From NCBI GenBank assembly GCA_010405405.1, contig MU004232.1:1879481-1943480 (forward strand): DNA of 64,000 nt, read 5' to 3'. Under the pieces are notes generated by a model. It was given only the letters and a program-made list of their open reading frames with translations, did no database searches and was not told the DNA's origin. This stretch comes from Microthyrium microscopicum (taxonomy: Eukaryota). A program made the position numbers and the translations under genes. This document shows, piece after piece, positions 1 to 64,000 of this stretch (positions within the stretch are counted from its first letter, which is position 1; each line of letters opens with the position of its first letter).

Positions 1-727
1 ATTGTTGACTGGAGCTAGGCGAATGTGCAGCGTTATCGCTAGGTAATAGAGACGTTTGCGATCCGGATTGCAATGGCTCAAGGCTTGATTTTCGGGGTGG
101 ATGAGGTAGCAGTGGAGATCCAAGCATTGGACCAGCAATCACCATTCGTGGAGACATGATCTCGTCAGCCCCTGGTCCTCCTTCTGCGAACTGGTCCATG
201 ATACTTTGAATCTCTGACCGGCTATCATCATCTCCTCCATTGCTTCGTGCCTTTTCCGTGATATCGGAAGCATCTTGGTCCGCATCAGCCAGCTTATATG
301 CCTCTTTCTCCGGATCTAGATTGGGGGATTTCGATGGCTTGGAGTCCGATGCGATGGCGAATCTCTCGTCTTTCGGCGGTAGAGGCGGAGGCGGAGGTGA
401 GGCCTCTTTGCTACTCTTTGCGGTATTCATGTGTAATGCGGGTGGTACTGGTTTGGGCGATAACGCGCCAGAAGTGTCCGACAGCTCTAGCCCGTCACCT
501 GTACTCGGCTGAGGGCCATCTGACAGTGATGTTTTCCCTTCAGCTAATGTGTCCACAGATAGCTCAGGTTTGTGATCTTGTATCGGCTTCGTCAGATTTG
601 AATCTGAACCATCCTCAGACACTGGAGCCTGTTCACCATCGAGTGCGGGGTTGCTATTTTGGGAAGGGATGAGCTCAGAGTTCGGTACAGGTGGTTCAGA
701 GGATACTGGCGGGTCCGGAGGAGACAT
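1..727 (-). CDS. N-terminal part of a probable Vps9 (Rab5 GEF); gene runs off the window start
   Basis: Open frame from ATG 727 to the window edge (MSPPDPPVSSE...SRSEIQSIMDQFAEGG...EIMSPR...HPPRKSSLEPL); these motifs resemble recalled N-termini of filamentous-fungal Vps9. The catalytic domain is outside the window. Confidence 0.5.
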   Translation of the reverse strand, partial: MSPPDPPVSSEPPVPNSELIPSQNSNPALDGEQAPVSEDGSDSNLTKPIQDHKPELSVDTLAEGKTSLSDGPQPSTGDGLELSDTSGALSPKPVPPALHMNTAKSSKEASPPPPPLPPKDERFAIASDSKPSKSPNLDPEKEAYKLADADQDASDITEKARSNGGDDDSRSEIQSIMDQFAEGGPGADEIMSPRMVIAGPMLGSPLLPHPPRKSSLEPLQSGSQTSLLPSDNAAHSPSSSQQ

Positions 728-992
728 AAGATCCTCGATATATGGATATATGGCTCATGCGCCTGTCTAGTCGGTCAAGATATGTATAAGAGGGTGTTGT
801 ATGGGTGCATGAAGACTGGGAATAGCTTCACGAATCACGATGATGTGAATCCAATGCCAAGACTTCAGAGCTTCATTGCGCACGGACCCCTTGAATTTCT
901 ACTTCATCTCCAAAGTCTTGTGCCTCAAGTCTCCAACAATACATCCTCATCTGGTCACAAGACATTTCCATCGGCTCATTCGGGCCGTTGAA

Positions 993-2742
993 ATGTGTGG
1001 AATATACTGTCGCATTAGTCGTCATGGCCATCACCCTGTTCCCAGTACGATCAACGATCTTCTGGCCAAGCGCGGACCATACTCCTTGAAAGAGCATCGT
1101 ACTGTCGTGTCTGGTGTTTATATCACCCTAGTCGCGTCTGTTCTACCATTGCGTGGCTCTGATCTAGTCCCACAACCTCTTGTCGATGAAAATCCGGCAT
1201 CAGTTCTCTGCTGGAATGGCGAAGCATGGAAGATCAATGATGAAGCAGTGACAGGCAATGACTCTCAACTCATTTTCCAGAAGCTCCGAGATGCGGCCTC
1301 GGGAACTGATGCTAGATCCAGTATAGCATCGTTTCTTTCGCAGATTCGAGGACCATTTGCCTGCGTTTTCCTCGATCAATCCTCAGAAAAGCTTTACTTT
1401 GGGCGAGATTGTCTAGGTCGTAGATCACTGGTTAAGACAACAACTTCTGAAGGCGATATAGTCATTTCCAGTGTTCCGTACCATCAGGATCAGGATCTTT
1501 GGACAGAAGTTGAAGCTGATGGCATGTATGTTCTCTCACTAACCAGTCCGCGTCAAGACTTTAATAGTAACGCTTTTGTGATTAATCGAATTCCCTTGTC
1601 TCTTGAAAATGAGCAAGTAGAAGCTGAAACTATCGTAAGTAACAAGCCTTCATTCCGAACATAGAGCTAAAATTTCATAGAGAGTGCCATATCCCGCACT
1701 TTGTGATGAGATACCAAGTGAAGCGCCGCCTTCTCTTCAGCTTACTTCAAAATGTATAGAAACCTTGCATTCACTACTTTTCCACTCTGTGCAACTGCGA
1801 GCCCAGAATCTACCGGACTCTCCAATATCTCCCCTTGGAGTTCTATTCTCTGGTGGACTAGATAGTGCCTTACTAGCATATTACGCCCACCTCACTCTAC
1901 CTTTGGACACGCCTATCGACTTACTCAATGTGGCATTTCAGAACCCTCGGATTCACAAACCCGATTTTGAAGACCCCTACTCATCTTGTCCAGACCGTAA
2001 GACTGGACTTTCAGCATGGAACGCACTGCGCCAACAGTGTCCTACACGTATCTTCAATTTTGTCGCTATCAACATTCCCTTCACAGAAACTACTGCCCAT
2101 AGACAAACTATCATCGACCTTATGCATCCCCATAAGACGGAAATGGACCTCTCCATAGCTTCCGCTCTCTATTTTGCCTCGCGAGGCCAAGGCAGTCTCG
2201 TATCAACCGCCGAACCACCGTCTTTTACGCCGTACTACACACCAACGCGCGTGTTACTTTCTGGGCTTGGCGCAGATGAGCTATTCGGTGGGTACGTACG
2301 CCACGCTACAGCTTTCTCTCGCCGCGGATATCGTGGGCTGCTTGATGAACTTGAACTGGACTTTGGGCGGCTGGGGAAGCGTAATTTAGGGCGAGATGAT
2401 CGCGTAACGAGCACGTGGGGACGGGAGGTCAGATATCCTTTTCTAGACGAAGATGTAGTCGGCGCAGCAGTTCGTGCGCCTGTATGGGAGAAATGCGGCT
2501 TCGGTATGCCAGAGAGCACATCTGCAGAAGAGCCCCGCCTGGAGCCAGGAAAATTAGCCTTGAGGCTGTTGGCGTGGAAAGCCGGTCTGCACAATGTTGC
2601 GAGGGAGCCAAAGAGAGCGGTACGTATCAATACAATCCACACGACTGCTGAAGAGGCTAACAACTGTCAGATACAATTTGGCTCGCGGACGGCCAAAATG
2701 AGTACGCACAAGTCGAAAGGCACTGATGAACTGGTCGCGTAG
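993..2742 (+). CDS. Asparagine synthetase domain-containing protein (ASNSD1/YML096W-like); introns ~1635-1680 and ~2620-2670
   Basis: N-terminal MCGI (Ntn amidotransferase), WNGE, FGRDCLGRRSL, LFSGGLDS, SGLGADELFGGY, NLGRDDR, RYPFLD, KRA-IQFGSR. Confidence 0.92.
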
Positions 2743-4024
2743 TTGCTGACAAGATGCCTTGTATGTACCTTTAGCTTTGAGCCGCAGTGATGACGCCCAT
2801 TTGTGGACACAGATACTTGTGAGACATGGACCCCGAGCCCGATCTGCCATTTCCTGTGTTCCTCTTGAGAAGCCGGGGGTGTGCTTGCGGTGCTTGAGAG
2901 GCGCTGTGTTCGATGATCGAGTTTTAAAAGGCAAGTCTGAGCAGCTATTTACACCTTACAAACACTTCCCAGTATCTTGAAAGCGATTCGAGATACTAGA
3001 TAGCTTTCATCAGACTCGCAGGGTGTCACGGGATTGCGTTTCAAGAACATATGTCTTGACGAGAGCGTGTTGGCTTTTACGAAGTTGCGAGGTTCATCAT
3101 ACCTGTCTCATACTAAGAAATCAGGATCATCCAGTTTATCGAAAGGTAGCTGGCGTTCTGAATCGACTGAAGTATGCCAACGGCATTGCAAAATCACTGG
3201 CGTACTCCCATGAACTCTCATGGCTACCACCAGCGCTGCTAATCATAAGGTGCTTCAATTCCCATCGTAGCTGCTAAATGTTCCCAATGCGAACGCCCTT
3301 TATGGAAATAATGCACTCGATCACAGAACGTAGCGTCTGGGCGCCATCATTACCATGCACTTAGTATGCCTATAATAGCGAGAAGCTAGTTGACTCTAGG
3401 CAAATCCTGTGGATGACGAAATGGGATGCCACAGATAGAAGCTCAGTATCTGAGCAAAGCGACAGCCGGGTACAATAACGGGCGTGCTACTAACCGACTA
3501 CGTCTGTTGTCTTGTCTGCTACTCTTTTGTATCGTGTGCGATAGGAGATTTGACTTCGAAATAATGGTTCTCGCTTTGCATGATCTGTACAATGGAATCA
3601 TACCAGTTCACTTTGCTACTGTGTTGACCGACTCAAAGTCCTGTCTCAGAGCTCATTAGCAAGCTCAACATGAAGCTCCTCGTTCTTTCATCGCCTGGAT
3701 TCTAACTTATGTCTCATCTGCGACTGAATAATGTTGATGTCTTAAAGGTTAAGTGAAGTATCTTGTGCGCTGAAAGAGAAAGAAAGCGTTGTTCTAGTGT
3801 TAGCACTTTCGAATTAAATATATCCCTTCCTTCCTATCTTTAGTTTTCTTGCAATTCGACTGAGAGTTCATCTTTCTTCTACAATCAACTTCTTCTTTAT
3901 CCTTTACATTCTCCCTATCATAGCCTGAAGTCTTGAATAACCCCAAATCTTCCGGTCCATTTCAAACACATAACAAAATCGTTGAACACATCTTGAGCCC
4001 GACGTTTGCGAAGCCAAAGTCAAA

Positions 4025-5397
4025 ATGACTAGCAATTACGCACTGAAAAATCTGGTTGCTTCTGGTGAAACTCCGCCACTAGATTCTCGACACCTGATTG
4101 TGGTTCGAGCATCATCGAAAGGAGGAAAGGGTAAGATCCACCCATAACATCCTATAAAATAAGGTAGTCCCCTTGAATGCGATGGTAGTTATCGCATCAC
4201 CTGTTAAGCAAGGATAGTGGAAGCCATTGCATATGAAGGGGGAATGCTAGTTATCTTGTCTGCCTTTCAGTTTTGAACTGCAATCTTGCGCTAACAGTCT
4301 CCAGGTATCTTCGCCAAAGCCGATATTCCACGCGGCACCCGGATCATTGCAGAATCCCCATTGCTCACCGTCGAAGTTTTCAATAGCGTAGGAAAACCCA
4401 AAAGCGACACAAGACTGAGTAGAGATGTTCTGGCTGCGTACAACCTGCTGTCCGGAACCAAAAGGCGAGCGTATGATAGTCTCCATAAATACTCCAGGAA
4501 TTCAAAGATCGGTGACAAAGCAGCAGTATTTGTCGCAAATGCCTACGAAGATGGCGTGTACTGGCTTGCGGCTCGGTTCAATCATTCCTGCATCCCAAAT
4601 GTGCATCACATATACAATAATGGCAAGAAAATCCGGAAAAGAACCTTCCATGCCCTACGCGACATCAAAAAGGGCGAGGAACTCACTGTTTCCTACATTC
4701 ACTCAGAGAAAAGCGACAGACGAGCAAGAGAGACAGAACTAGAGAACTGGGGCTTTAGTTGCACCTGTGCAGCTTGCACAAATGACTCTGCTCGTAATGC
4801 TTTGGAGTGGAAAATAGCCAAGCTTGCTAGGTTCTGGAAAAGCCCTCCAAGAACAGGCCCAGCCTCTGCGAAGAAGTCCCTGGAGAGGTATGAGGCAATG
4901 GCTGTTATGTCTGAGTCTGCGGGACTGGTAGGAAACTCCTTGGCTAAATGGTAGGTCAGAATAAGTAGCCAGTGTGCTCCCATCCTATGCTACGCTTCAT
5001 CATGAAGTGCGATGATTCCTGTCTAATGCGTAAGACTCGTATTGATTCATCGAGTGCTTATAATATCGTCTGTTTTGGAAGGGTCTTGGTGGCCGCCGAG
5101 TGCCATGGGATCGCGCCAGTTGTGTTTTCTGCCCATGGTCACCACTGGCATCATGCTATCTTTTCTTTACCCAAGCTAATGAATTCTAGCTACCGCGGGT
5201 GCGGCAAATGCAGCATCGCCCTAGGAGATTCAAACCAGGTAGTGAAGTGGCTGGGAAAAGAACTTGAAGTGATGAAGTACTATATGGGCGATGACCATCC
5301 GACTTTCCAAGAGCTATCCGAACTCCTCAAGAGCTTCAAAGAGATATTAAAGACGATGGAGAAGAGGAGAAAGGAGCCTTTGTCTGATACCGAGTAG
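4025..5397 (+). CDS. SET-domain protein (SMYD/Set5-like lysine methyltransferase); introns ~4131-4304 and ~4951-5189
   Basis: GIFAKADIPRGTRIIAESPL, ARFNHSCIPN, ALRDIKKGEELTVSY, WGFSCTCAAC post-SET, C-terminal helical GDDHP segment. Confidence 0.88.
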
Positions 5398-6796
5398 GTG
5401 CTGGTAGCTGCTAACCGGATTGGTTGATTGGGCTTAGATCCATTGTGTCAGGTAGTAGGCCAGGAGGCGGCCTTCTAAAATATTTACTTATTATTACGAA
5501 CTTGATCTCAGCGCTACCGTCTACTCACTCCGTGAACTCTTTGGCAGAACGTTGCTAATGGTCAGTCTTCTAATATCCTGGAGGAGTTCTTAGATTAGAA
5601 TATATTACTCCTCAACACCAAGGCATCAAAGAGCGCAGGAATGAGATAGCTCCTTTGACCACACCGCATGTGTATCGAGTAGTGGTAACTAAAGCCGAGA
5701 AATTCCTTGCTTCGTGACATTGGATAGAAACCAAATTCAAACGTGCTATTGCAGGATTGCTACCGTAATTCCAGTCGGAGTCGTTTGCAATCTCGTGATG
5801 ACTGTCATTAAGGAAGATGTACTCTGTGACCATATCAATATCATTGGAGCTTATATCCTAGACATGCCAACACAGTAGTATTGAAATGAATTGCTCCACG
5901 AGATACGATGTCCCCCATCGGCTCTAATCTACAATCAATTCCTAAAATTCTCATAGAGAGCTTTCAGATTTGCATATTTGATCACATCTGATGGGCAATA
6001 GCGCGTCCTTTAGTCAGAAGAAGCGGTGGCAGCCATCATCATCGATGGCAGAATGACGTTTACTATTCCATTCAATTTACCTGCGCTCTATCTTCGAGCA
6101 TATTCCTTCGAGGGTAGTTCAAAGCATGCCTTGAACAGGATTAAAAGTGGGTAGATTACCTAGGCAAGTTGGTCGTCCCAAGGAGAGTGCTCACCCAGGA
6201 CTTACAACTTTAACTTTACCTCTTGCGTAATACTCGAGATGATCTGCCGATATCAAACAAGTTGACATGTTCTTACGCTGTCAGGTAACTTTAAAGTTTC
6301 TTCATGCTGCGCTGCGAGAAAACATGTGGCCATACTTTTGCATAAATTTTCCATTCAATGGCCCTTCCTTGATATCGCCTGGAGACTTCTCCGTTTTAAC
6401 TGCCAAACCTACAATACAAGTGCCACCAGTGTCAGAAAGCAAAAATGAGGAAACAAAACATCTTGAAGTAGGGCAAAATCAGGCGAGAGTGCCATAAGAC
6501 ATCAATTTTCATGATGAGGCGAGTAGTTCTCGTGACTGCCCTATCTGATAAAGTTTTCAAGGAAAACGACTGCACTGAGTAACAGGCGGGTATGTATTTC
6601 GTTGCTAAAGCGCTATCGTGACAATCTAATCTAGCCACTCGAGTATTGATGAACTTCTCACATCAAACTCTAGCAGTGCGCCAGCACACTCCCCATGTCT
6701 CGTGCCTGTCTGCTCTAAGCCTCTTCATACAGTGACCTAACTCTGTATACTATGTCCAATCTAAGAAAAAAATAGCAGATAACTTCAAAACTTGAC

Positions 6797-9282
6797 TCAT
6801 AGCGTGAGGCCAGGTGGTAGCGAGCCGGAGTTACCAGCGTTGGGGTCAATGCCGTTTTGGCGCATAAAGTCGTCCATCATAGGACCGACGGCTACGGGGA
6901 GGCCGTTGGTCTGAATGTTGGCCATCATGTTGACCCAGGCCATGCTGACGAGCACACCGTTGGTGGTTGGGCGAGATACTGGTACTGCTGGTGCGGAGGA
7001 GGAACCAGTGACGCTTCCGAGGCCAGTGACGAGTTGGCGTTTGAAAACGCCGCCGAATGGGTTGGCAGCGGCTGGTGCGGCGGCTGGCGCTGCTGCTGGT
7101 GCTGGTGCCGGTGCTGCTGCGGCAGGTGGAGCGGTGGCAGCTGGTAGTGGTGCAGCGGCAGCGGGTTGAGACTCGTTGACCTTTGCTGGTGACGATGGAG
7201 CTGAACCTTGGGGTTCTTGTGGGCGTTGACCTTGTGGCTCGTTGGCTGGACGTTGGCCCTGAGGCTCGTTGGCGGGACGCTGACCTTGAGGCTCGTTGGC
7301 TGGACGTTGACCTTGAGGCTCGTTGGCTGGACGTTGACCTTGAGGCTCGTTGGCTGGAGCTTGACCCTGTGGTCGCTGGCCTTGGGGCTCGTTGGCTGGA
7401 GTTTGGCCTTGTTGTCCTTGTGGGCTCTGACCTTGTGGCTCATTGACTTGTCCTTGTGGGCGCTGACCTTGTGGCTCGTTGACACCTTGGCCTTGCTGTC
7501 CTTGTTGTCCCTGTTGACCTTGCTGTCCTTGTTGTCCCTGTTGGCCTTGATTACCTTGACCTTGGATACCTTGACCTTGTTGCTGTCCTTGAATACCTTG
7601 ACCTTGGATACCTTGGCCCTGTTGTTGACCTTGGATTCCCTGGCCTTGAATACCTTGACCTTGAATACCTTGACCTTGAATTCCTTGACCTTGGATTCCT
7701 TGACCTTGAATACCTTGGCCTTGCAGACCTTGACCTTGGATACCTTGGCCTTGAATGCCTTGGCCTTGGATTCCTTGACCTTGACCTTGAAGACCAATAC
7801 CCTGGCCACCTTGTTGGCCCTGAACACCCTGCTGACCGTCCATGTTCTCAACAGTAATGATGTATTCACCATCAACCTGTCCGACTGGAATGGCCAATCG
7901 GCCGTTCATCTGATCGAGAACAGCATTGGCAGCAATAGGAGTGAAAGTTGGGGAAAGTAACAATCTGGTAGCAGCTGGGTTGTTGTTGGTGTTGCTTGGG
8001 TTGTTGTTATTGTTGTTGTTATTGTTGTTGTTATTGTTGTTGTTTCCGTTGTTGTTATTGTTGTTGTTGTTTCCGTTATTGTTGTTGTTATTGCCGTTGT
8101 TGTTCTGGCCGTTATTGTTGTTGTTGTTTCCGTTGTTATTGTTGTTCTGGCCGTTATTGTTGTTGTTCTGGCCGTTGTTGTTGCTGTTGTTGCCGTTGTT
8201 TTGGCGGCGGTTCAATCCACTAAGCTGGCCTTGAGCACCACCTGGGTTGGAGAGGATTCCACGCTGGGCAATGGAGAGTCGGATCATGGAGTTTGGTCCG
8301 GCACCCTGGTTCTTGGCAACAGTCTGTAGACGAGTTGGGTTGACTTAGAAAGATTAGCATAGGATGTGGACTGCAGAGACATTGGCTCTTACTTGGAAGT
8401 TGGACAACAGCGACCATGCGGTTGATGTTGGTGGAAACACCTCCCAAGTTGGTCTGGACGAGATAACGGTAATTGTCTGATATGTTAGAAAGATTCTTGT
8501 AAGGGTGGATGATCTCAACTTACTGACGCTCTGCGAGCGAGGGCCTAGAGCAGAAAGCATAGTGCTTGAGACACCGTTGACAACGTTGGTGTTGATTTGC
8601 ATTGGCTGAGTAGCACGAACAGACATACGGAAGCCATCAGTGAACTCGTTCTCTTGGAGACCAGAGCCAGTGACGTTAAATCCTTGGTTTAGCTGTCCGC
8701 TGAACTGTGTGAGAGACAATTCGGTCTCCCGTGTTTGACGGCCAAGAGCAATGTATTCTCCGTCAATGTTGTTCATCTTTACCAGACGGACAGTGCTGTC
8801 GGTGCTGTTGACACTTCGGATTGGCTCCATGATCATCCATGATCTCCGATCAGGTGCAAGCTTTCCAACATAGGTGTTGTCCATGTTGATGTTGTTTTGC
8901 TGAAGCATTTGCTGGTTCATGTTGAGCTCGATTTGAGCTCCTACTAGATCAATTCCGCCATTGGTTTGAATGATGAGAGAGTTTTGGCTGAGCTGCATGA
9001 ATGGGTTACCCGTAGATCCTGTTACTTGATTTCCAGGTAACGGAGCTTGATTTTGGTTGACAAGAAGTTGCCGTTGGGACTGCGAGAATGTCTCGACTTT
9101 GCTACCATCTGGGAACTGGATGGAGTTGAGGTTCATCTAGATCGAGTCAGCTTGATGTTTGTCTGTGTCAAAACCGTACCACATACATCACCATTAAGAT
9201 TGATGACTTGGTTGAAGTTGGCCTGCATCGTCTGGGCACTGGCGTAGCCCATCACGGCCAGAAGAAGGTACCGTGTCGTCAT
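6797..9282 (-). CDS. Secreted low-complexity N/Q/G-rich repeat protein of unknown function; 3 introns (~9137-9186, ~8478-8524, ~8344-8392)
   Basis: Signal peptide MTTRYLLLAVMGYASA at ATG 9282; splicing joins ORF 8354-9136 to ORF 6797-8287 in frame; Asn tract, GQGIQ and QGQRPANEP repeats. Confidence 0.82.
7205..7790 (-). repeat. Coding tandem repeats: 27-nt (QGQRPANEP), 9-nt (QGQ) and 15-nt (GQGIQ) units
   Basis: Repeated ccttgacc/ggctcgttggctgg units visible on the + strand. Confidence 0.95.
7978..8200 (-). repeat. Coding (AAC/AAT)n-like microsatellite encoding poly-Asn interrupted by G/Q
   Basis: (ttg/tta)n tract on the + strand. Confidence 0.95.
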
Positions 9283-12255
9283 GATTGCTCCAAATAGTCT
9301 CTGGGACTAGAAATAATAATAACAAAGAACAAGAACTGAACAGTCAAAGATAGAAAATATACTATACTAAATTAACGGCGGCCAGCACACAATGAAAAGT
9401 GAATGGAGTCCAGGCCAGCCGAGGACGGAGATTTTCTATGGGACGGAGCGAAAGAATGAGGAGTACCCTTCGAAGGATGGCAGCACCAAGACTGATATTG
9501 TACACGACATGACAGAACATCTTCTTTGGGTAGCATTGCGAGCCAATTGATCGTGATCATGGTGGTAAACACGGGCTACGGGAGGAGGAGGCATGTTTCC
9601 CAAGTGAAGGAACGAGTCTGGGACGGCCGTGATCGTATCCGGTCTTGAGGACTCCAAAGGCATGACTGTAGTAGCTACTGAGCTGGAGAAGCTTAGAAGG
9701 GTGTTCTGAGTAGGCCCCATGAGCACTTCACGATGCATTGACGGGCTCGTGCCATGTTGGTTTTGGCTTTGCATCAGATTTGCTCTTGGCACTCAGGCTC
9801 GCCACACTTTTCGGAGGACAGGCCTTGGAGCTAGAATCTGTTTTCCCATCATTAACAAATGCATCTTAACTGTAATAATGCTGCTATTACTGTATACGAT
9901 ATCGTGACGGCCTCATAATGAGTGAAGAAGCAGAAGAAGCAAAGCCTAACACGGCCATGGTGAATGGAGGCGTTTGATGGAGGTCTTAGCCATGAACTTG
10001 CGTCTACGCTCGCATGCTCATCGAATTTGTTCTGATAATTCCTTGGCCATAGGTAAGCTCAAAACTTCTCATGTACTGTGCTTGGATTCCAAGATAAATG
10101 ACAGGTGGTGTACTGGAGTTGTGAGAGAAGGAAAAGTCTAGAAGGACCAGATCTGAAGCAATCTTGATGCGCACGCACAAATGCATAAAAATGTGGAGAT
10201 CTCCCAGTCATCTCAGCCAATCATAGCTCATTAAATATGTTTGTTTTACATCTTGCTCTCTGGTTGGCTGCCAGGGCCGCTTGTTTACTAGATCAGGGGT
10301 TTGATTCACGTCAACCGCACGACTTGACCCAGACATCTCACCTCCAGCATCCTCACATCAAAAACAATGAAATCGATGGAACCTAGAGGGACTAGCAAAA
10401 AGACCATGGCCATGCTACTTTCCCACGTGCACTTGGAGCAACACTAGGACCCAAGAGAGGATGAGAAGTCTTTAATGAAACATCCTTTACCATTTCTGCT
10501 TCATGTTGTTTACACATAAGCTTCTAACTACGGGAATACAGCGACACGTCAATACTGGTGACAGGAAATCAATTAAGGATTATTATTATTATGTTTGTTA
10601 TTATAGAGCAAGGTATTAATTTCCCCGAAAGGCACATTCATAGCCTGCAGCGACTCTTTGATCAATATGTGCCTTCGTTGGCTTCACCCTAGAAGCCTTT
10701 GTGTTATAACCATGCTGGTCCACGATTTCAGCAACCTCAACTAGACGACATTAGAACTTTGAATTTGTTTAGACATCTGCCGCAGAGATGCATACCTTTT
10801 GGTTGAAGACAGGTGATAGCCATGAGCCGCTGAACGATAATGCAAGCCATTACTGAAAGAGGAAGGTGTCTCGAGGAGCGAACGGGAGATAAAATGGTTG
10901 AATGTGGCTTAGTGAGTTTCAAGAGACTCAATCTCTTGAACTGTGATGTTTTCTTGTATATAAAACTTTGAGTTTCTATGAATCGGAAGCCGGAAAGTCG
11001 ACACGAATTTCGCCAGTAGTGGAAAGGACTGTAGATAAGCAGAAAATGCCAAGTGTGATGAAATGATTGTAATTGATAACGATCGTGGTTAAACGAGTGT
11101 GAAACTATACTGCAGAGAATGAAGTTGATTTTGATGATGTGACTGGGCAAGAGGCGATGGTCTCTACAACTTTATACATTCTTGCGACTTCTTCCGGTTC
11201 CGACAACAAGGAACCATGATGCGACGGTTCTATCATTCTTGGTAGACCTCTATATTCCGCACGTGTACCAGCATACTAGGTAACAGAACAATTGGTAGCA
11301 CTAGTTATTACAATATCCCGGCCACGAGAGGCACCTCGTTAGTGTGGCACTAAGAAAAGGAGGAAGAATGTTTTTTGGTACACGATGATAGTTGAGGCGT
11401 AATATGTGATCTCTCCATGCTTAACTCGTGTAAATATCCCCTTATCATCAGAGATTAAGAACCCAAAAGCCACGGGCTCCTTTCTATCTCCAAATTAAGC
11501 ATTGTCCAAGAATTAGTTTAGAGCTTGATTTGATAAGTACCTAGGCACTATCAGGTAGCAGCAAAGCAGAACTCAAGCCACGAGCTAAGAGCAGTGGCTG
11601 TGAAATCGCCGCTTTTGGTGAACCAGGAACCATTCCTTGTCGCTACTTTGACTAAATTAGTAGTGTTTCGTTAAGGGGTTCAAGTTTCACCATTCGTCAT
11701 GACAGGATTGTTTGTGTGTACTTTGTCTCATCGTGTTTAACGGTACCCAAATTCATCATCACTGAAAGTTTTGTTCTTCTGAGGGTGAGCTCAGAGTTCT
11801 TCAATCCTACGTGGAGAGTTAGTTGAAACATCTTCCAGAAGGCTAGAATAAGTGGCGACATTCTACCAATCTCTAGCGCTAGCAATTGTATACGACGCTT
11901 TTCAAGACGCGAACACAAGATCTGGGCAAATGCAAGGTAGAGAGACAAGCGCATTTGATGAGAACGCAAAAACAAGAGCTTTTCTAAGACCCTGCCTTTA
12001 CTCTGCCTTACTCCGTATAGTCATTTTGCTTATGAGAGTAGAGAATCTGTTGCATGAACATATTAGGTATTGCTTTTGCGTATCTGAATCTACTTCTTCC
12101 AATCAATTTGCAGATATCTCAATACATGACTAGGTGCTTTTTAACAAAGTTGAGTGCCCATGTCCGACATGCACGTCTTTGAAAATGTTGTGAGAGACCT
12201 CAAAAGGACGACTTAAACCAAATATCATACCATTCGAACCTGTTCTGAATCCCGT

Positions 12256-14325
12256 TCATTCGTAGTCTTCATCACCAGAGGGCTCACTATCAAGCAGATC
12301 GCTTTCCCGTAGTTCCTGAGTCCGTGGTCGTTGATCACCAATGCTGATGTTGACGACCTCACACATACCCAGAGTGCTACCCGGAGCCTTGAGAGCAGCA
12401 AACACTCGACTCTTCAGTGAGGCTGCAAAGAGATCGTCCTCGTCTTCGATGGTTGGTCGGCGAGGGCGCAATCGTCGGGTGCTTGCAGAGTCACTAGCTG
12501 TGGCATCCGACTTTGGCGGCGAGGCTGGAGCAGCGGCTCGGAGTTTGGCCTGGTTCCATTGGCGGTAGGCCCGTTTGGAGACGAGATGTGGTGATGGTTC
12601 ATCTGAAACTCGAAGGAACACTTCTTCAAATTTAGATACCCATTGGTCGCGGAACGTGGCACGTTGCTTCCATCCTAAGCCGCCGACTGAGGCAGAGATT
12701 TCGAGGTGGCGAAGATTTGGGAGCTCTTGAGATGAATCGATGATGGATTTGAAGAACATCTCTGCTGCAGGACCTTCCCAATGTCGCAGATGGAGTATCT
12801 CCAAATGAATCAATGAGCTTGGCCAAGTAGGAACGCAGGTTTCGTTGATGATATTGTCGAACCAGGTGTCGTAGACTTTTGATCGATCGTCGGGATCGAA
12901 ATATATGAGCTCCATACGTAGATCTTCAAGATGAGGACAAGTTTTTTTCAAGCATTGAAGGAAGTTGAGATCCAAGCTTGGATTATGATCGAGAACTAGC
13001 GTTTTTAGTGAGTTTCCTTGCTCAAGGTATGCTTGTAAATGTTCAGATCGCAGCCAATGGCAACAGTGTATATCCAACTTTGTCAGTGTTGAAGGCAAGC
13101 GGTTGAGCCACGGCCCTGTGACTATATCACAATATTCGAATCTCATGTTTCTTAAACGCGGCAGAGCTTGAATTGCCGTAGATAATGGATCGGTTGCACC
13201 ATAGTCTGGTGGTATATATGTGGCTTGATTGGACTTTAAAACCACTTCAGGGTTGGCTTGATTGAGAGTTGTCGGAGTCATGTCGAGAAAACTTTCAGTT
13301 GCAGTCTTCGTGAAATTGAAGTTTGTCAATGTGAGATGTTTGATCTTGGACAGGGGCATTTGTTGATGACAATTTAGGATGAACTTCCAGCGATCGGATG
13401 CGTCTAGTTCCTGGTCCACCGGCATCATCTTCATGTTCCAATTCCATGACTTCAAGGGTGGGTCTACACGCCCTATCTCGCTGATTAAATCTGTAGGCAT
13501 TTGCCAATACCGTTCAGTCGCTACCGTAGCATTTCCTCGAAGCGCGTGATCTTTAGGACTCCATATGTTGAGGTGAGCTAGCTGTGGCAATTGTTTGACG
13601 AGCGCAACCAGATCAAAAGTAGTGCCAAGACATCTCTCGTCAATTTCCAGTCGTTTGACTTTGCTGTGATAGTTGATGAAATGTCTGGAGGTAGGTGCCA
13701 TCATATGACCAAAAAAAAGTTCGATTCGTGTGCTTGTATAGAGCGGTGGATTGCGATACAGCGCGGCCAAGGCTGGCTCCGAGTAGTCTTTGCAAGTTTT
13801 AGCTGCACCAGCCAACCAAGATGAGCCCGCTTTTTGGCCGGTAGGATAGAGCGCAAAGCCAAAGTCAAAGATGCTGAGCATAACCTCGTAGGGCAAGGTA
13901 TGCCAGAGTGGTGAGATTCCATCAGTGGGAATTTGAGGTCCTTTGGGAACTTTACGGCGTTTTGGTCTATCCTCTCGAGGCTCACGTGCTGGACGTGTTG
14001 CACGACGTCTTGATGGTGATGCTTTTGGGGCGGTTGCAGCTCTAGTACGCTTTGCAATTGGCCGAGTGGCTAATCGGCGACGTTTTGGAGCCGGCAACTC
14101 GAGATGCTCTTCTCCAGACTCAGACTCATCACCAGAAAAACCTTCATCGGATGATAGCTCTTTGAGAGACTGAACTTTTTGTCGACTAGCACGAGTTGAA
14201 TGGCGTGTTGGTGGAGACCGGGATCCGTCAGAGCCAAAAGATGCATCATCTTCATCGATGTTGTCGAAGCTGAGTTCGCGGTATGACACACGAGTTGCCC
14301 GCGATCTTGCGCCGCGCGGAGCCAT
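12256..14325 (-). CDS. F-box-like / RNI-type leucine-rich repeat protein with basic, disordered N-terminus
   Basis: Intronless ORF; WHTLPYEVMLSIFDF F-box-like motif followed by LRR-like units (LPQLAHLNI, LPRLRNMRF, LKTLVLDHN, CPHLEDLRM, LPNLRHLEI). Confidence 0.72.
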   Translation of the reverse strand: MAPRGARSRATRVSYRELSFDNIDEDDASFGSDGSRSPPTRHSTRASRQKVQSLKELSSDEGFSGDESESGEEHLELPAPKRRRLATRPIAKRTRAATAPKASPSRRRATRPAREPREDRPKRRKVPKGPQIPTDGISPLWHTLPYEVMLSIFDFGFALYPTGQKAGSSWLAGAAKTCKDYSEPALAALYRNPPLYTSTRIELFFGHMMAPTSRHFINYHSKVKRLEIDERCLGTTFDLVALVKQLPQLAHLNIWSPKDHALRGNATVATERYWQMPTDLISEIGRVDPPLKSWNWNMKMMPVDQELDASDRWKFILNCHQQMPLSKIKHLTLTNFNFTKTATESFLDMTPTTLNQANPEVVLKSNQATYIPPDYGATDPLSTAIQALPRLRNMRFEYCDIVTGPWLNRLPSTLTKLDIHCCHWLRSEHLQAYLEQGNSLKTLVLDHNPSLDLNFLQCLKKTCPHLEDLRMELIYFDPDDRSKVYDTWFDNIINETCVPTWPSSLIHLEILHLRHWEGPAAEMFFKSIIDSSQELPNLRHLEISASVGGLGWKQRATFRDQWVSKFEEVFLRVSDEPSPHLVSKRAYRQWNQAKLRAAAPASPPKSDATASDSASTRRLRPRRPTIEDEDDLFAASLKSRVFAALKAPGSTLGMCEVVNISIGDQRPRTQELRESDLLDSEPSGDEDYE

Positions 14326-14621
14326 GATGAGGCGAATGAATAAGTGGTGATGGAGTTCGAGGACGGATGACAGGAAGGCTGCAGCTCGAAAGCTCACTTG
14401 AAGAGTACAGGGTTGCCTTTTACAAGCGTCACTGCCAAGACGCTAGCTGAATTCAGTTACTGCCTGCATTAGCGTTAACCTTATCTTTGAATATCCGCGC
14501 TGATCAACACACGACATTTGAGATGCGGAGAGTATCGTGACTGGTAGAAATCGCGTCTTCTATTGATAATCGTGAGGTTTGAAGTGTCAGGTTTGGAATG
14601 TGCGGTTTTGACATCTCAGAC

Positions 14622-15777
14622 TCAACTGAACCGTCTCGCCGCTCTTAAGCGACGCATCATAGCACTATTGCTGGAAGATGGGCTGGGAGCGATTTCTGAT
14701 GTCTCCATCACAACATCGCTGACTCCACTCCAACGGCCTCTTCTCACCCCCGAGCGCCGTCTACGATCACTGCTCCGTGTGTAGCTCACAAAGCTCGTCT
14801 CTAGCATGTCGCCCACTGACCGATCAAGCTCTGCCTGATCCACACTCACATCCTCGCCTCCATCTCCATCTTCCATACCAGAATCATCATCAGAAGATGT
14901 CTCCTCTTCAGTGTCCGTATGTTGATAACTTCCAGCTTCAGGAATGTCTTCGTCAAGATCTCGATCGATACCAAGGTCGCGCATGTCCTGTGCTCTGCCA
15001 TCTAGCTCCGCGTCTTCTGCATCCAAGTATCCTTGTGTTTGGCTAGGACTGAATCCATCGCCGCCTACCAGACCAATTCCGCCTACTAAACTGCCTTCAA
15101 GCAGACTCTCTTCGTTGAAACGGCTCGGCGCATGGCCGGTAGCCTGCGTATTATCGATGCTGTTTTCTTCATCACTCTCATCTTCATCTTCATCGTCTTC
15201 ATCGTCCTCATCTTCCATCTCCATTGCGTCTGCGTCAGGGATATCTTCATCCAAATCGCGCTCTCCAGCCTCATTCAGTTGTTCCTGTCCTTCTGGCATT
15301 TGTGCTGCTTGAGCAGCGCGCTCTTCTGCATATCGTTCTTCTCGTCGTTGTAGTTCCGCCTGCTCGCGTCGCTCAATGTCCTCGTCTATTCTCGCTTGTA
15401 ACGTCTTTGCGACACCCGGTGGGCGAATCCAATTGGCTCCGAACCGTCTGACATTTTGCTTTCGTTGTTCGATCAGCTGCTCGTCAGCAATGAGCTGGTT
15501 CAATAGAGCTTGTGTGCGGGCATGATGGACGTGAACAGCGGGTCTATGGGCGGCATTATGGTGGTGATGGTTATGTTGATGCGATGTCTGTTGTTGATTG
15601 CCGTGAGATGAAGCATGTTGGCGGTTATTGGATGTGGTATCTTCGTTTCCTAGGGGTATTGGCCGAAATGGAGATGAGGACCAAAAGTCCTACAGTACAT
15701 AGTTAGTCCACTGTCCGTTGCGCCGGGTAGAGTAATATGCTCACATCTCTCGGGGGTAGATATGGTAACGATAGCAT
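14622..15777 (-). CDS. APC15: Anaphase-promoting complex subunit Apc15/Mnd2-family protein; one intron ~15690-15744
   Basis: MLSLPYLPPRD exon spliced in frame to EQRKQNVRRFGANWIRPPGVAKTLQ; acidic tail with ERDLDEDIPDAD and EAGSYQHTDTE. Confidence 0.8.
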
Positions 15778-16362
15778 TGTGGTCGATCGCCCACACGTGA
15801 GAAATGCGTCGCGTAATGTCAGAAGAGAAGTTCAACGACTGGAACTGCGCGTATGATGCCGAAAACTAGAATGATAAAGCAGCCGCCGGTTTGTGGTTGT
15901 TGTTGTTTCGTGTTATTGCTCACGTCTTGATTGGCAGTGACGACCAACATCTCGCAATGCACGGACCATTCGATTTCCGGATATCTCAACTTCAGATCGT
16001 ACGCAGTATTCATCTCAAGATTTTTCATTCATTGCGATTCCTTCCTGTTCAAACTGTGCGCATCTGATCCCATGCTATTGAAACAACTCCAATGGCTACT
16101 TCGGCCGGTTAGCTGTGTGCAACGGTTTGATCTCCTTCTTGAAGCGCAGCACGATACCGATGGCATTCACCTCTTTTATAGAGGCATAACAAAAGCGAAC
16201 AAGATAGAGAATCAGCAAACAAACATTTCATTAGCTATTATCATCCCCCTACGTCAAAAGCATTAACATCCAGATCAACAGCAGCTTTGCCTCCACCAAG
16301 AATCGACATGCGAGAATTCCTACTCTCCTCGCATCCTAACTTTCCAAAGCGCCCGGATAGAT

Positions 16363-18081
16363 CTAAAAGTTTGCACTAGACATAGTCGCGAACGCGGAAG
16401 CCGATGCCGCCGCAGCCGCCTGCGCACTTGCAAGTCCCATCGCAGCCGTATGCGCCGCAGCAGCACTATTCGCCGCCGCCGCAGCATTAGCTGCTCCGTT
16501 CATGCTGCTCATAGCGCCATGTGCTGCACTTGCTCCACTGGCCATACTATGCGCGGTTCCCAGATGCTCTACGATCTCCACGCCTACGACTGTCGCCACT
16601 ACAGCACCTCCAACTGCCATGGCGATGTGTCGCTTCTTGGTGTTCTTTAGTGTCTCTTTGGACTTGTCGTAGGTCTTTTCGGCAACGTCTTTGGTTTTTT
16701 CGAAAGTCTTTCCGGCCATCCTTTTGGCTTTGTCTTGCAAGCTTTCGTGTCCGGAGGCTTCGGGGTTTGGAGTGGTGGGTTTGTTTGCGGTGGGGATGGG
16801 CGGTGCGAAAGAAGGTGTCTTTTCGGGCGGGTAGGAGCTGGGTGTTGGTGGGTTGCTGTCGTTTGTGTATGGCGGTGGAGGGGCGAAGTATTGGGTTTGC
16901 TCAGAAGGATGTGCTGGGCTTGGTGTATTCGCGGATGGGGGAGGAGGGAAGTATTGTCCCTGCTCTGGTGCTTGCGACGTGTTTGGTGGTGCGATTGTCG
17001 GTGGAGGAGGAAAGTATTGTCCTTGCTCTGCTACCTGCAGCTGGTTTGGCGTCCCGTTTGCTGTTGGCGGCGGTGCGAAGTACTGTCCCTGTGGCAGACC
17101 CTGTGATTGTACTGGTGTTGAAGCTGCACATGGCGGAGGAGGATAAATCTGGTGCTGCTGAGCTCCTGGAGTCTGTATTGGGCTTGGACTTGATGATGGA
17201 GGCGGAGGAGGATAACCCTGCTGGTGGTATAATTCTGGTGTTTGCGCATAGTTTAGTTTCATGCCGTAGGCTGGCGGAGATTGAACAGAAGAAGACTGCT
17301 GCCATTGGGATGGAGACTGGGCTGGGCTTGCCGTGCTGGCTGGATGCATATAGGCCTGGCTTTGCATCTGATGCGCCTGGCTTGTGCTCACTGATGGAGA
17401 AGGCATATGCCATTGCGGCTGCGCACTCTGACCTTGTGGTTTGGATGCCATTGGTACGGGTGGAGGCATTCCATATTGTGCGGGTTGGCTGTGTGTCGAT
17501 GGTGGTTCTGCATGCGCACTCGGATACCCTGGTTGTGCTGCATATGGATAAGGCGATATCTCCGGCTGAATGGGCTGCGACGACTGGCCTGGAGCTACCT
17601 GCGAATATGAGTATACAGGAGATGCAGATGTTGGTTGCTGATATCCATGGTAGCTTGGAACTGCTGTCTGATTCTGTAAAGGTGTTGGAGGTGCCGCTAC
17701 TTGCTGCGAATGCTCATGCTGATTGTATGGAGGAATTGAGCCATGAGACTGATAGTCATAACGTGATGCAGCAGGCGCAATTGGCCCAGTCTGCGATGTG
17801 TTTGGCGGCTGCCATTGCTCATAGCCAGCTGCTGCTAGGGGTGGTGTCTGCAATACTTGATGTTGACTTGAAGGGTAATAATTCTGGAGCACTGGTTGAG
17901 AGGACAGAGCCTGCTGATCTGTCGCATTGTTTGCGCTGCTATTCAACCATGAGAATTGTTGTTGATGTTGTGGTCGTGAAGGCATGCCCCTGGATTGAGA
18001 CTCATGATTATCTGGTGTTGCTGTATGTTGAGGAGGAACGTGATAGCCTTGGGGCTCATGGTGGGAGTTAAGAGAATCCAT
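16363..18081 (-). CDS. Pro/Gln/Tyr-rich protein with QGQYFxPPP repeats, PPPY motif and a C-terminal hydrophobic helix
   Basis: Long intronless ORF from ATG 18081 with coherent composition; no recognisable globular domain. Confidence 0.75.
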   Translation of the reverse strand: MDSLNSHHEPQGYHVPPQHTATPDNHESQSRGMPSRPQHQQQFSWLNSSANNATDQQALSSQPVLQNYYPSSQHQVLQTPPLAAAGYEQWQPPNTSQTGPIAPAASRYDYQSHGSIPPYNQHEHSQQVAAPPTPLQNQTAVPSYHGYQQPTSASPVYSYSQVAPGQSSQPIQPEISPYPYAAQPGYPSAHAEPPSTHSQPAQYGMPPPVPMASKPQGQSAQPQWHMPSPSVSTSQAHQMQSQAYMHPASTASPAQSPSQWQQSSSVQSPPAYGMKLNYAQTPELYHQQGYPPPPPSSSPSPIQTPGAQQHQIYPPPPCAASTPVQSQGLPQGQYFAPPPTANGTPNQLQVAEQGQYFPPPPTIAPPNTSQAPEQGQYFPPPPSANTPSPAHPSEQTQYFAPPPPYTNDSNPPTPSSYPPEKTPSFAPPIPTANKPTTPNPEASGHESLQDKAKRMAGKTFEKTKDVAEKTYDKSKETLKNTKKRHIAMAVGGAVVATVVGVEIVEHLGTAHSMASGASAAHGAMSSMNGAANAAAAANSAAAAHTAAMGLASAQAAAAASASAFATMSSANF

Positions 18082-19848
18082 TGTAAACAACTCTTAGATG
18101 TATCGAAATTGAGAAGCTCTTATGGAAATGATCTGCGACGATGGCAATGAACTGCCTTTCTGGCGTGGTAGCTGAAAGGAATATACTCCGATGGCTAAGG
18201 CGCCATCCCCTAAATCAAGCTTGTCAAGCTTTCCAGTCTACCCCGGATTAAGTTACACAATCTCGTTAAGAAGTAATCTAGAAAGCCTCCTGCAAAGCTG
18301 CTTGGCTGGGATATCAAGCCAAATCGATTTATTCATTATGATTGGGTAAAAGTAAGCCACTTTCACGATGTGTTTTCAGCTGAAATGCGGTTGACCGCGC
18401 AAAAGGTACATATGGTTCTAGGCCCAAAGGCGCAGTCTGATATGAGGCTCAAAATCTATAAACAGCGTTGATCTCGGCTTCTGAGAGTTCTGTATCTTTC
18501 GAAATATCATTTTACCTCAAGTTCCTATTTCAAAAATAAAAAATGATAGCCTAGGAGGTGACAGAATATTTAAAAATTGCTATAGATAAACATTTAGGTA
18601 CTTCTAGAATATGCTGTCCCTCGGATTCGAACACTTTGGCTGGATTTCGAATTCTTTGTCAATACTGTCTATCAGGTTGGTATTCGGCAATACTACAAAA
18701 CTTCACACATCAAACAAATGGATTTGTGGGAGCTGCAGTCCATCCATATTCTCCACGTCGAGACCAATTATCGCTCTGATTGCGTCACTAACGTACGGCC
18801 GGAGGGCAACACATCTCTCTCAGACTTCAAACATAAGACGGTACCTCAGTGACCAAATGGCAATTCTCACGGAAGGAGGAGGATCCCGTCTTACTAATCC
18901 TTTGTATGGCTTGGATACGTTAGTCCGAGCTATGGAAACGGGACATCAACGGAGAAAGTACCTAGGTAGCTGGCTTTCACAGGCGATGACTAGAGAGTTT
19001 CGTAGAAAATACCGGTGAAAGCGTTATATGCATACAGCATCGTTGCCTGTTCCCAGAACCGACACGCTCTCGGGATTCAAAGCCCTCACTGAGAGCCTCA
19101 AAGCACTTCAACACACGTTATGATTTTCAGCCTTGCGTTCAGCCTTGCCAAGTTGAACATCGCTATCGCTAAGCTCCACTCCTCATTCAAGCAGACCTTA
19201 GAACTTTCCAGTATGTATACTCTTGGGGAGCTGTTTCATATCAGTGCATCTATCAAAGAAAAAGTTCAGCTTTGATGGACGTCATGTGGGCACATACATG
19301 AGCATTTGAAGAAGCACTGATGTTAAAGAGCTAACGTGTCCTAAGACGCAGAGTTCACAAGCGTCTTAATTAATAAACAAGCGCAAGTTCATTCTCTCGG
19401 TCCTACTAAGCCAGATATTCAGTCCTAGGATGAATGATCGAACCTTTCTCGACATGATACTTTTTTCTGGTTTTCGAGGCTGTGATTGACCAGGTGAAGC
19501 TGAGGAATGCTCCGGCGTGGGTCGTAGGTTCCAATTAAACAAACTGCAACCACCAGCTGAAAGCGCTATTATTTTCAAATACTGAGGCATCAAAATTTAA
19601 TTGAAGAATTTTGAGCACTCCATTTTTGAATACTTCATAGGTTTAAGCTCTCGAGGTTTGCTCGCAAACCATATGCCCACAGTGGGAAGTGGATCTCAAG
19701 GAAGGGTAGACGCGGGGAGGTCTTGGTTGGAACTTGGGCAGGTTCTCTCTTGATTGCCACCACCACCACAGCGATCTCATCCACGACAAATTTGAAATCT
19801 TGATTATCAACTACTTTTGATAGAGTCTGTGCAGCAGACGGACCCAAG

Positions 19849-21438
19849 ATGTCTCTGGAAAAGCTCACCACTATTTCTCCCATAACTAACAAGCCTATCT
19901 TGACCCGCAACGGACTCTCCGATGACGATATCAAGTCCATCACCGCCAACGCCACCAAAGGCTTCCAAGCCTGGAAGAAAGTCGACTTTCCCAAGAGACT
20001 GGAAATCGTAGAAAAGGCTATCAAACTACTGGCCAAAAAGGAAGATGTTCTCGCCAAAGAACTCACTGAGCAAATGGGCCGCCCAATTGCATACACGGGC
20101 AAGGAGATACAGACTGCCGTGATGCGGGCCAAGTACCTCTGCAAAGTTGCTGAGGAGGCTTTGAAGGACACACCGGGAGATGCCGAAAAAGGATTTCAGC
20201 GCTACATTAAGAAGGTTCCAATTGGACCCGTCTTGGTTCTATTCGCTTGGAATGTAAGTCTTTTCTCCGGAGAGAACAATGCTACTGGTACATTTGATCT
20301 CAAATTAACTACTCGCCGACCAATATTGTCCACCTAATACCTGCCACCACGTATCTACGTGTATACACTGACATTAATCATAGTATCCTTATCTCATCTT
20401 GGTCAATTCGTTGATTCCTGCACTATTGGCTGGTAACTCTGTCATCCTCAAACCGTCACCCCAGACACCAACCATTGTGGAGCATGTTCAAGAAATATTC
20501 ACTGAAGCCGGTCTACCAACAAACGTCATCCAATATTTCCATTGTGGCTCACATGTTCAGCTCGAAGCTATCATGCGGTCTCCTGAGATTAAGCACGTTT
20601 GTTTCACCGGATCAGTGGCGGGTGGCCTTGCAGTCAAGAAAGCTGCCAGTGATAGGGTAGAATTGGGTACCGGCCTCGAACTTGGTGGGAAAGATCCTGC
20701 ATACATCCGATCTGACGTTGACATCAAATGGGCGGCCGAGGAAATTGTCGACGGGGCAGTGTTCAACTCAGGTCAAAGCTGTTGTAGCGTCGAAAGGGTA
20801 TATGTCTCGGAAGCTATACATGATGACTTTGTATCAGCTGTTCAGGATGTACTCAAGGGTTACATTCTCGGCGACCCATTCGACAAGAAGACAAATCTTG
20901 GTCCGGTGGTCTCCAAACGTTCCGCCGAAGCAATTACTTCACACGTCAAAGATGCTATCGAAAAGGGAGCAACGGATTCTACACCTGATAATGATTCGTT
21001 CAAATCTCCACCGGCAGATGGGAACTTTGTCGCTCCAACCCTGTTGACGAACGTCACACATGATATGGCGGTTATGACGGAGGAGACGTTTGGACCGATC
21101 ATCCCTATTATGAAAGTAAAGGATGACAAGCAAGCCGTTGAGCTCATGAATGACAGCCAGTTTGGTTTAACGGCCAGTATCTGGACCAAGGATGTTGCTA
21201 AAGGCCACGAGCTCGCTGAGGATGTGGAGGCTGGAACGGTTTTTGTCAACCGCTGCGACTATCCAAGTCCGGTAAGTTGGTTTTCTTCGTGTTTCACAGG
21301 CCACGTACTAATGCAGTGGCTCAGGATTTGGCGTGGACAGGATTCAAGGACTCTGGTAAAGGCCAGACTCTCAGTCGATATGGCTTCGATCAGTTCGTTA
21401 AGCTCAAGAGCTACCACATCAAGGACTATCCAAAGTAG
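19849..21438 (+). CDS. Aldehyde dehydrogenase family protein; introns 20254-20382 and ~21272-21324
   Basis: AWN-YP, LKPSPQTP, FTGSVAGG, LELGGKDP, FNSGQSCC, EETFGP, NDSQFGL, WTGFKDSGKG. Confidence 0.95.
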
Positions 21439-22486
21439 TCTTAGACAGCGGTTCTTGTCAGCTATGCTATTCGCCGTCGATGTCTTACTTTGGGAACACA
21501 AGCCTTCCATGACCTCAATGAAGTAAGCGCATCGTTGCAGTGGTCTTCGATATTGGTGGTTATGATAATATTCTGTCCTGAATATTGTTTTGAAATGACT
21601 TTGTCCTTGCTGCAAATTTACAACTGAGAATATCAGGAGCCATATATATTTACTCGTGGGGTATTGAGTAGGTATACCTTGTAAGACAGTTGTCAAAGGA
21701 TCTGTGGAATGGTCTAGTCCAATGCAAGGAGTGACACCAAACCACAAATTTAGAGGAACCATCCTGTATCCGTCCCTCGACAGGCGAACATGTATCACAG
21801 CGAATCCAACAACCTTTCTGAGTTCTTCACCGCATCTGCAGGATTTTGGCTTCGTGCTAACAGTCACATCGAAATATATCTGGCTCATGCTATCCAGACA
21901 TCGTTTTTGATAGGATATCAGAGTGACCTAGTTAACAATATAAACCTGCTTGATATTCTCTGTACTCCCACACATTCCATCGAGCCTTGTCGCCGTGTAG
22001 CCAACCAAGGACGACCGTATCAACACTACAGGAATGCAGGAAAAAGTGCTTGAGACTGCAAGGAATCATCACGCAGAAACTTCGCGTGGCCTTCCATTGC
22101 AGATTCTGTAATCTCCTGGGCTTTACAAGAATTCATAGCCAATTCATTCTTTGCTCGCCGAGCTAGTTTGGTTGTGCCAGTCTCACCCTTTCGATCTGTC
22201 GATCTTCAACTTCTTATATATTGACTATCTGCTCTGAAAGTCGTCTCGTGCTTCATCAATCAACCAGTCTCTCGTTTGCAACTGTCACTTTTCTGTTTTC
22301 AGTGAAGCTTTCTAGCTTTCACTTGCCTTTCGTTTAGTTCAGCAGCGTGTCCAAGCTTTCGTTTTTTTGATATTTGCCCCTCTGAGTACTTGTAGCTGCG
22401 TTTTCTCCCCACGATTTCACAGCTCTTACTTTCTTTTTTCTGTGTCAACCATTTTCAGTTTTCCTAGCACCATCACACTCGTTTCA

Positions 22487-23452
22487 ATGGGCATCCAGGA
22501 GAAAATCACAGGCGTCAAGAATAGTCTTCGTGCCCGCTTGGCAGAATACTTTCCATGCCTAAAGAAGAAAGCCCGTATCGTAAGTTTCATCTAGCAGCAC
22601 TGGTTTCACCATTTTGATATTGACCTCGCACAGGGACAACCATACAACTTTCGACGAGGAGATGTCACCATTGCCGGCCTTACTGACGACGAGTAAGTAG
22701 TTCGAAATCTCATAGTCCTTGTCACACCACATATACGCTCTTCCCCATGCCATCCATCAACTCTTTCCAGACGACAACCCTTAATACCTTGCTATACTCC
22801 GTACTAACTATAGATCACTAGACAAGCATGGATTCGAGAAAAAGCGATCTCGGATGCCAACCGAATCTTCTCCAACTCTGCGTCTTGCGATGACACCTCC
22901 CCAGCTCTCCCCACTGGCTTCACGATGACGCCATCTGCTTTCTCTACAACAGAGTACAAACCGCTCACAGACACGGAACCTGCCATGTCTGCGTTTGGTT
23001 TGCCTACCATTCCTGTCTCCAACCTAACTCAACCTCCCACCATTCCCTCCAACCTTCCCACTACCCTCTCCGTGCCCAACCCTCCACATGACACGGCTGC
23101 CTCGTCCACTGCCAGCTTCTCGACCGCTTACCCAGAGGCCCCTCCTCGTATGCGTGAAGTCTCCAATCCTAGCTTCCACTCGCTCAGTCTCGCCACGCCT
23201 GCTACTGCTCCGCCGAGGGACGACCGCAATCCAGTGCTCACTTACTCGCCTCCACGACGCGGTTTGCCGGGCGGGTATCCCGATACGCCGGTGAGCAAGA
23301 GATCTACGGGTAGTTGGTCGTCCAATGGCAGCCATGATGGTAGTCCACGAGGTATTCCACGAGGCCCACGAGAGGGTCGATACTGCCTGCCTGAGCACTT
23401 CGAGGAGGCCAATTCCAAGGATTGGAGTATGGCTGTCATGGCTAGTGCTTGA
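22487..23452 (+). CDS. Hypothetical Ser/Pro-rich protein with a CRIB-like N-terminal motif; introns ~22580-22633 and ~22693-22821
   Basis: Canonical GTAAGT donors and branch sites join MGIQEK...ARI / GQPYNFRRGDVTIAGLTDDE / QAWIREKAISDA in frame with ORF 22925-23452. Confidence 0.65.
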
Positions 23453-23937
23453 AATGAAGGGTTCGATATGAAAGAAATCTCAGAGTGAGAGAGCTGGACC
23501 TGTGTTTGAGATGCCGCCACGAAAAGTATGCGAGAAGGATTGGTATACGGCTATGCTGGGTTTGGATGACCGATGGCAAGCAGGCAAGTGATGAGACAAA
23601 TGATTCGATAATAAGAGCTCAGGTCAAATGGGGAGTCGTAGAGAAAGTGAAGCCTTTCATGTCTACAAACACCACTGGACGAAGAGGCTGAGATTGGACG
23701 AGTAGTGTGTAATAATAGTTTGGGGCTCAACATATGCGTATTCGGCTCGATATAATGTAATTTTACCAGGGCTTGGGTAATTCTAAAAATTGGATATCAA
23801 TACTTCTTCATCAAAACTGGATGACTCATGGTGCTGTTTGTATTCGGCTTACTGCAGTTGGAGGGGTAGATGGATTATCTTCTCTGAAAGTATCTTCAGA
23901 GATCAGCACCCTGTTGAAGCAAACTGTAAACATAATC

Positions 23938-24574
23938 ATGGCGGAGAAGATACCTATACCTAGAGTTGGTATTGGTCTTTTCTGCTTTCGAAAGAATGGC
24001 ACGTTTCTGGCTGGAAGGAGGAAAGGTAGTCTTGGAGCTGGTAAGTTGACCTTGAAAGTCTATTGAAACCAATGCGCTGGAGCTTCGACTAATTGCTGAG
24101 AAGGAACGTATGCTCTGCCTGGTGGCCATTTGGAGTTTGGAGAGTCGTTTGAAGATTGTGTTACACGAGAGCTGGCAGAGGAGACTGGCCTTCAAGTCAC
24201 TGACCTTGCCTTTTTGACGACTATCAACACAGTGTTTGAAGATGCCAAGAAACACTACGTGACGACTCTTATGGGAGGATATGTCATAGATGAAGCTGCG
24301 GAGCCTAAAGTAGGTAGATGATTTCCTGATTCAGTGGCTGTCAGCACCTGGGTTCTGGGTATCGACCAAACAACATCTCTCAAACGAAAAGATTGAAGAC
24401 CACTAATGACTCGAGTAGGTGATGGAACCAGAAAAGTGCTATGGATGGGAATGGGTGACATGGGAAGATTTGAAAAGTTCTCCCAAATTGCAGCCAGTGT
24501 TCAAGCCGTTGACAAGTTTGGTGGAGCAGAGACCTGGATTTGATCCATTGGTGGTGTTGAAAGCCTCGAGATAG
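23938..24574 (+). CDS. Nudix hydrolase (NUDT15/AtNUDT1-like); introns ~24041-24103 and ~24310-24418
   Basis: PRVGIG...[39 protein letters not shown] (intact Nudix box), [20 protein letters not shown]. Confidence 0.93.
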
Positions 24575-24761
24575 GCTTGAGGAGCTATCTGAATTTAGGA
24601 ATTCCAGAAGTCTGAGCAAATTGATCTTGAGTCGCTGGGAGCATTGAGATTTGGGAGCTCATGACACGCTTCAGTGTCCGGCCCGTCACCCACCTTCCAA
24701 TGTCGCATCTCCCTGTAACCCATCGCATCGTCAAATTTCAAACTCACCATCAACCGCAAAC

Positions 24762-25738
24762 ATGCCTCGTCCAAATGATCTCCAAATCTCCACAACTTCA
24801 TCCACGATCCGCACATCTCCCTCATCGCCTTCATTACGCGGATCGCCATCAACATCCTCGCTGCGCAAATCGCCTTCAACAGTCGACATCCTCGCCGCCT
24901 CCTTCGACCCACCGCGCACCCCAACCGCCGACATCTACAAGAACTTCATGGCACCCATTCCCGAAGAAGACAACACGCCCAAAATCATGATATCAGTCTT
25001 CGCCATCCGCGCCGACGGAACATTTCTCCTAGGTAGTCCAATATCTAGAGACGATCCATTCAAGTGCTGTAAGAGAAGATTGGTCTTTTGATATGCTATA
25101 TACAAAGTTACTAATGGGGGTATTTTACAATTAGATTCTTGGGGGTTGCCCTGCTTGCCGCTCGAATTTGGCGATACGTTTGAGCATTGCGCGCTGCGCA
25201 TTGCGAGGATGCATTGTCTGAAGCCGGTCAAGCCGAAGGCTGCGTATTTGGATACGATGGAGACTGTGCCGACTGATCATTTGCCGAATGGGGGGAAGCA
25301 TACGGTTATGATCTTCATGGCGCTTTGGGTTGAGGATGGATCTAGTCCTCCGGTAAGACATGTTGATGTATTGTTAAGGTATTCGCTGATGATTTCAAGG
25401 TTCAAACTCGATCTGGAACGTCGATTCTGTGGAATTGGGTCCGATGGGAAGAACTCAGCATCAAGTGCGAAGCTAAAAGCCCGTACAAGGACCTTTGTGA
25501 GCCGCTGCGTCAACTCAAGTGGACTCATTACACGGAGCGATTTCATCCATTGAAGATGCTGAGCGAGAAGATCGTGCTGCCGCCGCGAACAAAGGCGGAG
25601 AAGAAGTCTGCCAAGACAGCCAAGATAACGGCAGAAAAATCGGCGAAGGAAGCGGAGAAGGTGGCCAAGACAGCAAACAAGACGACGGAGAAAGAGCCCA
25701 AGGTGGAAAAGAAGAAGAGTTCGTGCGTCGTAATGTGA
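24762..25738 (+). CDS. Degenerate Nudix-fold paralog (pseudo-enzyme) with polybasic CaaX C-terminus; introns 25069-25134 and ~25353-25399
   Basis: Spliced ORF aligns to the upstream Nudix (FAIRADGTFLLG, WGLPCLPLEFGDTFEHCALR, KHTV, WNWVRWEEL) with introns at equivalent positions; ends KVEKKKSSCVVM*. Confidence 0.8.
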
Positions 25739-25741
25739 AGC

Positions 25742-27395
25742 CTATGTCTGGATCAAGAGAAACAGGGCTACTACCGAAATGCTGAAAACGATCCCGGCGT
25801 TGGCTCCTTGGATGGCAGTGATGGCCAGGTCGACCTTGCGGATGGTGATGGGTTCATTGCTGAATTGGCCTGTGATGTGGTTTTTCAGTTGTGTGAGCCA
25901 GCTTTGAAGCTTCCTCAGCATAGCCTTTATGGGTTCTCGCGATGCTGCTATATCTGTTTCAAGTAAAGCAGTCTGTAATGATTCGGGTAGTTCCGCTTCG
26001 GTCGTTTTGGACGTTCTCGCAAGATCTCCATCCTCCGTAATAGCAAGTTTGCCATTGTCCACGGCCTGAATGAGTTCGACAATATCCTTTTGGGGCTTTT
26101 TATGCAAGACCCCATCCTCTGTAATGGCAATGTTTCCATCCTGAACGTCCTGAATAAATTCCACAAGCTCCGCTGCGGGTCTCTTATCCAGAACTCCATC
26201 CTCTGTAATAGTGAGACTTCCATCCTTCACGGCATGAATATTTTCGACAAAATCTTCTGCGGGCGTCTTGAGAAGAACTCCTTCTTCTGTAATCACAAGA
26301 TCCCCTTTCTTGACGGCTTGAATGGCAAAATCTTCATCCTGGTGGATCGCCTCGAGGATGTCCGCTCCAATGACCTGGTCCTTCTCCTTCGTAGCTTTCT
26401 CCTCTGTAGCCGGGATAGAGGCTCCATCTACCGCCGTCCCAAACTCTTTCTCATCCAACGCCATTCGCACCTCCCTTACTATCCTCCTCCGTCTCCACGG
26501 CTCAAATATCACCAAATTCACCAACAGCAGAAAAATATTGACCCCCATCAACCCCATAGTTACCCACGTACTATTCCGCCTTATCGTATCTGACCAAATC
26601 TGCTCTTCATGATATTGTGCGCGCTCCCTCTTCTCCAACCTCGTCCGTGCCTCTTCCAAAGACTTTTCTGCAATAGTCGCCGTATCCTTCGCTTCCTGCA
26701 CTGCCTGGTCATTCGCATGCTCGGATCGTACAAGCGACATGTATTTTTCGAGATCTGGTGTTGACCAGGAATTTTTGCGCTCGAGGAGGGCGACTAGCTC
26801 GGTGGCTGATGTGGTTCGTTTTAAGTGCGCTTCGTCGAGGGCGGTTTTTGCGGTTTGGAGGGCGGTTTGACGGGCTTTGACTAGTTGTTCTGGTTTCTGT
26901 TTAGGTAACGTGAATTGATGCACTTTTTAGATACATACCTTGCTCTTGGATCTCCCGTCTCAAAGCCTCAATTCCAGAGTAGTCTGTTCCAGTATAGTTG
27001 TTGATCTGTTGACTTGCGACTGCCATTTTCTTCATCAGGCCATCCATCACTGTATGGAACCGCTTTGAAAAGTCCCATTGGCGGGTAAGGCGATGTGAGG
27101 GTAGCTCATTGTCAGGCACCCGGTTGACCTTGGGGTCTTGCGCCAGCGAAGGTTTAGGAGCACTGTCATCTTTCGGTATAGTGCTTGGTGGCTTGTTCTC
27201 TAGCTTGTCTGTCCATCTTGAGCTTGTCGAAAATGCTTTGCGCCCAGGAGTTTGTCGAGTTACATGGACAATCGTGAATGGTGAGGAGCTAATTTTAGCT
27301 CGGCAGCTTGAGCAAATGGATAGTGATCGCGAAGCGTTACTCGTTAGCGAGGGCAGAATTCGAAGTCGGCGATAGAGTGGTCTTAAGGAATCCAT
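25742..27395 (-). CDS. SHE9: Mitochondrial inner membrane protein She9/Mdm33; intron ~26892-26938
   Basis: Arg-rich presequence, NNYTGTDYSGIEALR, LLERKNSWSTPDLEKYMSLVRSEH, YHEEQIWSDTIRRNSTWVTMGLMGVN, FEPWRRRRIV, C-terminal TM. Confidence 0.92.
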
Positions 27396-28001
27396 CTCTA
27401 AAGCGGCCAGCACGCCGCATCATGTACGAAAAGTCAACAGTTTTGTCGAGCTTCAGCTTTGCAGCATGAAGTTAGCGCAATTCTGATCAGCACAGGGGTC
27501 CTGCTTTCGGAAACCGCAAGCGAGGCCTTGGCGCTGCCCCTATCATGGTGTCAACAGATCAGGCTCTCTCGATTACTAACTTCAACTTTCATTTTGCTCT
27601 ATGGTACTTGATCTAATTGCCATCAAAGATAGAAGTATTCAAAGACTGACGCCTCGTTTGCCCGCGATGGGAAGCATTGTATCATCTGATCAGAACGTCT
27701 ATCGCGACTACCACCGTCTATGAAAGCGTGTCATTTGTTTCAATGCTTGTCAATTTGCGTGATTCTTTTGTTCGTTTAGAGAAGGCGCACCCAGTTCAGA
27801 TGTTGGGTGGTGACTTCTGTTCAATGACTTGTTTGCGTCGGAAGGAGGGCACACAACTTGTAGCCTACATCAAGATGTGAAGCAATGGCGGGAACAATCC
27901 AACGCAAACTTTGCATCCACGATGAGATATATCTAACCTCAGATTGGTTTCTGAACTCTTTCAAACTGCTGTCCTCTACTTACACGACAGTTTCTGCTAC
28001 G

Positions 28002-30456
28002 ATGGAACGGTTGCCCGCGGAACTTTTGATCGCCATCGCTGAGAGCCTAGCTGATATCGATCACTCAAGCTTGCAATACTTTGTCCTCGTCAGCCAAAGG
28101 TTCTACCAGGCGGGTACGCCATACTTATTCTCCACAGTCGCCCTTCTAGTTGGATTCCGCCAATTGGTTCCTTATGTGGTCGAGCGCTTTCCAAACGCTG
28201 TCAAACCTCATGTCCGGCATCTCGTTGTTACCGAGCGCGAGAAAGAGATTTGCGCTGGCGAAACTGGTTTGTGGGGCACGCTTTCCACCGACATCCTCCA
28301 GCAATTTGGCCATCCTCGCCCCAAGTCAAATGGCTCACCAGATGATGATGGCACAGACGACGGATACTCCGAGCGGTTATATGAGCATTCCGAAGAGCAA
28401 TTCGACGGCAAACCCGATGAACAGATGCTAGACTATGAGGCCCCTCAACGCCACTACAGCAACGCAGAATATGTACCTCCTTGGCATCATCTAATCTACC
28501 TCCTGGCTCAGTTGCCTAACTTTCGCTCTATAACTTGGGAGGTGGATGAGCCATTTCCTGAAAGTCTGCTGGCAGTGTTGCGCACCCATCGAGCAGGCTC
28601 TGAAATTCATATGAAGGCCAACCGCTGTCCGCTTTGGGCGCTGGAACGCTCGGCGATCTTGTCCAGTCTTTCTCAGTCATTTGATGATACTGCGCCTACA
28701 GTGATTCTCAATGAACTTATGGCAAGGTTCATTCGAGAGCTTCCACCAAGCCTAAAGAGCCTGCGAGTCGAGCGTGGCAATGCTCACAGGCCTGAAGAGT
28801 TCAACAAAATTTACTATGCTAAACCAGCAGCAAGCATACCACCAAAACCTGATTCAGAAATCAAACTGGCGTTAAATCATCTCGACATTAGTCTATACAT
28901 TGAATCACTCGATTTCTGGAAGCGCGCAACTGACTTTCTTGTCCTCAAAAGGCTCACACTTAACGGACATCTGCGGCTGAATAACCTCAAATGCCTGACG
29001 AACGATTGCACATTTCGGTCGCTGAATAGTCTATGGCTCGACCTGACGTTGCCGCTTCCATACAATCGACAAGCTGATCCGTATCTGGACACGTATTCGA
29101 TAGCCGTCATCGAGGAATATGTTGACTTGGCGAAGACTCTTTTCGAGCACTTGGCAGATTCTGGGGTGATGCTTAGTGCACTGGGACTATGCTCCATTTT
29201 TCCACCTGCAGTGTTTACGGCGGTCATGAAACACCATGGTAAGTTTTCTTCTCTAACATCGCTATAGCCTGACCTTGAGCGAGATATTGGCAATTCCAAA
29301 CACCGTGAATATCTCATCGCATTCTGTGACTACCATTCAGAGCGTTAAAGGTTTCTCAAGAAAACATTATCTCTTCATGGACAAAATAAGTGAGCAGTTT
29401 CGACGACTACTCCCATCGATTGCGATGGCTGCCATAACACTTTTCAAAGAGTGGTTGCATCAATTTCCATCAGCGTCGTAAAACTTTCATCAGATTACCA
29501 AACACGAGGTTTAATTAAGGTAGCCACTCTCTACGAAGTGTTATGGCAGCCATCGCAGTCGATGAGATCAGTCGTCGCATCGGCTCACTTATTTTGTCCC
29601 TCGAGAGATAATTTGGTGGTTTAAGGGATTGTGGCATTCACACAAACCAAAAGATTCCATCTAGGTGACTCGACTAACAGGGCACGTAGGTCAATTCTTG
29701 AGTCTGCTTAATCTACATCAACCGGGGCGTAAGGACACCTATCAGTGGAAGGCGACTCAGATCAAGTTGATTAACCAAAGCTGCCCGATTCTCGAGGAAC
29801 TGATGATTAGAATCGCACGTACTGAAGGAGATCAGAGCGAAGTTGCAATTTACAAGACATTGGGTACTTTCATCAAGCTCCGCCGGCTGCATCTTGCATT
29901 AGACATCCGTGAGGGCCTGTTTTGGTCTGAAGATATGACATCGTGGGAGAACAGGACATACTCGAATGACGAACCAGCACCATGGGAGCCAGATCTTTGT
30001 CGAAGGCTGCTCATCAATTCAAACGTCGATGGAGCACTTGCCCAATCGATCTTCAGGACCATCAACTCAGCCAAGCCCGTCGGTGCACCTTTACTTGCTA
30101 TTCTGACAACTTGTTTCGCAGGCGCTCCAGTGTTATGGTATAGTGATCATCCGTTACAATCCAGCGATGATTATCAATTCATGATGATCTTGCTCATGCG
30201 CGACTGGATCATTCGACCGCACCCTAATATCGATCTCCCCAATGAACTGATTGTCGATGAGAACAAGGCTTCTTACTGGCACTTGGATCAAATAGATAGC
30301 TCTTGGGACTTCATCAAAACTTGGACCTTCACTGCAAACGAAATGTCCGTTATCAAAGCACTTTGGCCTGAGCGCTTGGATCATGATTATTTCGGCCCAA
30401 AGGAGGGTCCCCATGACTGGTGGCATTATTCTCCGAGCAAGCCTCTTGCTCTTTGA
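28002..30456 (+). CDS. F-box-like protein, paralog 1; single 451-nt intron 29239-29689
   Basis: MERLPAELLIAIAESL...FVLVSQRF...LFSTV; family motif CPILEELMIRIARTEGDQSEVAIYKTLG; splice restores frame. Confidence 0.8.
29366..29612. repeat. Long imperfect inverted repeat (93-bp arms 29366-29458 and 29520-29612, ~61-nt loop) inside an intron
   Basis: Arm 1 attatctc..ggacaaaataagtgagc..cgacgact..catcga.tgcgatggctgccataacactt..agagtgg is the gap-free reverse complement of arm 2. Confidence 0.93.
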
Positions 30457-31587
30457 ATTCTTTGAAGAAAACAACGTATGAAATGCTCCGCTGTAAATGC
30501 TTTTACCCAAACAATTGTCACTTCCCGTTGCTTCTTTTGAGCTCCCACCTCGGGTAATGTCTTTGAGCCATCGCAATTGGCGAGGCAGCTTTGTAGTGTA
30601 TGATGACACCTTAGTATTCTCTGGCTGCTCGACATCATTACTTGGTAATCGTGTAAAACCTACTTTCTATCTACACAATTTGACGGGACGAAAGAACAGT
30701 GTGTCGTAGTTCTATGCTACCCAGGTTCAAGTCAATTGCTTATTTGGAGGTGCTCTTGCTTGCTCGAAGTGATTGGCCCTGATGCCAGCAGATATTCTCT
30801 CTCACAAGAAGAAAAGTTGAAAATTGAAACGGACTTCTTTGCTTAGTCTGATCAGCAATATCATCAATGAAACGATGATTCTGTGTGGAGTTTGTTGAAA
30901 TACGCATAACAAGGATATACCGCTGAGGACAAGTATGGGAATAAGAAGCTTGTGAGCTGAGTGTACGATCGCTCAGTGTCCATTTCCTTTCGCGTCATCT
31001 TGGAAGACCATAATCATTCGTGTCCGTAACAACATATACAGAACAGCGCAACTTTGCAGCGCATATTGTCCACTTGGATCAGATCTATGAAGACAATATC
31101 CCTCATCAGGTTCTTGCCCACGGCTTTTAGCCGCTACAACCTGTTGTTTCTTAAGGTCAGTTTGAGTTCCTTCCAAAATTCCTTGTAGCAACCTTACGCA
31201 AGAGTCGTCACCGCCGTCTTAACATAACGGTAACTAAATCAGGACTCAATCTCACCTCCGCTAGGCTTGGCAAGGCTGAATATTAGCAACTCATTGGACT
31301 GAGGTCACATATGTCCACCTGGACACGCTTTTATCAACGTTCCCGCTTGCCTAGAATGATATATACTATTTCACTTTTACTTTTAGCGCCAGAGTCGTTG
31401 GTGTAAACTCGTATATAACCCACCCTCAAATCATTGTTTTCTCGAACTGCATCCTTTCCCCAACATCCTGCACTCTCCATCATCTCGCCGACCTCGTTAC
31501 CAATTGTTGAGTCAACTTCAGCTTCTTCTCGGTCAACAACTGCACACTTTCAATTATCGACCTGTCATTCTTTGACTTCTGACAATC

Positions 31588-33765
31588 ATGCCGCGAACTC
31601 TCGATTCTTTGCCTATGGAGCTGCTAACAACAATATGCGACCATGTTGCAGATCATCGACCGAGTCTTGTCTCAGTCTCTCTTGTCAGCCACAAGATGCG
31701 TACAGCTGTTGCGCATAAACTCTTCTCCATTGTCCATATGCGAGGACCTACGGAGGCTGACTTCGTGCGCCAAGTTTTGCACTTTCCAAAAATAGTAAGC
31801 TTTTCCTTTGAACAATCAATTCCCTTCATTTCAAGTGCTAAAGCACATGGCTACCTGCCTGGTCTTGTCCGACTACCGCAGATTGTACGAGTTTCCCATC
31901 CGAAAGATCACACTTGATATTTGTTCTGTCCATTTTGTTGACCTTTCCATGAAACATATATTAACAACTCTCAGGCAAAGGATAATGTGCGACAAGTAGT
32001 TGTTTACAACTTCACTCCTCAACAGCAATGGAACAAGAGTGTCCCATGGGGCCAGCATCATGCACAACCAGTCCCTGATAAAACAGGTCCAGACTTGACT
32101 CCTCGACATTCCTTCTTTGGGGCAGAAAGACTGGGAATGTTTGCTCCAGAATTTCCATCGCGATCTACGCATTTTCTGTTGTGGCCAGGCAGTATTCCAG
32201 AGAACACGGCAGTCACATACCAATTATTCGCAAATGTTCTCAAGGAGCTATCGAAGTTGTCCGATCTGCGCTGGAAGAACTGGGATGAGCTTCCAGGCTG
32301 CGTCCTACATGCACTACATGCCAAAAGTCGCAAGCCTAAACTTCATATGGACATATTCCACTTCTCTACTCTGGATGGATTAGTTGGGCCTGGCAACCTT
32401 CTGGCAATCTCGCCTTGTCTTCACAGCATGGTCATCCGTCATCCCGACCCATTCTCAGTTTCTCGAGCAACAGCATTGACTGAAATAATGCGCCGGTTCG
32501 CTAGACTAGCACCTAATCTGAAAAATATTGCTCTACAAGCAATTGATGAACCTTGGGATGAACCAAACAATCCATACTATCCACAGGCCTTGATGCGATG
32601 GCGCCAGGAGGAACAGCATTGCAAGACAAACAGACATGGCAAACCCCCAATGCTCTCGCTGGAATCCATAAATATTCAATGGTTCTTAGTCGGTCTCGAT
32701 TCCGGGACCCATGATGGCGCAGTTTGGGTGGGGATGAATGACTTCTCTGCTCTCCGCGCTCTGTCGATCGACCATCCTCTTTCACTAGCTTCTTTGCAAT
32801 TCCTGGCTCGGAACAAAACACTTACATCACTAGAATCCTTGTCACTCGAATGGAACTACGCTCTTGATCCCCTGGTGATGGAAGAATTGAAGCACTTGTT
32901 TCAAAACTTGGGACAAATTGCAAGTATCAAGAAGCTTGCTGTCCACCCGCGATCTGATCTCCCTAAAGGACTTCTGCAGGCTATCATCGAAAGCACTGGT
33001 AAATCATTGCGTGTCTTATGCTTACACCGATGGGATTGCTGCTCTCTTTGGTTCAATGGAGTGAGTGACGATGAAATATACCTACTGCGTAAAGGTCAGT
33101 AATCGCCCTTGATTAGAGCAAACCGACTTCAAACTGATATCTTGAAACTGATATGTTGTCTAGGCCTGCCAAATCTCGAAGAACTGACAATTCGAATCAA
33201 CCGAAAATTCGGTTTCCCTGAAGAAGTAGCCATATATGAAGAGCTAGGCAAGTTTCCCAAGCTCAAGCATGTTTCACTTGCCCTTGATGTCTTTGCAGGC
33301 GCCTTGTGCCTTAGCAAAGAGCACAAGAAGGACTATGTGTTTGCTGCGCTTCAGGAAACCGTATTCCTTTCGACAGTGGCAAATGCCTGTCTTGACAAGT
33401 ACCTAGCTCACAGCATCTACGAGTTCATCAACCGAGCGAAACTAAAGACTGGGAACCGCCTTGAAACTCTGAAACTCAAGGTGGTTGGTTTGTCCACTTT
33501 CAGCTCTAGAGGCGGCTTTCCTCGGGACGGAGCAAAGATGCGGACACTTGAAATAATTGGTCGGGAGTGTCAGATCAGTGCTGATTTAAACGTCGACAAT
33601 CCGCATAAACTGCACTTTTCGAGATCTGTAGTGCAGAAAGCTCGTGGTGTGGTGGACGGCCATACCAAGGCTCTGCTCCGATCGCAGTGGCCGCGAAGTG
33701 AACGGGAAGAACCTTACGACTGGGAGCAATATATTCGTGGTATGCCGCATATTGCACGCTACTGA
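31588..33765 (+). CDS. F-box-like protein, paralog 2; introns 31795-31974 and 33095-33163
   Basis: MPRTLDSLPMELLTTICDHV...SLVSHKMR; LRWKNWD; GLPNLEELTIRINRKFGFPEEVAIYEELG. Confidence 0.82.
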
Positions 33766-34376
33766 AGGATCTGATGATATAATTTGCTTCAAGGAGTTGA
33801 CTTTGTCTGCAAGATGGAATTGAGTTCCTAGTCACTCATTTCTTTCGCAAGGCTGCCACGTTATTGATTACCTACAAAAGGAGATCTGTCCTCTGGCCCT
33901 GTAACTGAGATTTGTAGAATGTAATTGATAATGTATCTGAGAAGGCATTTTCTCACAGTCGTCGCTAAAAGGTGAAAATTTTCTTCACCCGGGCTGCTGC
34001 GATGTTCATCCTGGATCCGGCATTTGCCCTTTTGTCCTTGTGCGTGACCCATCAGTGACTGGCCAGAGGAAGGCCGGAGCGGCGCTCATACTAGGATCAG
34101 GCCATACTGGCAGAATGATAGAATAGCTACTTCAGGCTCTGTTCTCTTGGTTATCAAAAACATCGAAGAAAGCTGATATAGGTGATCTAGCCAGTATTAA
34201 AGTTTTCATTCTGTACATGAGAAGAAAATAAGACTAGTATAACATCTTTCTCAAGATGTTCAATGGATACCTTAACGATGGTAGAAAGTTATGTTGCTGC
34301 TGATACAGGCGAATGTTCAATAAAAGAAAGAAGACAAGGTTTCTCATGAACTTCCAGTCAAGGATGAAAATACTTT

Positions 34377-36462
34377 TTAGGAGTTGTAGAATGGTGCAGT
34401 TGGTGCACGACCAACAAGTCTTTCTCCTTGAGATGGCCTTAACTTTTCTTCCTTGTACCACTCCTGAGCGGTTTTTGACAGTTCTTTGACTTCTTCAAAA
34501 TCAAAATCTTTCTTGGAAAGCAGGTCATACACGCCTTCTGAATAGTCGGGTGCGATGTTGTATATCTGGGCCAGGTACTTTTTCTAATGAACCCGTTAGT
34601 ACTTCATTCAACCGCTGCCGGCAAGGCATGGCAGGTCTCTTACTTGTATCTGAGAATAGCCAACTTTGCTAAGGAGCCTTGCAGTGTTCTGACATGTATG
34701 AATTCTTTGCTCTGGCTTCATGACCTTTGTCCACAGGGTGGTTGCTTGTTCGTAGTCATTCTTCTTTCCTTCATGCCAATAATGACTCTTGCGGCTGACG
34801 ATATTGTCGCTTACCGCGTATGGTGCTTCTGCCACGTCTGGACGAAACTTGTGGGCAAAAGAGTTGGGCGCATATTGTTTGTTACCAGCATGATTGGCGT
34901 CAACTCGTAATTGGCCATCAAAATTGAGCGACGAGTAAGACTTTGCCATGAACGGGCAGTTGACAGGTATTTGGTGTAGGTTGACTCCAATCCGATGATA
35001 CTGCGCGTCTCGGTAGAAAAACATACGGAATTGGAGCAATGGATCTGGAGAGTCTTCAACTCCAGGAACCATACTTCCAGGAGAGAAGGCTGCTTGTTCG
35101 ACATCTCTGTGGAAATTCTCGGGATTCTTGTTCAAGACCAGTCTACCAAATTCTTGCATTGGAAATCTATCGCGAGGCCAGACTTTGGTGACATCAAATG
35201 GATCAAAGCCAAGTTTTTCAGGATCAGCTTCATCAGGTTGCATCACTTGAACATTGGCAGTCCATTCAATGTTTTCACCCTCTTCAATGGCTCGCCAAAG
35301 GTCACGTTTCGAGTAATCTGGATCCTCACCGGATATTTTCATGGCCTCGGAATCCGTGAATTGCTTTTGGCCATGTTTTGCTACGAAATGGTATTTGATG
35401 TAGACGAAGTCGCCGTCTGCATTAACCCATTTGAACGTGTGGCATCCATAACCATGGTTGAATCGCCAACCCACAGGTGTGCCGTGATCACTGAAGAACA
35501 TCAAGCCAGCATGATTGGCTTCTGCAGTGTTGGCCAGGAGATCAAAAAGCGAATCATAATCCAGTAAAAAGTTGGAAGGATTCCGCGCTTGAGATCGAAT
35601 AACATCGGGTCCTTGTATAGGATCGCGGCAAAAGAATATAGGCTTTGGTGGTTAGCTTATATTTGCTTTACTTTATCTTTGAAGAACTTACAAAATTGAG
35701 CCCAACGATATCATAGTTTCCCTCCTTCGTATACATTTTTATAGCAAATCCACGAGGATTGCGAGCCTCGTCGGGAAACTCGCGACCAAGAGTGACAGTT
35801 GAGAAGCGAACAAAAACCGGAGTCTTTTCGCCAACAGTGGACAGAAAATTCGCTTTCTATCTCATTTGTCAGTATGATTCAAAGTAGGCGGTGAAGGATA
35901 CATACAGTCAAGCTTGTAACGTCGTTTGTACATTCAAAATACCCAAATGCACCACTTCCACATGGATGAACCATTCCTAGATTTTGATATTAGCTTTTTG
36001 CAAAGGGAAGCGAAAATATCTCCTTACTTTCCAAATTCTTGGAGCGATTGAAATGTTGTTGCTTTCTACCGACAGTCAGGATCACGCATGGGGTTCGTAT
36101 ATGCCGAATACTACTTACTGAAACAAGAAGACATCACTGGCTACAGGAATGCCACCTACTGTCTTGCTATGTGCACTTTTCTCAAGTTAGTTTATGGTGA
36201 TGAGGGATTGAGATTTGGCATACGGGTCTGGAAATGGAATGCCTTCATTGTTTGTGAAGTACAAACCATCATCAGTTCTTTTGCCGCCTTTGACAGCTCC
36301 GGAAACTTTCCCAATGATATCTGCCGGGCCTTCGTTGGCACTCATCATATGCGAAGCTCTTGTACCACGATGTTCTCCAGACATGGCGCCTTGGATACCA
36401 GTCGCAATGGCTTCTAGCGGATGCTGACCTATGTTCATTTGGTTACTGTTGAGTGAAGCCAT
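34377..36462 (-). CDS. Small-subunit monofunctional heme catalase, multi-intron
   Basis: [82 protein letters not shown] (proximal Tyr motif); last exon ends APFYNS*. Confidence 0.95.
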
Positions 36463-37094
36463 TGTAGATGTCGTGGAGAAAATACTTTCATTCCATCTAG
36501 CTGCTGATACTTCCATTATTGACAAACAAGTGAAGCTTTTAAACTTAAGAGTCTCCATAAGTTAAGGTCCAAATGTTCATTCACGTGCGTCATGTTACTG
36601 TGTTGATGCATTGAAAGAAAGCGTCATACAATCTTAGTGTACAACGTCCATAACTAGAGGATCGAAAGTGTTGATTCAATCCAGCCAATTGTACGGTTCG
36701 TCAATCGAATAAAATTTCCAAATTGGGATTTTGTTGTCTTGCTACCAGGTACTGTGCAGTAGACAGCATTTAAGCGTACACGAATTGGGTTAGTAAACCA
36801 TCTGATCTGACAAGGATATGGGAAATTCTTGAAATTCCCATGGTGATCAGGAAGGAACACATGGCAAATGAGAATCCCATGTTACAACCACGCCCACAGG
36901 CGCAATGAGCAAATTCCATGCGTTTCTGCCCAAGGCTATTCATCGACTGCATTTGCCAATGCTCAGTACAGGAGCATTTTACTTTGTCTATCAACTGCAA
37001 AAGCACAAAGCTGCAAAAGCTATGAGCTGGATGTTTGCCGTAGTGCCAGCGATTTTGATATGAAAGGAAGGTTTTACGGCCTTCACGTTGAGCA

Positions 37095-37700
37095 TCACAT
37101 GTTTTTGACTGACTTGTCACAATAATTTGACGTCATTTGGGCAACCCTTGAGAGAATCTCTTTTGCACAATACCTCTCACACCAATTATTCAGTTGTCTA
37201 CAAACGGGTATTGTCTGTTTTGCAGGAAGAACACGGCTTGAAGAAATTTCCTCTGACAGAGACTGGAAGATGAATAATGCACCCACCAGCAACAATGCTC
37301 TCGGTGAACCCGAAGGCATGAAGAACAAAGGCCTAGAAACAGCCGCGGTAGGATTGTTATCAGAAGCGCCTTGACCGATAATTGTTCGAATGTTAGTGCC
37401 ACTCTCTTTCAAACTGTTGCTGGCACTTGATATGAGGCCATAATAATTGTCTGCCGTGAGTGGAATATAGGTTGCGCAAGCCAACGGTGTCCTGGTCACA
37501 GTTGTTGTCGCTGGTCCCGTGCATATAGGCCATCCAGGACAAGTGGACAGAACAACCGATTGTGGTGTGGCACCAACACAGCACCCTGTCTGAGCAGGAC
37601 CAGCAATGTTGTAAACACCAGGGCAGCTGCTGATATCGGCCAAAACAGGCTGCGCTGAAAGAACGGAGAGTAGAGCGGTAAGGTAAATAGAGGATTGCAT
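37095..37700 (-). CDS. Small secreted Cys-containing protein, possibly GPI-anchored or effector-like
   Basis: Signal peptide MQSSIYLTALLSVLSAQPVLA, six Cys including CC, Thr/Ser-rich linker, hydrophobic ALLLVGALFIF. Confidence 0.7.
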   Translation of the reverse strand: MQSSIYLTALLSVLSAQPVLADISSCPGVYNIAGPAQTGCCVGATPQSVVLSTCPGWPICTGPATTTVTRTPLACATYIPLTADNYYGLISSASNSLKESGTNIRTIIGQGASDNNPTAAVSRPLFFMPSGSPRALLLVGALFIFQSLSEEISSSRVLPAKQTIPVCRQLNNWCERYCAKEILSRVAQMTSNYCDKSVKNM

Positions 37701-38270
37701 ACTGCTGGTGTGGTTGAAACGGCAAATTGATTTGAAGGACGAATTGCTGAGGATTAACAAATTTGGTCCAGAGGGTTGAGTTCCTGGATGGTGTACGAAG
37801 ATATGCGGACTTGGAAATATTTGGCTGGTTTAACTGGCTTTTTATGTCTACGCAGAAGATTGGAAATGTGAAATCTTCCCGCAGAGGTCTTGCGTTCGCA
37901 TGAATTCAAGAAGGTGGCCATTTCTACTTAGAGCCGCATGTCGCGCTAGAATGCTGGTCATCTCCTCTTCCAGTATGCACCGGTACGTAAAGCATGAGCG
38001 CAGAAATTATTGGTGGCGCTCGCTCCATTAGTGTAGTACCTGCAGGCTGCAGGTAGTATCTCCAAGCTTGTCCTAAAACTTGAGAAACGGGACCCTGCCC
38101 GGGATTTCGTAAGCATGGCACATAAGAGAAGTCGTAGCAGTCTACCGGCTTGGAACATCATGACGAAGTGATAAGCCAGAGAGATGTGACCTGACTTTTG
38201 AGGTCTACTATTCGAGTGCTTAACCGGGTCACGGGTGTTTGTAGGATCGCTGACATTTAGAAGTATAAAT

Positions 38271-38321
38271 TTATCTAGACACAAATAATATACCTTATCT
38301 AGACACAAATAATATACCTTA
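38271..38321. repeat. 24-bp perfect tandem duplication
   Basis: ttatctagacacaaataatatacc x2 + tta. Confidence 0.9.
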
Positions 38322-38769
38322 GCTATATATTAATGAATCATTCTCTCCGAAATCTGGCTGGAAAGGTGCTATAGACTATGTATAGAACAATCGAAAGGCT
38401 GCCTGCAGTGCGGTAATTTATGAAAGCAAGCCCCGAGGTACACGGCTTGTGGCTCACGATGGCGGCTACGCGGACGTGGCGGCCCGGCCCGCAGGCCCTT
38501 CTACCACGTGCATCTCGCTACAAAAGTACTAGCGGCAAGGCTGTGATTTATCCACTTTTTGGTCACTGCAAAAATGCGGGCCTGCTCCATCTTTATATTA
38601 TGTTTAAACCCTTTGGCAACTTTCAAGCCTCGAGAACTTTACTCCACAAAATTACCCTCGCCCAATTTTCAGTTTTCTCCAGCACCGAGGCGTCGCCATT
38701 TTTGCGCATCATTGCCCTCGAATAAAGCGCGCGGTACAAAGCTTTCCTTTCTGACATCAGGCTGCAACA

Positions 38770-40874
38770 ATGCCGGTGACTTTCCACTCACTTCCCCCAG
38801 AGATCTTGGAGATCATTTGTCATGGACTGGGAGACGTGCACAAGCCCAGCCTGGTTGCTCTCTCCCTCGTAAGTTACAAACTTCGTGCTGCAGCTCTGCG
38901 AGCGTTATTCCAGGCCATCTACATCAAAGCGAGCCGCGCAGATTTCGCGTCTACTCTGCAATGCTTCCCAGACTCGGCAAAGACCATAGTCCAGCGTCTC
39001 ATTGTCTGCAACTTCTCTGCAAAGCAGCAGACGTCAAGAGAAGGCAATCGAGTTATGGGTAATCACAATCTTCCCGACCAAAACAAGATTGTGCCGACAC
39101 AAAAAGGTGCCGATTATGTCAGTCTCTGAGACACCAGATTCGGTCTCTCGTCATCAGTTCCTTGGGGATATCCTCTTAGCCCATGAAAAGTCCCAAACAC
39201 GGGCTCCGGTTCAATCTCTCGGTACAGAAGATAATGCTGATTCCACGTTTATCCCACTCGCAAGCCTTGTCAGCGAACTACCAAAACTCAAAAGTTTGAT
39301 CTGGAAGAACTGGGACAATTTTCCAAATTGCATCTTGTACGAGCTTCACCATCATCGCTTGCAAGTCAAAATACACATGGACGCTTTCTATTTATCGTCG
39401 CTTGATGCCACCAAAGACTCTACTGACACAATTGCCACTTCACCATTCCTGCAAAGCGTCACCATCCATTATCGCGAAGATAGGTCTCAAGGTCTTATGG
39501 TCACTCAAAATGCTATTCTGCGTCAATTAGCCCGTCTTGCTCCCAACTTAAGGCGTGTTACATTCCACCCGGTTCCACGCCTAGAATACCCGACTAGCTT
39601 CTCTGATGCATTCGTTGAAAAGTGGGTAAATCATGAACGGGCAGAAGCGGCTGGCCAATTTCAAGATGTTCCATCAATGCGTTTGGAGTCCATCAAATCA
39701 AACGTGTTTCCGGCCTGTTATGACTCAACTTCCATCCCGAACACTGGCAAAAGCTGGTCTGAGTTCAATGACTTTTCTTTGCTTCGTGAAATTATCATCA
39801 CTGGACAAATTCGACCACAGGACATAAAATTCCTGGCTACACAAAGCAACTTGAAGTCATTAGAGACACTGATAATCACCACCAAGTTTCTTCCTTTTTG
39901 GGGTCTGCATGAAGATGAGCTCAATGAATTCCAGGATAGCATACTGGAGCTCCTCTGCAGCTTGAGTTCTTTTCCGACTTTAAAAAGGTTTTCAATAGAC
40001 TCAAAGTACTACGGCTTCGCCCCAGAAATGCTTAGCAGAGTGCTGAACTGCAAGAGCATACGGGTGCTATCATTGTGTCGTCCAGATGATCAAACTGACT
40101 GCTTCAAACATTTCACGGTATCAACGTCATCAGATATCGAAAAGATTAACTATGGTATGTAATTGTCATATATTCACAGCCAGCCTACTGTTTAATTCAG
40201 TGCTAATAAAACAACAAGGCCTTCCACTACTCGAAGAGCTTACCATAGCAGTCGACCGCTCATCCGGTGATGCGAACGAGGTGGCTATATACGAGCAACT
40301 GGGATCCTTTCGCAAGCTCAAGGACTTGCACCTTGCCCTCGCCTTCAGCCCGTCACTGAGCAAAAAGATATCTCAGAAAGCCCATTCCCGCCAAAACTCA
40401 GGAGAGGTTGTCTTCTCCGATCCAGACTTGCCTGATAATTCCAGCTTGACGCATCAAGAACTTGCTCGCGTCGCGCTCGCTCTGGGAATTGTATGCATAG
40501 ACGAAACACTGGTCAAGTCAATCCATGCTTTAGTCAATGTCTCTGGTAGCATTGAAACTTTGAAAATACAAGGGGTGGATTACTATTTGTTCGAGTACTG
40601 GGCCGACTTGAGTTTCTGTCCAAGCAAAGCTTGGGATACAATGCTCGCTTCCCTTGCCCGTCCATGGATTGTCAATAAGCATCCGAACATCGATCTTCAC
40701 ACTGAGCTCATATTCTACCGCCATCCCGTAAATCGTCAGTATTATAACCACGGGCTGAAAAGCAAAGAGAGAAGAATACTGTCACGAATCTGGCCTGGTA
40801 GTGAAGTCGAAGGTCCTCAGCATGTGTGGGAGAAGCACTGTCATTCTTTACAGCTTCAGACGACCAAAATGTGA
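38770..40874 (+). CDS. F-box-like protein, paralog 3; frame break near 39060-39137 (weak intron or frameshift); intron 40154-40218
   Basis: MPVTFHSLPPEILEIICHGL...SLVSYKLR; LIWKNWD; GLPLLEELTIAVDRSSGDANEVAIYEQLG. Confidence 0.72.
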
Positions 40875-41902
40875 GCACCTTGCAGCAAAATTGCTTATAA
40901 CAAAAAGCCTGGCTTTTTATGAGGATCATGAATGGACTGGGGTTCGAGGGGAACAGCTACCTCGAATATAACATAATCTTGTCAACATTTGGTTATCGAT
41001 CGCTTTGATTCCCCTACAAATTCTTAACTTTTGACTCTTTATCGAGTATCGTGGATTCAAGGGAGATCACCCGAACATATAAGTCGCTTGGTCCTGTGGT
41101 CCGGATTATTGAGAGGAGGTCATGAGATGCAATGATTGCCGTACAGAAATCTGCCATTTTCAGTCTCCCTTAAGCTCCCCTGACGGGCATCGTATTACTA
41201 TCTAGCGGTATTTTGACCTAGGAGCGATAGAAGTTCCAGACGACATAGTCTGGCAACAGACAACTTGTAAACCAGAGCCACGATGGCATGAGCCATTTGC
41301 TAACCCAACTCGGCCTGAACGCTTGGGAAGATATGGGCCCATCATGGACTTGTGGTCTAAGAGTTTGATGATTGAGCACCACTTCGACAGGCGAGCGGTA
41401 GGCTGGTTGTCAAATGACGAGAATACACCAACGCAAAGAACTTGGGTATAGAAACGCTGTCCACGAGTTGCACAGGCCTGGGCTGAGAAGAAGTGTGGTG
41501 GTTGAGATCAAATGGAATGGTGAGTAACAAGTGCGGCGTATCGCAAAATAAGTTCGAAACGCTTTGAAAAGCTTGAGGGTAATCTTTAAATGCTGATGTG
41601 TGGGTAGGATTTGAACAAAATGCGAAAATAATCTATTGAACTGTTGTTGAGGACTTCGCAGCCTTATATTGCTGCTAAGATTCCGCAGCCTTATAGTGCC
41701 GCCAACCAATCAGAATCAAACACTCATAGAATTAGCAAGGCTGCACTGTGACAGAAGGATCGAACGTGCCAAACTCAGTCTCGCGAGGTGTAAGGGCAAC
41801 AGCACCTTCCTTATCGGTCAAGACCCGTGGTCACTGCACTGTGGTGAATGACTCCAGATCTCAAGGTATAAAACCTTGAAGAGACTCTCAGTGCAATACT
41901 CC

Positions 41903-41960
41903 TCATCACCACATCACCGCATCACCGCATCACCGCATCACCGCCTCACCGCCTCACCCA
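41903..41960 (+). repeat. 8-mer minisatellite (CATCACCG-like, about 7 copies) in the presumed 5' UTR of F-box paralog 4, downstream of TATAAAA at ~41867
   Basis: catcaccacatcaccgcatcaccgcatcaccgcatcaccgcctcaccgcctcacc. Confidence 0.85.
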
Positions 41961-42098
41961 ACACCTTCCCTTTGCTTACCCTTTTATTTCTTGTCCAAGA
42001 GCCCTCCAAGCTCCTCCAATATTCTGCTGTTGTACTACACGCCTTCTATCTCCTCCCAACTCCATCGCTTTTACCAACGTAAAATTGGTAACAGCGGA

Positions 42099-44060
42099 AT
42101 GACCCGAACCATGGGCGTTGATATGGACTCCAAAATGCCACGCCGCAAACTCGACTCTCTTCCCGTTGAGCTATTGGTCATGATTTGCGAGCAGTTAGCT
42201 ATCGTTCACAAGCCCAGCCTAAAGTCTATTGCTTGCGTCAACAAAACCTTACGCGACGCCACAATTCCATCCCTATTTGCCACTGTCAAATTCACGATTC
42301 TAGACCTAGCACAGCTTGTTGACGCTCTTCAACGACTTCCATCAGATGCAATCCCAGTAGTCAAACACTTTATCGTCGACCGCTGGCTCTGGGTGCCCAA
42401 CTGGCCAGAACACATTGACTTGACCAATTCTGGCCGATATATTGCCAGCTGGAGTTCCGAGCAAGAGGATCCTACTGCAGATGTTTTCTTTCCACCACGC
42501 CACATCTTACACCCTAAACGTGAGCCACGGATATTGGAGAACAGCTCAGCACAAAGTGATTCTGTTTGGGACCCCCTTGCGAATGTCATCGCGCAAATGA
42601 CACTGCTCTCGGAGCTGACTTGGAAATCCGAGAGTAGATTGCCCATGTGTCTGCTGACACAGATACACAAATCGCACTCGGGATGCAAACTTCGCATAGA
42701 CAGTTTTCGCTTTTCCAATAGGGATGGGAAACTAGATGCGCATGAATATGCCATTGCTACCTCTCCATGCTTATATGGCATTCGTTTCAACCAGTGGTAC
42801 CAGGCAGCTGATCATCCTCATGCCGACGGAGCAACTCGCGCCCTAGTCAAAGGGATTGCTCCAAACCTCAAAGAAGTCTCTTTGATTGAATGGGATAATA
42901 CGTGGGGGAAGGGGTGGTCCCGCCGTACCTGGCGCGGTGTGCCTGGCAATGTTTCATTCAATGCTTATACTCATGGAGCAATGGGTTCACTCACTACACT
43001 CGTGCTGGACGGTACAAACAACATCCGCGGATGGCGTGACGCAACTCAATTCCCGCTCCTCAGAACCCTGGCTGTCGTTGGAATCAATGCAGAGACCGTT
43101 GAGCACTTGGCAAAATGTCAGCTTCCCTCTCTGACATCTTTGTTTCTAGCACCCCAGTCCCTATCCGTGTTTGAAGGCAGCGAGCTAGTCTTTCAAATGG
43201 TACAACAACTGGCACGTACCGGCTCGCGACTTCAAGAACTATCACTAGGGGAACAACCTTATCCCAAGATGATATGGCCAGCTCTGGAGATTTTTGGCAA
43301 GTCTCTGAAGAAATTCTGCCTCTACTCTGGATTCTCTAAGCATGCTTTTGTTTGGGGTGTTCCAATGCTTGAGAAGATTCGGTCTCTCTGTCCCCAACTT
43401 GAGGAGTTGTCGCTGCAAGTTCCACGAACCTTTGGCGACAAGCAAGAGGTAGCCATATACCAGGCCTTAGGTTCTTTTCCTAGACTACGCCGCATCCATG
43501 TGGCATTAAATTGTGCAGTGGAGACTAAGTTCATTGAATTGTCAGATAGTGGTTGGAAATGGAGTGGTCACTCTTTCGAGACCTTGCAGAATAAGTCTGC
43601 TGCTGCCACTGCCAATCCTTTCTGCTTCAGCGTTCTGATCAATTGCTGCATTGACGAGGTCTTAGCAAAGTCAATATTTGCAGCTATTTGCTCTGGCAAA
43701 ACTCTTGACTCGTTTCCACTGGAGATTTTGAAAATTGAGAGCACGAATACAAAGCAAGGCGAAAAACTGAGCAACAAGCCTTGGGAGGATCGGTTCAGCG
43801 ACCAAATGCAAACTACAGTGGAAATTCTGGCACGCAAATGGCTTATTACGGTGAATCCCAATCAGGATAGACCAAATGAGTTGATATCTGTCCAATTTGG
43901 TCCACGATATCAGCAAGATCTACACACACAACCTTGGTGGTTCGCTTGGTTGTCGAGCTCTGAGCAGGCAGCTATGAAAGAACTATGGCCAGATAGCGAG
44001 AACATGGCTTTCACGAACGTCGACTTGCTGCAGATCTGCCACAGCTTTCCGCTCACGTAG
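42099..44060 (+). CDS. F-box-like protein, paralog 4, intronless (start could be ATG 42135)
   Basis: MPRRKLDSLPVELLVMICEQL...ACVNKTLR..LFATV; CPQLEELSLQVPRTFGDKQEVAIYQALG; ends CHSFPLT. Confidence 0.85.
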   Translation: MTRTMGVDMDSKMPRRKLDSLPVELLVMICEQLAIVHKPSLKSIACVNKTLRDATIPSLFATVKFTILDLAQLVDALQRLPSDAIPVVKHFIVDRWLWVPNWPEHIDLTNSGRYIASWSSEQEDPTADVFFPPRHILHPKREPRILENSSAQSDSVWDPLANVIAQMTLLSELTWKSESRLPMCLLTQIHKSHSGCKLRIDSFRFSNRDGKLDAHEYAIATSPCLYGIRFNQWYQAADHPHADGATRALVKGIAPNLKEVSLIEWDNTWGKGWSRRTWRGVPGNVSFNAYTHGAMGSLTTLVLDGTNNIRGWRDATQFPLLRTLAVVGINAETVEHLAKCQLPSLTSLFLAPQSLSVFEGSELVFQMVQQLARTGSRLQELSLGEQPYPKMIWPALEIFGKSLKKFCLYSGFSKHAFVWGVPMLEKIRSLCPQLEELSLQVPRTFGDKQEVAIYQALGSFPRLRRIHVALNCAVETKFIELSDSGWKWSGHSFETLQNKSAAATANPFCFSVLINCCIDEVLAKSIFAAICSGKTLDSFPLEILKIESTNTKQGEKLSNKPWEDRFSDQMQTTVEILARKWLITVNPNQDRPNELISVQFGPRYQQDLHTQPWWFAWLSSSEQAAMKELWPDSENMAFTNVDLLQICHSFPLT

Positions 44061-45822
44061 TGAGTACTTTGAGAATGGTTATGGGCAGTTGTTGGATCGT
44101 AATTTCGACTAAGCTGTCGTAGCGGGAGTGTTGTTTTATGGGTCTGAAGGTGCTCCCACCACACTCGATGGCTATCAGAGCATACTATGCGACGTTCTCA
44201 AGATCTGAAAGCCTGGCAGCAAGGTCTCGTGTGTGCAGTCGGGCCGGATTGGGTTGGATCTTGTTGTCTTGACTGCGAATCTAAATTAATGAAAGAGAAG
44301 TGTACCATTTCTGGTCCCTGTGACCTATTTCTTGTCAAGATACTGTGAATTTGTGACTGCTCTCTCCTCTCAGTCTTATGCTTTCTCAACGTCCCATTCC
44401 TATCTTACAAGCACGTACTCAGATCAAGTAATGACTTTCTCTTAATGAATGCATGATGCAGAATCCGCTAGTATAGCAGCACCTCTAGGTTGATGGCCAT
44501 CGTCATTGCCTCCAACTTTATTTGTACTCTAGCTTCGATGGAATGAACACATCAGCACGGCTGTTAGCGGTAGGAGGGTCTAGAACCACGCTTACAATTC
44601 TCTATTCTGTTACAAGTTCAAGGCAGAAGATGTCAGGTTGTCGAATTCTTGGCATGTTAGACGAAGCTGAGCTCCATGATACACAACAAGTAGCTGTGGA
44701 ACCACCTTTCAGACCCCAGATTTACCTTCTCTTCAGCTCATGTTATTGCCTGCTTGGCGTTACACCAACCGTATTCAACTTCTTGGAGAGGTCAGCTGTT
44801 CTGTGAAGACTTAGAGAAACGAGATTGCTCGTGAAGAAAGGCGGACAGTGTAGAGAGGCTGTGGCAGTAGAGAACATACATGTTAACCCGAATTTCTTAC
44901 TGATTTGCACCTAGTCGGATGAGGATCTAGTCGTTCATAATCTATTCAAGTCAGCCGCAAAAGCTAATATTGTCTATCATGCTCGCCAAGGTCTCTTCAT
45001 AGTCACAGCACATTGTCGTGAGACTTGCTGCAAGGACCGGCAATCGTAAGACTTCTTTGTTTCTTCAGTCTACTACGTACTATGGGGCCGACTTCTAACT
45101 TTAGAGATAAAGGTTCATATGAGGTAGTACAATCCGCGTGCCTTGCCCTCGACTGCTCCTCATGAACATCATGTATAGAGTTGGTACTGGATAAGAAGCC
45201 TCGATAGACTTTGCAACTTATCTCAAGAGTCGATGCCACCGATAGAAAAGTGAAACCTCTGATGCGGAATGCTTTGTTACTTTGCAGTAGAACGGATAGA
45301 TTGTAACTCGTGAAGTAGACAGCGAGTACGGAGTACCTTGAGCAATAGACTGACGTGAAAAGGCGTAGTAACCTAAGTAAGTGGAAGCAAGCAAGCTACG
45401 GTAGCACGATGTTCTAGGCCCAGCATAATGCGGGTTGGAGTTTGGAAAAGACCAGTGACACAATACTCAGATGACATAGACTACCTTTACAGCTTCCTAC
45501 ACTCTGTTCTCGTAAACACTGCCATCAACTCTCTTGGCCACCATCGACTCTCTTGGCTGCCACTCTCGCCTTACCGTCTGTGAATGTTGTGACATCAAGT
45601 GTTAGCTGTACTTCTCCAACTTTCGGCGATTCCGTATTCGAGGGATATGACCATCCAGAAACACGCAAGCTGAGAGGTGGAGCTGTTTTCGTGTATGGGC
45701 AAAGCATGTAGATATATATATATCTATATAAAGGCGGGCCACAGGTATACTCAGAATGAACTCACTGAACTTCATTCGATCAATTTCAACAGCAAGACAA
45801 AAATCTCAAAGTCAATCTCACT

Positions 45823-46495
45823 ATGCGCTTCTTCTATAACGCCGTCATCGCTTTCTTTACGGTCGTAGGCACTGCCTCACCAGTCCCTGAAGCCGAAGAC
45901 CAGCCAGATCCCAAGAGTGTTTACATCGAGAGCGTCACCTGGAATGGCTCTGGTTGCAAGAGGGGCACCTCCGATACCACGGCTTCACTCTCAGATGACC
46001 GCAAGACCATTTCTGTCTTGTATTCAAACTATGTTGCCCAGTCTGGCACTGGCTCATCCGCCTCTGACGGTCGCAAGAACTGTTTGCTGAACTTCAAGCT
46101 TCATGTTCCTAAAGGCTGGCAGTACACCATGTCGAACACTATCTTCCACGGCTTTGCTGATATGGGAAATGGTGGTTGCAATGGCTATGTGAAGGCTTCC
46201 TACTGGTTCTCGGGGCAGACTGGCTCGGTAAGACATATAATAGCTCGATATTATCATGCATCTCTGACATGTCTAGGTTGGCGCACAATACAACTTCCCA
46301 AAAAACGCACTTGGCAACTACGAGACCACAACAACTGTGCAAGCAATTTGGCCCACTTGCAACATTCCGACTATGTTCAACGTCAATTCCGAGGCATATA
46401 TCTCGTGCAGCAAGAACCGTGGCCAGCTCACAGTCGACTCTATTGACCACACTTATCGTGAGACTTATATTCTTTCATGGCGCCGTTGTGATTAG
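45823..46495 (+). CDS. Secreted DUF4360-family protein; intron 46228-46277
   Basis: Signal peptide; VTWNGSGC, RKNCLLNFKLHVPKGWQY, YWFSGQ, IWPTC, LTVDSID, SWRRC; TATA-rich element at ~45710-45733. Confidence 0.85.
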
Positions 46496-46813
46496 ATCCT
46501 CATGTTTGATGCTGCAGTTCTTAGTTATGATTCAAAAAATGATTGTGGAATGTCCGAAGCCAGATTTAGGAGGGACAAGTGAGGAGGTAACACAAACGGT
46601 CGTTAAATTTTGGTTGATGAAAGTCTTAGCTTGGTTTTGTATCAATTAAACGGCCTTCCTATGCTCCTATGCATTGATAGTGGCCATTCTCTTCCTCTGT
46701 TCCCGTTCATGTCTGTCGTCAATGCCGTTGGTCATGTGAGTGATGATGGCCCCGTACTTCAGATGGAGTGCAGAGCTGATCAACTTGGCTTTGTTTGCCA
46801 CGTCCAATCTTGC

Positions 46814-47620
46814 TCAAGCGCCGTTCGCTCCATGTCTGCCCATTTCCATCTCGAGTTGCTGTCCTACCGGGTCCTCGTATTCTGCTTCCTGATACGCGCC
46901 AGTAGATGCCTGTACAGGCTCAACATCAACGTCCATTTCGTCGCCTTCCAAATGGCCGTTACCTAGAGTCCCACTACGAGATGGAATAGTGCCATCGTCA
47001 CCAGCAGGACGGGTTTCATCGATTTCAGGATGAAGGATGTTGATATGTCTCGATGGCTGTGATGGGCCGCTTCGAGATTCTGGTACATCCGCCGCAGTTG
47101 ACTTTGTGGCGATCGAGCTCTCGCCCGGTTTGAAGTTCTTTCCACGCTGCTCTACAAACTTCTTGAAAGTGGTAGTGCGGGGAACAACATCACTGAGAAA
47201 TTCCAAGTTGTCTATTCTAGACACAGCGTTTGCTAGGTTTGAAACGTTAGCTTGGACTGAGTACGAGAGTGTGAACATACCGACGTCGTTATACTGCAGA
47301 TTTTTACGAGGTCGCTTTTCGGACTTGACCATCTCGTATGCTCGTTCTGTGAGGTGTTGAACGAACATCTCTGTGGCAATGGTCATGATAAATGCTGCAT
47401 TATTGGAACAGTTTGATATGTCGTCGTCAACATTGATAATCTTCTTGATGCGCGCAACTATAGACAATCAGTACCGTGGCCCTGGCATTCTCTGATGCTA
47501 AGTCATCCCATCTTTACACGATATTGGATTCCTTTAGCTTTGGGGTTTGTCCTTACGGGGCAGTGAGACCGCGCCTGTGATATCCTTAGGTGGAGGTACT
47601 GGAGTATTGTTATACGGCAT
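46814..47620 (-). CDS. Histone-fold (CBF/NF-YC type) protein, Dpb3/CHRAC-like; 2 introns
   Basis: MPYNNT...SLPLARIKKII...AAFIMTIATEMFVQHL...RKNLQYNDV/ANAVSRIDNLEFLSDVVP. Confidence 0.85.
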
Positions 47621-47944
47621 TGCAACGCGCATGGGGATTACTCTTGAAGTTTCGGAGAGTCAAAGACCGGACCCGTATACGATTTTATCGCTCGTAAAAA
47701 TTAGAGTAAGTGTCAGGATGTGGTAGAGAAATGGACGCGCTTTGAGAACGCGATCAGGGTCAATTTCCAAATCGACAAATCCCTGTCGCCACATGGCTGT
47801 GGCCGTGCAAATTGCTTCAGCCACAATCATCCATGCGGGTGCTCTGGCGTAGTGATGCGGATTAAGGGACTTAATCCGTGTGCCCTGATCCACGGTGTGC
47901 CCCGTTATAATACAGGTGTGCCAGATCCGCGCAGATCAACTCAT

Positions 47945-48260
47945 GTAATTGGTGTAATAGTAGAACACGTAATTATTTGGCATTATGTTAACTTAATAGG
48001 GATTAGCGAGCTTTAAGTCACAGCACTATATCATAGGCCCTTAGGATTACCTATTCTAATTAGCTTATAAGCTAAAACTTAGGTACAGAATATCTTACTT
48101 TATATAGAAGTAAATCGTTTAATAATAAGGTAGTAGATATAAAGTAGTAAGACCCCTCTATAGCTCGTAAATAAAGCAAAAAGCTCTATTAACGGCTAAA
48201 TTATTATAATATTATGGAATCTTCATTTTATCAAGGTTTTTAGTAAGTAGAATTCTAGTC
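47945..48260. mobile_element. AT-rich, TpA-rich island, probable RIP-mutated repeat relic
   Basis: Abrupt AT enrichment with many TA/TAG/CTA and few CA/TG dinucleotides relative to flanks (estimated by eye). Confidence 0.5.
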
Positions 48261-48482
48261 CTCTGATTGGATGCTTTTGTTAGCGTGGATTAACAGTGTG
48301 CGCGTTAATCCAGAGCAGCATCACTACTCTGGCGATTTCGCGATTCAACTTCATCCGATGTGAATCAGTTTGATTTTCAGCGCATATCTGTCTTGGACGT
48401 CTTCTTTGAGCTGTCCTTGACTATTACTCTTTTTTTTCTTGACTAGACGCAGGCGCCGCTCTCTCGATACCTTCACAATGCA

Positions 48483-51371
48483 ATGACATCGCAACCGCAT
48501 CCTCCAGGCGCTCGCCGAACGCCGAGTGTAGCTTCGTCGATTCGCACCCTTACACGTCGCTGGTCAGCGCTCTCGGGCGCGGAAGAAGGTAGAAATGCCT
48601 CCTTGGAAGTCACGGAGCAAGAAATCGTGGAAGAGATTGACGAGATCAAGAGATACGAGGTATGCGCCGAATTACAATCTAACCAACCCCGTGTGTTGCT
48701 AACTTTGGTTAGGATTTTACAACAATAGGTACACGACCTCGAGAGCACTGCGATAATGTATGACCTAATCGCGCGCATAGACTGGGTACAAGATGCAGCC
48801 CGAACACAACTACGGCGTAAAGCACGGAGACAGGAGCAAAGCGGCATATTACAACGATATGGAAGATATGGCTGGCGAAGACGGCTTTGGGACGCATATG
48901 ATGCGGGCCAAGCTTGGATAGTTGTCACGTTGGTTGGTATTGCCATTGGGCTGAATGCGGCGTTCCTCAGTATCGTAACAGAATGGCTCTCGGATATGAA
49001 ACTGGGATATTGTTCGACGGCATTCTATTTGAACGAAAGCTTCTGTTGCTGGGGAGCAGAAAGCGGTAGGTTGAACTGTTTGGAGTCTGAGAATTCTGCT
49101 GAATTAAGAAGGATGCCCCGAATGGAAAGAATGGAGCAGATTCTGGCCGTTCAACTATACACTCTATATCGCTTTCGCAATGCTCTTCGCCTTCACGGCA
49201 TCCAGGCTGGTCAAATCTTTCGCGCCGTACGCTGCTGGATCTGGTATTTCGGAAATCAAATGCATCATTGCTGGCTTTGTTATGAAGGGATTCCTCGGCT
49301 CGTGGACTTTGCTCATCAAATCAATCGGTCTTCCGCTAGCCATTGCTTCTGGACTTTCTGTTGGTAAGGAAGGCCCTAGTGTGCACTACGCTGTGTGCAC
49401 CGGGAACGTCATCTCTCGGCTTTTCGAGAAGTATCGTAAAGATGCAGCAAAGACTCGAGAAATCCTCAGTGCATCTGCAGCGGCTGGAGTCGCTGTTGCC
49501 TTTGGTAGTCCCATCGGCGGAGTAGTATTCTCTCTAGAGGTACGAGTAATCAAGAATATAAAGCGGATTTGACGCTGATATTAAGTAGGAAATGTCCAAC
49601 TACTTCCCACTGAAAACCATGTGGAGAAGCTACTTTTGTGCCTTGGTTGCTACAGCCGTGTTGGCGGTATGTCCACCCTCGCCGTATTTGACTTTTTACT
49701 CATAAGACAACAGGCAATGAATCCTTTCAGAACTGGCCAATTGGTCATGTTTCAAGTCAGATATGATCGTTCATGGCATTTTTTTGAAATAATATTTTAC
49801 ATCATCATCGGGATCTTTGGTGGACTCTATGGTGCCTTTGTAATCAAATGGCATCTTAGAGTCCAGACATTTCGGAAGAAGTATCTTTCAAAATATCCTA
49901 TCCTTGAAGCAACCATCTTAGCTGGAGCGACCGCAATTGTATGCTATCCGAACATGTTCCTTCGAATCGACATGACTGAAAGCATGGAAATTTTGTTTCT
50001 CGAATGCGAAGGCGGCCATGACTACGATCGATTATGCGAGTAAGTTCAATAATATGCCTAGATGACAGCCTTATTAAATATATCAGTGCCGACAATCGAT
50101 GGAAGATGATTGCCTCTTTGTCATTTGCGACAATTGTCAGGATCTTCTTTGTCATCTTGTCATATGGATGCAAAGTTCCTGCTGGTATCTTCGTTCCATC
50201 AATGGCCATTGGAGCAACCTTTGGGCGAATGGTTGGAATCTTCGTCCAAGCTATCCACGAATCATTCCCAAATTCGCAATTCTTTGCGGCTTGTGCCCCT
50301 GATGTGCCATGTATTACGCCTGGAACATATGCCTTTCTAGGAGCTGGCGCTGCTCTAAGTGGCATTATGCACATCACAGTGTCCGTTGTTGTCATCATGT
50401 TTGAGCTCACTGGAGCGCTGACTTATATTCTCCCAACCATGGTAAGGACTATTATCTCCCACAAGATTGTCGCTAACATCATTTAGATTGTTGTGGGCGT
50501 TACAAAAGCTATCAGTGATCGCATGAGCAAAGGTGGTATCGCAGATCGTATGATTGCTTTCAACGGGTTCCCCTTCCTAGACAACAAAGAAGATCATTCC
50601 TTCGGAGTGCCAGTATCAGCTGCGATGACCACAAAAGCTTCGTGCTTACCAGCCTCCGGCCTGGATTTGTCTGATGTACATCAACTACTTCACGACAACC
50701 GATTTCAAGGTTATCCGATCGTAGATGATCTTAGCTCTCGGACCCTGCTGGGATACATTGGTCGAACGGAACTCGTGTATGCTATCAATCGGATCCAGCG
50801 CGAAGCAAAAATCGCTAAGAACGCTAAATGCTACTTTACTCCAACAAATCCACGCAATAACACTGTTGGACCATCGCCTTCAACATCCGCACCGGCGGTG
50901 ACTTTTGATACCATGCCGGCCACTGCTGGCCAAATGACTATCGACTTTAGTCGCTTCATTGATGCTACTCCTCTCTCAGTCCATCCACGTCTGCCTCTGG
51001 AAACGGTCATGGAGCTTTTCAAGAAGATGGGCCCTCGAGTCATCTTGATCGAACATAGAGGCAAGCTTACCGGACTGGTAACAGTCAAAGACTGTCTCAA
51101 GTATCAATTCAAGGTCGAGGCGCAGGAACACCCAAAAGACGACGATGCGGCTTTTGAAGAAAGCCACGAGCGCATCTGGCAATTCATAAGTCGTGTAGGC
51201 GGTTGGTTCGGAAGTAAGCGAGCGAACTTGAGATGGGGCGCTTTGAGGCTTGGAGATACATACGCGGGACGGACAAGTCCTACAAGGACGGAGGATTCAA
51301 GTAGCCCTCGTGGAAGGGAGGAGACGAGGATACCGCCTCATGATGTTGAGGTTGAGCTGGAGAACAGGTAG
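48483..51371 (+). CDS. CLC chloride channel/transporter with C-terminal CBS domains, multi-intron
   Basis: [70 protein letters not shown] pair. Confidence 0.95.
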
Positions 51372-51638
51372 TAGTTCGTAGACTTGTAAGCACGGTATTT
51401 GCGACGAATTGTGCACATATTTATCCCCCTTATATCCTACTGTGAACACTAGCAGCAGCACATCGAATCAACATAAGTTTTCGGTGGGAAAATTGTCAAA
51501 AGATTGGGTACATAACAAAAGACCTGCAACAAACGGACATGAAGAAAGGCCTATAGGGGCAAGATCCTGACAATTCCAGCACAAGAAGACTTCTCTCAAA
51601 TCTACACTTCCTCCAGGGTACAAGATTAAAAGGGTCAT

Positions 51639-52643
51639 TCAAAGATACGATTCCTCTTCACTTCGCTTCTTGAAGACCATGAGAGCCTTCCGCTTCGGAG
51701 TCTCCATCTCAACCTTCCAGTCTTCCTCATTCCGAACTCGCTTCTTCGTCGGCGTTGCCGGGACCTTGATACCCTTTTGTGCTTTGATCCACTGGCGTCG
51801 ATTTGCTTCTAAGAACGCGGCCTTCTTCCAGAAAATCTCCAACAACGGAGGAATATGATCTGCATGGAAGTTGCTTGCCAATGCCTCCGGATGTGCACGT
51901 TGAAGTTCGGTAACCCGCTTCTTCAGTGACTTAGGGACTTCTTTCGCCTCTAAGTACTGGAAGAAGTCATCGAATATGTCCTGCATGGCGATTCGAACCT
52001 CCAAGCTCTCATGTGGCAGTCCTAGGCTGCGCATCACTCGGCGGTAGGTCGCCAAGTTATCGACTGTAGGCGGCGAGATTTTGAAGCCAGGAAGTGTCTT
52101 CTGCAAGCGGACGCGGCATTCAACTCGCTCTTTGAACCACTTCAAGACATTTCTCAAAGGGTAGAGATCGACCTGGTCGATCCAGGGGCCGAGGTAGAAG
52201 GCACCGTTTGACAGTGGCTGGTCCGGGCTGAAGGCCGGATCGACATGAGTGCGAAATAGATATTGAATCATGGCGAGGGGGTAGCCTGGTGTAACAACGA
52301 CAGGAGGGCAATCTTCGTCTTGGTCGAAGCATATATCGACCGGTCGAGAATTGAGCATTTGCTCTGCCTCAGCTTTGCCGTACAGAGGGAGATCATCGGG
52401 CGAGAGTTCAAACACCATGAAATCATCGTTCGTATTCTTCTTGGGAGGCTGATATACCTCGAAGTTGTGTAGGTTGTTGGCCAGTTCCGACATGGAAAAT
52501 TCGAATAAAGGGTCCTTAGGGCCTTCAGGATCCGTCAGCCCCTTCGTAGGCGACGACTGGCCCAGAGCGTTGTGACAAGGCTTTGAGATGTTCAAGTCTA
52601 TCGCGTCTCCTAGGCTCATGTTGATGTTCTCTTGGTCAACCAT
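51639..52643 (-). CDS. Hypothetical protein with basic C-terminus (possible NLS)
   Basis: Intronless ORF of over 330 codons with protein-like composition; no family recognised; start uncertain (52643 or 52832). Confidence 0.6.
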   Translation of the reverse strand: MVDQENINMSLGDAIDLNISKPCHNALGQSSPTKGLTDPEGPKDPLFEFSMSELANNLHNFEVYQPPKKNTNDDFMVFELSPDDLPLYGKAEAEQMLNSRPVDICFDQDEDCPPVVVTPGYPLAMIQYLFRTHVDPAFSPDQPLSNGAFYLGPWIDQVDLYPLRNVLKWFKERVECRVRLQKTLPGFKISPPTVDNLATYRRVMRSLGLPHESLEVRIAMQDIFDDFFQYLEAKEVPKSLKKRVTELQRAHPEALASNFHADHIPPLLEIFWKKAAFLEANRRQWIKAQKGIKVPATPTKKRVRNEEDWKVEMETPKRKALMVFKKRSEEESYL

Positions 52644-53583
52644 CTTCGTGCACAATCTTTGAAGGGACGGTTGATGGAATGTATCCGCGTAGTAGTAGGA
52701 AAGCTGGTGATTTTGTGTTTGGCGTGGAATCGATTGCCTTACGAGAAAAAGTGTAGGGACGCCGAAGAGTGGTGGTTTAGGTGGAGAGGAGGGAGTTGCT
52801 GGAGAAAGAGAGAAAGGCCGGCCTGGAGCCATGAGGAAGCAGCTTTTGTAGCAATGGCAACGCGATCATAGTCACTTACAGATTCGAGGATCCCGGAGCC
52901 TAGTCTAGAGGTGAACTTATGTATGGTGAAAGCTTTGTTGGTGACTGATTTTGGCTATCGGCACCTCGAATACTGGGTACCTGTTGCAACGATAGACGCC
53001 AAGATATCCCTAAGTTTCTTATGAGTTGGACAGAAAGTATATAAATGGAATGTTAGTGCCAGAGAAGGTCCTTTTGCTGCGATATAGTAGATATAGTCCA
53101 CGGACTACAGTGGCTGGTGGAACACTCTGAGCCGCAAACGACGCGTTCTACCTTCATATACTACAGCAAACTGAAATGCAAACAGTAACACGCCATCAAA
53201 GCCATCACCGGTGCCGTACTGTAGGAGCTTAAACATTAGCGAGGTGAATTCATTGTGACTGAGGAGTTCCAGGTTCCCGTTGGAGGAGCCTGGCTCTGTC
53301 CGAGGTGGATGTGTTGGTCTTTACTACTCGATTCTCGCCTCTAGAGCCAGAAGACGGCTTGCCGCTGAGCGTGCGCTAGACCAGCCGCCCAGTTCAATCA
53401 GGTTATGATGCTGTTCATTGTCGTGATATTTTTCCATGCGAAGCGATCATAAAAGCTGAACATCCACAAGAGATGAATGATTTAGGGGGTTCAACAGTTT
53501 TGATATCATGTGCTATATAATCTGCGTGAAAATGTCAGTGAAAGTCTAACAAGAACAATGTGAATATGTGTGGATGGTAATGT

Positions 53584-53838
53584 AAATCAGAAAAGCCGTG
53601 ATAACTCAAGTCCCCCACCGGCCGCCAGCCCTTGGACTCCGAAACGGCTTCCAAGAGCCTTTGGCACTAAGGCGACAATTACACAACTCAGAAGAACCGA
53701 AATTGCAACTCTACAACCTATCATCCCCGTTCATCGGTCATAGGCAAGCCCATGGGTACGACGAAAGAGTCCGGTGCGAGAGGGGCACCTGGTGGGTGCG
53801 GACATTCGTGGAATGGATAGACTGGGTTTCATCCGGAT
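53584..53838 (-). ncRNA. Long (~250 nt) atypical box C/D RNA in host intron 3
   Basis: C-like CGGATGA (53835-53829), D'-like ATGA plus short hairpin plus C'-like GGATGAT, D box CTGA (53590-53587), terminal TGTA/TACA stem, two GC-rich hairpins. Confidence 0.6.
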
Positions 53839-53980
53839 ACAAAGTAATAAGGGGATGTGCGAGAGCAAACTTACCATATAAAGGGTTGGCGTTGCAACAT
53901 AGGAGTACCTGAAAAGAACACAACAAATTAGCAAAAGTGTTTCAATGGCTAGGCTGAGAGGGGCTAGTGTTCTTGTGAAG

Positions 53981-54062
53981 TTATCAGAAAAGGTAAGCTG
54001 GTATGAAGTATCTTCAAGGAAGTTCAGTAGCAGAACTGTAAAGTAATACGCTCATCATGAAA
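53981..54062 (-). ncRNA. snR61: Box C/D snoRNA, snR61 homolog (guide for LSU rRNA Am1133, yeast numbering)
   Basis: ATGATGA...CAGTTCTGCT-A-CTGA(D')...TGAAGA(C')...CTGA; guide complementary to conserved LSU AGCAGAACUG; layout matches recalled yeast snR61. Confidence 0.82.
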
Positions 54063-54240
54063 CAAGAGGACGAAGAAGGGGATATATCTACCTTTGAAGC
54101 AACTGCTAGCGATTCGAAGGCTAAATTCCGATCAGTACCCGAAATTGAAATACATCGCCGGTTCTACAGGTCAATATGTCTATAGTCTGGTCAGCGATGT
54201 GCCGTATCATGAAGAAAATCAGCATCGGACAAAGAGACTT

Positions 54241-54316
54241 TGCTCAGATGGTAGTGCATGTTGGTCAGGAACATGGGTTAGATATCCATAACTCATAGTG
54301 TTAAGTTCATCAAGGA
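54241..54316 (-). ncRNA. snR55: Box C/D snoRNA, snR55 homolog (guide for SSU rRNA Um1269, yeast numbering)
   Basis: TTGATGA...CATGCACTACCA-T-CTGA; guide complementary to conserved SSU UGGUGGUGCAUG; lies next to snR61 as in the yeast snR57-55-61 cluster. Confidence 0.85.
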
Positions 54317-54893
54317 AAAATGGTTTGGAAGTAAAATGTCAAACTTACACGAAAAGCGCTCCATGAGCGTGGATCACACAAACTCTCAGTCTCCACAGTC
54401 AACAGCATTACAGCGTTCCGCCGGTCAATCTAACAGCGAGGCCAGGCATCTTGAATCGGCAAGCCCAATGCGAGCTATCGCGAGCTATCAGGAGCTGCGG
54501 GTTTGACTGGTGAGTTGCTGAAGAAGTTGAGCTTGTGATGGAGGTTGAAAATGAGGGTGGAGAGCTTGTAAAAAATTCCAAGCGGCAGATTTCAGTTGGA
54601 GCTTGGACTAGTAAATTTAGTAAGCAAGGTAAGCAGCCTTTGGCCAATAGGAAGCCAGGATCAACATGGGCTAATATGCCCAGCCTTGGCTGCATTTTAG
54701 CCGCATTTCGACCAATTACAGATATCTCATGCTCCCAAATTGCCGTCTGCTATGCCCAAATCTGCTTAAGAAGACGATTTCCCTTCTTCCACTACTCTCT
54801 ATCATCTTCTCGCCTTTCATTCCACTCTCATACCTTTCATTGTAATGTTTTGACAATTAATTTGTGCTTCGCGACGCGACAATAGACTTCAAG

Positions 54894-57236
54894 ATGGACC
54901 CTGCCAAGGTACAAATCGAGCACCCTAAGAGGCCTGATCACTCTCATTCAGAGAAGCACGAACCGCACCATCACACTCATGAATTCCTTTCTAAGATCAG
55001 AAAGATCATCCGATCAAATGGGAAGATTGCTCATGTTGCAGGAAGCCCTGCGGACGTAGAGCCATTAAAACGCAGAATCTCAACCATTCTTCCTAACGAA
55101 GATGAATGGGACATTGTAATCCATGGAAGTGAAGATCATGTAAGCATTTTTATTTCATATGTTTTGTTTTGAACCGGATATAAGAAGAACATGGAATGCT
55201 TTGTATGGTTGAACGATTATAACTCTACATCATGTGTGGATCTTCTGAGATATCCCAACAATACAGCCCCTGTGTTCTTACCTTGTAACACAAGAAGATC
55301 TGACTAGGGTGTAGTTGGAAGCTCTTCGTGATGCTCATAATCATCACGAAATCTTGCGAAACGGTCTGCGTGTCAAGCATGGCCACGACTTTGACGAGTT
55401 CGAGCGAATTATCAAAGAGCTCGATAAACTACAGCACGAACTTCATCAAATTAGTGAACACGCAGTCAAGCTAGATGCAAATTTCAGCAAATATGGATAT
55501 TCGGCAAATCTGAGTACGTCTATCAGATCAGATTGAGTTTGACGAGAGACTGACAGGTGCTAGGAAGTCTACCAGCCGAGAGCGGAACTAATTCATCCTC
55601 CGCTTCGACACTGGGAGCACACGATGATCATGAACACAGAGACTGGGAGAGCGAGCGAAACCAGGGAGATCATATGGTCTTTTTCCAAACCCCAGTCATA
55701 CGGCAGTATGTTTTCGAGCCGAATTCTAATATCAAAAAACTAAATAATTCTTTAGATATTTTCATAAAGGCTTTCTTTGGAGAGCCTCAGATGCCACCGA
55801 GATCGCAAGCTATGAGCTATTCGTCGACCTTCTCTATGTTGGGATCCTTGCGATTACTGGTGATTCTGCCTCTGAAAATCCAACAGGTGAATCTCTCCTC
55901 AGATTCGCTATAACTTTCACCATGGCGTGGAAGGTATGGGGAGACCTCTCTCAAGCCATCTCGTGGATATCTATGGACGACATAATCCGAAGACTTTCAG
56001 TCATGTTTTTCATGGTTCTACTTCTCGGAATGACTGTCAACATGGGCGGTTTCTATGAAGGGACTTATACTCCTCTAGTAGCGTTCTATATTGCTGCTCG
56101 ATGGTTCTGTGGATTCTACTTTCTCTGGATGGCCTACTTGATGCCAATAGTTCGCGAGTCCTTCATTGGATCTGCTATCATAAGCTTCTTTCCCGCCTTC
56201 TTCTGGATCGGCAGTATTCATGTCGAAGAGCCGAACCGCCAAGCATTGATCTGGGTCGCGCTATTTTTTGATATAATGGGACCCGCACTGCTTGTCGCTA
56301 TTGAACGAGCCCCCAACTGGCTAGGATCAGCAAAACCATGGGCGGAAAGAATCTTTCAGTTCATACCCGGAAACAACATCGAACATAAGATTGAACGGAC
56401 CAACGCTTTTGTCTCCTTGGTTTTTGGTTATAGTGTTGTTGCTTTGCTCTACCAAAGCGCCGTGCCTATTGGAATCAACGCCTACTTTGTTAAGGCTGTT
56501 CTCGGTCTTATACAGGCTTTTACATTCAACTGGCTCTATTTCGAAATCGATAATTTCAATATGCATTCGCATGCCATTCGCCGTCATTTTTTCTCTGGTA
56601 AGTGATATGTTTACCTTATATGTGAAGTATGTCACTAACGTAAATTTAGCCTTCCTATGGATTAGCGCTCATATGCCATTCACCATGGCCTTCTCCCTGG
56701 CAGGTGCTGCATTATCCAAGATCGTTCTAGCGCATGATACTGCTGATGCGGACCCTGAGAACCTGATGGACCCGTACAAGACTAAATCCGAGGCGGAAGT
56801 TGAGGTTGGGCTATATTGGTTCTATTGTGCTGGACTTGGCGTTGCTCTGATATCCACCGGTATGATTTCACTCTCGCATCGAACCAAGGTTATACCAGGC
56901 GCACGAATGACGAAGAATGCACGACTTTCATATCGACTCCTGGCCGGAGTTGCAATAATCCTCCTTCCACTGGCACACGAACGGATGAATTCGTTAGAGT
57001 TCGTTGCTGTTACCACGTGTATCGTGTTTTCGGTCTTGCTTCTGGAACTCGCTGGCACGACTTGTTCTGGCGCCGAGTTTTGGGGTTTCCGGGAGAAGAG
57101 GTTTTGTACATATAGCGCGAATTGCAAGATTAGTAAGAGAGAGCTGGCGGAGAAGGCAAAAACAGGAGAAGTACTGGATCTGGAGAAGCTGGCCATGAAA
57201 GGCAAGAAGGAGAACCAAGATGATCTCGTGCTCTAA
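54894..57236 (+). CDS. Low temperature requirement A (LtrA)-family multi-pass membrane protein; 4 introns
   Basis: RQYFHKGFLWR..SYELFVDLLYVG, EHKIERTNAFVSLVFGYSV, HAIRRH, many TM segments; His-rich N-terminus. Confidence 0.8.
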
Positions 57237-57479
57237 GTTGGTGAGCTAGGTACTTGATGAACTGAATTCTAGAGGTCAATACATTTCTTGGCGCATTGAT
57301 CTCGTGAAGGTTTTCCGTATAGTGTTGTCAACCACGTTAGCCCAGCCTCCACATCTATGCTAATGTTTTTATCCACATCAACTTCCTGAAGCGTCTCAAG
57401 CAGTTCTTTATCCATTTCCAAGTGTATGATCTTATACGTTAGCATGGATACAGGCCATGTAGGCAGAACATTAAACGCA

Positions 57480-58077
57480 TCAATAACGCATCCCATTCAT
57501 CTCCTGAAGTGTCCAATACTTCCTCATATTCTCCGCACCCAGCTGCTCTACTTCAGCATCCAAGTGCGCCCATAAAACGTCTCCAAACGAATCCATAATC
57601 TCTTTCAGCTCACTCGCCCGATACTCTCTCTCCCCTTCCCGACATTGATTCAGATAGTGCTCAAAGCGATCAAGGCCAGCGTGGATCCCCTTGTGCTGCT
57701 CCTTCATCAACTGGGTATCCTGGAATATTGGCATCTTGCGTCCTAGATCTGGAAAGATATACTCCTCTTCGATATTGTGGTGCATGGTTAATTGACGGCA
57801 GAAAGTCATGCAGTAGGCCAGGAACTGTTTGAGGGTCATATTTGAAGGGCGCTTTCCAGTCGAACAGGCGTTGTGCATTGCTGTCCAGGTTTGCCGGAAG
57901 TGATTATGCTAGGAATATATATTAGTATGTTGTATACGTGCAGGGCAGTAGAAGTCTTACATATGACTGCATCATCTCCGCCATTTGGTTATATTTGTGG
58001 AAGTCAGATGCGCTGAGCTTAGGAAGGTTCTCCGCTTCAGGGACTTCCTGTGGCTTGGGATTGCTTGCTTCAGCCAT
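57480..58077 (-). CDS. Hemerythrin HHE cation-binding domain protein; intron ~57909-57960; possible upstream start at 58209
   Basis: HNHFR, LTMHHNIEEEYIFP, EQHKGIH, HLDAEVEQLG, MRKYWT. Confidence 0.88.
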
Positions 58078-58522
58078 AGTGACACGGCTTTGCCAACTTG
58101 TTGTAGTGTTGAATTGGTATCTTAAACTTGCTGTATAAAAGCGCGGAAAGTGTCCGCGTAATGGTTTCAAGGCGGGGGCATAAATCTTGCTGTTGATCCG
58201 TATGGGCATATCACGTTGAGCTCGAGCACATACATCTGGCTGTACTCGTTCTTTATATCATCGCACGAACGCTTTCTGTCTAGATTGGTCATCGTCGTCG
58301 TCGCTGATGAATTTGTAACGGAAGAGGAACGCGTTGATCCGAGACGATAAGATCTCCAAAAGGGGCTAAAGTGGATTAGATAAGATGAAACCTCCCCACG
58401 TTTTGATCTGCCCCTCGATAATTTTTAAATTTTGTTGCCGAGCTTTGGATTTCCGGTGATCAACAGTCCTGAACTCGACGTAGGCATTTTGAACATCTGA
58501 GGTAAAAATAGTGATAGCTATC

Positions 58523-59553
58523 ATGGCCGCTGACTCAGACGCTACTGTCTCCGCATTGCGCTCTACGCTCGCCGACGAAACCGCCTCGCTCGCTCTTCGT
58601 TTTCGCGCACTCTTCTCTCTTAAACATCTTGCATCGCAAGCTCCGCCAACGCCGCAAACTGAGCCAGCGATCGACGCGATTGCAGCTGCTTTCACCACAC
58701 CTTCGGACTTACTCAAACATGAGCTGGCCTACTGTCTGGGACAGACGCGCAATGACTATGCGGTGCCGCATCTCAGAGCGCGACTGGAGGATCGAAATGA
58801 GTCTCCAATTTGCCGGCACGAGGCCGCGGAAGCTTTAGGCGCATTGGGCGCGTGTCTAGACTTGCTCAAAGAGAGGAGGGACGATATAAATGAGGTTGAT
58901 GTTGTAAAAGAGACGTGTGAAATTGCTGTAGATCGGATGGAGTGGGCTCAGCGAGAAGACCCAGAAAGCGTACGAAAGAGGTTTGTGGCACACCAAAGAG
59001 CTTGAAGGGCAAGTTGAAGCTAATTGCTGTATGTTGTAGTGATTTTGCATCTATTGATCCCGCGCCGCCTCTACCAAAGTCTGAAGTCGAGATTGAAAAG
59101 CTTCAGCAAACGTTGCTGGACACGAAAGTGCCACTGTTCCAACGGTATCGAGCCATGTTCTCTCTCCGAGATCTTGCATCTCCCCCAGATCTACCTACAG
59201 CCGTGCCAGCTGTCCATGCGCTGGCAAAAGGCTTCGCAGACCCTTCAGCGCTCTTCCGTCATGAGGTTGCGTTTGTCTTTGGCCAGTTGTCGCACCCTGC
59301 TTCAATACCGAGTCTTACTCGAACACTAGAGGATACCAAAGAGGCAGGAATGGTAAGGCACGAGGCTGCAGAAGCACTCGGAAGTATGGGCGATGAGGAT
59401 GGTGTTGAAGATACCTTACGACGTTTCCTCCACGATGACGAGGTGGTCGTGCGCGAGAGTGTGGTTGTAGCTTTGGATATGGCCGAGTATGAGAAGAGTG
59501 GTCAAACGGAGTATGCTTTCATACCCGACACGGATGTGTCTGTCAAAGCTTAA
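58523..59553 (+). CDS. LIA1: Deoxyhypusine hydroxylase; intron 58981-59039
   Basis: [71 protein letters not shown] (four HE motifs). Confidence 0.96.
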
Positions 59554-59631
59554 GGCCTCGAAAAATATAGAGGGAGGTAATCATGTAGGAAGCTATCCAA
59601 AAGCATAAGGAGGAGTCTGATTCGACGAGCA

Positions 59632-60045
59632 TCAGTTGTTCTGACTCCATCTACAACAGCATTAGTAACGGTTGGGTCTATAGACATTGTAAACATACTT
59701 GTTTCCGCATTCGCACACGTAAAAGATTGTAGATCCTTCATCTGCACTTCGTAATTGTTGCTCGTACCACCGGACTTCTTCACGGCCACATTTTTCGCAT
59801 CTTTGTCTGATAGTTGCGTGTGCAGGCGCTGTGTCTTCAGTAATTTGCTGGACATCAGACCTCTTCGCTCGCAGGGTGGAGGGATAGGCTGAAGGCTTGG
59901 ATTCGGTGGTGATAACTTTTGCAGATGTGTCTGGGCACATAGCTCCGCAGACGTCGCACTTCAACACGGCGTCGACTATACCCTTGGATTCCTCCAGTAG
60001 GTTTCCGCAATCGGTGCAGAAGACAAGAGACCCGATAGCAGCCAT
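59632..60045 (-). CDS. RPA12: RNA polymerase I subunit Rpa12; intron ~59651-59698
   Basis: FCTDCGNLL...CDVCG; CEKCG...QLRSADEGSTIFYVCECGNK/WSQNN*. Confidence 0.93.
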
Positions 60046-60453
60046 AGCGATTGCTGATGTACAAGCAGGATGTGTAATCAATGTATTGATGTTTTTGCGC
60101 AAGGAAAGTTTGACGAAATAGATCAAAGCGCACTACTCCTTATTAAGACTAGTTCATGGGCGAGGCCGCCTTCTCCCCAGCAATGCAGGAAAGCGCGATG
60201 GACCAATCACAAGGCAATCGCACCTCTCAACTCCGTTCCATCTCAGATTCAACACCATGAGACTGAGACTCCAGTCACCCCAATGTTCCCAACACTCTGA
60301 CTCTGATGTCTTACCTTAGTACAGATCATCACCTGCTCGACGTTCTTTAACATATGATCCGATTCGAGCTTGCTATGCTTGATCATCTCTTCATGCATCT
60401 CTTCTCATAATTCATACATCGCTTAGCGGAGAGAGCAGTTGCGTGTCGCCATC

Positions 60454-63400
60454 ATGAGCTTCTCTGGGATCCAGATCCCCATCTACAATGGATCTTCCAA
60501 TCCCGCGCCAAATCGGCATACGCAACCTTCACAACAAACTAAAAAACAACATGTGCACAAGAGCTTCTCCGGGAGATATCGTGCTCCAACAATGGATGAG
60601 GCGCTGCCTCTTACTCCGCTAGCTGCGACCATACCCTTTTCACAAGGTGAGTCTGTCTACAGCACCTGCCCAAATGACCTTTCAACCTCTGAGGCCCGTT
60701 GGATCTTGAGCTTGCGAGTAGATATTCACCTCGTGTGAAAACTCATGTCCTCAGTTCTCCATCATGCTTTGCAGTCTTCACTACCTTATTTTCACAAGTC
60801 TATCCAATTATCTTCTAACTCACGACAGAAATACTTCCACTCCCTACAGCTATTCCCTCCGACAAGCCAACAATTTATATTGGCGACGATACGTACAATC
60901 AGGCCAAGCAAGGCTTATTACACCTGAATACCCAGGCATCGCAAGAGAGGATCCAACAATCTTTGGACAAGGTGCGGTCGCTCATTCGTGAAGCCAACCT
61001 TACAACGTACCAATTCCGTCCCACGAAGCCCGCTATGGCCCGTCGAAAGTCACAATCTAATGGCGCCAATGATTCACACACGCCTAAGTTGAGCAAGTTT
61101 GCTGGATTCGTCGTCAAGAAGGCTGAATTTCCACATGTTTGTCCCTCAGTCGCAACTCATGGCGACAGCAACGGCAAACTCCCTCCTCCTTCATCGGGTG
61201 CTGCAACTCCGATCAAGAAATCTCAGTCTTCTGTCCCGCGGAAACCACAAGTTCAAGTTCTGATCAACCAGCCATCTTCTCCGGCAATACAGACACCGTC
61301 ACGAACTCCCAGCGTCGCAAACGCCCATAATGGGGTTCCATCGGCAAGCCAATCTAGCTCTGGCGGATTCAAGATTTCTCTCCCGTCGCTGGCTCCAGAA
61401 CAAAGTGCGGCTTTTATTGCTAATGCGGCGCGAGATGCAAAGCTTCAGGCTAGACTGGAGGATCAAGCACAGGCCCCCAAGAGACGAAAGAGAACAGCGG
61501 ATGAGATGAAGCTAAGTTCAACTCAGCAAGAGAAGGCCAATGAGGCTCTGATTGAACTCGAGCGCTTGGCCGATGATATTCTCTACGCCTCCGAATCATA
61601 TCGATTTACTCCCGGAGACTTTAGCGACTATTTCATTCAGACCAGCCTTGTTGGCGATGACAGTCCTCCGATCGTTACACAAGAGAAGCAGAAGATTCTC
61701 CAGAGCTGCATTTCCAAGAACATCAAAGCCGGTGTTTTCGATGATCTACCTGTCGAGCAGGTAATGAAGCTTCTGAAACTATGCTCGGGCACGGTCTCTT
61801 GTTGCTTGGAACTATCTTTTGATCCTCAAGAAGAATCGTTCGACATGGAACTTGAGCTTGCCGCATGCGCCATGCGCGCAAGCCAGATATTGTTGATGAT
61901 CATGACTGCTGAGCGGCCTGAAAAAGAGGTTTATTCTGAAGGAGAGCTGGACACGGTTTTGGAATGCTTTAGGGCCATCATCGAACGATGCATTGAACCA
62001 GTTCTTAAATGTCGTCAGAAAGAAGAGTCATTCAAGCGATATGCAGCCAAAGAGCAACCACTGGATGAGCTCTTCACCATATGTTGCAAGGTTCTTCGTT
62101 TACTTGGCGATCTGGTTTCGAAAGTCAACTTTGCAGAGACTGCAATGAGCTCTGTTGAAGACATCGCTATCAACAAATTGATTTTTGCAGAGAACGCTCC
62201 TTCTCAGAAAGACTCTGTTCTTGGTATCCAACGATTCGAGGCTATGCGTCGCGCGGCAATGGGTGCTATTGTTCAGATATACACTCGACATCCAAATCAG
62301 CGACAGGATCTCTTCAATAGTATTCTAACTTCCTTGGATGACTTACCACAGACTCGACAGCAAGCACGTCAATACAAGCTACCTGATGGGAAACCTATCC
62401 AACTCGTTTCCGCATTGTTAATGCAACTCGTTCAAGCGAGCGCTACCTACTCCGATGCCCAACCAACCCGTCAGCACAAACGTAGAAAGCTCGACGAGGA
62501 AGAATCAAACTCTGACGATTCTGATGACGATGCTCCTATCATGACCCGCCAACGTCTGAACCCAATCGACATGGACAATGCTGTTGACTATGATGTTGAG
62601 AGAGCAGCGACGGAACTCCAAAAGGTTTCTCGTCGGTTGTCTGAAATGTGCAGAGCCGATGCAAACTACGTTGTTCGTGCTCTTGTAGCTAAAGCTCTCA
62701 AACCAAAGAAGACTGGTGATGATGGATTCCGGGCCTTGCTGGACCTTTTCACGGAAGATTTCCTCAGCGTTGTGGATCTTCCTGAATGGCCTGCTGCGCT
62801 CCTGTTTCTACGACTCATGCTTTTACATATGTTTGGCATCTTTCGTGACGAAAAGAACTCAGTACCGCAACGAAACATGGCTCTGGATTTGATGACTCTG
62901 ATGGGCTCGAAAATCGCAGATGTTCAGACGCATACTCTGAACTCGACGCGTGCGTTGGAAAAAAACGCACCCGATGCTGCCAAACGAGTTCAAAAACAAA
63001 CTCAGCTACTCCAGGAAGATCGACTAGACGAACGATCCCTGATTTCATCGAGTGGTCCCTATCGTATCCTATTCGAAAATCTTTCTCGAAGAGTTGGCGA
63101 TTCGCAATCTGATAGTGCACGGGCATTTCTTCTCATCAACTGGGCGGACGCTTCTCTGTCTGACCTAAACAAAAAAGATGAGGATGATGTACCATATGCT
63201 TCCGTTGATGTTCTTCTTTCCATTCGAAACACTATCCCCGACCACGCTTGGATGGGTCGAGAGTACATCTTCGCACCTGCCGATTTTGACCTCGGACGAT
63301 TGGCATACTCTCTCATCATATCGGCTTCTGATTTCTGCAAAGCTCAATCAAAAATTGTCCAGATCATGCTGGAGGCCATGAACTGTCCACAGTCTCAGCT

Positions 63401-64000
63401 CAAAAGCAAAGGACTGAAAAGTATTCCTCAACTCTTGGAGAAAACCCCTCGTATGTTACAAGGCCATAGTAGAGTCCTTGCAGCCATCATCACGAGCGTG
63501 GAAGACTCTTCTCCCCTTGTGCGACTCTCCGCCCTCGGTCTTCTTGAAAAATGCATGGCCATCAACCCGTCCATTGAAGCCGACGCAGTCAGCAAAATTC
63601 TGGCCCTATCGGCCGATGAAAACGTGGGCATTCGAAAACGTTGCATTAAAATGCTTAAAGACCTATATTTGAAGCACGATGAACTTGACTTTCGCGCCAA
63701 AATTTCAGGGGCAATACTCAGTCGGGTCAGGGATCTCGAAGAGAGCGTTAAGGAGATTGCCAAACAATGTCAAGAAGAGCTCTGGCTTGTTCCTTTCCAC
63801 AACGAAAATATCTCAAAGGACCCTGTTCAGGCTAAACTAGCACTCATCAACCAAGTCAAGCTTGTTGTTCGTACCTTATCCAGAGAGAGGGATGGTTTAA
63901 CTACATTCGAAAGCTTATTGGCTATTTCTCTTGGAGAAAATTCAAAAACCAAACAAGCAAATCTCAAAGTCTGCAAGACCATTGTGGCCTATATGTTCGA
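60454..64000 (+). CDS. SCC2: Cohesin loader Scc2/Mis4/Nipped-B, 5' part; intron 60647-60828; runs off the window end
   Basis: TMDEALPLTPL N-terminal motif; long open frame with RQYKLPDGKPIQLVSALLMQLVQ, LFTEDFLSVVDLPEWPAA, DSSPLVR, VGIRKRCIK, RVRDLEESV HEAT segments. Confidence 0.92.

Follow-up and report, generated by a model that had tools for sequence, protein, structure and literature searches.

An oversized box C/D unit behind snR55 and snR61 in Microthyrium microscopicum is probably a copy of the orphan snoRNA family CD_53

Introduction

The host gene of snR55 and snR61 in Microthyrium microscopicum carries, in its third intron, an oversized box C/D unit, which raises the question of what this RNA is and of which RNA, if any, it recognizes. 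The locus lies on the minus strand of contig MU004232.1 (assembly GCA_010405405.1), in a stretch of 64,000 nucleotides (positions 1,879,481 to 1,943,480 of the forward strand) that is referred to below as the window; all positions are given within it. An initial annotation of this DNA had described an atypical, structured C/D RNA as the third member of an intronic snR55-snR61 cluster, and had read it as a non-canonical guide or folding chaperone for rRNA.

Published work is cited here from the parts of the articles that were available. According to Cao et al. (2013; PMC3596301), the Euascomycete cluster consists of snR55-snR61, snR57 having been lost, and the available part of that account mentions no third member. 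In Neurospora crassa, Liu et al. (2009; PMC2780460) have described CD53, an orphan RNA of 212 nt on chromosome IV (GenBank EU780977), which was detected by cDNA cloning and northern blot and which shares its chromosome with CD34 (snR55) and CD38 (snR61). In "The fungal snoRNAome", Canzler et al. (2018; PMC5824354) have traced Nc_CD_53 across Pezizomycotina and present it as unique among fungal C/D families in having members of 200-300 nt; no unambiguous target is given for it, the best snoStrip prediction being a loosely conserved 25S site with a mean of -11.56 kcal/mol. In our literature search, CD53 is named as a snoRNA in these last two articles only, and a text search with a 14-nt element and its complement returned no related paper. 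PMC8216456 lists, in its available part, an "Intergenic structure 2" of 144 nt in Pezizomycotina.

Materials and Methods

A metagenome scan with the 19-base 5' element (E5 in Table 1) gave 36 loci, of which 23 have a C box of the form RATGA situated 3-4 nt before the element, and are homologs. The 13 others, devoid of a C box, were treated as chance hits (L001, L004, L005, L006, L012, L014, L018, L023, L027, L028, L032, L033 and L035). Setting aside two truncated homologs (L021, L026) and four duplicates of other loci leaves 17 distinct full-length units of 205-243 nt; together with the window they form alignment A1 (n = 18; lengths of 205-248 nt overall).

Scanning genome contigs for rDNA gave 51 loci, and the rDNA searched for a target comprises L073, which is a complete unit, L043, and 49 shorter fragments including L042 and L081. 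L073 is a fungus-like rDNA from a contaminated bacterial assembly, and its helix-34 sequence is one base off the other loci. L042 is Pezizomycotina-like and runs from within 18S, of which it has the last 472 nt, through the ITS and 5.8S into the beginning of 25S; the 18S ends of both L042 and L081 resemble those of Pezizomycotina. Scans of viral contigs for rDNA gave a 912-nt SSU-like locus (L037), 103 nt of LSU (L039) and two chance hits (L038 and L040), two further scans being empty.

Results

Transcription across the locus is documented by a single run, X5, whose RNA nature is a guess except at its splice joints. A spliced contig of this run, 5108 nt long and identical in sequence to the window, joins 53521 to 53875 and skips exactly the 353-nt intron 3 (Table 1). 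The same contig also skips introns 1 and 2, and all three introns are GT..AG on the minus strand. These joints confirm the three introns by spliced RNA, and with them the borders that had initially been assigned to the 353-nt intron. The short introns carry CTGAC/CTAAC branch sites.

Table 1. Positions of the introns, snoRNA units, boxes and structural elements of the locus within the window.
Feature	Position	Strand	Evidence
Intron 1, carries the snR55/SNORD33-clan RNA	54180..54348	minus	X5 splice joint
snR55/SNORD33-clan snoRNA in intron 1	54238..54320	minus	Rfam RF00133, 36.3 bits, below the gathering score of 44, relaxed thresholds
Intron 2, carries snR61	53906..54088	minus	X5 splice joint
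snR61 in intron 2	53981..54063	minus	Rfam RF00476, 58.4 bits, above the gathering score
Intron 3 of the snoRNA host, 353 nt	53522..53874	minus	X5 splice joint; CT..AC ends on the plus strand
Probable CD_53-family box C/D snoRNA unit, C box to D box, 248 nt	53587..53834	minus	Leave-one-out profile match; elements shared with N. crassa CD53, by eye
Box C, variant GGATGA	53829..53834	minus	Sequence
E5, 5' element CAGTCTATCCATTCCACGA, 19 nt; its last four bases, ACGA (53809-53806), read as a degenerate D'	53806..53824	minus	Common to N. crassa CD53
Helix I, 5' strand, closes the internal domain (predicted)	53791..53801	minus	Columns 54-64 with 252-260; 6 of 8 pairs changed on both sides
Window-specific insertion, about 30 nt, with its own small hairpin	53737..53766	minus	Gap columns in 17 of 17 other A1 sequences
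Conserved long hairpin, loop CGUYUUGG (hairpin 2 of the initial annotation)	53627..53659	minus	Helix 10; 9 of 11 pairs changed on both sides; 90% of cells paired
Helix I, 3' strand (predicted)	53612..53619	minus	RNAalifold consensus and covariation
TTGAGTT, putative degenerate C' box	53603..53609	minus	T and G invariant; directly after helix I
E3, 12-nt spacer ATCACGGCTTTT from the C'-like box to box D (D-guide position)	53591..53602	minus	Conserved core [AC][CT]GGC(T/G)TT
Box D, CTGA	53587..53590	minus	Sequence, alignment
Portion of the unit as a separate 154-nt contig	53672..53825	minus	Run X5, depth 58.8, against 439 for the spliced exon contig

In the spliced host RNA, 17 ATGs lie ahead of a 397-codon ORF (52832-51639), whose nearest clusters are Ascomycota BTB-domain proteins. 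Both features fit a separate, non-coding host, as had been proposed, and the host RNA is probably non-coding. The 5108-nt contig itself extends about 4.7 kb past 53400, and whether this corresponds to a single transcript is beyond what a contig can show.

Part of the unit is also recovered from X5 as a separate contig internal to intron 3. As contigs do not reveal where a stable RNA ends or how long it is, this 154-nt contig speaks weakly for a stable product. The cover of intron 3 in X5 is confined to the stretch of this contig, and introns 1 and 2 are without cover, an observation from which no inference is drawn. In two other runs, X6 and X7, cover is restricted to the snR55 region.

The unit is about three times as long as its snoRNA neighbours (248 nt as against 83 nt). 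It begins with a variant box C, GGAUGA, which is common to the window and to one metagenome lineage, ends with a CUGA box D, and is closed by a 4-bp terminal stem, TGTA/TACA (UGUA/UACA in the RNA). The variant C box, the D box and the threefold size that had been noted are borne out by the sequence, as is the description of a genuine, oversized and atypical box C/D RNA forming the third intronic unit behind snR55 and snR61. An Rfam scan, which the initial annotation had suggested as a check, was run and returns no family match inside 53522-53874 at E up to 10, because the CD_53 family has no Rfam model. The same scan reveals no Rfam-detectable homology to yeast snR57, in agreement with the earlier statement that the unit is not this snoRNA. 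The locus is the same host-gene cluster as the yeast snR57-snR55-snR61 cluster (cluster II in the available part of PMC3596301), since snR55 is followed by snR61 and each intron holds one snoRNA, but the third unit lies 3' of snR61, whereas yeast snR57 lies 5' of snR55.

The identity of this RNA is indicated by its comparison with N. crassa CD53, made by eye only, against the sequence published in supplementary file 1 of PMC2780460. Two elements are common to both RNAs, one, CAGUCUAUCCAUUC.ACGA.AUGU, directly following box C, the other, GAGUUA..ACGGCUU.UCUGA, preceding box D at the 3' end; both RNAs are orphans and of the same size class (212 nt for N. crassa, 248 nt for the window). For the conservation of the 19-nt element, which served as the search pattern, this match between the window and CD53 is the only evidence independent of the search. 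One of the homologous loci, L003, which aligns with the window over its full length, is also, by eye, nearly identical to N. crassa CD53 over the first 60 nt or so. The length of the unit falls within the 200-300 nt of the family, and in place of the RUGAUGA box, CUGA box and terminal stem of CD_53 it has the GGAUGA variant, CUGA and the 4-bp stem. Unlike N. crassa CD53, the window copy has this variant C box and an extra hairpin of about 30 nt.

A leave-one-out nhmmer profile, built from the 17 homologs with the window left out, adds to this comparison by eye. Its sole match in the window extends from 53834 to 53584 (E 1.7e-29). When the columns of the searched motif are removed, the same 17-homolog profile still matches at 53729-53584 (E 2.8e-15), and the homology is therefore not dependent on the search pattern. 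Judged from sequence, the minus-strand unit at 53834-53587 is probably the representative, in this fungus, of the orphan C/D family CD_53, with the architecture read below; this confidence applies to identity and architecture jointly, and not to mechanism. The RNA is thus a new member of an already known orphan family and, as CD53 was published in 2009 and Nc_CD_53 in 2018, the novelty of the RNA itself falls away.

The position of the unit recurs among the homologs. In 22 of the 24 family loci, the window being counted, the 5' element is preceded at 205-268 nt by the snR61 guide core, and in the two loci where it is missing the upstream sequence amounts to just 225 and 122 nt. A 5' splice site is found 31-53 nt before box C in 21/24 loci. 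Eight loci were scanned with Rfam at the gathering score; six have an upstream snR61 and one an snR55, and a stricter snR55 motif occurs in 11 of the 24 loci. The positions of the snR61 core and of the splice site thus show CD_53 to be, as a rule, the third intronic snoRNA of the host gene of snR55 and snR61. This differs from N. crassa CD53, which is listed as intergenic in the available part of PMC2780460, whereas the window and the homologous loci have the RNA in an intron, directly behind snR61.

Whether the RNA is structured, as the initial annotation had it, depends on how structure is assessed. Folding energy indicates no excess stability over shuffles (z of -0.55 and -0.80 for unit and intron, respectively), whereas covariation among the metagenome homologs argues for structure: the RNAalifold consensus of A1 contains 46 pairs, 31 of which have changes on both sides. 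In this consensus 93.1% of cells are paired, compared with 78.8% in shuffles, of which none out of 500 reaches the observed value, and sliding the partners by 1-3 columns lowers the figure to 38-48%; as the consensus was predicted and scored on the same alignment, these values are somewhat biased in its favour. The earlier claim of a structured RNA is therefore upheld by covariation and not by energy. The two GC-rich hairpins that had been described fare differently, the second corresponding to the covarying helix 10, whereas the first falls mostly in an insertion possessed by the window only, whose local fold has an energy of -16.8 kcal/mol. The internal D'/C' boxes (AUGA..GAUGA) that had been recognized also lie in this insertion (about 53766-53737), which is missing from all 17 other homologs, and they are unsupported. 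The internal CUGA (53691-53688) is located in a variable hairpin.

The alignment points to another pair of internal boxes. Helix I has ACGA, with which the 5' element ends, just outside it on one side and xUGAGU on the other, and the unit may therefore be read as an otherwise ordinary C/D RNA with a large structured insert: a box C, a guide that would be a 15-nt single-stranded element, a degenerate D' (ACGA), an inserted multi-helix domain of about 190 nt closed by helix I, a degenerate C' box (UGAGU), a 12-nt guide or spacer, and box D. The C' box is a weak assignment: a C'-like xUGA motif is found 11-13 nt ahead of box D in all lineages, and in 9 of the 18 aligned sequences, all from one lineage, UGC stands in place of UGA. 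The internal domain holds a GGAUGA-like motif that is better conserved than C' and is left unexplained. The 5' element is unpaired in the RNAalifold consensus and invariant across all aligned homologs, in a sample that is biased, this element being the search pattern. Between the two terminal elements, identity among lineages is 33-55%.

We then come to the question of a target. Contiguous pairing of the 5' element with L073 does not exceed 9 bp and, when the element is anchored at ACGA with the fifth base paired, it reaches 9 bp at best, at two conserved 25S sites. Its duplex energies with rDNA are not better than those of shuffled elements, and -15.2 kcal/mol is not reached in the last 472 nt of the L042 18S. 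L043, in which the 5' element has its best site at -22.1 kcal/mol within a variable 25S region, looks non-fungal (ITS of about 1600 nt), and this site was therefore set aside. For the 3' spacer E3, more than 10 rRNA sites offer pairings of 8-10 bp, and none of these equally good sites stands out; one of the matches is GTAAAAGTCGT, near the 3' end of 18S, and an identical 9-mer is present in 25S. A search for bipartite pockets gave nothing consistent. An 18S site with GGGATAGA, about 245 nt before the end of 18S, is recurrent, with 7-8 bp only. Searches by contiguous complementarity, duplex energy, bipartite pairing, fragments and box anchoring yielded no outstanding rRNA site, and the orphan status of the RNA is therefore confirmed in the searched rDNA. 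In L073 rDNA, neither box D nor D' is adjoined by a duplex that reaches 10-12 bp and includes the fifth base, which agrees with the earlier remark that the unit forms no canonical methylation-guide duplex.

Discussion

By analogy with the general biogenesis of intronic snoRNAs, the CD_53 unit would be transcribed within the probably non-coding host RNA, the RNA would be released by splicing of intron 3, and it would then be trimmed back to its C/D core. As to function, our preference, which is held tentatively and stays short of even confidence, goes to an RNA that does not methylate and that, through its 5' element and internal domain, would act as a pre-rRNA-binding or factor-recruiting snoRNP. 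This preference rests on the lack of a target in the searched rRNA. In a more explicit form, to be taken with slightly more reserve, CD_53 could be a Pezizomycotina-specific, non-methylating snoRNP, the conserved 15-19-nt 5' element and the covarying domain of about 190 nt of which would dock on pre-rRNA or recruit a dedicated factor, by analogy with yeast snR190, or with snR4/snR45 together with Sni445 and Kre33.

An ordinary 2'-O-methylation guide comes next; it is possible, although we regard it as rather unlikely. The 5' element, at D', or the 3' spacer, at D, would then target a sequence conserved in Pezizomycotina and lying outside the RNA searched here, such as an expansion segment, the 5' ETS, the ITS, an snRNA or a tRNA. 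The topology is canonical, the spacing between C' and D is 12 nt, and the 5' element sits exactly at the position of a D' guide; the rRNA sample consists of one complete fungus-like unit (L073) and the Pezizomycotina-like fragment L042, and a loose 25S candidate has been proposed by snoStrip (PMC5824354, available part). Against this reading stand the ceiling of 9 bp upstream of ACGA, fifth base included, the shuffle-level energies of the 5' element, and the equivalence of the many sites of the 3' spacer. Furthermore, the bases adjoining box D vary among lineages (UUUU, UUGU, GUU, UUUA, UUU), so that the predicted target shifts, which also counts against a methylation guide. That CD_53 acts on another RNA target is a less probable proposition still, to which we give little weight.

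A very improbable reading makes CD_53 the Pezizomycotina counterpart of snR45/SNORD13, guiding the acetylation of helix 45 of 18S by Kre33/NAT10 through a short bipartite pairing. Both are large, structured C/D RNAs, and snR4, snR45 and SNORD13 were formerly orphans, as CD_53 still is. snR45 is found only in Saccharomycetaceae (PMC5824354, available part), and acetylation guides pair by just 5-15 bp, with short non-canonical complementarities and internal helices that matter for function (Sharma et al., 2017; PMC5464676, available part). In 10 of 18 sequences, the 3' spacer ACGGCUUUU can pair with GTAAAAGTCGT of 18S over 9 bp (1 G-U), about a dozen bases upstream of the CCG of helix 45, and this 18S site is present in the Pezizomycotina-like L042 and L081. 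However, in snR4 and snR45 the first guide, GS1, precedes box C at the very 5' terminus, and GS2, the second, is carried by a loop (PMC5464676, available part), unlike in CD_53. They are also independently transcribed, whereas CD_53 is intronic; an intronic RNA trimmed to its C/D stem is without a 5' extension of this kind. Moreover, the 18S site is not the one used by GS2 of snR45 (1760-1767), nothing in the last 472 nt of the L042 18S matches the 5' element well, and the 9-bp match is duplicated in 25S. Thus, with no 5' extension and a single 9-bp match of the 3' spacer, CD_53 does not have the layout of the snR4/snR45/SNORD13 bipartite guides, and no complementarity to helix 34 or helix 45 matching that of snR4/snR45 was found in the searched rDNA.

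The reading of the initial annotation, a non-canonical guide or chaperone pairing 53607-53596 with the region targeted by U45 and UGGGCUUGCCU with the GGGCAAGUCUG region, retains hardly any credibility. Both duplexes can be drawn on the 18S of L073: the first has 12 bp, including 3 G-U, at CTGTGGTAATTC (18S 148-159), and the second 11 bp, including 4 G-U, at position 550. However, the same unit has two further matches of at least 12 bp to L073 rDNA, and shuffled units have a mean of 3.9 such matches, 97.5% of 200 shuffles having at least one. The 12 nt are not conserved among the 17 homologs, since they differ in every other lineage and in N. crassa CD53, and they overlap the C'-like box. With a duplex that is offset from box D, at chance level and unconserved, the unit is not a U45/SNORD45-like guide; in N. 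crassa, the sites of the 18S 150-170 region that such a guide would address are served by CD17 and CD32, and the separate guides for the neighbouring 18S sites are CD17, CD15 and CD32 (PMC2780460, available part). As for the second proposed guide, it lies within the window-only insertion, where all 17 other homologs have gaps. Both proposed rRNA pairings are therefore unsupported, and are contradicted by the comparative data. The broader idea of a chaperone-like RNA may hold without them.

Finally, a structured intron element acting in cis on splicing or on turnover of the host transcript, in place of a stable trans RNA, would fit a folding stability that is not above shuffles and X5 contigs lacking the ends of a stable RNA, but it is most implausible in view of the 212-nt cDNA and northern blot signal of N. 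crassa CD53 (PMC2780460, available part), of the conserved C and D boxes and terminal stems, and of the separate intron-internal contig in X5.

As the RNA itself is already known, our result mainly corrects an over-reading. It makes three additions, which we judge modest relative to the accounts of CD_53 in the available parts of PMC2780460 and PMC5824354. First, CD_53 is intronic and a constant third member of the snR55-snR61 host gene, as opposed to its intergenic listing in N. crassa. Second, the large insert is a domain supported by covariation, located between putative degenerate D' and C' boxes. Third, the 5' element remains unchanged while the rest of the RNA diverges between lineages. 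If the non-methylating reading of CD_53 is true, this RNA would be a lineage-specific guide for ribosome assembly or base modification, co-expressed with snR55 and snR61 from one host gene. An orphan this well conserved across a major subphylum of fungi, many plant and human pathogens among them, is a reasonable experimental target.

Motifs and neighbourhood of CD_53

CD_53, the 248-nt orphan box C/D snoRNA of the snR55-snR61 host, carries two conserved motifs in its internal domain, the insert lying between the proposed degenerate D' and C' boxes, and both of them are located in internal loops or junctions. The GGAUGA-like motif and GUAAU, together with the loop of the long hairpin (CGUYUUGG), could serve to bind proteins, for instance by forming a second K-turn. 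The internal domain might overlap with 'Intergenic structure 2' of Pezizomycotina (mean 144 nt, 24 covarying pairs, without an H box; PMC8216456, Table 1). On the 135-kb metagenome contig L010, the CD_53 unit has a tRNA gene (679-768) on its downstream side, at a distance of about 500 nt.

Conserved CD_53 motifs and the downstream reading frame
Feature	Alignment columns (CD_53 unit and 17 homologs)	Window position	Strand	Context
GGAUGA-like motif, conserved	131-137	about 53726-53720		CD_53 internal domain
GUAAU motif, conserved	187-192	about 53683-53678		CD_53 internal domain
397-codon ORF		51639-52832	minus	nearest clusters, BTB-domain proteins

The snR55-type RNA of the cluster and the host transcript

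The snR55-type RNA (window 54238-54320), in which the guide ACTACCATCTGA is complete, scores 36.3 with the Rfam SNORD33 model, under the gathering score of 44; the copy at metagenome locus L009 reaches 52.9 with the Rfam snR55 model, above the 50 needed to pass.

In sequencing run X5, the snoRNA host exons (window 53400-54525) and about 4.7 kb of downstream sequence are contained in one 5108-nt contig, whose downstream part should cover the 397-codon ORF. In the spliced leader ahead of this ORF, ATG occurs 17 times. A genuine 5' UTR seems less likely here than read-through or merged transcripts.

Eukaryotic rDNA and a possible function of CD55

In the species collection, contigs bearing a eukaryotic 18S 3' end with ITS occur in at least 51 genome assemblies and MAGs of bacteria or archaea (L041-L091); among the matches listed is one contig of 24 kb, assigned to a Bryobacteraceae MAG, on which the rDNA repeat is present twice. 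These contigs are contamination from eukaryotes.

CD55, the second orphan snoRNA of N. crassa, is intronic and 137 nt long, and its sequence contains AUCAUGCACCAC (PMC2780460, supplementary file 1). By eye, AUCAUGCACCAC is complementary to GGTGGTGCATGG, just upstream of the helix 34 CCG in the 18S of the fungus-like rDNA unit L073. Although Canzler et al. (PMC5824354) detected CD55 in Neurospora alone, the RNA may, given the position of this complementarity, be an snR4-like acetylation guide.
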